The position numbers were made by a program, and so were the translations under genes. Below the pieces are notes generated by a model. The model was not told where the DNA came from. It did not search any database and saw only the letters and a program-made list of their open reading frames with translations. A stretch of 62,921 bases of DNA, the filler included, from Reticulomyxa filosa (taxonomy: Eukaryota > Protista > Foraminifera): NCBI GenBank assembly GCA_000512085.1. It is 21 parts of 21 records of this genome, joined end to end, with 100 filler letters (N's around TTAATTAATTAA, not from the genome) between each part and the next. Parts side by side here need not be neighbours in the genome. Positions count along the whole stretch, not along the records: positions 41,203 to 47,884 come from ASPP01023443.1; 20 more parts are not named here. The stretch is one strand, 5' to 3'. This document shows positions 1-62,921 of this stretch, in pieces (the stretch's first letter is position 1; every line of letters begins with the position of its first letter).

Positions 1-531
1 TCTCACCAGTGCGCGAGCATCGGCTCCAATGCCAGCATACACGCAACCCAAGTGTTCTCTGTCCCTATTTTTTTTTTTATAACACATTAACGCCACTACT
101 CAACTTTCTTATTGAACTAATAAAAGGGCACACAAAAGGGGTTTCCCCTTTTTCTCTACAAAAAAAAAAAAAAAAATTTTTAAATTAAAAAAATTTTCTT
201 AACGAAATTTGGAACACTTTATCCCATTCATCAACGTCCACTAACGATGAATAAGGCTTTCTTTCTGTGGCTATCACCACACCATCTTTGGCAACAATGC
301 CCAATGAAGTGTCTCCATTGCTTACTGCCTATTTTTTTTGTCGTATGACCCCACCCCCCTTGTCTTCACTTTTCATGTTCGTTTTTATCGTTTCAACCTT
401 TTTGTGTCACAATTTGTTTTTTTGATTGGGTGAAGCGTAGAGACACTCTGGTAAACTTTAAAACTATTGTCTATTTGAGTTAATTTCCCACTGGAATCAA
501 AAGTTGTCAAGCCGAAATTGTTGTCTGACAT
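1..531 (-). CDS. PSMA2: 20S proteasome subunit alpha-2, 5' part (3 exons, runs off the window start)
   Basis: Not in the ORF track; spliced by hand. Exons 531-457, 328-204 and about 58-1 with GT-AG introns give MSDNNFGLTTFDSSGKLTQIDNSFK/AVSNGDTSLGIVAKDGVVIATERKPYSSLVDVDEWDKVFQIS/EHLGCVYAGIGADARALVR. This matches the alpha-2 signatures [12 protein letters not shown] and HIGLVYSGMGPD. Confidence 0.9.
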
Positions 532-749
532 TTTTTCAACTGATCGAAATGAATTGATGAAATGTGCAACTTAAAAATTTTTCTCAATTAAAGGGAAAAA
601 TAAAATATCCCCCTTTTAACGTCCTGAACGCACCTTTGATACGGCTAATATACGTAATGCACCTTTTTCACGCTGTAAATATCTAGTAATTAATAGTTTG
701 ACTATGGAAAGTACAATCAGCAAACAAATGCAACATTTAACAAGTATTC

Positions 750-925
750 TGAGTTATAAATGCGGTGAGTTTTTGCCAGATGGTCCAAATTGTGTCGTGC
801 TCATGGCAGCACTATTTGAATGGAATATATCCTCTGGAAACAGCTTTTATTATTAAAGAGAGATGAAGAAAGAAATGTACAACTTTCTCCAAACGGTGCT
901 AAAGTTGTATCACTTTCAAATACTG
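750..925 (+). pseudogene. Decayed WD40 repeat remnant
   Basis: Broken frames give EFLPDG, QIVSCS, WNISSG and VQLSPNGAKVVSLS, the same style as the neighbouring WD40 gene. Confidence 0.45.
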
Positions 926-1180
926 AATAATTCCGTTGTGCTTGAAAAAATTAAACATGGAGTTGTGGACGGTAAAATTGCTTTGAAACATACCTTTTTC
1001 ATTTTTTAATAAAATATTTTAATCTAAGTCATTTTTGGCATGAAAATCTATTATACTTCTCAACAAAGTTAAATTATTTTTGGTTTTGTTTGAAAAGCAC
1101 TCAAACAATTTTTTAATTTTTTTAAGCGTCTAAGATTATTTATCATTCTCCTTCCTTCTAAAGGCAAAACAAGTGAATGA

Positions 1181-2332
1181 ATGCAAGTTTCTGCCGACAA
1201 AACTGTGGTAAATTTTCTTCAAACTTCTTATCTTGTGATTAGACACAAATGATTTTTATTGTGTGACTGACTAGTCAGAAAAAGTAGTAAAACTTATCAT
1301 TCAAAATTGGATTCGTATTTTGAATGTACAATTAGGGTGGATTAACGATTTTGACAAAACTGTTTTCAAATATGTAATGCTTTTTGCTTTTTTTTTTTTT
1401 ATTTTAAAATAAATAAATGAACGCATTTTACTTGTAATAAATCTTTAAAACATAGGCGAAATATTTTCAATTTTCAAAAATTTTGAACGGACAAACAGTA
1501 ATAAATGTGTAAAATTTTCACCAGATAGCAATAAAATTGCATCATCCTCATGGGATAAAATAATTCGAATATGGGATGTAAAATCAGGAAAACAAATCCA
1601 AAGTCTTATTGGGCATTCGGATTATGTTTTTAACGCAAAATTTTCATCAGATGGAAATAGTATATTGTCATGTTCAAATGACAATACAATTCGATTGTGG
1701 GACGTGAAGTCAGGACAAGAGTTGTTGCAATTAAAAGGACCACTTGCTCTAATATTGTGTATAGACTTTTCTTCAGATGGTAAAACTATTGTGTCAGGTT
1801 CAGCGGATAAAAAATAAGACTTTGGGATGTGCAATCTGGAAAAGAGATTCAACAATTAGAAGGTCATTCCAGCGATGTAATTAGCGTGCAATTTTCTCCT
1901 GATGATCAAATGATTGTGTCATCATCACTTGATACAACAATTGGTTTATGGGATGTGAAATCATGTAAACGATTGAAAGAAATAAAAGGACATTCCAATC
2001 GGATTAATCATGCGAAATTTTCTCCAGATGGTCAATTTGTTGTTTCATGTTCATGGGATAGTACTATTCGAATATGGGATGTATTATCAGGAAAACAATT
2101 ACAAAAATTGGATGTATATCCAGATGTGCTGTATGACGTACAATATTTTCCTGATGGTCAAACTATTGTGTCATGTGCAAGAGGTAATATTATTTGCTTA
2201 TGGGATGTAAGATCAGGAAACGAAATACAAAGATTAGAATATTTCTGTACATTGATGTGTATTGATGTTTCGCCAGCGAGTAATACAATCATATCAGGAT
2301 CTTCGGACTATACAATACAAATTTGGGAATGA
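1181..2332 (+). CDS. WD40-repeat protein (7-bladed), 3 exons, one homopolymer frameshift
   Basis: Exons 1181-1207, 1275-1373 and 1456-2332 with GT-AG introns. Repeats of GH..V...FSPDG...S.S.D.TIRIWD. The A6 run at 1809-1814 should be A7 (DKKIRLWDVQSG), which joins the upstream repeats to ORF 1829..2332. Confidence 0.85.
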
Positions 2333-3006
2333 AAAAATTTATTGTAATAAACACTTTTTTTATTTTTATTTTTTGAAAAGATGAAAATACGGAATAACCA
2401 TTGAAAATTGCAACTTACTTTGAATGACACCTTCACTGCATTACTTTGTTATTACTTTTAACGTTACACACACTTTATAATTAAGTGCTCAACATGTTTG
2501 ATTTATTTTTTTTCAAGTTTTGTGTTTCACGAATAAATGCTAAATACAAACGCATCAATCAACAAAAATAAATCACAATCCTGCAAATATTTCCTTTTTC
2601 AATTTAACCTGTTTTTTTTTTTTTGCATCTATTCTCGGCTTTTTTTTCAAGAATGTACAAAATAGAGGATTTTATTTTTAAATCCGAATATACATAAGAG
2701 CTTGTGCTTAAGCTGCGAAAAAAAGTAAAAACTGTTTTTATTCAATGAACAATCCGCTCTTGTAAACACAGGTTTAGTATGTCATACATTCGGAACAGTG
2801 AAGTGAATATCGAATATACAATAACAAAGCAAAGAAAATAAATTTTTACTTAATTTTTAAATCATGTATTTCACAACATTGTTTCAAGATTTATCAATGT
2901 GATATGTCAAAGACTTGATTTCCCTCTCTTTTTCAAAACAAAAAAAGACAGCTTTTCATCTTTCATTATTTATCTGCATCTTCAATAAATTATAAACAAT
3001 AACGAC

Positions 3007-6000
3007 ATGGATACACTCTCTCCCTTTGAAACATTATCTCCATTGCCTGTCCCACTTACTCGTTCTCAATGTGTATTTTACAAGCAAGAAATTCTTGTTT
3101 TGGGGGGATGGAAACAAATAAATTGTTATTCTTATCATGTACTCAAAAATCAGTACAAATTTATTTGTTCTTATCCAAAGAATTTTACATTGACTGGCCA
3201 CAGCGTGATAAAACTCACAAAAAGTGACAATAATTCAAATTATATCACTTTATTGTCTTTCGGCGGACAAGGAGAAAATGAAAAAAAACATACATTAATA
3301 ATGAAATATATTAGTGTTTGGGATGATAACATTAAAATTAAAAAGATTGAAGATTTCAATAAATGGATGCCTTTTGTTAATAATGACAACCGTCGAGTTT
3401 TCATTGGAAGAGAAAAAGATAATTATCATGGCATACGTGCAATAATTACCGGACAACATAGTCATCTATTATTTATCACATATCCTCCAAAGAACATTGA
3501 CGTGTTTAATTTAAATACATTTCGATATGTCAATCACAGTATTTTACCAACTGACGATTACATATGGTATCATTGCTTTGAGCTTAAAAAGGGAGATAAT
3601 TTAACAGCAAAGTATGAATCGGTGTTATTTTGTAAAGCGACAGGATTATTGATCGAATACGATGAAAACGAAAACAAATTCAAATTTCAAAAATTACCTG
3701 TTTTTGCTGATTTGTTACCTTTTTATCGATATGCATATATACAAATCTGCGATTCTATTTTGTTTTTTGGTGGATGGAATGACTACATTGGCTTTAAGTC
3801 AATTGTTTCAAAAGCAGTATGTCAATATTCAATGGATGAAAATAAATGGATAAAATTCGATCACACATTGCCTATTTCATTGAATGATTGCATTGGAGTA
3901 TTGAATGACGATAAGACACATATCCATATTTTGGGAGGAGAAGATGGAAATTGTGATGTGACATCAACACATGTAAAGACCAAAGTGTTAGAATGGATCG
4001 ACACAATTGAAAAAGAAGTACTGGAAAGTGATAAAAACAATAAAAAGAGGATATATGAGTCCAAATCTCCGTTGATTTTATTAACTGGATCAATGAAATA
4101 TAGACGGAGACCATATTTGAAATGTGTCAAACAAGACCTAATTTTGTTACAAAATCTGTTTCAAACTAAATTTGGCTATCAAGTTTTTACTACTTATAAT
4201 CCACGATATCCAATCACGCAATTGCTTTCTTTGAGAAAATTAGACACATTCATTTCAAAGCGTTATTTAAATTTGACTGATACTTCCAATGATAACAAAA
4301 ATATCTACGATGGACTGATATTTGTATGGTGTGGATATGGAAAGAGTCAAGATGACACTTTGATGATCACAAGCGACAACAAACGCAAATGTCTCAAAGA
4401 GATTCAAGACGTGTTTGTAAGACAAACTAACTATTTTGTGAACAAACCAAAAATATTTATAACAATTACATACAGCGATGAAAAAAAAGGAAATGAAGAT
4501 ATGGCAACTGAATTTCGGTATGAAAATAATAAAGATATATTTCACTATTTTTGCAAGCATTCCATTGAAATCAATGATTGGAGACTTGGGATATGAGAGA
4601 AGGAAGCAAAGTAATTTCACAGAGATTTTTTGTCAAATGATTGAAAAAAATATGAACAAAAGTTTGAATGTTATTGTCAAACATGTGGCAGACACAATCT
4701 TTGATGGAAAATTTAAAAAGGATATTTCGGTCACTTATTCTGACATTCATTTGATTCCACAGTTATGTGGTAATGATAATACAAAAGGAACAGTGGTGCT
4801 AATAAAACCACTGGGATTTAAAAGATATTGGAGTAACGAATGGATACGAGCAAATGTGGAAGCGGCAAAAAGAATGGAGAAAATGATTAAAGCAAATGGA
4901 CAAGGATTGATCATTGTGGTCAAAAATACATCTGAATGGGAAAATACAATATTTCCGAATTTAATCAAACTCAATGATTACACTTTCTCATTATCGAAAT
5001 TTTTCAATAATAGAGTGAGCAAAATTTTATATGAAGAATATGGTATATATGTAATAGAAAGAAAATCAGTAATACTTGATGATATAAATATTGATGGAAA
5101 TGTATATGTTGTGAATTGTGAGATAAAATGCCAACAAAATATCAAAATCACATCGCAGCTATTTGTTACAAAGAATGCAATTCTTGATCGACAATTGAGA
5201 CAGTCTATTTTGCCCATTCAATGGGATACCAAAATGAATCATGATATTCCAGTACAATTGCAAGATCTTGAAGACAAAGGAAAAAAGTTGATGAACGACA
5301 ATCTGTTAGATGACTCCATTCTTCTTTTCGAACAACACTTACAACTTTCACTTAATACATTTGGTGCCGATCATCCTTTTGTAGCTGGATCGTATTATAT
5401 GATTGGAGATGTTTACTATGGAAAAAAAAATTATAAACAAGCAATTTTATACTATGAAAAAACTTTACAAATTATGTTTGATAATGTTACAACCAACGAC
5501 TACGTTGCCATTTTATGCCACAGTTTAGGACTGTCTTATTCGAGAATAAAACAGTATGATAAATCGATTGAATATTATGAAAAAGGCTTGAACATTACAT
5601 TGAAATTATTTGGAGATAATTTTCCAGATATCATTGATTGGCACTCCAAACTGGCAAATGCATATAGTAATGCAAAGCGTTTTGGCAAGGCTATTGAATA
5701 TTACGTAAAGATTGTGAAAATTCGATTACATAAATATGGAGCCAGTCAGAGCGATATAGCTGATGCATACGACGATCTAGGCCGCGCTTACCATAGGAAA
5801 AAAATGTACAATAAAGCAATTTTCTATTATGAAAAGGCATTACAAATGTATTTAGATATATTTGGAGTCAAAAATGCCACAGTTGTTAATTTGTATGAAA
5901 ATTTTGCACGAGCTTATACTAGTAAGCGGCAGTATGATAAAGCAATTGAGTGCTTTGAAAAAGCGATAGAAATCATGTTAAGTATATTTGGAGGCAAACA

Positions 6001-7057
6001 TGAAGATATTACCGACACATACATCGATTTAGGAAATGCCTATGAAAAAAAAGGAGCCAATGATAAGGCAATTTTTTATTATAAAAAAGCATTACAAATG
6101 AGATTAGATATATATGGTAACAATAATCTCGATGTCGCTATAGCATATGACAATTTAGCTAATTGCTATATGTGTGATCGACAATATGACAATGCCATCA
6201 AACAATATGAAATATCGATGAAAATAAAATTTGACATTGTTGAAATAAGTCATTCTTCTATTGCTGATTCTTATTGTGGCTTAGGTTGTGTTTACAGTAA
6301 CAAAGGCGATTACACGAAATCAAAGCAATATTTTGAAAAAGAATTAGACATTAGAAAAAATGCATCAGAGGGCGATCATAATAGTGTTGCCAATGTATAT
6401 ATCAACTTAGGGATTACTTGTCGAAACGCAAGAGAATTTGACAACGCAATTCAATATTATGAAGAAGCATTGAAAATTAGAGTGACAAATTTTGGAGCCA
6501 ATCATAGTAGTGTTGCTGAATGCTATACTCAATTTGGGTGTCTTTATGATGACAAAAAACAATTTGACAAAGCATTTACGTCTTTTGAAAAAGCATTGAA
6601 CATTCGACTAGAGATATTTGGACCCAATGATGAAGCTGTTGCCGATTCATATTACGATTTGGGAGATACATGCAATAAGAAAGAACTCTATGATAAAGCA
6701 ATCAACTATCATGAAAAAGCTTTACATATTAGATTGCATATCTTTGGAATAAATCACAATGATGTCGTCAATTCATACCATTCTTTAGGAGTTGCTTATT
6801 ATAATAAAGGAGATCACAATAAATCTATTGAATATTATGAAAAAGCGATACAAATAAAAAAAACAATATCCAAAAAGGTAAATATTACAATTGGTTACTG
6901 GTGTTGGGATTTGGGAAGTACACTGAACACTGTCGGGGAAAGAAAAAAAGCGAGTGAATATTATAAAGAATCATGGAAAGTGTTCAATGTAATTCTAGGA
7001 GAATGGAATACAACAACATTAAGATCGAAAGAGAAAGTAAAAGAACTGACTGAGTGA
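3007..7057 (+). CDS. Kelch-like propeller + inactive caspase-like (peptidase C14 fold) domain + unknown domain + about 14 TPR; one gene split by a 1-nt frameshift near 4541
   Basis: ORFs 3007..4596 and 4478..7057 join as KDIF|TIFASIP and are colinear with the unbroken paralog at 44512-46380 (EDMFTMSVNTS). Kelch-like GG motifs (LVLGGW, LSFGGQ, LFFGGW, HILGG). Caspase-like motifs DGLIFVWCGYG, KPKIFI and SNFTEIFCQMI. 42-aa TPR units of the kinesin-light-chain type. Confidence 0.85.
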
Positions 7058-7518
7058 GACTTTTAAGTAAAATTGTTTAATCAAATTAACATTTGATGCT
7101 GAACAAACTGTTCCCCTTTTCACTTCTACGCGTTTTTCATCTTCATCTAAGACAATTGCAGAAGAAAAATAAAAGAGCTGAGAATGAATACTTTCAGCAA
7201 TGAAAAACAAAATTCAATACGATCAGCATTAATAAACTCCATTTCAAGTTTATGAGAAACATTATTCACATAACAATTATTCTTTTTTGTAAAAAAAAGT
7301 TTGAATTTAAAAATCACAAAACAGAAAATTTCTTTACCCAATTTTATCCGCAAAAAAAAAAAACTAGAAAAATATTGGATTGAGATCACCCTTCTAAATA
7401 TGAATGACTTCTATTTTTTATTTTAAAAAACAGTAAACAAGTTGATCTTAATTGCGTCAAAAAGTCCTTACCTACTTGTACTTAAAAAAAAGGGGAGGAA
7501 AAAAAAATAGAGTTAATC

Positions 7519-8885
7519 ATGTTAATATTACAAACAAAAGAATGCGATGCAATAAAAGTAAAAAGCTTACAAATTTTATCACTTGAAGGCTGTTATAACA
7601 AAGACTGGGTAGCAGCCTCGAATAAACAAAATCGTTTAAAAAGTCTACAGTGTTCAATATGTAAACAAATTGCAAATAATGCAATGGAATTAACTTGCAA
7701 TGAGCATGAAGATCACAACGACGCACTGGTAGTTGGTGAACAATGTTTAATGAAATATTTACAAGAGAATAACAACCAATGTCCTACTAAGGAACACAAT
7801 ACTTGTAGCTACATGAAAGGACGAACGATACGACGTTTTGTTAATGAATTAAAGGTGATCTGTCCTCGACAATTTGTAAGCTATTCCAATCAAAGAGTAG
7901 GTATCCAAAAAAGGGAAGGTGGCACAATTACAGAAATTAAACGTACTTGCACATTTAAAGGAAAGATTGAAGAAATAAAAGAACATTTAGAAAATGCATG
8001 TCCTTTGAAAATTTTGGGATGTAAATATAAGGATTATGGATGTGATGATATTTTATATGATTATAATTTTGAAGAACACTTAGAATCACAAATGAAGAAA
8101 CATTTACATTTGTTGTCGGATCATATTGCCATTTCTCAAAAACAGAGCCAACTCAATGAAGTGAATTGTATTGTTGTACTTGCATTCAAACTGCTTTTCG
8201 TTTATTTGTTTATTTATTGATTGTATTCAAAAAAAAAAAAATATATATATATTGGTTGTAATTTTGTACAAAATGAATATTTTAGGAAGAAAAAAAACAA
8301 TTAAGATTAAAAATTAAAGAACAGGGAGATGAAATTCAATCATTGAAGTTAAGTAATGATGATAAACATTCACAAATTGAAGAGCTTTTGAAACAGAAAC
8401 AACAATGGAATGAAATGAAAAATTTATACAATAATCTTCTACAAGAAGTACTTAAATATCAAGTTATTTTATTCTATTTGTTTGTTTTATCGTAATAATA
8501 TTATATATATATATATATATATGTATATAACAAATCAAATCAGTTGGAAATTGATGAGTTAAATTGCAAATTAAGTAAAAGTAATACCGAAAATGGCCAA
8601 TTGAAGGAACAAATACAAAATAAAAATTATGAAATTATATTTAAACAAAACATTAAATCGGAAGATAAGCAAATTATTAATACAAATAAGTTAGTTCAGC
8701 AATTGAAAAAAGACGACAGCATTACCAAAAAAGATATCAATGACAAAGAAAAACTATCGCTATTTCCTTATGAACAATACATTCAATTTTCTAAAAAGGA
8801 TTTGATATTACCACAAGATTATCAAAAAATTATCCAAAAAATCAAGTGATCAAGACGAATCAAGCATTCAAGATAATGCTTCATC

Positions 8886-8916
<31 letters not shown>
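7519..8916 (+). CDS. RING-like + TRAF-type zinc finger + coiled-coil protein (3' truncated by contig end)
   Basis: CSICKQIANNAMELTC..EH...GEQCL...CP (RING-like); ICP...CTFKGKIEEIKEHLENACP...CKYKDYGC...EEHLE...H (TRAF-type). Exons about 7519-8160, 8286-8462 and 8544 onward. An alternative frame continues to the contig end as a Ser run. Confidence 0.8.
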
Positions 8917-9016
8917 NNNNNNNNNNNNNNNNNNNNNNNNNNNNNNNNNNNNNNNNNNNNTTAATTAATTAANNNNNNNNNNNNNNNNNNNNNNNNNNNN
9001 NNNNNNNNNNNNNNNN
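8917..9016. other. Artificial contig-joining spacer (first of 20)
   Basis: 44 N + TTAATTAATTAA (stops in all six frames) + 44 N. Others start at 10035, 12074, 17172, 18659, 21126, 22909, 27003, 29365, 33097, 35206, 38732, 41103, 47885, 50153, 55262, 57154, 58599, 59796 and 61272. Confidence 0.98.
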
Positions 9017-10134
9017 CCTTCAACAATGGCCCGCAAATGGAAAAAGATAAATGGCCGATCCACAACGACATCGCGCCGACAGCGACAAACAACATGTAAG
9101 CACACTATGCTATGACAAGATCAATTGGTATATGTCAACAATTTGCATGACATAAGTATATTTATGTACACAATTTTTTTTTATGTAGAATTATCCACAA
9201 AAACAACGTATAACTTTGATGACGTATATGTGATTTGCATTATTTAAAAAATATAGGCAATAAGGCGCACCAACGACATCAACAAGAAGGGGTAGAAGCC
9301 AGCCCCGTCTCCGAAAGGAGTATAAAAGGTTTGTCATATTTTTATATATATGTAAATATGTTCATGTGTTGTGTATTTGTGTACAGGAGTCCCCCGCCTG
9401 AAACGAGTTACCTGTATTTAGCCCCTCCACACACACACAAATTATGGGTCGAAGGCCGTCCGGTGTACAAAATAAAAAATAATGGTTTGTTATATTTTAT
9501 ACATGTGTATATTTCTTTTGTTAAAATAATGTTGTTGTGCGTATGTATGTCATAAATAGGAATTCCCCATCACAAAGAAAAAAATATATTTTATGTTTTT
9601 TGTCAATACTTTCTAAATAAAACAAAAACATGATGAGTGTTTGATCCATGGAAAAAAAGTTGAAATTGAGTTTGAAATCTACTTTTTATACAGGTAACTA
9701 TGTTTTTTTGTGTTATCTAAACATATAAAAAATAATTTTGTTTGTTTGTGTGAATAGATGTCACAGGATCCAAATTATTTGTAAAAGAAAAAAGAAATTT
9801 TAGATGGGTGGTGGGAAAAAAAATTGAAAGTGATTGATTAAAAGGGAAAAAAAAGATAATAGAAAAGGGGGAAAAAAATGGAAAATAGAAAAAGGGGGGG
9901 AAAAAAGATAATTGAAAAAAGGGGAAGTGGGGAAAAAAAAGATAAAGAAATTAGAAATTTTTTATGATGATAAAAAAAATAACAAAGAAGATAATAATAA
10001 ATGAAAAAAATAAAAAACGTATAAAAAAAGAAAANNNNNNNNNNNNNNNNNNNNNNNNNNNNNNNNNNNNNNNNNNNNTTAATTAATTAANNNNNNNNNN
10101 NNNNNNNNNNNNNNNNNNNNNNNNNNNNNNNNNN

Positions 10135-10175
<41 letters not shown>

Positions 10176-10830
10176 ATATCATTTGATTGACGAAAGACCA
10201 CAATCCGATTGTGAAGATGAAAAAAGATACCAATCCGAAAAAACGGAAGACACTGAAGAGGATGAAATGTCTATGCTCTTCGACGAAACATTAACGCTTG
10301 ACATCCTTGATGCACAAATAACTGCTGCAATTGAACACCATAAAAAACTCAGAAGCAGTAATGGACCGCAGACTTCAACGAATATGGCCGGTATGGACAA
10401 CAATGAAATAGCATCTTCTTATTATCACATTGATCAGACTGACAAAAATGACAATGGGAATAAAGATAAAGCAGCTCCATCGCAGTCATGTACAATTGTA
10501 AATGACAATGATACGAACACTCAAATTGATGCCAGCGACCCTTCTCAGTCTCAAAAACTAGACGAAGACATACGTAAATACAATGATATTGCTGGCTTCA
10601 AATCCACATCAAATAATAGTATAATGTGCCAACATGAGAGTCAACAGTCTCAGTTTTTAACAGATCAAAGTAATGATCATCTCAGTGTTCGTAGTGAGAA
10701 AATATCAAAAACAAGGGCCAACATTAATCAACAAAATAACTATCCTGGTCATCCTGATTCATGTCTTAACACAGATACACAAACAAATGACAAGAATTTT
10801 GCGTGTAATACCAACAGCGAGAGTTCTTGA
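10135..10830 (+). CDS. 3' part of an Asn/Asp/Ser-rich low-complexity hypothetical protein
   Basis: The frame is open from the contig start through an (AAT)n poly-Asn run into ORF 10183..10830. No recognisable domain. Confidence 0.55.
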
Positions 10831-11376
10831 CAAAATGTCGCAATAAATAAACAAATACAAAACTCAAACAAATTCTTTGCACATTTAGTATTCTGTGCAA
10901 TATTGCCGAAGTAAAAACTGCCAACTTTTCATAAACCATAAGAACACATCGCTTTGAACATTCACTGTGTATTCATAAACTATTTGTTGATATTTTTTTG
11001 TTTGAAATGAGGTCCTTAACTCAAGGAAAATATAACTTTTTAAAAATGCAATTGTTTTCGATTAGTTTTTTTGTTTATTATTTTTCCTTTTTTTTCTCTG
11101 TTCGTTTATGTTAAAGCGAAAAATATGCCACAGCTCAATCCCAAAACGACAAACTTTCATAGCTTTTAAAACATGGATGTCTGATCTTTCGTTAAGTTTT
11201 TTAAGGTCAAAGGGTATATCCCAGTTAGTCTACAACATTTTGTGTAAAATATCCTATTTAATCTTTCATCTTATCAACTATAATCGAGGTAAAGTTAAAT
11301 ATCTGCAGCTGCTATGTTTTTCCCTTTCAACTTTTTTTGAAAAGCGTCTAAAAGAGCAAACACAAACACCGCAAAG

Positions 11377-11970
11377 ATGAGAGGCTCCCTTGTGGACATC
11401 AGCAACACTTATCAAAATTTTCACCTTCCAGACGAAAAGTGCATTACTGTGAACAAAGCCGAAAAATTCAACATCACGCCTATGCAAAGTCAAGTCATAC
11501 AATCTCAAAACAGTTTCGGACCTCACAAACATTCAACTTTTCTATTTGTTTGTTTTTGTTTTTGTTTTTTTTTTGCAAATTTAATTGTTGTATGCTTAAG
11601 CGTGTTCCCGGAAAATTCTACGTACACGCTTGTTTTTTTGTTTGTAACAGTCAACAAAAATTTTGAAACGCCGGCCTTTGTCTTATACCCGCATCCAACA
11701 CAAACACATTTGGGGAATAGCTTTGAAAAATTGAATTGTGAAAATTGTTTGCAGCTGTTGAATCAAGCGAATAGAACAAATGATGTGATTATGTTGTACG
11801 ACTGTTGCGAATACGTGTTGAAAAATTTGTCGGAAGTTTCTTTCGAGCATTGGACTCATTTGCAATGGCAAGATTTCAAATGTTTGTTGTTGTTTGGCTT
11901 GAACCACAGTGCTGACACTGTTTATTTTGGGGGGGAGTTGATTGTTATTTATCTCAAAAGTTTAACAATG
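11377..11970 (+). CDS. Protein with BACK-like helical domain (5' part)
   Basis: LNCENCLQLLNQANRTNDVIMLYDCCEYVLKNLSEVSFEHWTHLQWQDFKCLL resembles the BACK consensus L..ENC..I...A.......L...C..FI..NF.EV...EF..L....L..LL. Probable intron at about 11512-11650; donor at 11971. Confidence 0.5.
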
Positions 11971-12719
11971 GTGAATAAAAGCACAGCCATGTTAAAATGA
12001 GAATATGTATACATATATATGTATATATATGTATTCGCACATAAGCTTTACTTTTTTTTTTTTCCCCCCCCCCNNNNNNNNNNNNNNNNNNNNNNNNNNN
12101 NNNNNNNNNNNNNNNNNTTAATTAATTAANNNNNNNNNNNNNNNNNNNNNNNNNNNNNNNNNNNNNNNNNNNNAAACAGTTAAAAAATACCAAAATTTTA
12201 TTGAGTAGCTCCAGAAAAAAAAATTAGAGTTTTTACAACAAGCTATCTTTTTGGGTTTGAAAGTTATTACTTTAAAATTCAACAGATCCATCGAGTAATA
12301 TTTACACGTTTAGACTTAATTCTAAAGTGCAATGCACAAAATACTCCACAATAAGTTAGTGCTTATCCTTTCGATTTTACTAGTCTAGTATATGGAGTTA
12401 TGTTTTGTAAAGAATTCCTTACTTTATTCTCTGTTTGCGTATTAACGAAAAAAAGGAAATTGTCTTTTGAATGGAAATACCATGATTGAAGGGAGTTAGT
12501 GCTTCTGTCCAATTTTCTGCAGTCCAAGAATTCTGGAACAAATTTATACTAAATTTCTGTTTGGGAGTTATATCTGATGTTGTTGTTGAAAAGTTTTGCT
12601 GAAACGGCCTGCTTAGCCCTTTTGCCAGGCAACTTTTTTCAAAGTCAAAGTCAATGTTAATCACATTTTAAGACCTGACGAAAAGGCAAACCCAGGGTTA
12701 TTTATTATAGGAAAAAGAA

Positions 12720-13650
12720 AACATTCATAGAAAGTAAAAGAGATTACAATGATCATTGAACATTGGCGACAATCTTTGCCTTCAAATTGGGATGGATCGA
12801 TGAATTTAACATGCTCACTTTGCGGAATATTTGGGCATATCTTTGTTTTGTTTTAATACCTAAATGCAAAAAAAAAAGTTAGTGAGATATTTCAAGCTAT
12901 TGAAAGAAGGCCATACATATCCAAAGTCTGTGAGCAACGTACAATTTTCATGTGACGGGACTAAAATTGGTTCATCGTCAGCGGGTAAAAAAATTCAAAT
13001 ATTAGGAAGACGATACTGTTCGTTACATGGGCATTCTGATATTGTTAATAGTGCTCAATTTTTATCTGATGGCAAAATGGTGATGATCAAACAACTTGGC
13101 TATGGGATATAAACTCAAAAAAAGAAATTATAAAATTCAAAGATATTGGCTATGTAACAAGTGCGCCGTTGTGCCAGATGGGAACTTTATTACTTCAAGC
13201 TCAAAAGATTATACTGTCCGATTATGGAATGTAAAGTCTGGTAAAGAAATAAAGCGGCTCAGACATGCAAATGGGATAAATGATGTGCAATTTTCACCAA
13301 GTGGACAATTTGCTGTGTTCTCTTGTTGATAGTATTATTTAGTTTGATCTACAATTGGGGGGAAAATTGAGCTGAATAGACACAATTGATCTTGAATAGA
13401 GCTCAATATTCTCCAGTGGGAAAACTATTGTCTCTTGTTCAAGTGATATAACAATTCGAATATGGCGCTCGACGTCACAAAAAGAATCAAAGCGTTAAAG
13501 GACATTCAGGTATTGTATCATGTTCAGACGATACAACAATACGACTGTGGGATGTACAGGGAATAAATACAAAATTATCCTCGTTGATGTTTCACCAGAT
13601 GGAATACTATTGCATTGTTCAAATTGAAAAACAATTCGCTATGGGTATTA
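12720..13650 (+). pseudogene. WD40-repeat pseudogene
   Basis: Family N-terminal motif (IIEHW...KLGWIDEFN) followed by WD40 pieces (VQFSCDGTKIGSSS, GHSDIVNSAQF, SKDYTVRLWNVKSGKEI), broken by many frameshifts, stops and deletions. Confidence 0.8.
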
Positions 13651-13945
13651 GTATGACTAATTTTTGTTTTTTACTAACTTTTCAGATACAAAACGAATTA
13701 TTTTTTCTTATTTGTATTTAATCTCAATTCAAAAACGGTCGAGCGAAAGTTATCATGTGCTTGGTCTTCGTTGTAATTTTTAAGCTTTTAAGCAGTCAAT
13801 TAAACGAAATAAAGGCGAGCACTGGTTGTAGAAAAATTTAAGTCAGTTCAAAAAAAAAAGGAATTCCCTAAAAATCAAAGTTCATTTTGAAAACATTAAG
13901 ATTTTTGAAATTGGATTTTAGGTAGTCGTAGATAAAAGATTTAAC

Positions 13946-15129
13946 ATGACTGATGGCCGAATTACGCGTGGTTCCTTTTTTACTGTCAACCACAACGAGA
14001 CTACAACGCCGCAGTTGGTAGTTCTCGTCTGCTATTTGGACATTAACGTAAATGTATTTTAAACAAAAACAACAGCCAGAAAAAGAAATAAAGCTAATAG
14101 TCCAAAATTGGTTGCGGATTTTACTTGTGAAATTTGGATGGACTTGTGATTTAAATAAAATTATTTTCAAATATGTTAAGCCACTTGTTTCATTTTATTC
14201 AGTATTTCGATTCTATTAAAGATGGATTGTTATAATCAAACTAGGCTAAATATTTTCAATTGTTGAAAACTTTAGAAGGGCACAGTAATGGAATAAACAC
14301 CGTGAGATTTTCGCCAAATGGTAGCAGAGTTGTTTCGTCATCCTATGATAAAACAGTCAGAATATGGGACGTTGCATCAGGAAAACAAATTCGAATTTTT
14401 AAAGGACATGACCATTGGGTCAATGTAGCAGAATTTTCACCCAATGGGCAGATAGTCGCTTCAGGTTCGGCAGACAGTACAGTTCGCTTATGGGATGTAG
14501 ATATAGGAACGGAATTGATGAAACTCAAAGGACATTCGAGTTGGGTATGGGATGTATGCTTTTCTCCAGATGGTAAGAAGCTTGTGTCGGGTTCAGCTGA
14601 TGGGACAATACGTTTGTGGGATGTGAATTCTGGAAAAGAGACACAAAAGCTAGTTGGCCATTCAGATGGGATATGGTGTGCGCAATTTTCACCAGATGGC
14701 CAAATGATTGTATCAGCATCTCATGACAAAACAATTGCATTATGGAATGCAAATTCAGGCGAAAGAATCAAACAATTAATAGGACATTCCAACCCTGTAA
14801 AGATTGCAAAATTTTCCCCTAATGGCCAATTTATTGTGTCTTGTTCATATGATAATACAATTCGAATATGGAATGTGAAATCAGGAAAAGAAGTGAAAAT
14901 ATTGAAAGAGCATTCAGGTGCGGTGGATGATGTGAAATATTTTCCAAATGGTCAAACTATTATATCATGCTCAGCCGATAAGACAATCCGAATGTGGGAC
15001 ACAAAAACAGGAGACGAAATACTGAAATTGGAAGAACATTTTGATCTTGTAACAGGGATTGATGTTTCGTCAAATGGTAGTAGAATTGTGTCATGTTCCT
15101 GGGACAAAACAATTCGAATTTGGGGATAG
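13946..15129 (+). CDS. Intact 7-bladed WD40-repeat protein, 3 exons
   Basis: Exons 13946-14017, 14076-14174 and 14245-15129. Seven regular GH...FSPNG...D.TIRIW repeats ending in IRIWG*. Confidence 0.92.
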
Positions 15130-16426
15130 ACTTGGACAAACAAAATGAAATTTGTTTTTGTTCATCAGAAAAAATTACATCCAAAATTTTGTATTATTTA
15201 TTTTTTTGAAGTAAGAAACTTTCAATAATAATAAAAAAGAAATTACAATTGAGCAAACAAAGATTTGTATAAGTGACACTGAAGTCCTTTATATATAAAT
15301 GCGACTTGTTCTAACAATGAAAATTTCAAATATCTACTACAATCATATGGACAAAAAGTTAATGGTAACATTAAAAATGATAAAATTCTCAATGTCTTCT
15401 TTTGTTAAGCATCGATCGATTTTAGTAAATTGTCTTTAATATCCGTTTTAAATACAACAATACCTTCCAATTTCGTGTGATACTATTTTTTAAAAAATTT
15501 TATTTTGTAGGCTGCATTATTCAACGGAATTATTCGTCACAATCGCCACAATTCTAATGCCAGCACGTGAAATATTCTATATCCAGATACAACGCTGTTA
15601 TCACTCGGAGAGGATCAATTATCATTTAGATTATACGCAGGTTACATTCGTTAAATTCCTTTCTAATTTTATCCTTGCATATGTTTGAGATAGACCCAGA
15701 GCGATCATTACCATCTTCCAAAAATATAACAATAAAATAATTTAAGAGTTGCACAAATAAGTATCTTGCGTTTTGAATGTATTGCCGTTTTTGTTATGTC
15801 TAATTGATGATTCTATCTTTTTTTAATAACAAAATTACATCTTTGTTTCTTTTACTTTCATTTTTTTTATTCGTTCCACTCTCCAAAGTGCTCAACGCTT
15901 TCTCTGGCTTTGTTTCAAAACAATGAAAACTTATCAAATTAATCACCTGTACTCGTTTTCTTGTATAAATAGAAGCAACAGTCTCTTGCATATTGTATGT
16001 TATGTATTGGGTGCACATTGAGCGAATTCACAAAAGGATAAGTTTCAAAAAGGAGTTTTCAGCGCAATGTTATTCGTCCGCTTTTATGTTAGCTTAGTCT
16101 GATTTGCAATAGTCCAAAAAAAGAATGAATTTCACATTATGAATTGATAATTTTATACAAATTGGAGCTGTATGCGATATTTGTGACAGTTGAAAAAGTT
16201 GTTTTTTTGCAACAATTTCACCAGAAAATTATAAAATCTTATACTAATTGTAATATTGGATATTTGATCCCCAAAGAAATTTTGTATGACCTTGTATTAT
16301 TTGTTTTTTATATTCGTATATTGCTTACAATGGGATAGGGCAATCAAATATCTGCCATACTATGAAAAGAGAGGGGGGGGGGAAAAAAAAAGAAAGAAAG
16401 TGTGAATTTGGTTGTAACGTGTGGAA

Positions 16427-17108
16427 TCATTGAACACTTTTGCAGTACTTGATGTAAGCATCAGAGAGTTTGAAGCGAGCAAAGTTATCATGCATTAAAG
16501 CATAGAGTTCCCAGGAGCACACGTCAAAGACGCCGTAGTCGATGTCCGTTTGTAGACGTGCATGTCCGTGTTGAGCGATCACTTCGTTGTAAAGTCGAGT
16601 GAGAGCAAATCTGGTTTGGGAAGACACGTTCAAAGCAAACTTGCTGTGAGTGAAGATGTACTTTTCGACAAGCAACTTGAATTTAGTGTTTGGCGTGAGT
16701 GTATCGTCATACACAATCTCCGACTGTACAATGTCGGACGGCAAGTCGACATGGAACGCTGAACACTCAGAAGAAAACTGGAGCGACTTGATTTTATCCT
16801 CCGAGTCGGTGGTCGTAGGCACTGTGACAGTGACCAAACGTTCCATATTTCGAGAGAGCAGTTGGCGAATGCCGAGTTTGCCATCCCCACTCATCTCCAC
16901 CACCTTTTGCTCTTTCACTATTGTCGTGCTGTTGTCACGCGAGTTCGTGGCAGACAAATCGCCTCCTTTCAGAGGATCTTCAAACATTGCTGCAATGTTC
17001 AGTATGCCTGTCGGCGTTTGCACGTTCTGTTTGGGTGCTGTCGATTGTGACCCTTTCGTTTGTGCGATCAACAAGAAATTGCGAAATTGGGTGAATTCGA
17101 TAAGTAAC
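16427..17108 (-). CDS. RGS (regulator of G-protein signalling) domain protein, last exon
   Basis: LLIEFTQFR (helix 4), a long insert, then LVEKYIFTHSKFALNVSSQTR...VFD....LYALMHDNFARFKLSDAY, the RGS motifs YI......E.NI and LM..D.F.RF..S. Confidence 0.8.
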
Positions 17109-17560
17109 CTTTTTTTTTTAAAAAAAAAAAAAAAAAAATACGTCTTCTAACCTTTCCCTTCTCTCCCCCCCNNNNNNNNNNNNNNNNNNNNNNNNNNNNN
17201 NNNNNNNNNNNNNNNTTAATTAATTAANNNNNNNNNNNNNNNNNNNNNNNNNNNNNNNNNNNNNNNNNNNNATGATTGAAATTCTGCTTTTTTCAACATA
17301 GTCGCAATTATTCTCTTTGACAAACAAAACAAGCAGCTTCAATCTTATGTTCGCTTTCTTATTCGTACATTTTTTTACTTGGTTTATTGCATGTTTTTTC
17401 TTTGGGACAAGAAAACTTAACAAAAATTCTTTTTCAAGATAACAAAGAAAATGCAACTGTAGCCCAGAATTTACACTAAGGGAAGACAAATACATTAAGT
17501 AAGATTCATTAGATTGGACAATTCAACGTATGATCTTTCGGAATTGTTAACAACTCAAAG

Positions 17561-17630
17561 ACATGACAGATTTAAAAAAAAAAAAATGGAACTAGCCCCT
17601 TTTTGAGCACACTTTCGGTTGTCTGATATT
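17561..17630 (+). repeat. Dispersed ~65-bp repeat, copy 1
   Basis: AAAAAATGGAACTAGCCCCTTTTTGAGCACACTTTCGGTTGTCT, similar to 18505-18570 and to the reverse complement of 20065-20121. Confidence 0.6.
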
Positions 17631-18504
17631 ATCTTCGCACTTTTCAGCAGAATTTTAATTTTAGTTGATTTTTTTTGTATTCTTCATTGAAATTAAAGGT
17701 ATTTTGAAAGTACTTTTGTTTTTTGTGAACGTGTTTGAAGGGAGCAGCGTTTTTTGACTCACTTGGTCTTACAAGCCTTGAAGAACCTCGTTTCAGTGTG
17801 TCCACATGATCAAGAGGAAGAAGAAAGATGGAAGTGGTGTTATGAAACTAATATGAAGAGTCTAAGCTAAACAAAAGCTAACCAAAAATTGTTGAATAAT
17901 CAAATAGCAAACAATAACTGACAATGAATTACTGTAATCAACAATACAAAATGAAGCAATATCAGTCATGGAAATTTTTGTTATCAGTACAAAATTTTTA
18001 TATTGTATATCCTCAACAATGGGCAAGATGTCTTTGTATTCAAGATTTGTGCAAATCATATTAATAACTAAATTTCTCAATGTGGAGCCAGTATTTAATA
18101 TTTTTGTTAACTTCTGTCTCCATTTGAAAAGCACTAAAATTGTTGAGTGACCGTTTTTCAAAAAATAAGTGTGTTGATTATATTCTCATTTGCACTGCAG
18201 CTAGTCTTTCAATGATTGGCTTAGCAAGTTAAGAAAAAAAAATTAATAATATTGTGTATTCAAAAAATAATTCCTTCATAATTCTTGAGCGTTGCCAATT
18301 ATAATTTACTCTTAAGTGGAAATAAGAATATCAAGTCGTCCACGTAGCAAATAAAAAAGGTTATTTTTCATTTGCTGAACAGATATTTAAACGTCTGACA
18401 CCTAAGTAAGATTTTTCTTACAAACGACAAATACATTGTTGAAAAGACAAGTAGTAACATTTGTGTTTCTTTATACTAATGTCTTGAACAGAGTTAACAA
18501 AAAA

Positions 18505-18570
18505 GATGAAAGATACAAAAATAAAAAAATGGAACCAGCCCCCTTTTTGAGAACCTTTTCAGTTGTCTAA
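18505..18570 (+). repeat. Dispersed ~65-bp repeat, copy 2
   Basis: GATGAAAGATACAAAAATAAAAAAATGGAACCAGCCCCCTTTTTGAGAACCTTTTCAGTTGTCT. Confidence 0.65.
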
Positions 18571-18758
18571 ATTTTATTGTTGTATTTTTTTATGAGTTAT
18601 ACTTTCACTTTCTTTTATTTATGTAATTTTATTGGATATGTTTTTATTTTCTTTTTTTNNNNNNNNNNNNNNNNNNNNNNNNNNNNNNNNNNNNNNNNNN
18701 NNTTAATTAATTAANNNNNNNNNNNNNNNNNNNNNNNNNNNNNNNNNNNNNNNNNNNN

Positions 18759-18794
<36 letters not shown>

Positions 18795-18822
18795 GGTGGG
18801 AATAGTTTAAGATCAGCCGCTT

Positions 18823-19694
18823 ACCAAAAAGTGCACCCAAATGTAACCATCCTCACCCAACGAAGAAGAGCCCTTCCACACAAACTCCAAGTCTTTGTTT
18901 TGTTCTCGTTGTTGCATTTGACGATAGTTGATACGCCACATTCCAAAGGCGTCAAAGCCAACCTCGCTCCACAGTCCTCCGGTTACATAGCTGTGGCCAA
19001 ATGGATCCACGTGCCATCCAACAGTGGGACGCCCATTGTCCCCAAACTGTCGCAGGATGAATTGCTGTCCATCAGTCATTTGACGGACTATCGAGGACAA
19101 TGTTGGGCACGCCTTGTGTAGATTCAGACACATACACAATATTTTGTTGTTGTTTTGTTCCGAATAGTGTGTATTATACGTTTAAAAAAATTTTGAACAT
19201 TGTTCTGCTCCCTTTTTTTTAAAGTTAAAAAAACCTACCTCGTCATTCATCGCCCAACCTCCCAAATTGAATTGTAGCTGTCCATTGTCGACAAGTGTGC
19301 GGACTGTGTCTTTCATGACATCGTCCTGTTCGTTCCACCAGCGAGAAAAGTAGGCTTGCTCAACGTAGGTAAATTTACGCATTGGGTTGTCCACTAACAC
19401 TGGAATCATCGTGTCCAAAATCCATTGCACTTCTTGTATATAATACTCATCCGTCGTTATTATCCAACCTAAAGTTTAAATATCAATTTTCAGACATTGT
19501 GCAAGCTTCACTCTCCTCTTTTTTTCTTTTTCATGTTGCGCTTCTGCTCCCTTTCTTTCACTTCTCACAAAGACCTTACCGACGTCGTCGTGAGTATGCG
19601 TAATAACATGGATAGTGATGTGGTCACCAGTAATTTGACCAAGCGCAAGATTACTGCAAAGAGTAGTCAACGCGACCAACACAGCGCTCAACAT
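18823..19694 (-). CDS. MAN2B1: Lysosomal-type alpha-mannosidase, GH38 (5' part)
   Basis: Signal peptide, then HTHDDVG/W (Zn-binding H.H.D.GW), RKFTYVEQAYFSRWW, GQLQFNLGGWAMNDE/A and the nucleophile motif GWHVDPFGHS. Three exons with GT-AG introns. Confidence 0.93.
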
Positions 19695-20064
19695 ATTTAT
19701 AAAGGTTCACAATTAAAAATTTTCCTTAGTGTACTCTTTTGCACAAAGTAAGATTTGTTAAAAAAGCACTAATTGAAAGGAGTTTAGCGCTGATTAGTTA
19801 TAACAGATGGACAATAAGTTCTTTTTACAAAATCTTTCACAGTAATAAATGGAAAAATTTACATCATGTATAAATGATCTACGTTCTCCAAATAAAAGTG
19901 CTAGTTGTTCCTTAAGGAAAAAATATAGACAAATAATCATCGCGTCGATTATGTTGACCGATTCGGATCACACAATAAGACAACTACCTTTTTTTTGTTA
20001 TCAAATGGCCAAAACAAAAAAATGAGTTCAATCATTAAAATGTTATGATGAAATTGGTCGAGCC

Positions 20065-20121
20065 TAAAAGGTTCTTAAAAGGGGTCTTATTCCATTTTTT
20101 ATATTTTTTTTATCTTTCATC
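20065..20121 (-). repeat. Dispersed ~65-bp repeat, copy 3 (different contig)
   Basis: The reverse complement reads GATGAAAGATAAAAAAAATATAAAAAATGGAATAAGACCCCTTTTAAGAACCTTTT. Confidence 0.65.
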
Positions 20122-21225
20122 AGGTGGTCTATCTTTTTTTCAAGGGATGTGCTGTCTTTTTAAAATTTATTGAAAATTGAGGAAGTTACGTACAACAAAC
20201 TAGCCAGACGGCAAGTCTTAATTTGGCTATTACTTAAAAAAAAAACACACTAAAAGTTTGTGATATTATGAAGTAAAATTACTTTGTTATTGTCACTTAT
20301 GCAAGATATTATTACGTTTAACAAATACAATTGTCTATCTTCAAGTTCTTTTAATACAAATTTTAAGAAAAGTAGTTATTTATTGAAGTTTTGCTATTTT
20401 GTTTGATATGATCCAACAATGCAGTTGTGTTCTTTTTTTGAGACGTATTGTCAATACCATATTGTCTTCAATAGAATAATGGTCTCAGTTAATCTGTTAT
20501 AAGTGAGACTAACAAAGCACACTTACGTTGTATCGCTATAATCATAGTTTTGCTTTGGTGGAACACCAGAAACTCAACATCTGTCAGCCAATACAGAAAG
20601 AAAATTATAATATCCAGTAAAAAAGCAAAAACTTAATGACTTGTTTTTCACAAGCGAAAGTATAGTCCCAGTGGAACTGTGAGTCGTTTGAGGAGTAAAT
20701 TTTTCTCAAAGCCGTTGTGTTCATTGCAAGTACTCATGTCCATTAAAAATGTATTAAGTGACGGAGACATGAGACAAAATATCTAAAACTGTAAGAATTT
20801 GTTGAAAATTGTCATACTTATGTGCAAGAGTGAATTTGAAAAGAAGAAAATGTCATGTTTTTGCGTCTTGTGTATTCTAAACTATATCTTCAAAGAAGAT
20901 AGTTCTTTACTTTGTTCGTTATATACAGTTTGCAGATTATTTACGGGATTTTGTCTCACTGCTTCCAACTCTGTTCATTTACATGCATAGTTTTTTAGTT
21001 TTGTGTTGTATATACGTATACGAGAAAAAATAATTTCTTTCAAACTAAAATTGATTTAATATTTCCCCCTTCGACTGATTTAGTCTTTATACGTGAGAAA
21101 AGTTAACCTTTCTTTGTATCCGTCCNNNNNNNNNNNNNNNNNNNNNNNNNNNNNNNNNNNNNNNNNNNNTTAATTAATTAANNNNNNNNNNNNNNNNNNN
21201 NNNNNNNNNNNNNNNNNNNNNNNNN

Positions 21226-21265
<40 letters not shown>

Positions 21266-21266
<1 letters not shown>

Positions 21267-22142
21267 ACGGACAAAATTGATGAGCAATTAAAACAGTTCA
21301 ATTCTTTAGAAGAACGTCCGTTTCATGTGGATCACAAAAGACATGATAGTGATAATTCCGTTGCTCCTGCCAAACTTGGTCCAAGACAAATTGGCAAGAA
21401 TGAACATTACCAAGGTATTGAATACTACGATCCTTTCTCACAAAGAGAATTTTTAAAAGAGCATATGTGGTATCCTTCGTCTGAAATCAAAGATCCTTAT
21501 CAAGTTAATCCAGTCCCTTTTTTTTTTTCTCTATCTCTCTCTCTCTCTCTCTCTACTATCTCTTCATTCAAAAATCATATGAATTGAATTCCTCAAAATC
21601 TTTAAAAATAAACGCATCAATGAAATTCGAAACAGGGCCAAATGTCTCGACTTGCAAAGAAATTGCCTCCAGAAAAACAACGAATTCTGTTCAACACACC
21701 ACCTCCCACTGGATTTCATTCGGTATTATTTGCTTTCTCATCTTGTTTTTTCCAAAAAATAGTTGCAATGTTTTGTCTGTTTTGTTTGTTTTAGAAACTG
21801 GTCTGGCTCAAAACTCTGTACGAATTGGCGCAGGGAGAATTGAGAGACCTCAGAGGACAAGGCTACGACGTTGATGAAGACGGAAATGTAGTTTCACTGA
21901 ACACGCCTGCGAAAACACACAAGATATCTGCAAGCGAAACAAAAATATCAGAATTTAATCCAAAACAAGAAAATTCCACAGATGTCGACGAAGAAGTAAG
22001 TGATGAAAGCGAATCAGATTATGAACTCGAACCCATTACTCTCAAACATGAACAGCATTCGCATTATCGTCAAAGGACATTTAGTAAAAAAGATCTGGAT
22101 TCATTGGTAAAAGCGTTGCAAGGATTTAGCACACAAATTTGA
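21266..22142 (+). CDS. Hypothetical protein, 3' exons
   Basis: Three plausible exons (about 21266-21502, 21636-21722, 21795-22142) with GT-AG borders give a continuous hydrophilic protein ending KALQGFSTQI*. No family recognised. Confidence 0.55.
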
Positions 22143-23008
22143 TGTGCAAAAAGGTGTGTGTGCGGTGTTTTGTTAATTTTCTTTCTTTTAATCCAAATTG
22201 AATAAAGAGGACAAATATTATTGGTTTTTATTGTAGTGTGTTTACTTGGAGAAGCAATCTCCATCTTACAAATGTTTGACAAAATTTATAAGCTTGGTAC
22301 ATTTAGTTCGGACATTTTTTTTAAAAGTATACTATAGATCTTTTTTTCATCAAAATCCTTATGACATTTTTAATTTACTTTTTTTCTGAGTTTTAAAGTT
22401 GAGCGTGCAATCAAGCTGAAGGAAATCTTTGAAATTCACTAAAGTAAAAAAGTTGCATGTTTGTCATTGAAATCTCTTCTTCAAATAACTCAAATTATAA
22501 GTAAGCATAACTGAAAATGATATGGAATGTTTCACTCACTTTTAACTTTAGGTCCGGAAAAGCATGGAGACAAAATGATAACACAAATCTTTATGAAATG
22601 CCAACAGAGTAACATAAATATATGGCTGTTGGATCTGAAGATAATATTGAGAATGAGGAAGGAGAAAAATAAGAAAAATCGGATTTTGGAATGACTTTGA
22701 GATAATTGAAAGACAGAATAACCATAAGAACTGAAAAATAAAATGAAGAAAATAATCAAAAGTTCGAGATCACGTTGATTGAATGAAATGGAGGAAATAT
22801 GAATAAAATGAGGAATAGAAAAGCACAAATCCCAATGAGTGAGAAGTAAGAATATGAGATAAGAATGTTCTAACATAATAATATTGGATGAAGGACGATG
22901 ATTATTATNNNNNNNNNNNNNNNNNNNNNNNNNNNNNNNNNNNNNNNNNNNNTTAATTAATTAANNNNNNNNNNNNNNNNNNNNNNNNNNNNNNNNNNNN
23001 NNNNNNNN

Positions 23009-23215
23009 GGATCATTTGATAATACAATTCGTTTTTGGGATATTAGATCAAATAAGAATCAATTGTATATGATCAAAGGAGATAAGATACGTGATTATGG
23101 AATATGTTGTTTTAAATTTATTGTATTGAAAAAGAAAGAGGATACAAAGAAAGTTACATATGATTTGAATTTGTGTTATGGTTCACGCAATTGTCTCATT
23201 CGTGTTTGGGGATAA
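23009..23215 (+). CDS. C-terminal end of a WD40-repeat protein
   Basis: Open from the contig start: GSFDNTIRFWDIRSNKNQLYMIKGD...GICCFKF...LNLCYGSRNCLIRVWG*. Confidence 0.85.
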   Translation, partial: GSFDNTIRFWDIRSNKNQLYMIKGDKIRDYGICCFKFIVLKKKEDTKKVTYDLNLCYGSRNCLIRVWG

Positions 23216-24314
23216 TTTACTTTTTGTCGAATAAGAAATGAAATTGGTTTTTTTTAGAAAAGTAAGGAGATATTAAATTTGTTTGATTTGATTGAATGAT
23301 ATTGAAAATTTTTTTTTTTCGTACTTTTGTCAAATAACGAAACTAGTTTGCTTTGAAAGTTGTAATATTCTTTCAATTTTTTGTTTCACTTTTTATCTCA
23401 AAATCTACGCCTTAAAATAGACATAAGGACCAAGTATCTTCAAATTGATTTGTGTGTAGCTTTGTAAACATTAATTTGAACTTAAAACAAAAATGCTTGA
23501 ATAAAATCCCTTTTCTTTCTTTTTAAGAAGCCTTTCAAATAAAGCTTTTTTCTTACTTTTGGCATGTTATTCACATAAAAGAGTTTTTTGAAACAAACAA
23601 CTTTCACATTCCAAACAAGACGTGTATATTTACTTCATTTAGTATAACAAATATTTTTTATTTGTTTAATTTTGACAAATTAGTGTTTTTGAACATAATT
23701 CGATTGTATATCTGAAAAAATTGCTACACATCAATTTAAATTAGGAAATGAAAAATAACAAAAGAATAATCCGTATAATCGCAATAGTGAGCCAATCATT
23801 AAATTAAAAGGTTGAAATAAGATAAGTAACATTTTGATTTTGGATCGAGTTTAAAAAAAAAACACATGTGAAAATAGTTAAACAATACAATGAAAGCCAA
23901 AGAAAAACATCAGAGCATAGCGAGAGTTGGGATAGCTTAACATTAACAAAAACTTTTTTGCATTCGTTCGACGTGTCAATATCATTGATGCCAAGAGTAC
24001 CTATGGAAGACAACATACAATTTTTTGATTTATTTTTGTTTGGAATTTGGAGAAATCGCAAATACCTGTGTCACCATTCCGATATCAGTTTGTGTGCTTA
24101 TGTGTTGTGCGCATCGCAATCGTTTTACACTTTATTTTGTTTTTTTTGATTGGGTGAGAAAAGAGATCATATTCAAAAAAATTGATTGGTTGCCTTTGAC
24201 TTGTCGACAACAAAAATGCATGTACAACTCTAGTCCATTGTAAATACGATTGTCGTCTTCCCACGCGTTCCAGCACAATTGTTATTTGAGGCTGTTCTTT
24301 GCGAGGCAAAGATA

Positions 24315-24910
24315 GTTCTAATCGAACTGATACAAGCTTCGCAAGAGAAAGAGAGTTCTTTGAATCAAGTAATAATTGCCCGTGATTTTGACAAATTCGT
24401 CAAAATTTCTCAAAAGAGTGAAAAGCTCGACACCCGGCATGCCTTTTCGAATATCATTATCCAAGAGATTATAATTTCGATAAAGTAAGAGTCCATACGT
24501 TTGGGGGATCGAAACCCCATTTCATTGACCTTTTCGACAATACGTATCGGTCAGTGCAATGACCAGTTCGGCCAAGTGAGTTCTTCCTTGGAAAGGTACT
24601 TGAACTGGCCATAGCCAATAAATCCGAGACTTCCATCGGGCATGAGCAAGATGTTGCTAGGGTGAGTATCCCCATTGAACACCGCATTCTTGAAGATCTG
24701 ATATCCTTGCACCAACAGCAATGTCTTTTGAAAACGCGACGAATTGGGCACCACGGGCGGAGAGGTAAGGGCATCCAAGTCGACAGAATGTCAAGCAATG
24801 TCAGCAGGACGAACAGCAGCGCAAGTTTGCAATTGAAGCAAAACGCCAGCGCATTGCACAGATATCTCAGCATTTTTAATGTGTACGATACACGAAAGAT
24901 TATCATGCAA
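24315..24910 (-). pseudogene. ABC1/UbiB (ADCK) atypical kinase pseudogene
   Basis: QGYQIFKNAVFNGDTHPSNILLMPDGSLGFIGYGQFKYL is a degenerate Q.F..G.FNGDPHPGNI....DGRLGLIDYGQ. Downstream GNYYLIQRTLFLLRSL lies in another frame. Frameshifts; the DFG-equivalent Asp is lost. Confidence 0.7.
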
Positions 24911-27774
24911 CAAACATGAAAAGGGGAGAGGAATACGTTGATATAACTATGATCCCAAGATTAAGCCATGATATCGACGTCATCGCAAGTGCCAATGACG
25001 AAATAGCGACGAAATGGAGCCAATAGCAATGACAATGGAAATGGCAGCTAATTGAAATCTAGTATTCGTGGCATTGTTCTTATTCACATTTAATACAATG
25101 CTTTGATCATTGTTTAATGTGATAAACATTGCGCTCTGTCTCTGGACATAAATGAAGGCAAGGGGAACGGCATTGCTTTGACGCGGAATAATGGGGTCGT
25201 GTTCATGTTTACAATATCAGGACTGTTCGTGTATTGGCGATACGGAGTGGCTCCTGAGAATGTAGATATTACCACAAGGACGAGATGTGATATTGATAAT
25301 TTGTACGAATTGTGAGAAAGACGACCATTGCTTTCTTGACTCATGTCGCCTTGGAAAAGATCCATTAATTTGCGTTTGATTGATGCAAATGGCCCAATCT
25401 CTTCATGTGTCTTTGCATTGATACTATTCACTGCTGTTGATGCCCCTTGTCATGGAAGGGTTGCTATATTAATATTATTTCCTGGCTATCGTTTGCACGT
25501 CAAATTTTCTTTGTTTTTGTGCTGCCTCCATTCTCATCAAGACACCAGATTTGCTTCAGTATTTTTGCACATTATCTTCTTTTTCATTTGCGGTTTTACC
25601 ACCTATATCTCCTGTGGACTTATCATATTTTGTTTGTTGTAACAATAAAACAACAAATTAATTCAATTGACTAGAAAGACAAAAATAATCACTTTTTTTT
25701 TAACTTCAATCTTTTTTGAAAGATTCGAATCAATGAAACTAAGCATTTCCTGCCAATTTTACTTGATAAATAGTATACTACGCTTCTCACTTTCCACCAA
25801 ATCAACACAAAGACCATACCAATTGTGTCTTGGAAATGTCCATACATCTTTGGTGTGTCGACATCTGAGGGATCACAAATATACGTAAAGGACGACGACT
25901 GTTGAATTGAAGTGAATCGAATGAAAGGAGTACATACTGATCTGAGCGATTGCAAGCACATAACGTTTCATTGTCATTTGTGTTTCGTTTCATCCATAAC
26001 CATTCATAGTCTTGATGAAACAAATGTCAACGCTTTTTAGGGATTTGTTGTGTTAACCGCCTTCAATCACATTATTTCTTTTCTTTTCAATAAATTTACA
26101 CTTTTTAAACAATTCATTGCCATTTGTCATATTCCTTGATATAGCAAATATGTTAAGAATAATATTAATTCACATCTTTTCTTTTCCCACTTCCATAATA
26201 TACTCTTCTGTTTCTTTCTCTTTTTCCTTCTTCATCTTCTTTTTTTCATTCCAAATCTAAAGTAAATCACTGTACAATGAAAAATCCATGCTCACATGTT
26301 TTGAGTAAGACATATTACAACAATTGAAAATAAGATTAAAAACAATATATACCTTCAAATAGAGCAAATCGTTTCTGTCATCATCAGTGATGATTCGTAG
26401 TACAGGCCACATTTTAAGACGGTGATATAATGTGGATTGGCTCTTGCATGCCAATTGATAATTTGTTGAGTTGATCCCAATATTATCGAACGTGATCTCG
26501 ATTTATTTATTTTCCGAACGTACTGGATATACTTGCGTTCACATCTTTTTCCAGAGGAATGATGCATTTATTTGATGACAATAACATTAATAAATTGGAA
26601 GCTGTGTCAATAAGTCGATTGGCCATATTCGACACTTGATTGTTAGTGGCAGTACAATTTGAGTAGCACTATTATATGAGTGGACAGAATAGCACATAAT
26701 TGAAGATAATTGGAAAAAGATAAAGATAACTATTTGTTCATAATTTACTTCAACTGTTCATCTTTACATTAAGCAGGTGTTTCCTTGGTTATATTGAAGA
26801 CTTAGGCAATCAGGTACATTTTCAATTTCTATAATGTTATACGTATGTTTAAGATTTGTTTTTTAAACAAACACAAATAAAAAAATGATATAAACTTAAC
26901 TTTTGTTATTATCCACACGCGGGATATTAATCATTTTATCAACATAAAAAATTAAAAAAATACAATTTCAAATATAATTTATTTTCCTTTCTCTTTTTTT
27001 TTNNNNNNNNNNNNNNNNNNNNNNNNNNNNNNNNNNNNNNNNNNNNTTAATTAATTAANNNNNNNNNNNNNNNNNNNNNNNNNNNNNNNNNNNNNNNNNN
27101 NNTATAGCACTGCATCTTTTTATTTGTGATTTTTTGATCTTTCTTACACGCTCAACTTTTCTTTTTATGTCAAACAAACATTGTTAACTGTTGTTCATAA
27201 AAATTATATATTTATGGTAATGAAAAAGAAAAAGGATAAAATTTAAACAGTATAAATATAAAATATAAATAAAGAACAAAAGCAAGTCAATACATAGTGT
27301 TTTCGTAGTTTTGTTATCACGTATTGTTCAGACAGTACATCAATTCTAAACTCTAAATATTACCAAAATTATAAAAAAAAGCAAATGAACAGCTACTTGT
27401 TAAGAAAGATTACTTCCAAAGCGCTTTGAACGTTGGAAGGATATGTCTTTCGAATGATACAATTCGCGGCTCGCATGGGTTTTTTTATGCGTGAGTAAAA
27501 AATTGTTTGGGTATAAGATAGCCAAAAGTAAATTGAACATGCAAAACTGAAGAAAAACAAAACTATTAGTTTTTTTAAATAGAGAATGATATTCTTTGTT
27601 CTGACTGTTTTTTCAAAAACATAAAAGGGAAAGAACAATTAACTTTTTTTACTTTTCGCATCATCGACATCATTGTTTGAAGAACATTGTCTTTCAAAAA
27701 TGCAATTTGGTAAAGGAAATGTCGTTTTGTTTATTGTTTCTTTTTTATCTTTTGTTAGAAGTATTTCCTTAGGT

Positions 27775-28510
27775 GAAACAACAAGTACTTATAATCCTTT
27801 GGCAATGCTGTTTATTATAAACTCGATAAGATATTATAAAAATATTATCAATAACAATGGTGTGAGATTTCAACGTATGGAACTTCTTATTTGTGGAAGT
27901 TGCTATTCATATCATAAACTTAAAAATCAATACAATCTGATTTGTTTTTACCCAGATTCAATAGAATTAGTCGAACATTGTGTGGTGAATCGCATAAATA
28001 ACAATAATTCAGATATTATCATTTTATTATCTTTTGGTAGATCACATAAACATGTATTGGTTATGGAATATAAAAATGTTTGTAATTATAAACATAATCC
28101 AATACAGTAAATTATTTCTTGGACTGATAATTTCCATGTTTGTATTGAAATTGGAAGAAAAAAAGATTATTATAAAGGAGAATATTGCAGTGATTGGCAG
28201 AAGCAACAATCATTTATTGTTTATTGATAATCATCCGAAAAATATTTCTGTTTATGATTTGAATAAGTATTAACTTGTTAAACAACAGATTTTATCGTTA
28301 ACAAATCATCAAACAAAAAAAAAATTGAAATGTTTTTATTTTATGTTTGTCAATTGAATATGAACAAAATAATACATTTCAATTCTCCAAATACCAATTT
28401 GTACAATAATTGATTATTCTATGTTCAAATCAATGATGTTATTCTATTTTTTGATGGAATTGATACATTAGTGTGCAAATACTCAATAAATTTTCATCTG
28501 ATGGACTAAA
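27775..28510 (+). pseudogene. Kelch-like propeller pseudogene (same family as the N-terminus of 3007-7057)
   Basis: ELLICG..CYSYHKLKNQYNLICFYP...HCVV...LLSFG..KHVLVMEY and AVIGRSNNHLLFI..HPKNISVYDLN, with frameshifts, stops and deletions. Confidence 0.8.
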
Positions 28511-28714
28511 GTAGTTTTAATCGCACGGGATAAACCACTGGGATTTCTGTAGTTAAAAATTATAAAATAATTACAGAATATTATATTACATTGCATCAAG
28601 CTGATAAATTTGTCTATACTAATGTACTAGAAAAAATAAAACTTGAAATAATGACAAGTTTTTCTCTTCAGTTTGAAGAGGATGATGGTCGATATTATGT
28701 TTGATCTTCAAAAA

Positions 28715-28945
28715 TGTGGGACACTCATACACCAATATACATCCATTCTTAATTCGCTCTTGATCTCCAGGAATTATTGTTTTTTCCAAGTCAATCTTTG
28801 TCCATGTTTTTTGGCACAAATGGTCTGATTCAATTATCGTTAAACTCGTTCCAGCTTCAGTCTTTAGCCTTTCATATACTAGCAGTAATGTCAGGCCTCG
28901 GCGCTGCTCTTATGGACTGTGATGCCAGTCAGCTTGTCAAAATCT
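28715..28945 (-). pseudogene. Ubiquitin-specific protease (USP, C19) His-box remnant
   Basis: Manual translation: KLTGITVHKSSAEA*HYC*YMK ... SWNEFNDN*IRPF ... ERIKNGCILVYE, a decayed Y.L.G..VH.G....GHY..Y.K...W..FND..V......AY.L.Y. Confidence 0.7.
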
Positions 28946-29064
28946 CAAATTCAGTGTAGTGTATTTTGCAATTTGCTATATTGCATTTTTTTTTGTTTAT
29001 TTATTCATTCAAAACAAATCTATTAGCCGTTTTCTATACCCACAATTGTTCCAATTTGCTAATT

Positions 29065-29215
29065 TCTTCACCAAAAGATAAATGAATTTCATTTGAATTT
29101 ATTTTTAAATGAATCAATTGTACAACACAATATACTTTTAATTCAACATCATTAGGATAAGAGCAAATGTATTTGTATTGTCTTTTGAAAGTATGGTACA
29201 AACACCTTTGTCCAT
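29065..29215 (-). pseudogene. Second Kelch-like family fragment
   Basis: The reverse strand gives YHTFKRQYKYICSYPNDVELKVYCVVQLIHLKINSNEIHLSFGE, homologous to YHVLKNQYKFICSYP...TLLSFGG in ORF 3007. Confidence 0.7.
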
Positions 29216-29464
29216 AAATATTATAAAATAAGACTTAGCAAAAAAGGGAATAAACTTGTTTTTAAATTCATGTTTTTTGAAAAGACTTTCGATTTAATGA
29301 ATTTGTGTCATATTGAATAGCAACAAAGAATTGGACGTAATATTTAAAAAACCAGTTTAGTATANNNNNNNNNNNNNNNNNNNNNNNNNNNNNNNNNNNN
29401 NNNNNNNNTTAATTAATTAANNNNNNNNNNNNNNNNNNNNNNNNNNNNNNNNNNNNNNNNNNNN

Positions 29465-29502
<38 letters not shown>

Positions 29503-29520
29503 GAAAAGCAACAAGAGTGG

Positions 29521-31316
29521 TCACGCCAAAAAGCCATGCTCATGTTGCTTGTCATCAGAGTGAGCATCACTATTGTTCTGCCCTCCGTCGACATAGAGTT
29601 CATTGTTTCGCTTGAGTGGTGTGAGTCGTTCCTTGTAACGAGGTTTGACAAGAGACTTGAAAGATTTGACGTGATAAGCGACATTTCCATGATCGCTTGC
29701 GTCGTCCGGAGACCTAGGGGCCCGTTTGATTCCCCCTCGACTGTTGATGGGGATGACAGTTTTCATGTGAACACTCGTGATTCCTCCCTCTCCCCCTCCA
29801 CCTCCTCCTCGAGACGAGGCCATGGCGTTGCCAATGGGTACGATGGCCGCAGAAGGCATTGAGCCGACGTTTTTATCTGCCGTGTTGGTATCAATGATCC
29901 GTCTCGTTTCGACCACGCCGGCCATTGTCATGGGCTGATAGCTGTTGACATTGTTGGAGAGTGTGGTTCGAGGTTGGACCCCGGTCATTCCCATCCCGGT
30001 AGGCGTGCGTCTTTGGGACGACGTGACTTGGATGCCGGTCGGAGCGACATTGAGAGGCGAGATGGCGACTCCAACATCATTGAGTGTCGGATTGGAATGG
30101 TTCTGATGATGTGTGGCAAACACGAGTCCTTGCGGCGTCAACGAAGGGAGAGCTGTGGTTGAAATCGACAAGGGAAGGGCATCCGCACCATTTGAGATAA
30201 AAGGGATGCTCGTAGCCTTTGCGCTGACTGGGTGAATTTGCTTCGGCTTCTCACGCAGCTTTTGCTCCGTGAGCAAGGTCGCTTGCGACTGAAAGTGAGG
30301 CTGCTGTTGGGGCTGCAGCTGCAACTGCGACCGAGATTGCGACTGCGATTGCGACAATGAGTGCGATGACGATTGTGAAGAGCCTGATACGTTGCGTTGA
30401 AGACGCTCCACGTTTAATTGTGTTCGAACTGGCAATTTTACTTCTTGTGGCGATATATTTGACTACATATATATATATTTTTTTTTTTTGAGTATAATAT
30501 ACATATATACATATATGTATATATAAGATCCTTTATTATTATTATTATTATTAGTAATAACTTGTTTGAGTATTTTAATCGTCCAATCGTATTGTCCGTC
30601 GTCCACGTAATGGTACTTGCGAAACATACTACGGAACAAACTGCGCAAGTATTGATAGTCGGGCTGGGCGTCAAACTCGAGCTGGCGGCAATACGTAATG
30701 TATGAACAAAATTCTTGCGGTAAGCCATCGCACAGCTCTTCCACAGACGTCTTTTGTTTCACTGTTGCAATGCTGTCATACTTCCCTTGTTTCGTTTTTG
30801 CCTGCTTTGCAATAATTTTTGTGTGTTATACATATACATATACATATACATGTATATGTATACATATTTTTTTTTTTGTTTTGTTTTGTTTCTATTTGTA
30901 CTTGCATGCTTTGGAACTATGCTACGTATCACCTCCTCTCTCCTTCTCTACACAAAGGACCAAAAATAAATCACTCAAACACTCTCTTCCCTTTTGCAAA
31001 AAAAAAAAAAAAAAAAAAAAAACTTTAGTCCTTGCCAAGGGAGTTTTCCTTTTTTTGATAAAATATAGCAACACATATCCCAAAGTTTCCAAATCGTCTC
31101 GTCGTGATTGCTCGTACCCTAAGTGCGTGCTCAAACTGGCATAGCGGGCGGTTCCTGTCAATGACTTGCCTTCAATAAATGGGATATGCTCTCTCGTTTT
31201 CGTTACAATGTAGCGTTTCGCCAATCCGAAATCGATCACATACACCTTTTTTTTTTTTTTTTAAATTGTAATAAAAAAGGAAAGATATCACCCAATCAAC
31301 AAACGCAAACGTTTTC

Positions 31317-31349
<33 letters not shown>

Positions 31350-31994
31350 GGGGGAAGGGGGAGAGGAGGTCGTAACAATATTGAAATTTTCGTTCAGTCC
31401 GATCAAGAAATTGTCTGGTTTGATATCTCTATGGATAAAATAATGTGAATGCACCTTTTCGATTCTTTCTAGCTATTTTTGTTTTTTTTTTTCAAAAAAA
31501 AAAAAAAGGTAATAAACAAAACAAAACAACAAAAAAATCACACAAGTTTGAAATTGAATGATGACCATATGATATTTAGAACTGGTGTAATGTATTACGT
31601 GACGTGTATGTATGTGTACATACTGTACATAAAAGGTAACAAGACGAACCATTTGGTCGGCCAGTAAACACACAGTCTTTAACGAGAACTGTCTGTCACA
31701 ATAGTTAAATAAATCTTCCAAACTCGGACCTAACATTTCCATCACTAATATGTTGTAATCTCCTTCTCTTCCGTACCACTTCACTCCTGGAAATCCTATG
31801 CTTCCTTTCAGGTATTTGTAAATTTTGTATTCATATTGAAGCTGAGGAAACTTAGTGTTGGCTTGTTCCAGTTTCACTGCTACCACTTCTCCTGTCAAGG
31901 CGTCTCTCCCTTCATGAATTACACCAAAACTTCCACTTCCTACTTTTGGACCTAATATATATTGCCCTTTTGCTACTCGGATCTCAATAGCCAT
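29521..31994 (-). CDS. CSNK1: Casein kinase 1 with long Gln/Ser/Thr-rich C-terminal tail (5 exons)
   Basis: [71 protein letters not shown] and PDYQYLR. An extra A at 31050-31056 masks [10 protein letters not shown] (probable homopolymer error). Confidence 0.95.
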
Positions 31995-32785
31995 ATTTTT
32001 ACGTGTACAAAAATTTGGTCAATTTTATTATTAAAACTCCCTTTTGCTAGCCCAACACCGAAAAACCAAAAACAACGCCGAGCGCTGCAACTACTCACAA
32101 AAATTTTCACAGCTTTGAGCATATTGGTCAATTATTAAAGCACAAGCAGGTCTCAACAATTCGTTTTTATTCAAGTTTGTGATTGTTAAATTTTAGTATT
32201 TAATGGATGTGACAAGCAAACCAAGTGTCAATTTTTTAAAGTTTGCAAGAAAAACTGTGTGGATAAAGTACAATTAATAATCAAAAAAATTTAATTAAAT
32301 GCTGCCATTATAATTTCATCATAGCATCGTAAACGTGTTGGCAATTTCTAGTTGCCTCAAACAGTACGTTCATATTAGCATTCTTGAAACGTCGATATAT
32401 TTGGTTAATCTTCCTTTAAAAAACCTTTTCAGCTGTTTGCTTAATTTAAATCGAGTTTTATATCGTTAAATTAATTTCAGCAAAGAACAGCAGTTCAGAA
32501 ATTGTTACGTACCCTTTTAAAAAAAAGTCAGCAAAGAAGTAACATGCAACCAAGAGTGCTCTATTTTTTGTTTTTAACAAAATGGATCATTATTTGTTAA
32601 CAGTGAAAGACATTAAACAATTTTATAGATAATTTCTTCCCATGGTGTCAGTGAGAAAAGCTATGCTTATTTTTTTCTCTCTCTGACTGAAAAAGTGTCG
32701 AAACAGTGGCCAAAAATCCAGAATTCACCACTATTTTTTTTTTTTTGCAAAAAAAAAACAAAAAAGGGTTAGAAATGAGGAGAAT

Positions 32786-33055
32786 TTATCCTGTGATAAA
32801 AGGATGCATTCTCAAATCAGACGCTTTCCATCTTTTGTGGGGGTCTTTGTATAAGCAAGCTTGCAAGAACGAGCGAAGTTCAAGTGAGAAATCTTCGTCT
32901 TTGGGCAACTCAGGCGATTTATCTTTGGTAATGGTCATCAAGAGTGCCAACGGTCCACCACTGGTTGACGCCTGATAAGGAAACTCACCCAACAGACTTG
33001 TCATGATTGACAGTCCAAATGACCAAATATCGCTTTGATAACTGTAATGAAATTC
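32786..33055 (-). CDS. MAP kinase kinase (STE7/MEK-like), C-terminal part
   Basis: YSYQSDIWSFGLSIMTSLLGEFPY...LLMTI....PELP...FSLELRSFLQACLYKDPHKR..A..L..HPFI (subdomains IX-XI typical of MAP2K). Confidence 0.8.
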   Translation of the reverse strand, partial: EFHYSYQSDIWSFGLSIMTSLLGEFPYQASTSGGPLALLMTITKDKSPELPKDEDFSLELRSFLQACLYKDPHKRWKASDLRMHPFITG

Positions 33056-33589
33056 CAAAAAAAAAAAAAAAAAAAAAAAAAATTTTTTTTTTTTTTNNNN
33101 NNNNNNNNNNNNNNNNNNNNNNNNNNNNNNNNNNNNNNNNTTAATTAATTAANNNNNNNNNNNNNNNNNNNNNNNNNNNNNNNNNNNNNNNNNNNNTTCC
33201 ATTTCCACACAATGAAACGTCGAGTCCAAGAACGACACGTCACTAAGCACATAGTGATTGATTTGAAAAAAAGCAGTTAGACTTAAAGTGTACAAAAAAA
33301 AGGTATTTAAAAAAGAAAGAAAGAAACCTAAATAAGTTTGCATCTTGCAATTGCTTGCGAATAATTTCCACTCCTTTTTTTTTTTTGTAAAGTTAGTATA
33401 ATTACATAACACAAATATATATACATATATATATATATATATGTATATATATGCATATATATATGTACATATATAATAAAAAAGAGAAACTTTTTTGAAG
33501 ATTGGGTTGAATTTCTTGAATGGTTTTGAATCCTTTTTCCACGTGAAGTAACACTGCTATGTTTATTTATCCAACTTAAATACACTCGT

Positions 33590-33830
33590 TTTTTATCAGT
33601 CCAAACTGATGAAATAATTTTAGAATAATCTGATGATAAATATATTCCAATTACCCAATTTGGATGCTCTTCTAATATTTGAATCTGTTTCCCAGTTAAT
33701 ATATCCCAAAATCGAATTGTATTATCATCTGAGCAAGATACAATGTTAGTATTATTCTGGAAAAAATCTTATATCATTTACATCCTTTTGATGTCCTTCC
33801 AATAATAAAATTGGAACAATTTTTAATGAT
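33590..33830 (-). pseudogene. WD40 pseudogene fragment
   Basis: LEGHQKDVNDIRFFPE*, NIVSCSDDNTIRFWDILTGKQIQILEEHPNWVIGIYLSSDYSKIISS, with a stop and a frameshift. Confidence 0.75.
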
Positions 33831-35373
33831 ATAAGACAATTCTTTCTAATGAAAAATTGATATTGTTGAAATTTCTTGAAATAGTACATGTATTACAACT
33901 ATTGCACATTTTATTTAGATAGAGAAATTTTATCTTTATTCCTTTTTTTTTTGCGTACGTCTGCAAAATATTTCAAACAATTTGTTTAACTGAAAACCCG
34001 GCTAAAATAAGATGTTTACTTTGTTCAGTATTGTGCTTCAGAAGGTTTTTGTATTGTAGTTCGATTATCCGTTATTAATGTCACTACAATTTTTTAAATT
34101 TAACTTTTTTTAAAAAAAGGGAAGTGGTTGACCCTTTTGAAAAAGCAAAAAAACAACAGCAACGTATTTTACATGGACGTTTTTTTATAACAAAAAAATT
34201 GCACACAATTGAAAAAAAGAACTAATCGATCATATCTCTTTGAAGCATAAACAACATCAAAGCATTCAATTATTGTACCGAGAATATTCCGCAAGCTGTC
34301 ATACAAAAAGCATAACACTATTCTTCATGCTTTCATTAATGTTGTCAAAGAAATAATAAAAAATAATTAAAGTAAATACAATAAAATAACAAAATATGGC
34401 TTCACTGCTAAAATAAAGATAAGCTTTGTTCAACTGTTAAAAAAAAAATAAAATCAAGGAGCAATGAGTGATAAGATTAAGTTGCCTCCTGACCTCCACG
34501 AGGTATTTGACACATTAAACGAATTAAAGCGTACCACCTTGTGAGGTTTTAGCATTCCAGTTCGGTATATCACTCATTATAAAAAACCTGAAACGGACGA
34601 CTCTAGCACAGCGGAAGCAAATCTATCTGGTGGACACGGTGTTGGTAGTATGTAAGAGGACACTAAAACAGCCATTGATTCGGGCCAACTTATTTCCAAT
34701 ACTGTCTCAGATGTTAAACGAAACGAGCCACACCCGTACTCTGTCTGGCGTTATACAATCCAAAGCAATCAATTCTGTTAAAGGTGTATGTGAATTGGAC
34801 GTTGGGCAAAAGGAGCACGTGGGCACGTTTGAAGCTAGATACGTCGCAAACCTCCGTGAAACGCAAAGTATCCCGTGCAGTTTGCTCTTTGATGTTGTCT
34901 TGCAGAATGTTCAATACTTGCACGTATGCATTATACTTTGTTGCTATCGTGCTCGCTCAGTGATACCAGCACGTTGGCCGGAAATAAAGTCTCATCCACA
35001 CAAGTTGACAGTCTTGTTATTGTCTTGTCGTCAGTTTGAATCCCATTGACTTTTGCTCAGTTTCGAATTTGTGTTTACAAGAAAAAATAAGTTAATATTA
35101 CTGTGATCACTACTAGATGCTTTGGGTTTCATGTAATATCATATTTTTCCTTTTTCCCGCTCAGGAGATACAACTTCTACATTCCGCGAATTTAATAAAA
35201 AAAAANNNNNNNNNNNNNNNNNNNNNNNNNNNNNNNNNNNNNNNNNNNNTTAATTAATTAANNNNNNNNNNNNNNNNNNNNNNNNNNNNNNNNNNNNNNN
35301 NNNNNGATTTAAATAAAAATTTTTTAAAAACAACAACTCTCTTTTTCCAAAGTATTGAGTATTATGTAAATAT

Positions 35374-35852
35374 TCAAATTTGTTGATTACTTCTCTTCTT
35401 TTGTAAATTTTGAGTTTCACGTTTTAATACATGTAAAAGTGTTTGAGATGATTCTAAAATCTGTATATAAAATATGAATGTATTTATGATTGATATACAT
35501 TTATATATACAATATATTTTATGATCAACTTTATTATATGCCGATTCTGTTTCTTGAATTGTTTTATCATAATCATTTCTGCCTTGAACTTTTTGTTGAA
35601 TTGATTCATTTAAACGATGTAATTTTTCTGTTAATGCAGCCAATTCTCTTTGTACTTGTGCTTTTTCTTTTTCTTCTTCTAATATTTGTCTGTGCACAAT
35701 ATCACGTTTTTCACGTAAATCTTGAAGACCTATTTACGACACACAAAAAAAAAACCATTTATTTTCCGTTTTTTGCTTCTCTTAGCCTTTTTCGAACATT
35801 TTGCAAGTTCCACGTTATAATTTTGAAAAGAGGTCGACTGTTGAATATCCAT
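35374..35852 (-). CDS. SSNA1: SSNA1/DIP13/NA14 microtubule-associated coiled-coil protein (complete, 3 exons)
   Basis: Spliced: MDIQQSTSFQNYNVELAKC/LQDLREKRDIVHRQILEEEKEK...RNDYDKTIQETESAYNK/ILESSQTLLHVLKRE. Hallmarks are QNYN.EL.KC and AY.KILESSQTLL.VLKRE. Confidence 0.93.
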
Positions 35853-36333
35853 TTGAAAGCACTCAAAGTTCAAAACCGGCAAGGGAAGGAAGAGAGAACA
35901 AATGCAAGGAATAAAAGATTCACTGATTTGGAAAGTAGAGTTTTTTTAAGTAAGAAGTTCTGCTCACTGGGCAACCTTTCGTATTTTAACTGTTTAGAAC
36001 ACTTCTCATTTTGTAGTTTTATCCAAAATTTTAATTTTGAAATAGATTTTCACATTCATGATCAATTTTTTTCAATTTATGATTAGATCATTCTGTAAAA
36101 CCTTAATCGCACCTTTCGAACACAAATACATCAAAACTACTTAACTAGTCACAAAAAAAAAAGAAAAATAAGACAACGAACTCAACGCTTCAAAAAAAAA
36201 ATTGCAAATGGACAACGTATTTAAGAAAAACAAAAAATATAACAAGATGATTTTGGCAGTCAAAAAATACAACATAAAAACTTAAACGAAAAATATTTCG
36301 ATTGACGAAATAGCTACAAAGCTATTTCTGGTT

Positions 36334-37075
36334 TTATTCTTTGGACAATGGAATAATACCTCCTCTAAGCGCATTCGCCGCCATCTCCAAACCCCCTTGA
36401 TACGTATAAAAGAGTTTATGTTGTCAAAATTTGAAAAGAAAAAAAAACAAAAGTAAAAATAAAAAAGAATTTGACTAAACTGAGAGAGGAGCCCATTTCC
36501 GTTTGTTCACTTTCTTCATCCAAGAAAGCGTCAACGAATGCAATCTCAGCAAAGACTGACGGGAGTTGGCTCTTAACTAAACAATATGCAAAAAAGGGAA
36601 TCATGTCATCCGCACCTCTATGTAGAATACACGCATGTTTGTATTTATTTTCAATTATCTCCAATCACATATACGTAGTGTATATACCCTCATATTATAC
36701 ACAAAATTATGCACGTATACATATATGTCTTTTGTTTTGTCATACATGAGCATTTCTTTCATCTTTGGTTTGGCAGACTTTGTTTTTTTTTTCTTCTTCT
36801 TGGGTTGGTCAATGATAGGTGGGGCATGACGAACTGTTGTTTCCACATTATCGTCACTAATAATGCTAACAACAGAGCGATAGAGATCTTCATTGTCATC
36901 CTGAGTCAATTTGCGCAGGTTTGCAGAATGAAGATCAAATGACAATTTGGCTGCATTGCCGTTGCCAACATTGGTCTGATCGTGCTCTTCGTCTTCGTTG
37001 TCGTCATCGTCATCATCATCGTCATCATTACCATTTCTATTTTTATTTTTGCCTTTATCACCATTATTATCATTG

Positions 37076-37108
<33 letters not shown>

Positions 37109-38690
37109 GTATCATTGTTTCTCTCTTGCTCTTTTGTAAGTCGATATCGATCAATGCAATTAACAATCATTTCTTTCAATTTCAGTAAGCAACATCCTTT
37201 TTCCAAAGGCTCGTGACAGGATCTCATTTTCCATAATCTATAAAACGAATGAAAGAAACATAAACAGATGAGATATGATTTTAGAAACTTGTATATATAT
37301 ATATATATATATTTGACTCAACTGATCAAAGCACGATTGCATTGCCGGCAAAGCAGAAGGCCTTTTGATTTGGTTGGAGGGTTTTGGAACAAGTCGTTGG
37401 TTTGTGTGAACAAGGGCCTTTGTTGTTGTTATTGTTGTGGTGGAGGGAGGGAATATGATTGGAGGAGCGGGCGAACTGGGTTGCGACAGTGACTTAAACG
37501 AACTCTTGTTACGTTCACTGACTCCTGACAACGACGAAAGAAGGAAATGGCTGTTGTTATCACTTTCGATTGTTGGATCTTGCAAATATGCAGAAGAGAT
37601 TAGCTGGCCATCAATTTGTCCAGTGTTCATACTTGTTCCACTCACTATTGTCCCTTATTATTATTATTATTTAAAAAAAAAAAACAAATACTTTTAGTTA
37701 AAAATCAACTATTTGTTTTTCAACACATACATACCAGTGGTACAGCCATCGGAAATGCTTTCAATCTCATCAAAAATGAGAATGTCATCACCGACATTCT
37801 TTATGTTGGGCAATAGCTCATTGGAGAATAAGTCAGTACGATGATTGGTGTGTTTTTGTCATCGAATGCGGATGGTTGACGGTGATCTTCGTGAGCAGAG
37901 TCAATGGTAATGAGATTGCTGACGTCATTCCAATTGACAGGTCCTTGCGTAATTGCTCCTGCCGCGATGCTGCCGACACTGCTGTTGTTGTCACTGCTTT
38001 TTCGACTCCAGCGCGAGTCGTTGCCATTTAGTGTTGCAGTTGTTTGGTTGGAAGAAGGTCTTTCATTCCGCATTGCTATTGACAAGTCATAACAACATAT
38101 TCACATATTTTAAAAAGAAGAGGAATAGAAAATATACATCACAAAACAATTGGTATCGTAGCCAATCATGTCTTCTCTTTGATATTCGTCATTGGCTAGG
38201 TTGATCTTGTCATACCATAAGGCGTAGCCCTCCTCATTTTCCGAAAGGTACTGTTGCAGCGATTGCAGCGGCTGACTTTCGTCTTTATCGACTTGAAGAT
38301 AGAGGTTGTCAATGCCATAATCCTTGATCTTGGACCCAGCGTATTGCTTCATGCGTTGAAACAGCTGCTTGTCTTGGTCACGATGGAGTTGTTGGAACAA
38401 TGAAAAGATCGCAGTGTACAAAGGGTTCGAAAATACGTTTTGGCAAACGTACTTTTTGATACACCGATCAAGCGACTTGACCCGATCGTCTTGACGTTTT
38501 CGAATCTTTGCTCTGGAGTCGGTTTCGTGTAAGTCATGGCTATCCCTCGGCTCTTTCAACGGAGATTTTTGGAGGCTGGCAGGGACAAGCTTCAGTCGAA
38601 GCATTCTTTGTGAGTGCTGCAAAAATGACTTCAAGTCTTGCACGCATAAGTCGATGATGCCGACAAGTGGCTCTTTTTGGAAAAGTTCAG
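36334..38690 (-). CDS. VPS9-domain Rab5-family GEF (3' part, multi-exon)
   Basis: HEPLEKGCCLLKLKEMI, GADDMIPFFAYCLVKSQLPSVFAEIAFVDAFL (catalytic GADD), EMG..YTYQGGLE. Helical-bundle region LYTAIFSLF....DQDKQL upstream. Confidence 0.85.
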
Positions 38691-38695
38691 TGTTT

Positions 38696-38731
<36 letters not shown>

Positions 38732-38922
38732 NNNNNNNNNNNNNNNNNNNNNNNNNNNNNNNNNNNNNNNNNNNNTTAATTAATTAANNNNNNNNNNNNN
38801 NNNNNNNNNNNNNNNNNNNNNNNNNNNNNNNTTTTTTTTTTTTTTGAGACTTTATTGCAATCAGTTGTTAGAGATACAAAGGTGACATAAGTTTGCAAAA
38901 AAAAAACACACACAATTGAAAT

Positions 38923-40198
38923 ATGTCCGAATTGAAAAATTTGCCTCACAGAGTTTGGGACTGGGACAAAGACGGGTCTCACAATTTCATTGGCGAAACG
39001 CAGGCCAACTTGAACTTTTTACAATCAAACTTCCGCGCGGAATTGGAAAACACCAACAAAAAAGTCAAGAAAATAGGCATTTTGAAAGTAGTCGAACTCA
39101 AGTCCACCCTGTCGTACTCCTTGCTTGATTACATGATCGGAGGCTTAGACATGTCACTGATGGTCGCCATCGATTTCACCGGGTCCAATGGACACCCAGC
39201 CAATCCGCAAAGTCTGCACTATTTGATCGTCTCAAGGCTCACAGTATCAACAAGTCATTCGAACCATTGGCAACATTTTGTCCTGTTATGACTCGGATCA
39301 AAGTTTCCTGTTTGGGGATTCGTTGAGCTCACACAATGTTTTTATTATCAATTCTTCTTCTTCTTCTATTATATTATTATTTAAAAAAAAAAAGACAAAA
39401 TTATGGAAACCCCTGACAAAAATCAAAAATCAAAAATTAAAAAAAAAAAAAAAGGGTGCAAAATTTTCAGATGGAAGCGTGTCACATGACTTTGCGTTAA
39501 ACGGGAACGAGGCCGATCCGGAGGTGAGTGGTATTCACGGCATTGAGGAAGTTTACATAAAAGCACTCAAATCAGTGCAGTTGTATGGCCCGACGTATTT
39601 CAATGCCATACTGCAGAAAGCCATTGCCATTGCGACGGCAGGCCATTCCAACGCGCAAAAAAAAATGCAATATTTTACCTTATTAATATTGACGGATGGT
39701 GTCATTAATGATTTCAAAGAAACTAAGGATTTGTTAGTTTTTTTTTTTTTTTTTAAACAAACCGTCTTTGCTTTTTTTCGAAAGAGGAGGGGATGTACAT
39801 ATGTATATGTATATTTAGACAAAAAAAAAAAAAACTTGTTGGTATTGTTTTTGTTATAAAATGTATGTCCACGCATCTTCTTCAGAATAGTCATGGCAGC
39901 AAACAAATATTTGCCGTTGTCGATAATAATCGTAGGCGTCGGATTAGCCGACTTTTCTCAAATGACAGCATTAGATGGTGACGATGGCGGTTTGCGCAAT
40001 TCCAAAGGGGTTCCTGCCAAACGCGATATTGTGCAATTTGTCTCGCTGCGTGAGTATTCACAGCCCATTACCAACGAGGCGGGCCAAGTCATTGGCTTTA
40101 CAAACACACGCTTCGCCGATTTATCCAAAGAAACGCTTCGAGAACTCCCAGAGCAATGTATAAGCTATGCCAAGTTCCATAAATTGCTACCGCCATAA
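38923..40198 (+). CDS. CPNE: Copine (C2B + VWA), 3' part
   Basis: VWDWDKDGSHNFIG, VAIDFTGSNG.P..P.SLHY, YDSD, GFGAK, LYGPT.F, YFTLLILTDGVI.D, LPLSIIIVGVG.ADFSQM..LDGD, RDIVQFV and L.ELPEQ. Apparent frameshifts near 39225 and 39300. Confidence 0.92.
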
Positions 40199-40257
40199 CG
40201 TACAGTCGCGGTAAGTGGTTGCATGCTTTTAATATGCATATGAAATACCCTCCCCCC

Positions 40258-40291
<34 letters not shown>

Positions 40292-41039
40292 TAACCATTT
40301 TATGATCATGAGTGGTGTTTATGTGAGTAGAGGCTCGTAGCCTTGGCGGTTCGTTGGAATGGTGATGTAATGACCGTGGTCGACTTGTGTCGTGGTCGTT
40401 TCCAGTGGCACTGTCTCTAGCGACGCCACGAGCACGTGAGTGTTCGTGAAAACCTTCGTTGGGATAGCTATCATGGGTGGAATTATTGTCCGAAGCAATG
40501 GAGGCGGAATGAGACGTTTTATTCGTCGATGTAGCAGATATGTAGCCATTTGTGACATCACTGTTGCGATGAAACATTACATGCAAACGTTCCAGTTCCA
40601 CAAACTCGTATTCTTCTTCTTCCTCTTCTCTTCCTCTTTTTCTTTTTCTTCGTTTTCCTCCTCCTTCTCTTCCTTCTCTTCCTTCTCTTCCTCCTCTTCC
40701 TCCTTCTATTACTACTAACTCTTCTTCTTCTTCTTCTTCTTCTGCTCTTCTTCTTCTTCTTCTTCTCCTCCTCTCTTCGTCATTGTCTTCTCCTTCCTCT
40801 TCCTCGCCTCCTTCCCAGCCACTGCTTTGGCCACAACTATCGTAACAATCCAAGTTTGGAGAAGGAGATATCAACGGTGGAAGTTCATTTACGTCTTTGG
40901 ACAGTGGGTGAGTCGACACGTTTGCGATTTTTTTCTTTGGCGTTGCGCTGTTGCTTCGACTACTACTTTCACTGCTTCTTCTCTCTTTGCCCATATTGCC
41001 ATTATCTCGTTTATGTAAGGTATGCTTGCACAGTTCCAC
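40292..41039 (-). CDS. Low-complexity Glu/Arg/Gly-rich hypothetical protein fragment
   Basis: Long open frame, but part of it is a purine-rich microsatellite (40612-40810). No domain recognised. Confidence 0.35.
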
Positions 41040-41266
41040 TTCACTGTCACTATTATTTTCATTGCCATTATTATTATTATTATTATTGTTATTATTATTA
41101 TTNNNNNNNNNNNNNNNNNNNNNNNNNNNNNNNNNNNNNNNNNNNNTTAATTAATTAANNNNNNNNNNNNNNNNNNNNNNNNNNNNNNNNNNNNNNNNNN
41201 NNCAAAATGTCGGAATTGGAAAGAAAGGAATGTTCGCTTTGATTTCGAAACAAGAAAAAGTTGCAA

Positions 41267-41974
41267 TCATTTCGATTGATCGGAATTTCGCCAATCGCCA
41301 TTGCCATTGCCACTGCTATTCGTGATCGAGGTGCCATTCACATAACAGCCTTGCATGATTGAATAGATCGTAAATCCTGCTTGCTCCTCAAAGTACGAAC
41401 ATTCCACCGTCACGTTCAAATGTGTCTCCACCAAGTCCAGGTTGCTGCATGTCGAGTCTGGCAGGTAGTATACGTCTCCGTGCACTGCGTTACACGAGTT
41501 GATGGCATACACTTTCTTATCTTTACTATCCGTCTCGCCTGTGTCGAAACATATCCCTGTTGCTGTCGACGTCTCGCTCACCAAGTTGTAACTATCACAC
41601 GACGATAAATACAACTGGATCGATAAATAGTTGTCCTCTCCGTCGCATTCGAATCCGTGGTTGCCTGCTTTGTTGTCCCCTTTTGTATACGTCACTGAAC
41701 TATCTGCCGTCCCCGAACAGTCTGCAACACTGTACTTGTTCTCCGTCACACTCTGTCCGTTCTCCGAACACACGTACTTTGACCAGTCCTGGTTCAGTGC
41801 CCCCTTCTGCACGCAACGGTCCAACGGGTACGGAAACGTTGCCGTTATTGTCGACGCCGAAAAATCACCCAAAAAATACCGTGTGTTTTGCTTCTTTGGA
41901 TAGCTCACGCTACACACACCCACTGAGGCAAGCAACGCCAAGCCATACAGCATTGGCAAATTATCCCAAAGCAT
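41267..41974 (-). CDS. Secreted or surface cysteine-rich protein
   Basis: Hydrophobic signal MLYGLALLASVGVCSV, then two similar Cys-spaced halves (PLDRC...KYVC...YSVADCSG; ATGIC...INSC...YLPDSTCS). Single exon. Confidence 0.7.
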   Translation of the reverse strand: MLWDNLPMLYGLALLASVGVCSVSYPKKQNTRYFLGDFSASTITATFPYPLDRCVQKGALNQDWSKYVCSENGQSVTENKYSVADCSGTADSSVTYTKGDNKAGNHGFECDGEDNYLSIQLYLSSCDSYNLVSETSTATGICFDTGETDSKDKKVYAINSCNAVHGDVYYLPDSTCSNLDLVETHLNVTVECSYFEEQAGFTIYSIMQGCYVNGTSITNSSGNGNGDWRNSDQSK

Positions 41975-42324
41975 GATGATGATGTAGAGTTTTTTTAAAA
42001 AAAGAAAAGGACCAAAAAAAAGATGAACCACCTTCTCAAGTTGCACAATAGCACTTCTTGACATAATTTTTTTTTGAGACTAATATGTGATTTTTTTTAT
42101 AGCAATATCAAATTTCTCAAAGTCAAAATGTTCCACCAACATATATAAATTTTTACGAAATGCAAGAAAAAAAAAAAGGGGGAACACCTCTCACGTTCTA
42201 GTCTTCTTTGAAAAAAATTTATTAATCAAGTTGCTCATTTTGCAAATTTAAAAAAAGAATTTTTTTGTTGAATGAAGATATTTTATGTGATAACAAAAAT
42301 TAAAAAAAAGACTAGGATTATTTG

Positions 42325-44061
42325 TCAAAAGTAATAAGTCGTGCCGGTTTGTGTTTGTGACAAAAGAGAAGAAATGGTAGAATGTCCGTCGATTAATTTC
42401 TGTCTAATACGTGCGCGATCATCAAGCGAGGGGACAGGGCCATATGCCCACCAGCCATTGAAAAAATCATTTCGGCTGATTTTCTCCAAGTTTTGTTTTT
42501 CGCGGAGAATGTATTCGGTCCACAAGTAAAGTACATCGTGGTCCATATCTCGATCGGACAAGTACAACTCACTATTGCATTCCACACACAACAAAAAAAA
42601 AAAAAAAAATAAAAATGTATACATATACATACATGTATATGTATAACCTCTTAAAGATAAGCAAAGACAAAACAATTAACTTCCAAATGGTCTTGGCATA
42701 GGCTTGATCATCCTTCTTAAAATCATCCGACGCATTATCCAGTGAAACCATCAAATGAAGCAAAGCTTTTTCACAATTTTGTTGCCATTGTGTTTTCTAT
42801 TTACATATATATATATATTATATATATATGTATATATAATATATATATATATATTATATATTATATAATATATATATATATATGTATATATATTATATAT
42901 ATGTATATATATAATATATATATTATATATATATATATACAAATACAAACCAATCCTTCAATATTTTTACGAAATCTGTTTGGCAATTGTTCGACCATCA
43001 TTTTGAACAAGCGAGAGGACAGCTTGGAGGACAAAGGGAGCCCCAAATCGACGCAGCGACACTTGACAAACCACAGATGGAGCCCAAGCAATTGCAATTC
43101 GACTCGAAATGTGTTTTCGAGATCAAAGACTTGCCAAAACTCTTTTCGCGCGCATCGCCTTTGCGCCTTCATAAACGAATAGAGCGTGCAGCGATGCAGG
43201 ACTTCGTGTTGGCTGTAATAACCCCAGGAGCGATACAGCCAGTTCCATTTCAGACGATGTCGATCGGGAGGTTCGCAGTCGGCGTCGAAGCCGTACACCC
43301 AGTCGTACACCTCCGGCGGGGAATGCCACACTTCGTAGGCGATATCAGGCGCACTGCCAGTTCGAAGCCATTTGATCGGCATTGTGGGTTTATAGATCGA
43401 GTCTAAAGGAGACCACGACTCTTTTTCTTTTTTTATTGTTTCGTTGGTTGTCTTTGCTCGGAGTCTTGGTTTGTCTTGCAATACATAATTTTGGATTAAT
43501 GACAACGACGATTTCGATATATCCAATGGCTTGCTGTTTGCATCATCATATCATATATCACATATGACATATTATATATGCATATATATATATATAAATA
43601 TATATGTCTATATGTATATAGGTATATGCATATGCATATATAAATGTTTTCTTTTTTTGCATGTACATAACTCAGATATTACTGAAAGTGACCGAAATCC
43701 ATGAATTTCTATGTGTCCATTGTCGTCTTTGATTATGTTGTCTTCTGTTGCTTGCTTCTTTGTCGTTGTGCTTTTTTTCGATGTTTCAATGTCCTTTTTT
43801 TTAAAATTAAATAAATCCATTTGGGGCCCCTTTTTTCTTCCAAAACAAAACAAAAAAATCATTCCAAACCTTTTCATGAACTCCAACCACGTCTTTGGAC
43901 TTTTGCTCTTTGGAAAGTGAATAGCTTCGGACCTGCTTGAGTTGATGTGCGAATCTCCACGACGCAAGTGTCCCGAACGGATGAACCGCAGAACCGTGAG
44001 TTTGATATAATCCAAGCTGTTTATGACAGTGTTTGCAAGTGGAATGAGATAATCTTTGCAT
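42325..44061 (-). CDS. UQCC1: Ubiquinol-cytochrome c reductase assembly chaperone Cbp3/UQCC1 (5 exons)
   Basis: EFWQVFDLENTFRVELQLLGLHLW, SLDNA, YAKTIW.ELY and LWTEYILREKQNL follow the Cbp3 pattern F......DTF..WF....LH.W...YD.....LA.A.WR.......L..YVR.Q...L. Mitochondrial presequence-like N-terminus ending VRSYS. Exons join in frame. Confidence 0.75.
42803..42940. repeat. Imperfect (AT)n microsatellite in a UQCC1 intron
   Basis: About 140 nt of nearly pure AT dinucleotide. Confidence 0.9.
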
Positions 44062-44511
44062 ATCAAATCCTATCGAGAGGCAGGGATGAGAAGGGCAAGG
44101 GGGTTGACGTAGAACAAAAGTTCAGCCGGACTCGAACCTACGTCCTTTGGTGAAACTAAGCGATTTTTCCAAGAGACCAATTCCCCTTTGAAAGTCTGTC
44201 TTTTTTGTATTGTCTTTAGTTGCTTCTGACTTACATTGCAAGTCAACAGACTGCTCAAATTTTGATGTCAATTTTGTTCTTAAAAAAATTTTGAAAAGAC
44301 TGCATGGACAGTGTACAAACGTTTCCCGGAATATCGACATTTATATTATAATAAACCAGCCAAAAAACAAAACAATAATTACATAAAGGGCACCCAAAAA
44401 GCCTTTTTTCACAAACAAAAAAATAAAAACACAATTATTCCGAAGAAAACAAAAAATGAATTAATTCACTTCCATTGATTGATATAAAATACAAAAATCG
44501 TTTACATTGAA

Positions 44512-46380
44512 TCAATAAACTGTTTGGTTGATATTTTTAATCTTTCTTTTTGCTTGTAATGTCTCTGCATTCCATTCACCATACAATAAATGGTAAACTT
44601 TCCATGATTTTTCATAATATTGATACGCCATTTTAATATCTCCTTTTTGTTCAAAAGATAATCCCAAATTCCAACATGATCCACCAATATCTTTATTTAA
44701 ATTTTGAAAAATGTTATTCCTAATATTTAAAGATTTTTGATAAAATGAAATAGATACATCATATTGTCCTTTATAATAATAAGCAATGCCTAAATTATGA
44801 TATATTTGAGCAACAATAGAGAATTGAATTCCAAAAAGAAGTAATAAAATATGTAAAGATTTTTTATAAAAATTGATAGCTTGGTCATATTGTCCTTTAT
44901 CATCATAAGCACTTCCAATTAAATTATAAGAAATGGCAATATAGGGATGACAATAAGGATTATTACTATTATTATTACTAGATCCAAATTTATCAATAGA
45001 TATTTGTAAATGTTGGTACAAATAAGAAATAGCATCATCAAATAATGTTTTTTCAATACATTCCTCTGCTTTTTCTTCAAAATTTTGAAGTTGTAATGGA
45101 ATATCATAGTGAAATTTTTGATTCCATTCAATAAGCATTATATTTTGTTTTGATTGTAAATCAATCATACAATTTTTTGTAAAAAATAACTGTGATGTAA
45201 CATTCACATTTTGCTTACATTCAATTTTACAATTTATTGCATATATATTTCCATCGATATTTATATTATCTAATATTATTAATTTCTTTTTTATTTTATA
45301 TACATAATATTCTCTGTATTCTCTTTTTTCTATTTTTGATGTATTTATTAATGTAATTAAGGAAGAGTATTCATTTTTATAATTTGAAATATTATTTGCA
45401 ACAATAACCAATCCTTCTTCATTTTTTTTAATCATTTCTTCAACCATTTGTGATGCATCTACATTTGCTTTTCTCCATTTTCTATTCCAATGTTTTTTAA
45501 AATTTAAAATTTTAATCTCATCGTTATTGCTGTTTATTGATATAGTGTTATCTTTATTTTCATCATTATTTATTTTTGGAATTAAATAAATTGGTTCAAT
45601 TGAGTTTATTTCTTGATTAAAAACAATATCAATCACTTGTTTGATGATAAAATCAAAACTTTTGTTAATATCCCTTTCAATAGTTTGACATAAAACTTGA
45701 GTAAAATAACTTGGTATTTTTTCATTGTCATGTTCTAAGATATCCACCATTGGTCCCAATGACGTATTTACAGACATCGTAAACATATCTTCATCTTGTT
45801 TATACCATACCTTCCTTTGGATTTTATCATAGCAAATATTTATTAATATCTTTGGTTTAACTGAGCATATATTTTGGATCTCTTTCATTTTATTTTCAGT
45901 TGTAATCAGTGCATCTCCATTTCCATTTCCACACCATACAAAAATCAATCCATCATAGTTATCACAATGTTTGGATATTACATCATTCAAAGTCAATGAT
46001 TCTGTCATCTCAAAAGTATTGAACACACGGAAACCAAATTTAGATTGAAAAAGCGTTTGTAATAAACAAAGATCTTGTTTTGCATTTTCCAAATATGATT
46101 CCATTGATCCTGTTAATAATACCAATGGATTTGTTATTTTCATCTCTTTTTTAAAATAGGCATTGAAGTGGAATTGATCATTTGCAACAATTTGTTGAAG
46201 TTGTTCGTCGGTTTTAATCTCACAACCATTATTGTCGGTTATTTTAATCAATACTTTTCCTTGTTGGTTCTTTTTCCTTACTTCAATTATTTGTTGTTGC
46301 AAAGTTTCAAGTGTTAAACAACTCAAATTAACAAGATAGTCTTTTGAATCAATGGTTACGACTACTCTTCCGGAGGACAT
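44512..46380 (-). CDS. PB1/ubiquitin-like domain + inactive caspase-like domain + unknown domain + about 4 TPR (622 aa, intronless)
   Basis: Colinear with 4063-7057: NPLVLLTGSM..YLENAKQDL.LLQTLFQSKFGFRVF, YDGLIFVWCGNG, KPKILINICY, SYFTQVLCQTI, KKHWNRKWRKANV, INIDGNIYAINC, and TPRs ending ..SWKV....GEWN..TL. The N-terminal ~80 aa has a beta-grasp-like pattern. Confidence 0.88.
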   Translation of the reverse strand: MSSGRVVVTIDSKDYLVNLSCLTLETLQQQIIEVRKKNQQGKVLIKITDNNGCEIKTDEQLQQIVANDQFHFNAYFKKEMKITNPLVLLTGSMESYLENAKQDLCLLQTLFQSKFGFRVFNTFEMTESLTLNDVISKHCDNYDGLIFVWCGNGNGDALITTENKMKEIQNICSVKPKILINICYDKIQRKVWYKQDEDMFTMSVNTSLGPMVDILEHDNEKIPSYFTQVLCQTIERDINKSFDFIIKQVIDIVFNQEINSIEPIYLIPKINNDENKDNTISINSNNDEIKILNFKKHWNRKWRKANVDASQMVEEMIKKNEEGLVIVANNISNYKNEYSSLITLINTSKIEKREYREYYVYKIKKKLIILDNINIDGNIYAINCKIECKQNVNVTSQLFFTKNCMIDLQSKQNIMLIEWNQKFHYDIPLQLQNFEEKAEECIEKTLFDDAISYLYQHLQISIDKFGSSNNNSNNPYCHPYIAISYNLIGSAYDDKGQYDQAINFYKKSLHILLLLFGIQFSIVAQIYHNLGIAYYYKGQYDVSISFYQKSLNIRNNIFQNLNKDIGGSCWNLGLSFEQKGDIKMAYQYYEKSWKVYHLLYGEWNAETLQAKRKIKNINQTVY

Positions 46381-47555
46381 TGAGACTTCAAGTTAGAAAA
46401 AGAAAGTATTTGGGAGTTTTTTTTTCTAAAACAGGGACAAAAAACAAGTGTGCGTTTTTTCGTTCCGATTTTCCATTTTTTTTTCTGTAAAATTGATTTA
46501 TTTTTAAAAAATTTTCAATGAAAGAAAAACTAATGAACATTTCTCATTGTAGAAACCTTTTGCAAATTAGTTTTGATTGTTCTAAAAAAAAACTCGAAGA
46601 ATGAAATATCTTTTAAACATGGAATTTGTATTCGAAATCTTATAAAACATTTTTTAATATTAAATTTATAATTCTACACATCGTGTAAATAGTTTGTGAG
46701 TGTCATAACAAAAAATTATATGGACAACAAAAAAAGTACCCTTTCGTTTTTGATCAACTTTCTTTTCATTTCATTTTTACATTTAAATTTACGAAATTTT
46801 GTTTAAAAAATCGAAGCCTTGATATTATTATTATATCACTCTTACCAACAAATTTAAAAAAAAGCATTAGTAACATCTCATGTTATCAATTTTAAGGAGA
46901 GGAATGAGTGGAAGAAATTAAATAAATGCAATGAATGTTGTTTTTCACAAACAGGAATTTTTAAAAATATTGCAAAAAGAAAAGAAGCCACTCTTTCTCT
47001 CCCCCGTTCATGTGCAACCATAGAAATCACAAAAGAAACCCAAGTCAAACCAAACCTAACCAAACAAAGAAAAAACAACGAAAAAAGCAAATCAAAACAA
47101 CAAAACATTTCTTTCTCAAAAGAAGAACATCCCAAAAAGAACGAGTTGTGTTCATGAAGGTGAAAATAATAACTACGATAATAATAATAAAGAGGAGGGG
47201 GGGGGTGCAAAGAATCAGAACAAACAAAATTGTAAAATTGGGAAAATGTCTTCTTTCTTTTGGTTGATGGATCAACATAATGTTTGTACAATTACAATTT
47301 CATTTGTGCGAAAAAAAAAAAATCATAAAAAGTTTGTTTTTGCACGTACACAAAAAAAAAAAAAAAAAAAAGGGCAAGAACAGAGAAGAAAAAACTCTGC
47401 CATGCAACATACACACAAAGCAAAAATACTTTCCAAAAAAAAAATTTTTATTGTTGTTGTTAGAATTCAAGGGAGAAGAGAAGAAAGGAGTGAAGGAAAG
47501 CTGTGAGAAAAAGAAAAGTTTTTCTTTATTTTTGCATTTGTTGTTATGGCTGTGA

Positions 47556-47844
47556 TTAAGAAGAAAACGCAGATTTGCCATACAAATTCCGGAAAGTATG
47601 TCGGATGACATCACAGACACTAAACACTCGGATTTGTTGATCACTGCCGGCGGTAAGGATCAGGCAAGTGTCGGATGCATTTTGCAGTGGTTGCAATTTG
47701 ACACAGTGGATGGGTTTGCCGTCATGAATCTGATTCATTTTGCCAATGGTAATGGCCATGGTAGCTTTGGTTGTGTCCAATAGACTGATATTCCTAGCCA
47801 ATGGGTTTTGAGTGGAATTTACTCCATTTGTATTGGCATTCTTT

Positions 47845-47884
<40 letters not shown>
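47556..47884 (-). CDS. C-terminal fragment with a WD40-like blade
   Basis: QIHDGKPIHCVKL...LILTAGSDQQIRVF; open from a poly-Asn run at the contig end. Confidence 0.55.
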
Positions 47885-50280
47885 NNNNNNNNNNNNNNNN
47901 NNNNNNNNNNNNNNNNNNNNNNNNNNNNTTAATTAATTAANNNNNNNNNNNNNNNNNNNNNNNNNNNNNNNNNNNNNNNNNNNNTAGCCAATAATTGACA
48001 AATTTGAATATTCAAAATGTTAAAATATTAAAAGGTTGATATTACTTTATTAAAAAATAGTTATTAAAAATAGATATCTAATGATATTTTTATTTACCAA
48101 GGTTTGGATTAAGTTTTCGTAGTCTGGAAGCATTTAGATATCTGCAGCTTTCATTCGGATGGAGATATCAATTTATTGCTTGCTCATATTCATCCTTTTC
48201 AAATACATTGGACTTTTCTTTGCCTGTGTCTCCAATGCTGCTATTGTTTCGTTTAGAAAGTGCCATCCTGTTCGAGAAAAGTGTTCTGGTTTCATTGCTT
48301 GTGGAGTGTCTCGTTTGTTGTTAGAACAAAGACACAAACATTGTGCTCTTTTACTGGATTTGTTGAATCCAAATTGTTCCTGTCTGCTGTGAGGAGAAAC
48401 TTAGACAAAACTGTAGACTTGAGGTCGGACAGTGAACAATCGTTGCCAAATTGACAAGCAAATAAAAAGTGTATTGTCCCAAGGCTAAAGACAAACAGTA
48501 TGAGACCACACAAGAACAATCAGCATTTTTGTACTGTGAAGACTTTTTCTTCTTTTTGGATCATTTAAACTAAAAAAGAGCACTCTTACAGCTTCCTTTT
48601 CAACTCAATTTAACAAAAAATACAAGTCAGCCACAATTTGTTTGCGATTCTAATTTGTTATAATCTACTTCCAGACTTGTTGGCACTTCATGTTTTATTT
48701 CATTGCTAATTATTGTTTGAAAATTTCTCAAAGATGTTTACAAACTGGAGCTTTGAATTATAATTTAAATAACAAAAATAATTTTTTTATTTGAAATATT
48801 TTTCAAGTTAAACAAAAAGTATATACAAGAAGTGTAAATAAAGTTCTTCTTGTTAGTGTATATGTTTTATTGTCCAAAATAGGATGGTACTTTCATACCT
48901 CCACAATATTATTTATTTACACTCAGGGATCCTCCTAAACCATTATGTATTAGCAGGATCTTTTAAAATAAATATGAAAAATTATTTTTTTTATTTTTTT
49001 ATGATTGTGGGGCTACATTATGTTATTTCACATCATGATTGATTGACCGCTGCATGTTTGTTACAGTATATGACTTAAAATTTTATCAAGGTTTTGATTA
49101 TGAACTGATAAAAGTGAAATAATTTTGCTGCATTCAATGAAATATGAATTAATAACAGTGAAATTTTAAAAAATCAATACAGAAAGAACCATCTTTCACT
49201 GAACCCAAAAGAAAATAGAAATTCCCAAAAATAAACAAAAATTGATAAACCACAAAATAACACGTCGGCTTTTTTCCCCATCAATCACTTCAACTTCCTC
49301 TTTCCCTTCACACATCCAAGAGCGAATTAATTTAGTAATCAGCACTATCTTTAACACTTGCAAATAGAGCTGTCGCTGGCGAAACAAGGATAGTATCATA
49401 TAAGTAAGACGTTTCCCAAAGCAATTAAAGACACACTTACAAAAATTATGTTTACTTCACAAGTAGTCATTTTGAAGTAAACAATTGCTCCTTTTTTGCA
49501 AATTCTCTTGCCCTTGCCTTGTCACTTGCTAACGCTACTTCATCAGCATCACCTGAATCACACAGAATTGCTTCAACCTAAATTCAAAAATTCAAATCAA
49601 AAATATTCAAGTTTTTTTCTTAATAATAAAAAAAAGATAACAAAAAGTGCTTACCACATCATCGCCTATTATCCCTTGTGACGTAACATATTACCACCAG
49701 TCACAAGTTCTAATTCTAATTCGAGTGACATCGATCTCGTTGTGCTTTTAGTTGCTTTGCGTTGCCTTTTTCATTCAGTAGCACATCTTTCTGGATCTTC
49801 CTTACATTTCATAGCCTTCTGATAGACCATACGTATTTGCTATTAATTTCAATACCAAAAACATTTTCTTCCATTTTTATTCGTCAAAAAAAAATACTTA
49901 TAAATAAAGATACGTATAAATGACATACCAATACGTCCTTCAGAGGAAGGACCCAAAAATCATAAATGCCCAATTTCACGCCCGGTAAAATACGTATATA
50001 AGAAGAAAGTTGGGAATAATCCAAAAGTAGTAATGCCTGTGATTTGGATGTTCGATAAAGCAAGGCCAGTAAATCCTTTTTTTTTTTAAAGAAAAAAACT
50101 TTTTTGTATCTTCAAATAAAAAAAAGGGGGGTGCGAGGCATCAACGTAGCAANNNNNNNNNNNNNNNNNNNNNNNNNNNNNNNNNNNNNNNNNNNNTTAA
50201 TTAATTAANNNNNNNNNNNNNNNNNNNNNNNNNNNNNNNNNNNNNNNNNNNNCAACAACAAATAATAACCAAACACGTAG

Positions 50281-51643
50281 ACAAAGACATCGAATTTGTG
50301 TTACCGCCATTTCCTGAAAAGCATCTAAAACTGTTTACAGACCACTTTGATAGTCAGATCTAAACCATTCAAACAGTCTATATAATTGTCCATTACTTCT
50401 ATTGTTATCATCCTTCCCATTTTTGGGTTTTTCAAAAAAAACAGAGGGTGTTAAAGGACAGCAAACGTAGTTTAATTTTGTTAAAAAAGGAGACCCTCAA
50501 GAAAAAAAAAGATGTGACACTAAATCACCCCCTTTTAGGATTCAAATTAAACTCAATTAAAAAAATATATTGATGATTGGTTTTGAAAATTACAGAAGAT
50601 TTTACGGAGCATCGACGAGTGTTGCTAGAAAACTATTTGGTCAAACTTTGGTGCAATAAAAAAATACGAAATTCACAAAAATTTAACGAATTTTTAACCA
50701 AGGGTTTGTCAAATGTTTGACCGTAATCCTATTTATATTACACATACACATATACACATGCCTTTACACAATTGTGTGCATATGTGTATGTGACTATGCT
50801 TATATGCTAACCCAATCAAACACAAACGTAAAAGACAACGACGTCGACAATAAAAATGAAAACGCATATACATTGCAAGAAGAGGAAAGACTACATGGAG
50901 ATGTATTGGAAAATTTGGACCTAATGTATAAAACAACTCCAATGGAAGATATAGATGAAGTATTTTTCTCTTTTTTTTTTTTATATTTTATTTTCTTCGC
51001 TTGTTTTAATTTCAATTTTTAAATGACTTTGGTTTTGTTTGTTATTTGTGTATATGCGGATTTATCTACATTATCAATGAACCACAAAAAAAAGATGGAT
51101 GATATCACAGGCGTGTCAATTCCGCAGACACAAGTGCTCGATGGTGATTATGCCGTATACCATGTTCGTTTGGTGAATGACAACAATCGAGACTTTCCCG
51201 AATGGACTGGTGTGTATATGATCGAGTTTTTTTTTTTATATTATTTATTGCTCATACCAAATTGCATCTTCGGAGTAAGTTTTTGTAATGATGAACAGTG
51301 ATAAAAAGATATCAAAATTTCATTGATTTTGATCAAGAATTGCGCACGACGGTTCAACACTCTCATGCGGAGGTTTGCTTTTGTTTACTTAATTTTTGAG
51401 TTGTTGAGCCTCTTTCAACAGAATCAGCCAATTCGTGCGTGTATGACAATGAACACACAGGCACTTGAGTTCATCCCTGCGTTACCGCCAAAGCATTGGA
51501 AAGTATTTACTGACCACCTCGCCTCAACTTTTGTTGAAAAGAGAAGACTTTTATTGCAAAACTATTTGCAACGCTTATTAAAATATCAGTTATTCCGCAG
51601 GATAAATGTAACGCTTGATTTTTTTGGCGTGAATGATGATTAG
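50281..51643 (+). CDS. Tandem PX-domain protein (3' part, multi-exon)
   Basis: End of PX1: LPPFPEKHLKLFTDHFD/EDFTEHRRVLLENYL...FNEFL. PX2: ITGVSIPQT.....YAVYHVRL...WT / IPALPPKHWKVFTDH...FVEKRRLLLQNYLQRLL...LDFF. Confidence 0.82.
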
Positions 51644-52039
51644 TTGCTACAGTGTTGTGCCAAATAATTACGAATGCTTTAGAGGAGCTTTTCAGAATTT
51701 TAGAACAATTATATTATGAAATATTATGAAATTATTTGGGTAACTAAAAATGTTTTGTTTCATTGATTTTTTTAATTTGCCTTCAAATAATGATCTTATG
51801 AAACAAATAGTTCAATTTTTATTCATAACCTCAACCAAAGATAACCACACAAAATGCTGCAATGACAAAAGTTTGAGGAAGGTTTTGAATGAAAAGTAGG
51901 AAGAAATAAGCAAGCACAGTTTCATGTGCCAATAAGTAATAAAAAAAAAAAAAAGAGAGCGATAATAATGATATAAGTTTCAAAATAAGCACAGAAATAA
52001 CAAAGGAAAAAACCAACCCAATTTCCAATAAGGTTCAGC

Positions 52040-55000
52040 TTAATTTTTTTTATTTTTATTGGCATAGCTGTCATCCGGATTTACATACATATCGCTGGAA
52101 ATGTTGATTGAATACTCCTCGTCATGTCCTTGTGCCTCAAACCCATAATTCCATCGACCACGACTACTAATTTCTCTTTCTCTGTCATCATAATTTTCGT
52201 TATCACCAGGACCCCGTCTTTCTTTGGCCGTGGAGACTTTTAGTCTGCCATTTCGATGTTTGTGTCGTTTATCAATACTTCGATCCTTCTTTTTCATCTC
52301 TTTGTCTCTTTGTCTGTCCTCTTCTTCTCTTTTTTTATCTTTGTCTCTCATTCTATAGCCAGAGCTTTCTTTCCGACGAAAAGAATCTTCCATATTTGAT
52401 TCTGACTTTCCGTGATGTCTTCTGTGATGTCTCCGGTTTGACCTTGTTTCGCACATACACACACACACATAACAGCAAAGAATTTAAAAGAAAAAGGAAA
52501 CACACATAAAAAAAAAAAAAAATAAATAAATAAATATTTGACAAGTGTGTAAAGAAGAATGTGTATACCTCGAACGGGATCTCGATTTGGAGTGAGTGTT
52601 TGACTTGCTCCGACTTTTTGCCCTTGGTCTATCTTCTGACTCCGAACTGTGGGAACGAGAGTGGCCAGAGGATGACGTGGAGCGAGATTTGGATTTAGTG
52701 CTATGATTGTCATCAAGTTTAGTTCCGTCATGAGTTTTTTTGTGTTTTGTTTTCCGCTTATTATCTCCTTCATTATCATTATCATTATCATTATCATTAT
52801 CGTCATCATTGCCATTACCACCACCATCTCCCTCTTCGTTTTCCTCATCTTCAACTGTTTCTGCTTCTTCCTTTTCTTCTTCTTGTTCTTGTCCTTGTCC
52901 TTGTCTTTGTCCTTGTTCTTGCTCTTGTTCTTGTTCTTGTTCTTGTTCTTGCTCTTGTTCTTGTTCTACTTTTGATAAAGGTTCTTGAACCGATTCTTGT
53001 TTTTTATCTCTTTGCGTTTCTGCTTCTGTATCTTTTTTTTTTTCATTATCCAAAGCATTGCTATTGTTCAAATGTTCCAATTTGTCTTTGTTCGTTTTGT
53101 CATCCGTTTCACTAACCTCTCCGTCCTCAGGCACTTCTCCATCTTCGGGAACACTGCCATTGGCGTCTTCCGCTTTGGACGTTTTCGGTCGTTTGGACTT
53201 GACATTCGATTCACAAGGCGTATCGTTGTCTTGTTTGACAACGTCTGATCGCAGCATCGCACTGTGTGGCCTTTTCTTCGGCATGTGGTCGTCTTTTGGA
53301 GCCCACACGTATTTCCACAGTTCGTGTTTCTGTTCGTCGGTCAAAGACGTGAGCAATGTGACATATGGCGACGACTTATCGTTGTGGTCGACAGTGGAGT
53401 TTCCCACTTTTTGTAAAATGTCTGTCCACGGCATGTCCGGAGTTAAATGGAAATCTCGGACCAATTGTTCGAACTGCGCAATCGTCTGTGCCGACACATT
53501 GGCAGTAGCAGGAGACACAACCTTTTGTTTTTCTTGCTGTGCTTCGACAAGGACTTTTGCTTGCGTTCCAAGTACTCGTAGAGAATCATGTGAATCACTT
53601 GGTCGGACATGCTTGCAAAGGTTTCATCGTTCGACTCTTTCAACTTATCTTTGAATTGCTTCATTATTGAACCCACTGTGTCTTGCAATGTCACTGTCAG
53701 TTCTTTATTCTTTTTTTTTTTTTTTTTTCCCCATCCACATTCCATTCAATTTGGATTTTCAAATAAAAGTGTACATCCACATATATGTACATATACACAT
53801 ATACTCTTTTTCTTCTCTCTCTCTCTCTCTCTCAAATATTTGCCTCGCTATGCAATTGGTTTTCAATAACTTTGAGCCATTTTTTAAATTTGTTTCGATC
53901 GTCTTTGATATTATCTTTGATTTGTTCCAAATGCCTTGTAAACACTTGCTTAAGTTTGTTCGACTGTTGTTCTTGCATTGTTTTGTACCTTGCGTCATTT
54001 TCTAACAATCCCACTATTTTGACCCATTCTGAGTTGCAGTGCAATTGTTGCTTTTCTGACAACTCGTTTAGCAATTCCTTTTATTTATTTTATTTTTCAA
54101 AACAAAAAAAAGATAAATTACAAGCATTCATTGATAAAACTACACTGAGACAAGAGACAAACAAACAAACAAACAAAAAAAGCGAAACTCTGAATTGTGC
54201 CCGTTGTTCTCTTTCCGCTTGTTTTTTTTGTTCTTTGATTGCTTTTAATTTCTGCTCTTCTTTTTCTGCAATCTCGTCTTGAATGTCCTCAAAGATCTTT
54301 TATTTTTCAATTATATGTAATTTGGTTGATTGGTTTGAAAATGGAAAGGGGGGGGGGGGGGGGGGGGTTCACACAAACAGACAAAAACATAACTTTCCGA
54401 CATTGTCGACCAGGCAAAAGCGTGACCCACGACTCACGCATAAATGGCAGCTCTTTTTCCAAGTTTTCCCAAATGCTGTTTGTTTTCACCATTTCCGACT
54501 CGCGTAGCAATCGCTCAAATTTTTGTATTGCCTCATTTCCTTTTTTTTTTATTTTTTATTGCACACTTATATCAATGAAAAAAAAAAAAAAAAAAGCAAT
54601 GAACAAAACAAAACTTTTCTTGTTGTTTCTGTTTGCGATATTGTTCGCTTGCATTATCTCTCCATCGATCGTACCATTCCTCTCGGAGCGCGTCCCTTTC
54701 TACGGCTTTATATGCTTCTTCTTCTTGCAATATGTGCTTCACATGTCTTTTTTTTTTTTTTTTTTGCACAAATTATATTATTTTATTCATTGATTAGTTG
54801 ATTACTATGTTTGTAAAACAAAGATGAAATAGATAACCGATAAGATTTTTTGACAAGCTGATGGAATTTGCTTTGGAGCATTTGCACGAATTGCTGCTGA
54901 ATAAGCTGCTCTTTTTGTCTCATTTCGCCATCCAAACGTGTGCGCTCATCGGTTTGCCATTGCTTCAACTCTTTTTTTTTGTCGTTTACTTTCGGAATGG

Positions 55001-55205
55001 CCTCGTAGCGATAATCTTGCACAATGATGGGCAACACTTTGTTCCAGTTCCAATCGGGATGGATTTGTTTGTCTTCCAACAGTTGTCGGAATGCTTTCAC
55101 GCGTTCATGCCAATCTTTATATTGAATTGCCTGTTTTTTATGAAACGAAGATTTTCCCACTGTGTCGCTTACTTGTTTTAAGTCTCTTGTTATTTGGGTG
55201 CCCAA
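52040..55205 (-). CDS. PRPF40: PRP40-like FF-repeat splicing factor (5' WW region missing)
   Basis: Several FF domains (ERVKAFRQLLEDKQIHPDWNWNKVLPIIVQDYRY; FVQML...Y.AVERDALREEWY; F.KLLRE...NSIW; SEWVKIVGLLENDARY), then EDGEV motifs and an RS/KH-rich tail. Confidence 0.85.
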
Positions 55206-55225
55206 ATAATAGTCTTCTTTATTAC

Positions 55226-55261
<36 letters not shown>

Positions 55262-56714
55262 NNNNNNNNNNNNNNNNNNNNNNNNNNNNNNNNNNNNNNN
55301 NNNNNTTAATTAATTAANNNNNNNNNNNNNNNNNNNNNNNNNNNNNNNNNNNNNNNNNNNNTGAAGCCTTTGATCAAAGCTCACCAAAGCAGACCTTCTG
55401 TTCACGATAAATGGAATGATTCAAAAAGTAAAATCAAGGACAACAAAAATCAAAAGTCACCTATTGGAAATGGCATTTCTGATTGATTGAAAGACAAGTC
55501 CTTTTTTTAAGCATCTTTGTAATTAATAATAAGTAATTTATTTTATGTTTCTGAAAGGGGTTCCAGATTTTTTTTTTGGTATTTGCTTTCGTTTTGTTTT
55601 CTATTCGAATACCTCGATCATAAATATTGGTAATCATTATTGTCTTGCCTTTCACTTTCATACAAACCAGACAGCTATTCGTCCTCCTGTCCAAGTGAAA
55701 AAAAGAACAATATGCCCAAATCAAAAAGCAAAATTTCACAGACACATTATTCCAACTTAAAAATTTGATTAAAATTACAATCAGATTAACTCTTTTCGCA
55801 TTTTTAAATTTAGCAAATCAGTTTTTCTTTAACTTTTATAACTCTATAAACCAAATTTTTTTCTAAACAAGCAACAAAATTAAAAATCAACACTAAAAAA
55901 AGTTCTAAGTGCGCAAAGTGAAAATAACTTATTCAAATAATTAAAATTTGCATATTATTTGTTTTTTGGCTTTTTTTGTGCTATTTTGTTATTTGTTTTT
56001 CGTTGATTTTATGTTTTTTGAATTTTGCTGTTCTTGGATATTTGTTGTTATAAGAAAGTCAGTTTGTTTTAGCGAAATTTTTTATTTTCGTTTGTTTGTT
56101 TTATTTTTTAATTTCGTGTTTATTTGGAAAAGTTTATTATTTATGTGGACATTAACGTGAATGCGTTTTTTGATTGGAGTTATTTCTTATTTGATAAATA
56201 CGGAAAATTTTGCTTTTTCAGAAGAATATATAAGGGATGATCGCTTATTTTGTACTTGATGAAAGCTGACTATATAAAGTGGTGTCTTGGCGTTGAACAT
56301 ATATCCATTAATCGAAAAGATGTTTTTGAATAGTTTTGCTTGATTTGATCAAAAGTAATATCTTGTACAAATCATTGTTAATATATGTTTTTGTTATTTT
56401 TGTTGTCCATCAACTGAATTATCTGATTCGTTTCGGAACATTTTTAATTCGGTTGCACAATAATCAAGTAATTCTTCTATATCTTTTTCCATTCATTCTG
56501 TTTACAATGATGCAGTATATTGCAAAAAAAACTAACATACCTAAATGGCACTATATGAAGAGAATCGATTTTCTCAATGAAAAATAAAGATTTAAACTTA
56601 ATTAAAAAAAAATATCTAATAATCTTGTAGTTTTTAAATATTAATTTTATTTTTTTTTGCTAATTTTCTTTATTGTTGATATTTTATTGATATTTCAAAA
56701 TTTTGATATTTAAA

Positions 56715-56900
56715 ATACTAAAACATTTGATTGCTTTCAAAAAAAAGAGTGTCTGTTGGTATGCTGGTTGGTGAAGCTAGCATTCGATCTGTAGCAAAGA
56801 AATTTAACATAATTATGGCTTTGATTTTGGCTGTTGTCATATTAAATGTAATGGAACCGTAAAAATAAAAGCTGGATCTGGCAGGTCAGAGATTCATCAT
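56715..56900 (+). mobile_element. Possible decayed Tc1/mariner transposase N-terminal HTH
   Basis: Across frameshifts: KHLIAFKK..SVGMLVGEASIRSVAKKFNI ... IKCNGTVKIKAGSGRS, resembling the paired-like HTH followed by the G.V......SGRP linker. No DDE domain or terminal inverted repeats seen. Confidence 0.45.
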
Positions 56901-57285
56901 GTCACAAAACTAAAAAAATAATGGATTGATTTAAGAAAATAATATAACTGATAAATTTTCTACTAATTCAACAGACCTAAATACAATTTATAGCTTTGAT
57001 GGATAATTAAAGTAAAATTATATAAAGGCGAAAAAATTAACAACAAACAATAACTTTGGTAAAAATTTGAAAAAATTAACAATAAACTATGTTAAGCTCT
57101 AGTTGACCAAATGCAACAATGAAAATCAACAAAATACTAAAAACATTACAAAANNNNNNNNNNNNNNNNNNNNNNNNNNNNNNNNNNNNNNNNNNNNTTA
57201 ATTAATTAANNNNNNNNNNNNNNNNNNNNNNNNNNNNNNNNNNNNNNNNNNNNATTAATTTTTTTTTTTTTTAAAAAAAAAAGCA

Positions 57286-57600
57286 ACTTTGTAAGATTTC
57301 AACAGCTGCTTCAGCTGCTGATTTTCATTTTGCAAATTTTTTATTTCCAAATCGTCATTTGCTATGCATTGATGCAGTTTCTCATTCTCTTTTTGCAATT
57401 GCAACTGATCTTTTTTTGTTTTATTTGTTTCAATCCCCATCTTAAAAAAAAAAAAAAAAAAAAAAAATGAGATTTCTACATTATCATGTGTATAACAAAA
57501 ATTTTTGTTTTGTTTATTTTGTTTTGGGTTGTCTTTTATTAAGTGGTTCTCTAGTTGTCGAACCTTGTTCATATTTTTGGAACAGTGATGTCATTTGGAC
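57286..57600 (-). CDS. Coiled-coil protein fragment
   Basis: DQLQLQKENEKLHQCIANDDLEIKNLQNENQQLKQLLKSYK between plausible splice sites. Confidence 0.35.
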
Positions 57601-58704
57601 AGAGTCTATGTTATGTTCAACAGTGACCACCTACAAGAAACTTCAAAAAAAAGCCAACCCCCAGTCCCAGGTTGAAACCGTTCACAGAAAAACAAGCAAC
57701 AAAACACTCACCAGATTGAAGGAGATCTGGCAAATAACGATTTCCGGTGTGCATGGGATAAATTAGGATGTCAAGGGCGCGTTCAAAGATTTGAGGAGCC
57801 CGAAATATAGAAAATATAACTCACAAAAATGAAAAGACTTTTTTATTTTGACCGACAAACACGTCAAGTTCTTGTTTTTCAGACTGGGAAAAAAAAAAGG
57901 AAGAACAGCAGAAACAGTTTAAATTTGTTGTTCTTTTAGTTAAAATTAAGTGCTTTTAATTAAGTAAAACATTCTATCTTGTAAGTTTTTGTTTCTATAC
58001 TACCAAATGATAATTGTTAAATTTCATATGTTATCCCAGAAAAATGCCGTGTTGGTTTCAAAAGGATACGAAAAATATACAACAACAACTTCTTCAAGCT
58101 TTCCACTACCAAATTTTTGCACGTTTGAGTTAAGAAAAGCACTTACATTTTTTACATGTTACGCAAATAACTCCGCATTACAAGTCGTCTATGATTGTGA
58201 TAAGACATAACACACTGCGACTTTTTTTGGACAAACTGTTTGTATGATGGAAAGTATTTGTTATTGTATTTGAAATTAACAATGATGAAAGGAATTGGAA
58301 AGCGAGAAGCACAACGAAAAAATAATTATGAAAGATGAAATGTTTGGAGCAGCAAAATGTCGTTAATAAAGCGTTTGCATTTTTTTTTTTATTTTATTTT
58401 TTTTTTTGGTTGAAAAAAAAACAGAAAAACAAAAATCGCTAAAACAAGTTATCGAGACAGCTCACAAGAGGTTGCAGCTGCAACAACTTCTTTTTTGTTC
58501 GGGAAAAGCAAGCAAAGGTATCTTTGATTGATCTTGATCATTGAACATAACGGTCGAGACATTTCCTTGTCTTTTTTTTTTTTTTAAAGCAAAAAAAANN
58601 NNNNNNNNNNNNNNNNNNNNNNNNNNNNNNNNNNNNNNNNNNTTAATTAATTAANNNNNNNNNNNNNNNNNNNNNNNNNNNNNNNNNNNNNNNNNNNNAA
58701 AAAG

Positions 58705-59746
58705 ATTAGAAAGCAAAGGCGGAGGGAAACTTGGAGACCTTTGCAACGACTTGGAAAGCGAAGACCGGTTCCTCGTCTGCGTGCACGAGGTCCCGTTGGA
58801 CCACGGGTTTCGCACGGCGCAGCAGGTGGAGATCCACATCGTTGCGATGGACTTGTGCAGCGGCCACATGCTGAAGTACACGTTTGACGACTCCTTCCTG
58901 CGCTACGAGCTGTGGAACGCCTTGTCCCATCTCAACGTCGTCGAGTTTCTCATTCCTCGCACCATTTCCGAAATCACCTTGCAGCTCATCGAAAGGTCCT
59001 TCAACACCACCCTCGGCGAGTGCAATTCCATACGCGTCAACTGGCTGCATTTGAACGAGTTCAATTATTCGGATGCCATTCAGACCTTATCTTCCTTCTA
59101 TGCTGAGACTAACCCGTCCGTTCAGTTTCCCCCCCCTCCCCCCCTTCTATATACATGTACATACATATGTGCATGTACGAAGTAGTATACGTACGTGCAT
59201 GCTTCTATTGAAAGAAAGAGGTTATGTTTTTATATATGTATATGTATACGTACCCCCCCCTCTTTTGGCATGTTCGGTACATAGTATACATATACTATGT
59301 ACGTACACATATTTATATGTGTTGTAAATAGAGATTGGTTGGGACAAATTTTGCATTGGCCAGAATCAATGATAGTAACAATGGGTGCATTGGCAAAACA
59401 TTTGCACCAATTCAACCTGACAGCGTCGATTCCGTCGTTGGTAATGAGCGAGCTGTCGGAGAAGATGTTTATGAAGCTGGACGGAACGACCATCCAAAAC
59501 TTGGACATTTTCACATCGGGTCATCTGTTCAGCAGACACACATTGTATGAAATGGTCACACGACACAACAGCACCGACTTTGGCAAGCGACTGATGAAAT
59601 GGTGGCTGTGCAAGCCGTTGCTGCAGTCGCAGGCCATCCGTCAGCGACAGAGCATTGTCACACTCTTCCGTCAAATGCATTTGGACAAAGACCACCCGGC
59701 ATATTTGTGGTTGCAAGATTTCCGTATTCAATTGCATCGCACTACT
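58705..59746 (+). CDS. MSH3: DNA mismatch repair protein MSH3, internal fragment (domains II-III)
   Basis: FLVCVHE, FDDSFLRYEL, VEFLIP.TISEIT, IRV......FNYSDAIQTLSSFY, GALAKHLHQFNL, MKLDGTTIQNLDIF and TDFGKRLMKWWLCKPL, colinear with MSH3 (FEYSHAFQAVTEFY, YLKEFNL). Confidence 0.85.
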
Positions 59747-59999
59747 GTTAGCTTTTTTTTTTTTTTTTTTTTTTTTATTTTTTTTTTTTTTTTTTNNNNN
59801 NNNNNNNNNNNNNNNNNNNNNNNNNNNNNNNNNNNNNNNTTAATTAATTAANNNNNNNNNNNNNNNNNNNNNNNNNNNNNNNNNNNNNNNNNNNNGACCC
59901 ACAAACTAAACTTTAATCCTGAAAGTTCAACTCTCATCAATAAACATCTTTGATAAATGCGAATAGTAGAAGTGGTTTTGATAGAGTTGCCTCACAAAG

Positions 60000-60815
60000 T
60001 TGCTTGGAGGAGTGGACTGTGAAGATATGATAAGATACCTGATGGAAGCGAGAAACAATAAACCAGGGAAAGAGATGAACCTGCGAGAGAATGATATTAA
60101 AAGGTTTTATGTGAAGACGAAAGAGATTTTGTTGGACATTAAAAATTTTTGGAGACATACATGGTTAGTTTTTCGATATTTTGCGTGTATTCGAGTTAGA
60201 TTAAAAAAAAAAAAGTAATGTATGAACTTTGTTCTCCTAAAAAACTCTTTTTATGATAACTTCAATGTATATGTACAAAAAAGAGAATTATATGGATCGC
60301 GGCAAACAGTCACTATGCTTGCTGCTTTATTTCAAATTGAAATACCCAAAAAGTGTTTTATGAGCAATCACGAGTATGCGGATATCAATCGTATTTACGG
60401 AGTTTTACGACGAGTGCAAGCGATGATTTTCGGTGCATTTATGGAAATAAAGATGTTTACCAACTGCTTCAACTGCTTGCCAGTGGTCTGTTCCTCATGA
60501 ACTCAAGTCCATGGACTACCTGACGCAAGATCAAGCGTCCCATCGAAGTGCTCAACAGCGGGCTCTTGTGCGATCTATCTTATGGAGTGATCCTGATAGA
60601 AGAGATATCATCGGATGTAGAAAAAAACCAAGTTTTTACGGTAAATTATAATTATATACACATATACACATCATATTTGAACTTTTCAACTTTTTACTTC
60701 TCCTACCATCCTTTGTGGCAGTAAACAAGACTCGAATCTCGTTTGACAATGCTGGCGCTATGATGAACATTGATGGCACACTTATGTACAGTTTTACATT
60801 TTGAAACGTTTGAAA
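60000..60815 (+). pseudogene. Protein phosphatase 1 (PP1) catalytic subunit pseudogene
   Basis: MIRYLMEARNNKPGKEMNLRENDI, NHEYADINRIYG, FTNCFNCLPV, RIKRPIEVLNSGLLCDL, WSDPD and DNAGAMMNIDGTLM. Many frameshifts, and the GDYVDRG segment is missing. Confidence 0.85.
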
Positions 60816-61371
60816 AAAAACGCTACGCTCGGTTTTATGTTTAAAGCCATCTCATCTTTTTTTTTTCAATATCATTTTGATCATTTATTGATATTTGTGT
60901 TGGTTAATTCCAAAAAAAAAATGTTGGATTTTTTTTTTAATGACAGTTTACAAGTTTTTGATGAAATGATCTTTGACTTTGAAGATTTGATGGAAAAAAA
61001 TAATTATTTATATATTTGGTCTACTGCTGTTTATTCAAAGATCAAAAATAATAAATCGGCAAATAAAATATGTTTTTTTAAACAAAAAATATTTTTGTAA
61101 GAAAAATGAAAAAAACACATTGACAAAACGTCCAGCAAATTGTTTTTTTTTATCAATGACAAAAAAATAAAAAATGATTTTTGAAAGAAAAAAAAGATCA
61201 GAAACTGGTCCAGCCAATTTTATCTAATAGAAGTTTTGCTTGTGTTTGTGTATATGAGATGATGATTATGTNNNNNNNNNNNNNNNNNNNNNNNNNNNNN
61301 NNNNNNNNNNNNNNNTTAATTAATTAANNNNNNNNNNNNNNNNNNNNNNNNNNNNNNNNNNNNNNNNNNNN

Positions 61372-61786
61372 TTGTTGTTCTTGTTGGTCGTGTACTGGGG
61401 TGGTGGCAACTGACTGTTGTTTGTAGGAAGCAATAAAATCAGTGTCATGTACGTCGAACGTGAAAGACTTGGAGCGAGGGAAGGCGCCTTGGGGTGTGTG
61501 GTTAAGTTTTTCATCTTCGTCGTTGCTGTCTCGAGTGGACGTGGTGAAGGTGCGTTCTCGCGTGGTTGCCGGAACTTGTCCGTAGTAATTGAGGGACAAG
61601 CCGTAGTCCATGCCTCCAATGTCCACGCTGTCGTTACGTCCGCGGTCTTTGTTGTTTTCACTGGCATTGCCATTGGCTGCCAGGCTCGAATTCATCCGTG
61701 GCACATCTGTCAATTTCTGCAACACGATTGGGCTGGGTGAAAACGATGAATTGGTCTCGGTACTATGACTACCTCCGACGCTATTT

Positions 61787-61853
<67 letters not shown>

Positions 61854-62921
61854 TGCTATTATTATTATTATTATTACTATTATTATTGTTATCACGTAAA
61901 TGTTGCAACATATCTTGACTATCATTTCTCGCTTCTTCTGCAATCTTGCTTTCCTGAATTGCCTGTAGACTTACGCTCAAATTGCTCGTTCTCCGTCGAT
62001 TGATGTTGTTGTGTGTAATGCCATTGTTATTGCTGTTGTTTGCAGTCAAAGCAAGCGGTTTGCATTCGACTTCGATGCTTTTTTCACTGAGATTGGATTG
62101 CAAATTTTCCAAACTGGAAAGTGATGACTGTCCGCGATGTTTGCCCAGCCCATTAGTATTTGCATTTATATTCGTATTTATATTCATATTTGTATTAGCA
62201 AATGGTACATTGCTACTCCTTTGATTTGGACTTTGGTTGGGATATTCGCTTCGAGAGGTGGTCGACGTGGAAGAAGGACTAAATGCAGGACTTTCTCCTT
62301 CCAATGGTGCTTGCGTTTGTGAGTGTGATTGTAGCTGCAATTGCAAGACAGACCCTTTGGTAATCTCCACAAGGGTCAGTTTTGTTTTGCTGCGTGGATG
62401 ATACGACACCGGTGCGCCTTTCTTCAACGCTGTCTTTTCATCCTCGACACAGCTGTCGTGATTCCAGTTGGCGTCCTCCTGCCCGTCGCGGTCGCGTGCT
62501 CCGTCCAATGGACAAGAAGAGTTGTCAACATCACTGGGCAGATGGAGTGTATTGTTGCCATTGATGCTGAGGACGCTGTTGCTTTCGTGTCGAGTGTGTT
62601 TTTTTATGGGTTCGGTTTCGACGTCGACAAATAAGCAAGTCTTTTGTACCGAGTGTTCCGAGTCACTTGCGACATGTATGTCTTGGAGTTTGTGTTTGGT
62701 CCATTCCTTCTTCTCCTCTTCCGTCGCATTTCTGGTGTTTGTCCGTTTCTGTTGCAACTGCGGTTTCGTTAGTATCTCCGACTTTTTCTTTTTTTCGCGT
62801 GGCTTTTGTAGACTCTTGCAAGAAGACTCTGGCGATTGCAGGTAATTCATGACCTCGCTACTTGAGTCTTCATCCTCGTCATTGTCATTGTCATTGTCAT
62901 TATCATTATCATTATCATTAT
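61372..62921 (-). CDS. Asn/Ser-rich intrinsically disordered protein, internal exon
   Basis: More than 500 codons open across the contig, including an (AAT)n poly-Asn run at about 61790-61890. No domain recognised. Confidence 0.65.

What the first reader, a model, noticed from the sequence alone, without database searches (positions are those of the whole stretch)
3007..7057. Kelch-pseudocaspase-TPR protein: candidate modular receptor/adaptor family
Seen: after repairing a single extra T near 4541, the two ORFs form one protein of about 1350 aa. The middle region (about 4063-4700) follows the caspase/C14 pattern along its whole length: beta1 PLILLTG, D...L..LF...FGYQV, DGLIFVWCG-Y-G, KPKIFITIT-Y-S, then p10-like DIFTIFAS and SNFTEIFCQMI. 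Established: caspases need His in (S/G)HG and Cys in KPK.F.IQACRG. Here both positions are Tyr. Inference: a non-proteolytic caspase-fold dimerisation or scaffold module (cFLIP-like) placed between two ligand-binding repeat arrays, resembling innate-immune or cell-death receptors. I do not recognise this architecture from any described system.
Basis: partly seen in the sequence, partly recalled or inferred. Interest (0 to 1): 0.85.

Follow-up and report, generated by a model that had tools for sequence, protein, structure and literature searches.

The report
Dead-caspase, Kelch and TPR protein gene
This gene of the foraminifer Reticulomyxa filosa encodes a large protein with a Kelch-like propeller, a caspase-fold domain that has lost both catalytic residues, an orphan domain and a long TPR array; it belongs to a family of more than 50 mostly "dead" caspase-TPR proteins that no paper I could search describes.

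Summary
The window is R. filosa contig ASPP01016907.1, and 3007-7057 is gene RFI_20013.

**Frame break.** The two ORFs differ in frame only by one extra base at about 4539, judged against the uninterrupted paralog RFI_00774. GenBank bridges the break with a 40-nt "intron" (4518-4557). That model deletes a conserved core strand of the caspase fold, so it is very probably an annotation artefact.

**Caspase fold.**
- A family profile hits caspase-3, Dronc and CED-3 (E 4e-12 to 1e-9).
- An AlphaFold model of the paralog's domain superposes on caspase-8, -9, -7 and CED-3 (Z 19-20, rmsd about 2.5 Å) across p20 and p10.
- Tyr replaces both the catalytic His (4336-4338) and Cys (4471-4473).

**Family.**
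- The domain lies in a well-supported R. filosa clade of 55 sequences, of which 51 lack the dyad.
- None of 36 Casp-Mid-TPR proteins has His/Cys. All 9 Kelch-caspase paralogs do.
- The full four-part architecture occurs only in this gene and RFI_00774.
- dN/dS is about 0.35, so the dead domain is under constraint.

**Open points.** A cFLIP-like scaffold or regulator role is plausible but untested. Whether the frame break is an assembly error or a young pseudogene could not be resolved, because no reads were available.

I rate it a new variant of a known kind (pseudo-caspase).

The parts
3007..7057 (+). Gene RFI_20013 (Reticulomyxa filosa). It is one coding unit of 1349 codons plus stop if the single-base frame break is read through. 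GenBank models it as 1336 aa.
3007..4041 (+). N-terminal Kelch-like beta-propeller module (aa 1-345). It is a shuffled module shared at 45-53% identity with about 30 R. filosa proteins, where it is fused to WD40 arrays, active caspases or TPR arrays.
   Evidence: Weak Kelch_6, ATRN-LZTR1 and NANM hits in the window. Paralog modules match Kelch families. The profile hits Kelch proteins in the PDB at E 3e-5. The fold was not modelled.
4048..4762 (+). Pseudo-caspase domain (p20-like plus p10-like), interrupted by the frame break at 4539.
   Evidence: Pfam Peptidase_C14 E 0.0096, sub-threshold. Family profile against the PDB: caspase-3 E 4e-12, plus Dronc and CED-3. AF2 model of the 78%-identical paralog, pLDDT 86. 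Foldseek E 6e-7. VIA-align Z 19-20, rmsd 2.3-2.6 Å over 177-190 residues, model residues 1-237.
4336..4338 (+). Tyr codon (TAT) at the position of the catalytic His (motif WCGYG).
4471..4473 (+). Tyr codon (TAC) at the position of the catalytic Cys (KPKIFITITYS against KPKLFIIQACRG).
4539..4539 (+). Single-base insertion relative to the intact paralog. It is the only indel in the 4-kb CDS alignment that is not a multiple of 3, and it is the cause of the two-ORF appearance.
4518..4557 (+). The 40-nt GT..AG 'intron' of the GenBank model. It is probably an annotation device to bridge the frame break. It removes the 13 residues that include the conserved p10 strand DIFTIFAS.
   Evidence: P0001 against the ORFs. 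The stretch is coding and conserved in the paralog and the family.
4784..5305 (+). 'Mid' domain. This conserved alpha/beta plus beta-rich module always precedes the TPR array in the family, including in members without a caspase domain. No known fold was found.
   Evidence: A3 alignment. AF2 pLDDT 81. Foldseek PDB best E 0.28. VIA wide best Z 4.7. ESM Atlas TM below 0.5. No feature hit.
5303..7054 (+). Kinesin-light-chain-type TPR array, about 13-14 units of 42 aa.
   Evidence: TPR_12 E 3e-104 with 10 stretches. Autocorrelation peaks at lags 42 and 84.

Best explanation
**What it is (shown).** Positions 3007-7057 are one R. filosa gene for a cytosolic protein of about 1350 aa with four modules: a Kelch-like propeller, a caspase-fold domain, an orphan 'Mid' domain and about 13 KLC-type TPRs.
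- The caspase-fold domain is a true homolog of animal-type caspases, but Tyr replaces both the catalytic His and Cys, so it cannot work as a cysteine protease.
- It belongs to a Reticulomyxa-specific expansion of caspase-Mid-TPR proteins in which the dyad has been lost repeatedly. Separate Kelch-caspase paralogs keep it.
- The apparent two-ORF structure comes from one extra base at 4539. The 40-nt intron in GenBank is an artefact.

**How it probably works (inferred).** The dead caspase domain is kept under purifying selection as a binding or dimerisation surface.
- The TPR array and the Kelch propeller would bind partners or ligands.
- The pseudo-caspase would pair with itself or with His/Cys paralogs, modulating them the way FLIP(L) modulates caspase-8.

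**My odds.**
- Fold, dead dyad and family placement: about 0.95.
- Frame break rather than intron: about 0.95.
- Frame break is an assembly error rather than a real recent mutation: about 0.6.
- Scaffold or regulator acting through caspase-type pairing: about 0.35.
- The overall confidence of 0.6 weighs the well-supported identity against the untested mechanism.
For: **Identity.** P0001 is RFI_20013, on contig ASPP01016907.1.

**Fold and homology.**
- The family profile hits caspase-3 at E 4e-12, plus Dronc and CED-3, across p20 and p10.
- 32 of 66 family members pass Pfam Peptidase_C14 individually.
- The AF2 model has pLDDT 86. Foldseek gives CED-3, caspases, MALT1 and cFLIP at E 6e-7 to 1e-5. 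VIA-align gives Z 19-20.

**Dead dyad.**

**Family census.**
- 0 of 36 Casp-Mid-TPR proteins have His/Cys, against 9 of 9 Kelch-Casp proteins.
- The 55-row clade has SH-aLRT support 97, with 51 rows lacking the dyad. At least 6 state changes are forced by supported branches.
- All named members are R. filosa.

**Constraint.** dN/dS against the paralog is 0.35 for the pseudo-caspase, 0.30 for Kelch, 0.32 for Mid and 0.49 for TPR.

**Frame break.**
- It is the one 1-nt indel among 7 indels.
- The segment deleted by the GenBank model aligns to a caspase p10 strand.
- The downstream 832 codons have no stop, although 6% of single substitutions would create one. Any real frameshift is therefore younger than about 0.02 substitutions per site, against dS 0.3 between the paralogs.
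- A second single-base frame break sits in an A-run of the upstream WD40 gene on the same contig. This hints at indel errors in the assembly.

**Precedent.** FLIP(L) has Arg and Tyr at the dyad and pairs with caspase-8 (PMC7586951). Bacterial pseudo-orthocaspases have Tyr and Ser (PMC6426788).
Against: - No expression or read data could be obtained, so the locus may be a fresh pseudogene.
- The fold was modelled on the 78%-identical paralog, not on the window's own broken sequence.
- Nothing supports dimerisation. The homodimer prediction gave no verdict, and pairing with an active paralog was not tested.
- Pairwise dN/dS averages over both lineages, so it cannot prove that this copy is still constrained.
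- There is no NTPase, death-fold, signal peptide or other signalling domain to tie it to a cell-death or immune pathway.
- The Mid domain is of unknown fold and function.
Confidence: 0.6

Rival explanations
1. This copy is a young pseudogene. The 1-nt insertion at 4539 is real, the protein is truncated after the p20-like half (529 aa), and only the paralog RFI_00774 is functional.
For: The frame break is in the only available assembly. The family is large, with many partial or truncated members, so gene turnover is likely. The sequence context (ATATATTT) is not a clean homopolymer.
Against: It is the only frame-breaking change in 4 kb at 14% divergence, and the other six indels are multiples of 3. 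There is no stop in the 832 downstream codons, which limits neutral decay to under about 0.02 substitutions per site. dN/dS downstream is 0.43, so it is not relaxed. A second 1-nt break lies in an A-run of the neighbouring gene, which suggests assembly indel errors.
Confidence: 0.35
2. The GenBank model is right: 4518-4557 is a real 40-nt intron, and the protein (1336 aa) lacks 13 residues.
For: The stretch has GT..AG ends, and its length of 40 (3n+1) restores the frame.
Against: The 'intron' is coding and about 90% identical in the paralog, where it is part of an uninterrupted ORF. It encodes the strand DIFTIFAS, which is conserved across the family and aligns to the caspase p10 strand DFLYAYS. 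In the model that strand is part of the central sheet.
Confidence: 0.03
3. The domain is still an enzyme and uses non-canonical residues, for example the near-invariant Cys of the WCG(H/Y)G motif.
For: W-C-G is almost invariant in the clade even where the dyad is gone, and the domain is under purifying selection.
Against: The same C-G-H-G context occurs in the active Kelch-caspases, so the Cys looks structural. The residues flanking the nucleophile (caspase-3 QACRG) are also replaced, by I-T-Y-S-D. The dyad sites vary widely among close paralogs (Y, N, G at the His site; Y, W, N, S, I, T, F, E at the Cys site), which is the pattern of a relaxed active site.
Confidence: 0.05
4. The pseudo-caspase is a bait or decoy rather than a dimerisation partner. 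It would mimic an active caspase so that an inhibitor, a pathogen factor or an endogenous regulator that targets caspases is captured, and the TPR or Kelch modules would report the event.
For: The family shows a large, fast-diversifying lineage-specific expansion with variable repeat arrays and shuffled N-terminal modules. dN/dS is highest in the TPR part (0.49).
Against: There is no direct evidence, no known output domain and no expression data.
Confidence: 0.1

Closest known systems
Animal caspases (MEROPS C14A: caspase-3, -7, -8, -9, CED-3, Dronc)
   Same: The fold is the same over p20 plus p10 (Z 19-20). Profile homology reaches E 4e-12. The KPK-hydrophobic strand before the nucleophile and the p10 motifs are conserved.
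   Different: Tyr replaces both the His and the Cys, and the QACRG context is lost. There is no CARD or DED prodomain. The domain is embedded between a Kelch-like propeller and Mid plus TPR.
FLIP(L), the vertebrate pseudo-caspase (PDB 3H11, 3H13)
   Same: It has a caspase fold without the dyad and with Tyr at the Cys position (PMC7586951). It appears among the structural matches. Active paralogs coexist that share the same N-terminal module type: DED in animals, the Kelch-like module here.
   Different: It has Arg, not Tyr, at the His site, and it has tandem DEDs. It is a single gene rather than a family of more than 50 members. Its heterodimerisation is demonstrated, whereas here it is only inferred.
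Bacterial pseudo-orthocaspases (Tyr/Ser variants; PMC6426788)
   Same: They are C14 homologs in which Tyr replaces the catalytic His, and they are conserved as presumed non-proteolytic proteins.
   Different: They are prokaryotic and related to metacaspases, with a p20-only architecture and different partner domains. The Reticulomyxa domain is closest to animal-type caspases and keeps a p10.
Reticulomyxa filosa caspase-like proteins (Klim et al. 2018, PMC5982838; GenBank 'caspase-3' and 'caspase-8', e.g. P0106, P0121)
   Same: They come from the same organism. They have the same N-terminal Kelch-like module (45-51% identity) and a homologous caspase domain (HMM E about 1e-38).
   Different: They keep GHG and D-x-CRG, have the caspase at the C-terminus after a spacer, and lack Mid and TPR. 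They form a separate branch of the tree.
Repeat-coupled caspase-like proteases of bacteria and fungi (C14 or CHAT fused to TPR, WD40 or NACHT, such as gasdermin-associated proteases). This comparison is recalled from my own knowledge and was not tested here.
   Same: A caspase-fold module is fused to a long TPR sensor-like array.
   Different: Those proteases are active, and many have a STAND NTPase. Here there is no NTPase and no catalytic dyad.

Membership tests
Caspase / peptidase C14 fold (clan CD) | Caspase-hemoglobinase alpha/beta fold with p20 and p10 parts | tested here: met
   AF2 model of the paralog's domain (78% identical), pLDDT 86. VIA-align Z 19-20, rmsd 2.3-2.6 Å, 177-190 residues aligned to caspase-8, -9, -7 and CED-3. 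Foldseek probability 1.0.
Caspase / peptidase C14 fold (clan CD) | Significant sequence similarity to C14 family models | tested here: met
   The window alone is sub-threshold (PF00656 E 0.0096, 16.1 bits against a cut-off of 21.4). The family profile hits caspase-3 at E 4e-12, and 32 of 66 relatives pass PF00656.
Active caspase (C14A protease) | Catalytic His (SHG) and Cys (QACxG) dyad | tested here: not met
   Tyr at both sites. The same holds in the paralog RFI_00774.
FLIP(L)-like regulatory pseudo-caspase | Caspase fold lacking the dyad, retained under selection | tested here: met
   (dN/dS 0.35).
FLIP(L)-like regulatory pseudo-caspase | Heterodimerisation with an active paralog through the protease-like domain | not testable with these tools
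   Only a homodimer prediction was run, and it returned no verdict. Active paralogs exist.
FLIP(L)-like regulatory pseudo-caspase | Tandem death-effector domains | tested here: not met
   There is no DED or any death-fold hit. The N-terminus is Kelch-like.
Kelch beta-propeller | Repeated Kelch motifs forming a propeller | tested here: inconclusive
   The window's hits are below cut-off (Kelch_6 E 3e-4). Homologous modules of paralogs match Kelch families in 17 of 30 cases (best E about 1e-11). The profile hits PDB Kelch proteins at E 3e-5. The fold was not modelled.
TPR (TPR_12 / kinesin-light-chain type) | Tandem 34-aa helix-turn-helix motifs in 42-aa units | tested here: met
   TPR_12 E 3e-104 with 10 stretches. 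42-aa periodicity.
STAND / NLR-type receptor | Central P-loop NTPase (NACHT or NB-ARC) | tested here: not met
   No Pfam NTPase hit. No Walker A motif. The Mid domain matches no known fold.

The most novel reading that the evidence does not exclude
Foraminifera evolved, independently of animals, a caspase-regulatory network. In it, dozens of catalytically dead caspase-TPR proteins (some, like this one, carrying the same Kelch-like module as the active Kelch-caspases) would pair with and tune a small set of active caspases. That would be a FLIP/caspase-8 logic multiplied into a sensor repertoire, working without death-fold adaptors or NTPases, with the orphan Mid domain as a new oligomerisation or coupling module.
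Probability: 0.15. Interest if true: 0.8.

Novelty: new variant of a known kind. Interest (0 to 1): 0.5.

Why it matters
- **Rarity of pseudo-caspases.** They are rare and well studied only in vertebrates, where FLIP(L) is described as the only human one (PMC7586951). A protist lineage with more than 50 dead caspase domains under purifying selection, fused to ligand-binding repeat arrays and living beside active paralogs with shared modules, would be a natural experiment. It could show how protease folds are recycled into scaffolds.
- **Caspase phylogenies.** Reticulomyxa caspase-like sequences are used as outgroups for metazoan caspase trees (PMC10959488, PMC11251625). Users of these sequences should know that most of the family is non-catalytic and multi-domain.
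- **Annotation.** The case also exposes an error: a fake 40-nt intron that removes a core strand.
- **Limits.** All evidence is computational. The organism is hard to work with. This particular copy may be broken.

Tried and rejected
- **Own-genome search:** no genome is held for this window.
- **Sequencing runs across the frame break:** none was listed, so read laying was not used and the choice between error and real mutation stays open.
- **Exact-protein look-ups:** the 859-aa ORF is not on record, and P0001 is found only on this one contig of one assembly.
- **Complex prediction, homodimer of the paralog's pseudo-caspase domain:** score 0.00, 'no answer'. This is neither support nor evidence against.
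- **Mid domain:** Foldseek against the PDB (best E 0.28), VIA-align wide (best Z 4.7), ESM Atlas by shape (TM at most 0.41 by query) and by features (no usable hit). No fold or family was assigned.
- **N-terminal regions and spacers of other paralogs:** no Pfam family.
- **Literature:** the R. filosa genome paper is not held. Searches for Reticulomyxa with TPR or Kelch found no description of this family.
- **Intron reading:** rejected (see rivals).
- **NLR-like reading:** rejected for lack of an NTPase.
- **The repaired 1349-aa reading:** I did not hand it to any search or folding tool. The intact paralog P0002 served as proxy, and only an alignment column was dropped inside the dN/dS script.
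Full report
**Origin and gene model**

The window has about 30% G+C. A protein search identifies it as Reticulomyxa filosa (Foraminifera), contig ASPP01016907.1 of GCA_000512085.1. The finding is gene RFI_20013, a 'hypothetical protein' of 1336 aa (P0001).

The GenBank model equals ORF 3007-4517 joined to 4558-7057. It therefore bridges the frame change with a 40-nt GT..AG 'intron' at 4518-4557.

**The frame break**

The closest paralog is RFI_00774 (P0002, 77-82% protein identity). It is encoded by one uninterrupted ORF on another contig (L001 2474-6715).

- A global alignment of the two coding sequences (86% identity) has seven indels.
- Six are multiples of three. One is a single base present only in the window, at 4539.
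- With that column dropped, the window reads ...YENNKDIFTIFASIPLKSM..., colinear with the paralog's ...YKNSKDIFTIFANIPLKSM....
The product is 1349 aa.

The annotated intron would delete 13 residues, including DIFTIFAS. That strand is conserved in the family, aligns to the caspase p10 strand DFLYAYS, and is a strand of the central sheet in the model. I regard the intron as an annotation artefact (about 0.95).

Whether the extra base is an assembly error or a real, very recent mutation cannot be settled. No sequencing run was listed, and only one assembly carries the contig.

- Against an old pseudogene: the 832 codons downstream have no stop, although 6% of single substitutions would make one. 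That limits neutral decay to under about 0.02 substitutions per site, against dS of about 0.3 between the paralogs.
- dN/dS is 0.32 upstream and 0.43 downstream of the break.
- A second one-base break lies in an A-run of the upstream WD40 gene on the same contig (about 1809-1815). This hints at indel errors in the assembly.
- My split is about 0.6 for an error and 0.35 for a young pseudogene.

**Caspase fold**

- The window's own sequence only grazes Pfam Peptidase_C14 (E 0.0096, below the cut-off).
- An exhaustive HMMER search with residues 342-511 found 95 representatives at E up to 1e-3 and 59 at E up to 1e-10.
- A 66-sequence alignment (A1), used as a profile, hits caspase-3 (E 4e-12), Dronc, CED-3 and caspase-7 over both subunits.
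- 32 of the 66 members pass PF00656 on their own.
- An AlphaFold2 model of the intact paralog's region (P0002:425-840) has mean pLDDT 86.
- Foldseek returns only caspases, MALT1 and c-FLIP(L) at the top (E 6e-7 to 1e-5).
- VIA-align gives Z 19-20 and rmsd 2.3-2.6 Å over 177-190 residues, spanning model residues 1-237.
- This maps to window 4048-4762.

**Dead active site**

- In the profile alignment the family's G-h-G lies under caspase-3 S-H-G, and 'a-y-r-g' lies under A-C-R-G.
- The window has WCGYG (Tyr codon TAT, 4336-4338) and KPKIFITITYS (Tyr codon TAC, 4471-4473).
- The Gln and Arg flanking the nucleophile in caspase-3 QACRG are Ile and Ser here.
- Both Tyr codons are one GC-to-AT transition away from His (CAY) and Cys (TGY). 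In a genome of about 30% G+C this may explain why Tyr recurs at both sites. This last point is my inference.

**The family**

All named relatives at E below about 1e-13 are R. filosa proteins. More distant hits are unnamed metagenomic proteins and one Bacteroidota MAG protein, mostly with an intact dyad.

| Architecture among the 132 proteins fetched | Count |
|---|---|
| Casp-Mid-TPR | 36 |
| Kelch-Casp | 9 |
| Kelch-Mid-TPR | 2 |
| Kelch only (mostly with WD40 arrays) | 19 |
| Kelch-Casp-Mid-TPR (this gene and RFI_00774) | 2 |

- None of the 36 Casp-Mid-TPR proteins has His plus Cys. All 9 Kelch-Casp proteins do (GHG and D-x-CRG).
- On a maximum-likelihood tree the TPR-linked sequences form a 55-row clade (SH-aLRT 97) with 51 non-dyad and 4 dyad members (P0015, P0032, P0039, P0042).
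- Supported branches force at least 6 changes of state, so the dyad was lost several times.
- In 54 rows taken by architecture or hand-picked as TPR-linked, roughly that clade, the His site is Y 31, H 19, N 3, G 1. The Cys site is Y 29, C 7, W 4, with the rest scattered.
- The window's domain nests inside this clade next to RFI_00774. The Kelch module was therefore grafted onto a Casp-Mid-TPR gene, not inherited from the Kelch-caspases. This is an inference.

**Other modules**

- *N-terminus.* The first 345 residues are a module shared at 45-53% identity with about 30 R. filosa proteins. 17 of 30 such modules match Kelch-type Pfam families. I did not model it.
- *Mid domain (4784-5305).* It is conserved (A3) and folds confidently (pLDDT 81). 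It has no match in the PDB or the ESM Atlas. It always sits directly before the TPR array, including in proteins without a caspase domain (P0003, P0011, P0127).
- *C-terminus.* It is a 584-aa TPR_12 array with a 42-aa period.
- There is no P-loop, death-fold or other signalling domain.

**Mechanism**

Shown:
- It has a caspase fold that cannot perform cysteine catalysis.
- It is kept under purifying selection (dN/dS 0.35).
- It is flanked by two protein-binding repeat modules.
- It belongs to a family that coexists with active paralogs, some of which share its N-terminal module.

Inferred:
- It acts as a non-proteolytic scaffold or regulator, most simply by caspase-type pairing with itself or with active paralogs.
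- The analogy is FLIP(L), which has Arg and Tyr at the dyad and forms a favoured heterodimer with caspase-8 (PMC7586951).
- A homodimer prediction gave no verdict, so this stays at about 0.35.
- Alternatives are a decoy or bait role (about 0.1), residual non-canonical catalysis (about 0.05), or no function in this copy because it is a pseudogene (about 0.35; this overlaps the others, because it concerns only this copy).

**Comparison with the literature**

- Klim et al. 2018 (PMC5982838) reported that Reticulomyxa has caspase-like proteins that group with animal caspases. One of them (ETO10778.1) serves as an outgroup in metazoan caspase trees (PMC10959488; see also PMC11251625).
- Pseudo-variants of C14 proteases are known from vertebrates (FLIP(L)) and from bacteria (Tyr/Ser pseudo-orthocaspases, PMC6426788).
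- I found no paper describing the dead caspase-Mid-TPR family, the Mid domain or the Kelch fusion. The genome paper itself was not available.
- I therefore rate this a new variant of a known kind.

**Verdict**

- The functional part is plausible but untested.
- The claim that the architecture is new holds only for the exact four-module combination and for the pseudo-enzyme family as a whole.
- Interest: 0.5.

Noticed in passing
window 1500-2332 (+), break near 1809-1815: This is the 3' part of a WD40-repeat gene (WD40 E 4e-38). Its frame changes between ORFs 1665-1817 and 1829-2332, at an A-run (GATAAAAAATAAGAC). One more A would read ...SADKKIRLWDV.... It is a second single-base frame break on the contig, and it sits in a homopolymer. 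The paralog locus L001 also has a WD40 gene upstream.
   Followed up: partly
window 7519-8220 (+) and onward to about 8850: The downstream gene has a RING-like Cys/His pattern (my reading of the ORF translation, not tested) and a TRAF-type zinc finger (zf-TRAF E 4.6e-5, just under the cut-off). GenBank models it as 394 aa. It is not shared with the paralog's locus (no tblastx match).
   Followed up: partly
window 388-531 (-): A short ORF (MSDNNFGLTTFDSSGKLTQI...) has a weak proteasome alpha-subunit N-terminal signature (PF10584 E 0.0086, below the cut-off). It may be the first exon of a proteasome subunit gene that runs off the contig's start.
   Followed up: partly
P0106, P0108, P0113, P0116, P0119, P0121, P0124, P0126 (R. 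filosa Kelch-caspases): The active paralogs have Asp where caspases have Gln, two residues before the catalytic Cys (IID-x-CRG). As I recall it, paracaspases and metacaspases have an acidic S1 pocket there. These 'caspase-3' and 'caspase-8' annotated proteins might therefore cleave after basic residues rather than after Asp.
   Followed up: no
P0003 (RFI_16440), P0011, P0009, P0010, P0127, P0012: The orphan Mid domain also occurs without any caspase domain, twice in P0003, and directly after the Kelch module in P0127 and P0012. It therefore behaves as the N-terminal cap or coupling module of the TPR array.
   Followed up: partly
L001 2267-2656 (RFI_00774 model): The GenBank model of the paralog carries a 76-residue N-terminal extension, with an intron, upstream of the conserved MDTLSPFETL start. 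DNA similarity between the two loci begins only about 54 nt before that ATG, so the extension is probably spurious.
   Followed up: no
P0005, P0006, P0013, P0014 residues 1-100: Most Casp-Mid-TPR paralogs start with a conserved domain of about 100 aa (MSS.RIFVTV...) in place of the Kelch module. It has no Pfam match.
   Followed up: partly

What the first reader, a model, noticed from the sequence alone, without database searches (positions are those of the whole stretch)
44512..46380. Second paralog with swapped N-terminus (PB1-like) and the same dead dyad
Seen: an intact 622-aa ORF on a different contig shares the pseudocaspase, middle domain and TPR caps with 3007-7057. Homology starts abruptly at K(I/S).(N/S)PL(V/I)LLTGSM. 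Upstream is an ~80-aa module (RVVVTIDSKDYLVNL...LETLQQQI...IKITDNNGCEIKTDEQLQQIV) in place of the Kelch propeller. His is Asn here and the Cys position is again Tyr (KPKILINICY, with a Cys one residue earlier). Inference: the module is PB1/ubiquitin-like and might polymerise. The shared Tyr suggests family-level inactivation rather than random decay, and the sharp junction suggests N-terminal domain shuffling.
Basis: partly seen in the sequence, partly recalled or inferred. Interest (0 to 1): 0.8.

Follow-up and report, generated by a model that had tools for sequence, protein, structure and literature searches.

The report
Foraminiferal pseudo-caspase with PB1-like head
This intact gene of the foraminifer Reticulomyxa filosa belongs to a large, modular paralog family that descends from an active caspase-like protease; it has lost both catalytic residues yet is still under purifying selection, and it carries the family's usual PB1-like N-terminal domain.

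Summary
Window 44512-46380 (-) is an intact 622-aa ORF, and the chance of no stop over that length is about 2e-28. It has four parts:
- a beta-grasp module (aa 1-79)
- a caspase-fold domain (aa 81-276) with Asn152 at the His site, Tyr184 at the Cys site and Cys183 one residue earlier
- a family-specific middle domain (aa 295-425)
- KLC-like TPRs

All close relatives are Reticulomyxa filosa proteins.

The N-module is PB1/CIDE-N-like. AF2 pLDDT is 88, the top structural matches are CIDE-N, PB1 and Par3-NTD (Z 8-9), the Bem1 PB1 profile hit has E 0.003, and the family shows an OPCA-like acidic motif.

It is not a swapped N-terminus. It heads 77 of the 158 family proteins collected, so it is the default and the Kelch head is the exception. 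In seven mapped paralogs it sits on its own exon, followed by a conserved phase-1 intron that this copy lacks.

The dyad was not lost once. Foraminiferal and environmental outgroups keep His and Cys. Only 6 of 49 R. filosa members in the tree keep both. The Cys column changes at least 22 times, and an AU test rejects a single loss (p 5e-5).

dN/dS in dyad-less caspase domains is 0.3-0.55, significantly below 1.

Best reading: a non-catalytic, c-FLIP-like scaffold or regulator. Polymerisation and expression are untested.

The parts
44512..46380 (-). Whole gene: intact single-exon ORF of 622 aa plus stop codon. It is a Reticulomyxa filosa protein (P0001) with the architecture PB1-like module, pseudo-caspase domain, middle domain, TPR array.
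46144..46380 (-). N-module, aa 1-79. It is a beta-grasp (strand-strand-helix-strand-strand-helix-strand) that is PB1/CIDE-N-like. The OPCA-like stretch is I47-T-D-N-N-G-C-E-I-K-T-D-E59. Basic residues are R5 and K13.
   Evidence: AF2 pLDDT 88.1. VIA matches: CIDE-N Z 9.1, MEK5 PB1 9.0, Par3-NTD 9.0, NBR1, p62 and Bem1 PB1 8.0-8.5, ubiquitin-like domains about 7. Profile hit to Bem1 PB1 at E 0.008 and 0.0026. Column counts.
45553..46140 (-). Caspase-fold domain, aa 81-276, without a catalytic dyad. At 196 aa it is shorter than the 210-260 aa spanned in full-length paralogs. Loops are deleted, including about 17 aa right after the Cys column.
   Evidence: VIA matches: CED-3 Z 15.8, caspase-9 15.5, c-FLIP-L protease-like domain 13.6, metacaspases 10.6-12.9. 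Foldseek caspase-6/-8/-3 at E about 1e-5. Family HMM E 1e-59. Alignment gaps.
45925..45927 (-). Codon AAT = Asn152, in the catalytic His column (GHG in outgroups).
45829..45834 (-). Codons TGC-TAT = Cys183-Tyr184. Tyr184 occupies the catalytic Cys column (ACRG in outgroups). Cys183 is unique to this copy.
45106..45498 (-). Family-specific middle domain, aa 295-425. It is modelled as a helix followed by about eight short strands, with most 10-residue blocks at pLDDT about 86-96 and a dip to 62-75 near protein aa 330-350. No known relative was found.
   Evidence: AF2. Profile of 53 members: no Pfam family recurs, and the best PDB hit has E 0.026 to an uncharacterised protein; there are weak hints of a left-handed beta-helix or bactofilin. 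Its fold was not tested on its own.
44515..45105 (-). TPR region, aa 426-622. It is a kinesin-light-chain-like TPR_12 array with the family's conserved C-terminal cap (GEW...T...K).
   Evidence: Pfam TPR_12 E 4e-16. Kinesin light chain TPR hits at E 1e-9 to 1e-11. Consensus.

Best explanation
The gene encodes a non-catalytic caspase homologue (a pseudo-caspase). It belongs to a large paralog family known so far only from Reticulomyxa filosa. The family descends from an active protease closer to animal caspases than to metacaspases. Its usual layout is a PB1-like N-module, a caspase domain, a middle domain and a TPR array. In this copy His has become Asn152 and Cys has become Tyr184, and several active-site loops are shortened, so peptide-bond cleavage is not expected. 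This much is shown by sequence and predicted structure. The fold and all four domains are kept by purifying selection, which is shown by codon analysis. The rest is inferred. The protein probably acts as an adaptor or regulator. The PB1-like module would mediate head-to-tail association with the dozens of paralogs that carry the same module, including the few that keep His and Cys. The dead caspase domain would pair with, or compete with, active partners as c-FLIP does with caspase-8. The TPRs would bind a ligand or cargo. The family's modularity is helped by gene structure: in the seven paralogs mapped, the N-module sits on its own exon followed by a conserved phase-1 intron. This copy has lost that intron and most of the linker.
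For: Organism and family: all 29 word-search relatives are R. filosa. The profile search gives 112 representatives at E<=1e-30. Named members are all R. filosa except Bolivina argentea and unnamed metagenome proteins. Caspase fold. Dyad. All 18 outgroup rows keep the His column and 17 keep the Cys column; 6 of 49 family rows keep both. Repeated loss: Cys column at least 22 changes, His column at least 16; AU test p 4.7e-5. Selection on the caspase domain (NG86, bootstrap 95% range): dead pairs P0029/P0043 0.45 (0.29-0.70) and P0007/P0021 0.29 (0.19-0.45); active pair P0025/P0028 0.29; query versus P0006 0.55 (0.35-0.83); query versus P0002 0.27. Open frame: P about 1.7e-28. N-module fold and PB1 signal. 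The N-module heads 77 of 158 proteins. A phase-1 GT..AG intron follows the N-module in P0002, P0006, P0007, P0025, P0028, P0029 and P0055. The c-FLIP-L protease-like domain is among the structural matches (3h13, Z 13.6).
Against: No evidence of expression: no RNA run was listed. No Pfam PB1 hit for any of 23 N-modules, even at E 10. The only sequence link to PB1 is one borderline hit. In the query the OPCA-like motif is partly degenerate: position 51 is Asn and position 56 is Lys. Oligomerisation, heterodimerisation with active paralogs and ligand binding are all analogy. This copy has the weakest family-HMM score of the full-length members and the shortest caspase domain. Its dN/dS against its nearest paralog (0.55) is higher than in other pairs, so constraint on its caspase domain may be relaxed. 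For the query's pairs dS is 0.6-1.4, near saturation, and NG86 is crude for such AT-rich genes.
Confidence: 0.6

Rival explanations
1. The family is an innate-immunity or conflict system of the giant syncytial cell. TPR arrays would sense ligands, PB1-like heads would drive assembly, and the few active caspase-like paralogs would be the effectors. Dyad-less copies such as this one would be decoys or sensors that have lost their effector. This widens the best explanation rather than contradicting it.
For: There is a very large lineage-specific expansion with mix-and-match heads: N-module, Kelch, or neither. The caspase domain may be present or absent (28 N-module-plus-middle proteins) and the number of TPRs varies. 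Effector residues were lost repeatedly. Bacterial caspase-TPR_12 proteins exist as a recurrent architecture (row 9).
Against: No STAND or NTPase domain was found and no sign of diversifying selection: pairwise omega is 0.3-0.6 in the TPR part too. There are no functional or expression data.
Confidence: 0.25
2. The gene is a recently disabled, functionless copy whose frame merely happens to be open still.
For: It has the weakest caspase-HMM score among full-length members (1e-59 against 1e-61 to 1e-113). Several loops are deleted. Omega is 0.55 against the nearest paralog. No RNA evidence was found.
Against: A 622-codon open frame at 25% GC has P about 1.7e-28. Omega is significantly below 1 in both the caspase and N-module parts. 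All four domains and the conserved C-terminal cap are present. The terminal branch is of ordinary length: 0.56 against a median of 0.57.
Confidence: 0.1
3. It is still a protease and uses the shifted Cys183 with another general base.
For: A Cys lies one residue before the canonical position.
Against: His is replaced by Asn. Cys183 is unique to this copy; paralogs have I, T, V, A, G, S or M at that position. The loop after the Cys column is deleted. Paralogs with other residues in the Cys column (W, N, T, S, F, H, E, I) show that the site is unconstrained.
Confidence: 0.05

Closest known systems
c-FLIP-L and other pseudo-caspases
   Same: The caspase fold is kept with both catalytic residues replaced. 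An N-terminal oligomerisation domain sits ahead of the dead protease domain, and active paralogs are present in the same genome. The c-FLIP-L protease-like domain is a direct structural match (3h13, Z 13.6). From my own recollection, not checked here, c-FLIP also has Tyr in place of the catalytic Cys.
   Different: The head is a beta-grasp (PB1/CIDE-N-like), not tandem DEDs. A further middle domain and a TPR array follow. There are dozens of dead copies that arose repeatedly, rather than one conserved regulator. No partner is known.
Initiator caspases with a prodomain (CED-3, caspase-9, Dronc, caspase-8)
   Same: These are the best structural matches for the protease-like domain (Z 13.5-15.8). 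The general layout is the same: an assembly domain followed by a caspase domain. Family members P0024, P0025, P0027, P0028, P0030 and P0076 keep GHG and ACxx.
   Different: The query has no dyad. The prodomain belongs to a different fold class (not the death fold). The middle and TPR parts are C-terminal additions.
PB1 domains (Bem1, p62, NBR1, MEK5, aPKC/Par6), Par3-NTD and CIDE-N domains
   Same: The beta-grasp topology is the same. These domains fill the top 16 VIA ranks (Z 7.8-9.1) and the top Foldseek ranks. Bem1 PB1 is the top sequence-profile hit. The family motif I-T-D-x-D/N-G-x-x-I-E-T-D-E/Q-x-L-x-x-A-F resembles the OPCA motif (the comparison with OPCA is from my own knowledge).
   Different: There is no Pfam PB1 hit. 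One member weakly hits CIDE-N and six hit the ubiquitin-like GRHL1_C family. The canonical beta-1 Lys is not clearly conserved: K/R at position 5 in 13 of 23 members, K13 in 18 of 23. Head-to-tail assembly is untested.
Bacterial pseudo-orthocaspases (Klemencic et al. 2019, PMC6426788)
   Same: They are caspase homologues in which the His-Cys dyad is replaced, with Tyr at the His position, while the fold is conserved.
   Different: They are prokaryotic p20-only proteins with a fixed Tyr/Ser pair. Here the replacements vary widely (Y, N, G or R at the His column; Y, W, N, T, S, F, H, E or I at the Cys column) and arose many times within one eukaryotic genome.
Reticulomyxa caspase-like proteins described by Klim et al. 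2018 (PMC5982838)
   Same: This is the same protein family. That paper already reports that Reticulomyxa Peptidase_C14 proteins group with animal caspases rather than metacaspases. One of them serves as an outgroup in PMC10959488.
   Different: As far as the passages read here show, those papers treat the proteins as caspases. They do not describe the PB1-like head, the middle domain, the TPR tail, the caspase-less members or the widespread loss of the dyad.

Membership tests
Peptidase C14 (caspase) fold, clan CD | Caspase/haemoglobinase alpha-beta fold | tested here: met
   VIA: CED-3 Z 15.8 (160 residues aligned, rmsd 2.8) and caspase-9 Z 15.5. Foldseek: caspase-6/-8/-3 at E about 1e-5. The model's pLDDT is only moderate in this part.
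Peptidase C14 (caspase) fold, clan CD | Match to the Pfam PF00656 profile | tested here: not met
   The query has no hit at E<=1. Eight of 25 paralogs hit (best E 5e-19), and the query matches the family's caspase HMM at E 1e-59, so homology is established only through the paralogs.
Peptidase C14 (caspase) fold, clan CD | Catalytic His in the (S/G)HG motif | tested here: not met
   Asn152 (AAT) in VWCG-N-G. Outgroup rows all have GHG.
Peptidase C14 (caspase) fold, clan CD | Catalytic Cys in the QACxG-type motif | tested here: not met
   Tyr184 (TAT) aligns with caspase-3 Cys163. Cys183 lies one residue out of register and is not conserved.
Peptidase C14 (caspase) fold, clan CD | Proteolytic activity | not testable with these tools
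   Needs an enzyme assay.
PB1 domain (PF00564) | Beta-grasp fold with strand-strand-helix-strand-strand-helix-strand order | tested here: met
   AF2 pLDDT 88.1, pTM 0.73. Elements: E4-10, E13-19, H24-36, E42-48, a single bridge residue at 54, H58-66, E71-78.
PB1 domain (PF00564) | Closer to PB1-type than to other beta-grasp domains | tested here: inconclusive
   The top 16 VIA rows are PB1, CIDE-N or Par3-NTD (Z 7.8-9.1) against about 7 for ubiquitin-like domains. The margin is 1-2 Z units, and PB1 cannot be separated from CIDE-N.
PB1 domain (PF00564) | Sequence-profile match to PB1 | tested here: inconclusive
   No Pfam PB1 hit for 23 members at E<=10. The family profile hits Bem1 PB1 as the best PDB sequence at E 0.008 (23 sequences) and 0.0026 (62 sequences).
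PB1 domain (PF00564) | OPCA acidic motif and/or conserved basic residue for front-to-back binding | tested here: inconclusive
   Family columns: D49 in 14/23, D51 in 13/23, G52 in 19/23, E56 in 13/23, D58 in 19/23 (acidic in 20/23), K13 in 18/23, K/R5 in 13/23. The query keeps D49, G52, E54, D58, E59, R5 and K13 but has N51 and K56.
PB1 domain (PF00564) | Homo- or hetero-oligomerisation | not testable with these tools
   No multimer prediction or experiment was available.
Pseudo-caspase (c-FLIP-like regulator) | Dead dyad with the fold kept under purifying selection | tested here: met
   Dyad. Omega 0.27-0.55 for the query's caspase domain and 0.29-0.45 for sister pairs that share a dead dyad, with bootstrap upper bounds below 1.
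Pseudo-caspase (c-FLIP-like regulator) | Pairs with and modulates an active paralog | not testable with these tools
   Active-looking paralogs exist (P0024, P0025, P0027, P0028, P0030, P0076), but interaction is inferred only.
TPR (kinesin-light-chain-like TPR_12) | Pfam TPR_12 above the gathering score | tested here: met
   59.4 bits against a cut-off of 30.1, aa 523-592. KLC1 and KLC2 TPR hits at E 1e-9 to 1e-11.

The most novel reading that the evidence does not exclude
R. filosa runs a combinatorial assembly network. More than 70 proteins would share one PB1-like head-to-tail polymerisation module. A handful of active, caspase-like proteases would be recruited, activated or blocked by many dead-caspase and caspase-less paralogs whose TPR arrays read different signals. 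This would be an independent invention of prodomain-driven proximity activation and decoy regulation (the caspase-8/c-FLIP logic) in a unicellular giant syncytium, perhaps for local cytoplasm sacrifice or defence.
Probability: 0.15. Interest if true: 0.8.

Novelty: new variant of a known kind. Interest (0 to 1): 0.55.

Why it matters
Caspase-like proteins of Reticulomyxa are already used in the literature as the nearest non-animal relatives of animal caspases (PMC5982838, PMC10959488). This analysis shows that most of them are not proteases at all. They belong to a modular family built from a PB1-like head, a caspase or no caspase, a new middle domain and TPRs. In that family the dyad was lost many times while the fold stayed under selection. 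That changes how these sequences should be used as 'caspases' in studies of apoptosis evolution. It also offers a natural series of repeated enzyme-to-pseudoenzyme transitions within one genome. Finally, it suggests a testable parallel to regulation by prodomain and decoy outside animals.

Tried and rejected
- No RNA run was listed for the gene, so read laying was not used and expression is untested.
- Pfam on the query alone finds only TPRs. Pfam on 23 N-modules finds no PB1. It finds GRHL1_C (another ubiquitin-like fold) in 6 members and single weak CIDE-N and ubiquitin-like hits.
- The middle domain gave nothing usable. The ESM Atlas feature search returned no hit. The Atlas shape search and VIA on the 390-aa model were filled by caspases. 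A 53-member profile found no PDB or Pfam relative beyond E 0.026 to an uncharacterised chain and weak hints of a left-handed beta-helix or bactofilin.
- YN00 in Biopython failed on many pairs, so NG86 with a codon bootstrap was used. The closest dead pair, P0010/P0018, is too similar to be decisive (omega 0.57, range 0.24-2.2).
- Rejected: 'swapped N-terminus'.
- Rejected: a single ancestral inactivation.
- Rejected: exon shuffling at the Kelch/caspase junction of RFI_20013, because no intron lies there.
- No Rfam family or tRNA lies in the piece.
- Literature searches found no paper that links Reticulomyxa with PB1, CIDE or pseudocaspase.
Full report
**What is there**

The piece (window 41203-47884) is one whole 6,682-base contig. 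One search lists an intact ORF at 44512..46380 on the minus strand, with an ATG start and 622 aa. The stretch is 25% GC. From its own base composition the chance of 622 codons without a stop is about 1.7e-28, and the other five frames carry 37-85 stops. The frame is therefore being maintained.

A word search restricted to aa 1-470 returned 29 relatives, every one a Reticulomyxa filosa protein (RFI_ numbers) at 26-45% identity. The window comes from this freshwater foraminifer. The assembly is GCA_000512085.1, as the paralog loci show.

**Domain anatomy**

Pfam sees only TPRs in the query (TPR_12, E 4e-16, aa 478-600), and the PDB sequence search sees kinesin-light-chain-type TPRs. I built HMMs from the family alignments. 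On the query they delimit four parts:
- an N-module, aa 1-78, E 7e-32
- a caspase-like domain, aa 81-276, E 1e-59
- a middle domain, aa 295-425, E 1e-56
- the TPR region with a conserved C-terminal cap

**The caspase-like domain**

- Eight of 25 paralog segments hit Pfam Peptidase_C14 (best E 5e-19). The query itself does not.
- The family profile hits caspase-3 among PDB sequences at E 1e-3. That alignment places the family's Tyr on Cys163 of QACRG.
- An AlphaFold2 model of aa 81-470 has mean pLDDT 77.
- VIA matches are CED-3 (Z 15.8), caspase-9 (15.5), caspase-8, caspase-4, MALT1, the c-FLIP-L protease-like domain (13.6) and Dronc. Metacaspases score lower, at 10.6-12.9.
- Foldseek and the ESM Atlas shape search agree.
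- This fits Klim et al. 2018 (PMC5982838), who reported that Reticulomyxa Peptidase_C14 proteins group with animal caspases.

In the query the His column holds Asn152 (AAT) in VWCG-N-G. The Cys column holds Tyr184 (TAT) in KPKILINICY, with Cys183 (TGC) one residue earlier. The spacing from G-N-G to LITTEN equals that from S-H-G to IIFGTN in caspase-3 (read from the alignment and the sequence).

The query's domain is the shortest of the full-length members: 196 aa against the 210-260 aa typical of the others. Loops are deleted, including about 17 residues directly after the Cys column.

**How the dyad was lost**

The exhaustive profile search found 426 representatives at E<=0.001 and 112 at E<=1e-30. 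I extracted 69 near-complete caspase segments and built a careful IQ-TREE tree of 67 of them, with the two dyad columns removed.
- The 49 R. filosa rows form one clade (support 100/99).
- All 18 outgroup rows carry GHG and 17 carry a Cys in the ACRG-type motif. The outgroup consists of Bolivina argentea proteins and unnamed ENA, JGI and Logan metagenome proteins.
- Inside the family only six rows keep both residues: P0024, P0025, P0027, P0028, P0030 and P0076.
- The Cys column shows Y most often, and also W, N, T, S, F, H, E and I. The His column shows Y, N, G and R.
- Parsimony needs at least 22 changes in the Cys column (at least 8 between C and Y) and at least 16 in the His column (12 between H and Y).
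- Independent Cys-to-Tyr changes sit in well-supported places: P0048+P0029+P0043 inside an otherwise H/C clade, P0050 beside the H/C protein P0024, the large 38-row clade, and outgroup P0147.
- An AU test rejects a tree that holds all 40 Cys-less members together (delta lnL 392, p 4.7e-5).

The inactivation is therefore a family-wide tendency, not one inherited event. TGY-to-TAY and CAY-to-TAY are both single GC-to-AT transitions, and these genes have GC3 of only 0.14-0.28. Mutation bias is thus a sufficient explanation for the recurring Tyr. A selective preference for Tyr cannot be excluded.

**Is the dead domain still constrained?**

I fetched the DNA of ten paralogs for the dN/dS comparisons (two more were fetched later for the exon maps), mapped exons with ungapped tblastn, and computed Nei-Gojobori dN/dS per domain with a codon bootstrap. 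The caspase-domain values are:

| Pair | Dyad state | dN/dS | 95% range |
|---|---|---|---|
| P0029/P0043 | both Y/Y, sisters | 0.45 | 0.29-0.70 |
| P0007/P0021 | both N/Y | 0.29 | 0.19-0.45 |
| P0025/P0028 | both H/C | 0.29 | 0.19-0.45 |
| P0010/P0018 | both Y/N, very close | 0.57 | 0.24-2.2 (uninformative) |
| query/P0006 | dead/dead | 0.55 | 0.35-0.83 (dS 0.64) |
| query/P0002 | dead/dead | 0.27 | 0.12-0.44 (dS 1.4, near saturation) |

The N-module gives 0.18-0.58. Constraint on this particular copy may be somewhat relaxed.

**The N-module**

- AlphaFold2 on a 23-sequence alignment gives pLDDT 88 and pTM 0.73, with strand-strand-helix-strand-(short strand)-helix-strand order.
- Foldseek's best rows are NBR1, Bem1, Cdc24 and aPKC PB1 domains, Par3-NTD (TM 0.74) and CIDE-N, all at E 3e-3 to 2e-2.
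- In the exhaustive VIA search the top 16 rows are all CIDE-N, PB1 or Par3-NTD (Z 7.8-9.1). Ubiquitin-like domains follow at about 7.
- The family profile's best PDB sequence is Bem1 PB1, at E 0.008 with 23 sequences and 0.0026 with 62.
- Column counts give the motif I-T-D-x-(D/N)-G-x-x-I-E-T-D-(E/Q)-x-L-x-x-A-F. From my own knowledge of PB1 domains this resembles the OPCA acidic motif. Basic residues recur at position 5 (13/23) and position 13 (18/23).
- The query keeps D49, G52, E54, D58, E59, R5 and K13 but has N51 and K56.
- No member hits Pfam PB1.

I conclude that the module is a PB1/CIDE-N-type beta-grasp. Membership of PB1 proper is not established, and polymerisation is an untested inference.

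**Swapped or default?**

I scanned 158 proteins with the three HMMs: the word-search hits plus the best 150 of the profile search. The result:
- 37 have N-module + caspase + middle
- 28 have N-module + middle, with no room for a caspase domain (for example P0055)
- 12 have N-module + caspase (many are cut by contig ends)
- 14 have caspase + middle
- the remainder are single-domain proteins, fragments or outgroup sequences

So 77 carry the N-module, and every one I looked up is from R. filosa.

Kelch-type heads occur in P0038 (RFI_20013, 1,336 aa), in P0064 and P0130 (Kelch + middle), and in a Bolivina argentea Kelch-caspase, P0145.

BLASTP of the query against P0038 starts exactly at N84/S354, at PL(V/I)LLTGSM. 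However, the module in this gene is the family's ordinary head, not a replacement.

**Gene structure**

In P0002, P0006, P0007, P0025, P0028, P0029 and P0055 the N-module ends at an exon boundary followed by a short GT..AG intron. Its phase is 1 by my reading of the junction sequences. These genes cover both major clades and the caspase-less type. The intron is therefore probably ancestral, and the head is an exon-sized cassette.

The query has no intron there and the shortest linker: FKKEMKIT runs straight into the first caspase strand.

RFI_20013 has no intron at its Kelch/caspase junction, so that fusion is not explained by the same intron.

**Middle domain**

It is modelled as a helix plus about eight short strands. 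Most 10-residue blocks have pLDDT about 86-96, with a dip to 62-75 near protein aa 330-350. A 53-member profile finds no recurrent Pfam family and no PDB relative. Weak similarity to a left-handed beta-helix enzyme (E 1.4) and one bactofilin hit are only hints. It was not folded alone, so its fold remains open.

**Mechanism**

Shown:
- the architecture
- dyad loss
- recurrent loss across the family
- purifying selection
- a modular gene family

Inferred, by analogy with c-FLIP/caspase-8 and with PB1 scaffolds:
- The protein is a non-catalytic adaptor.
- Its head associates with other family heads.
- Its dead caspase domain pairs with or competes with active paralogs.
- Its TPRs bind a ligand.

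A broader reading as a defence or conflict system is compatible but has no direct support. Residual catalysis through Cys183 is unlikely. A functionless copy is unlikely given the open frame and omega below 1.

**Novelty**

The proteins are deposited as hypothetical proteins, and the caspase similarity has been published (PMC5982838). I found no description of the following in the papers searched:
- the PB1-like head
- the middle domain
- the caspase-less members
- the scale and recurrence of dyad loss

I rate it a new variant of a known kind: a pseudo-caspase with an assembly domain.

**Not done**

There was no evidence of expression. There was no multimer modelling. No codon-model likelihood tests were run. 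The middle domain was not folded on its own.

Noticed in passing
window 41267-42064, 42861-43526 and 47556-47801 compared with 44512-46380: Composition differs sharply within one 6.7-kb contig. The pseudo-caspase gene has GC3 0.175, and eleven family CDSs range 0.14-0.28. The three neighbouring ORFs have GC3 0.48-0.57. The family as a whole is far more AT-rich at silent sites than its neighbours. The cause is unexplained; it could be expression level, age of the copies or mutation regime.
   Followed up: partly
P0055 (RFI_32894; L012), P0051, P0053, P0056, P0057 and others: Twenty-eight representatives have the N-module joined to the middle domain and TPRs with only about 20-50 aa between them, so they have no caspase domain at all. 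P0055 keeps the phase-1 intron after the N-module. The caspase domain therefore appears dispensable for part of the family.
   Followed up: partly
L009:535-597, L010:532-604, L007:553-687, L008:257-313, L003:556-593, L005:729-777, L012:535-600: A short GT..AG intron, read as phase 1, lies directly after the N-module exon in seven paralogs from both clades. It is absent from the window's gene and from P0021.
   Followed up: yes
L011:1813-1852 (P0038 = RFI_20013): The only annotated 'intron' of the Kelch-headed paralog is 40 nt long, is not a multiple of three, and shows no GT..AG ends. The public gene model may be hiding a frameshift or a sequencing error at aa 504/505.
   Followed up: no
P0145 and P0155 (EukProt Bolivina argentea): Another foraminifer has caspase-like proteins with an intact His/Cys dyad. 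One of them (P0145) has a Kelch-type head, so the Kelch-caspase combination probably predates R. filosa.
   Followed up: partly
P0042 (812 aa): This protein has two complete middle domains (aa 11-143 and 400-543), which suggests an internal duplication or a fused gene model.
   Followed up: no
window 42861-43526 (-): The neighbouring 221-aa ORF matches the ubiquinol-cytochrome c chaperone family (PF03981, E 8e-6). The 265-aa Cys-rich ORF at 41267-42064 (-) and the 81-aa ORF at 47556-47801 (-) have no Pfam match.
   Followed up: partly
window 42805-42939, 43548-43642, 47847-47884: There are AT dinucleotide microsatellites and an ATT repeat at the contig end. They account for the spurious 'IYIYIY' ORFs.
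   Followed up: no
P0129 (RFI, 369 aa): A family member with N-module plus middle domain is named 'MEK1 interacting protein 1' in the public record. The basis of that name was not checked.
   Followed up: no
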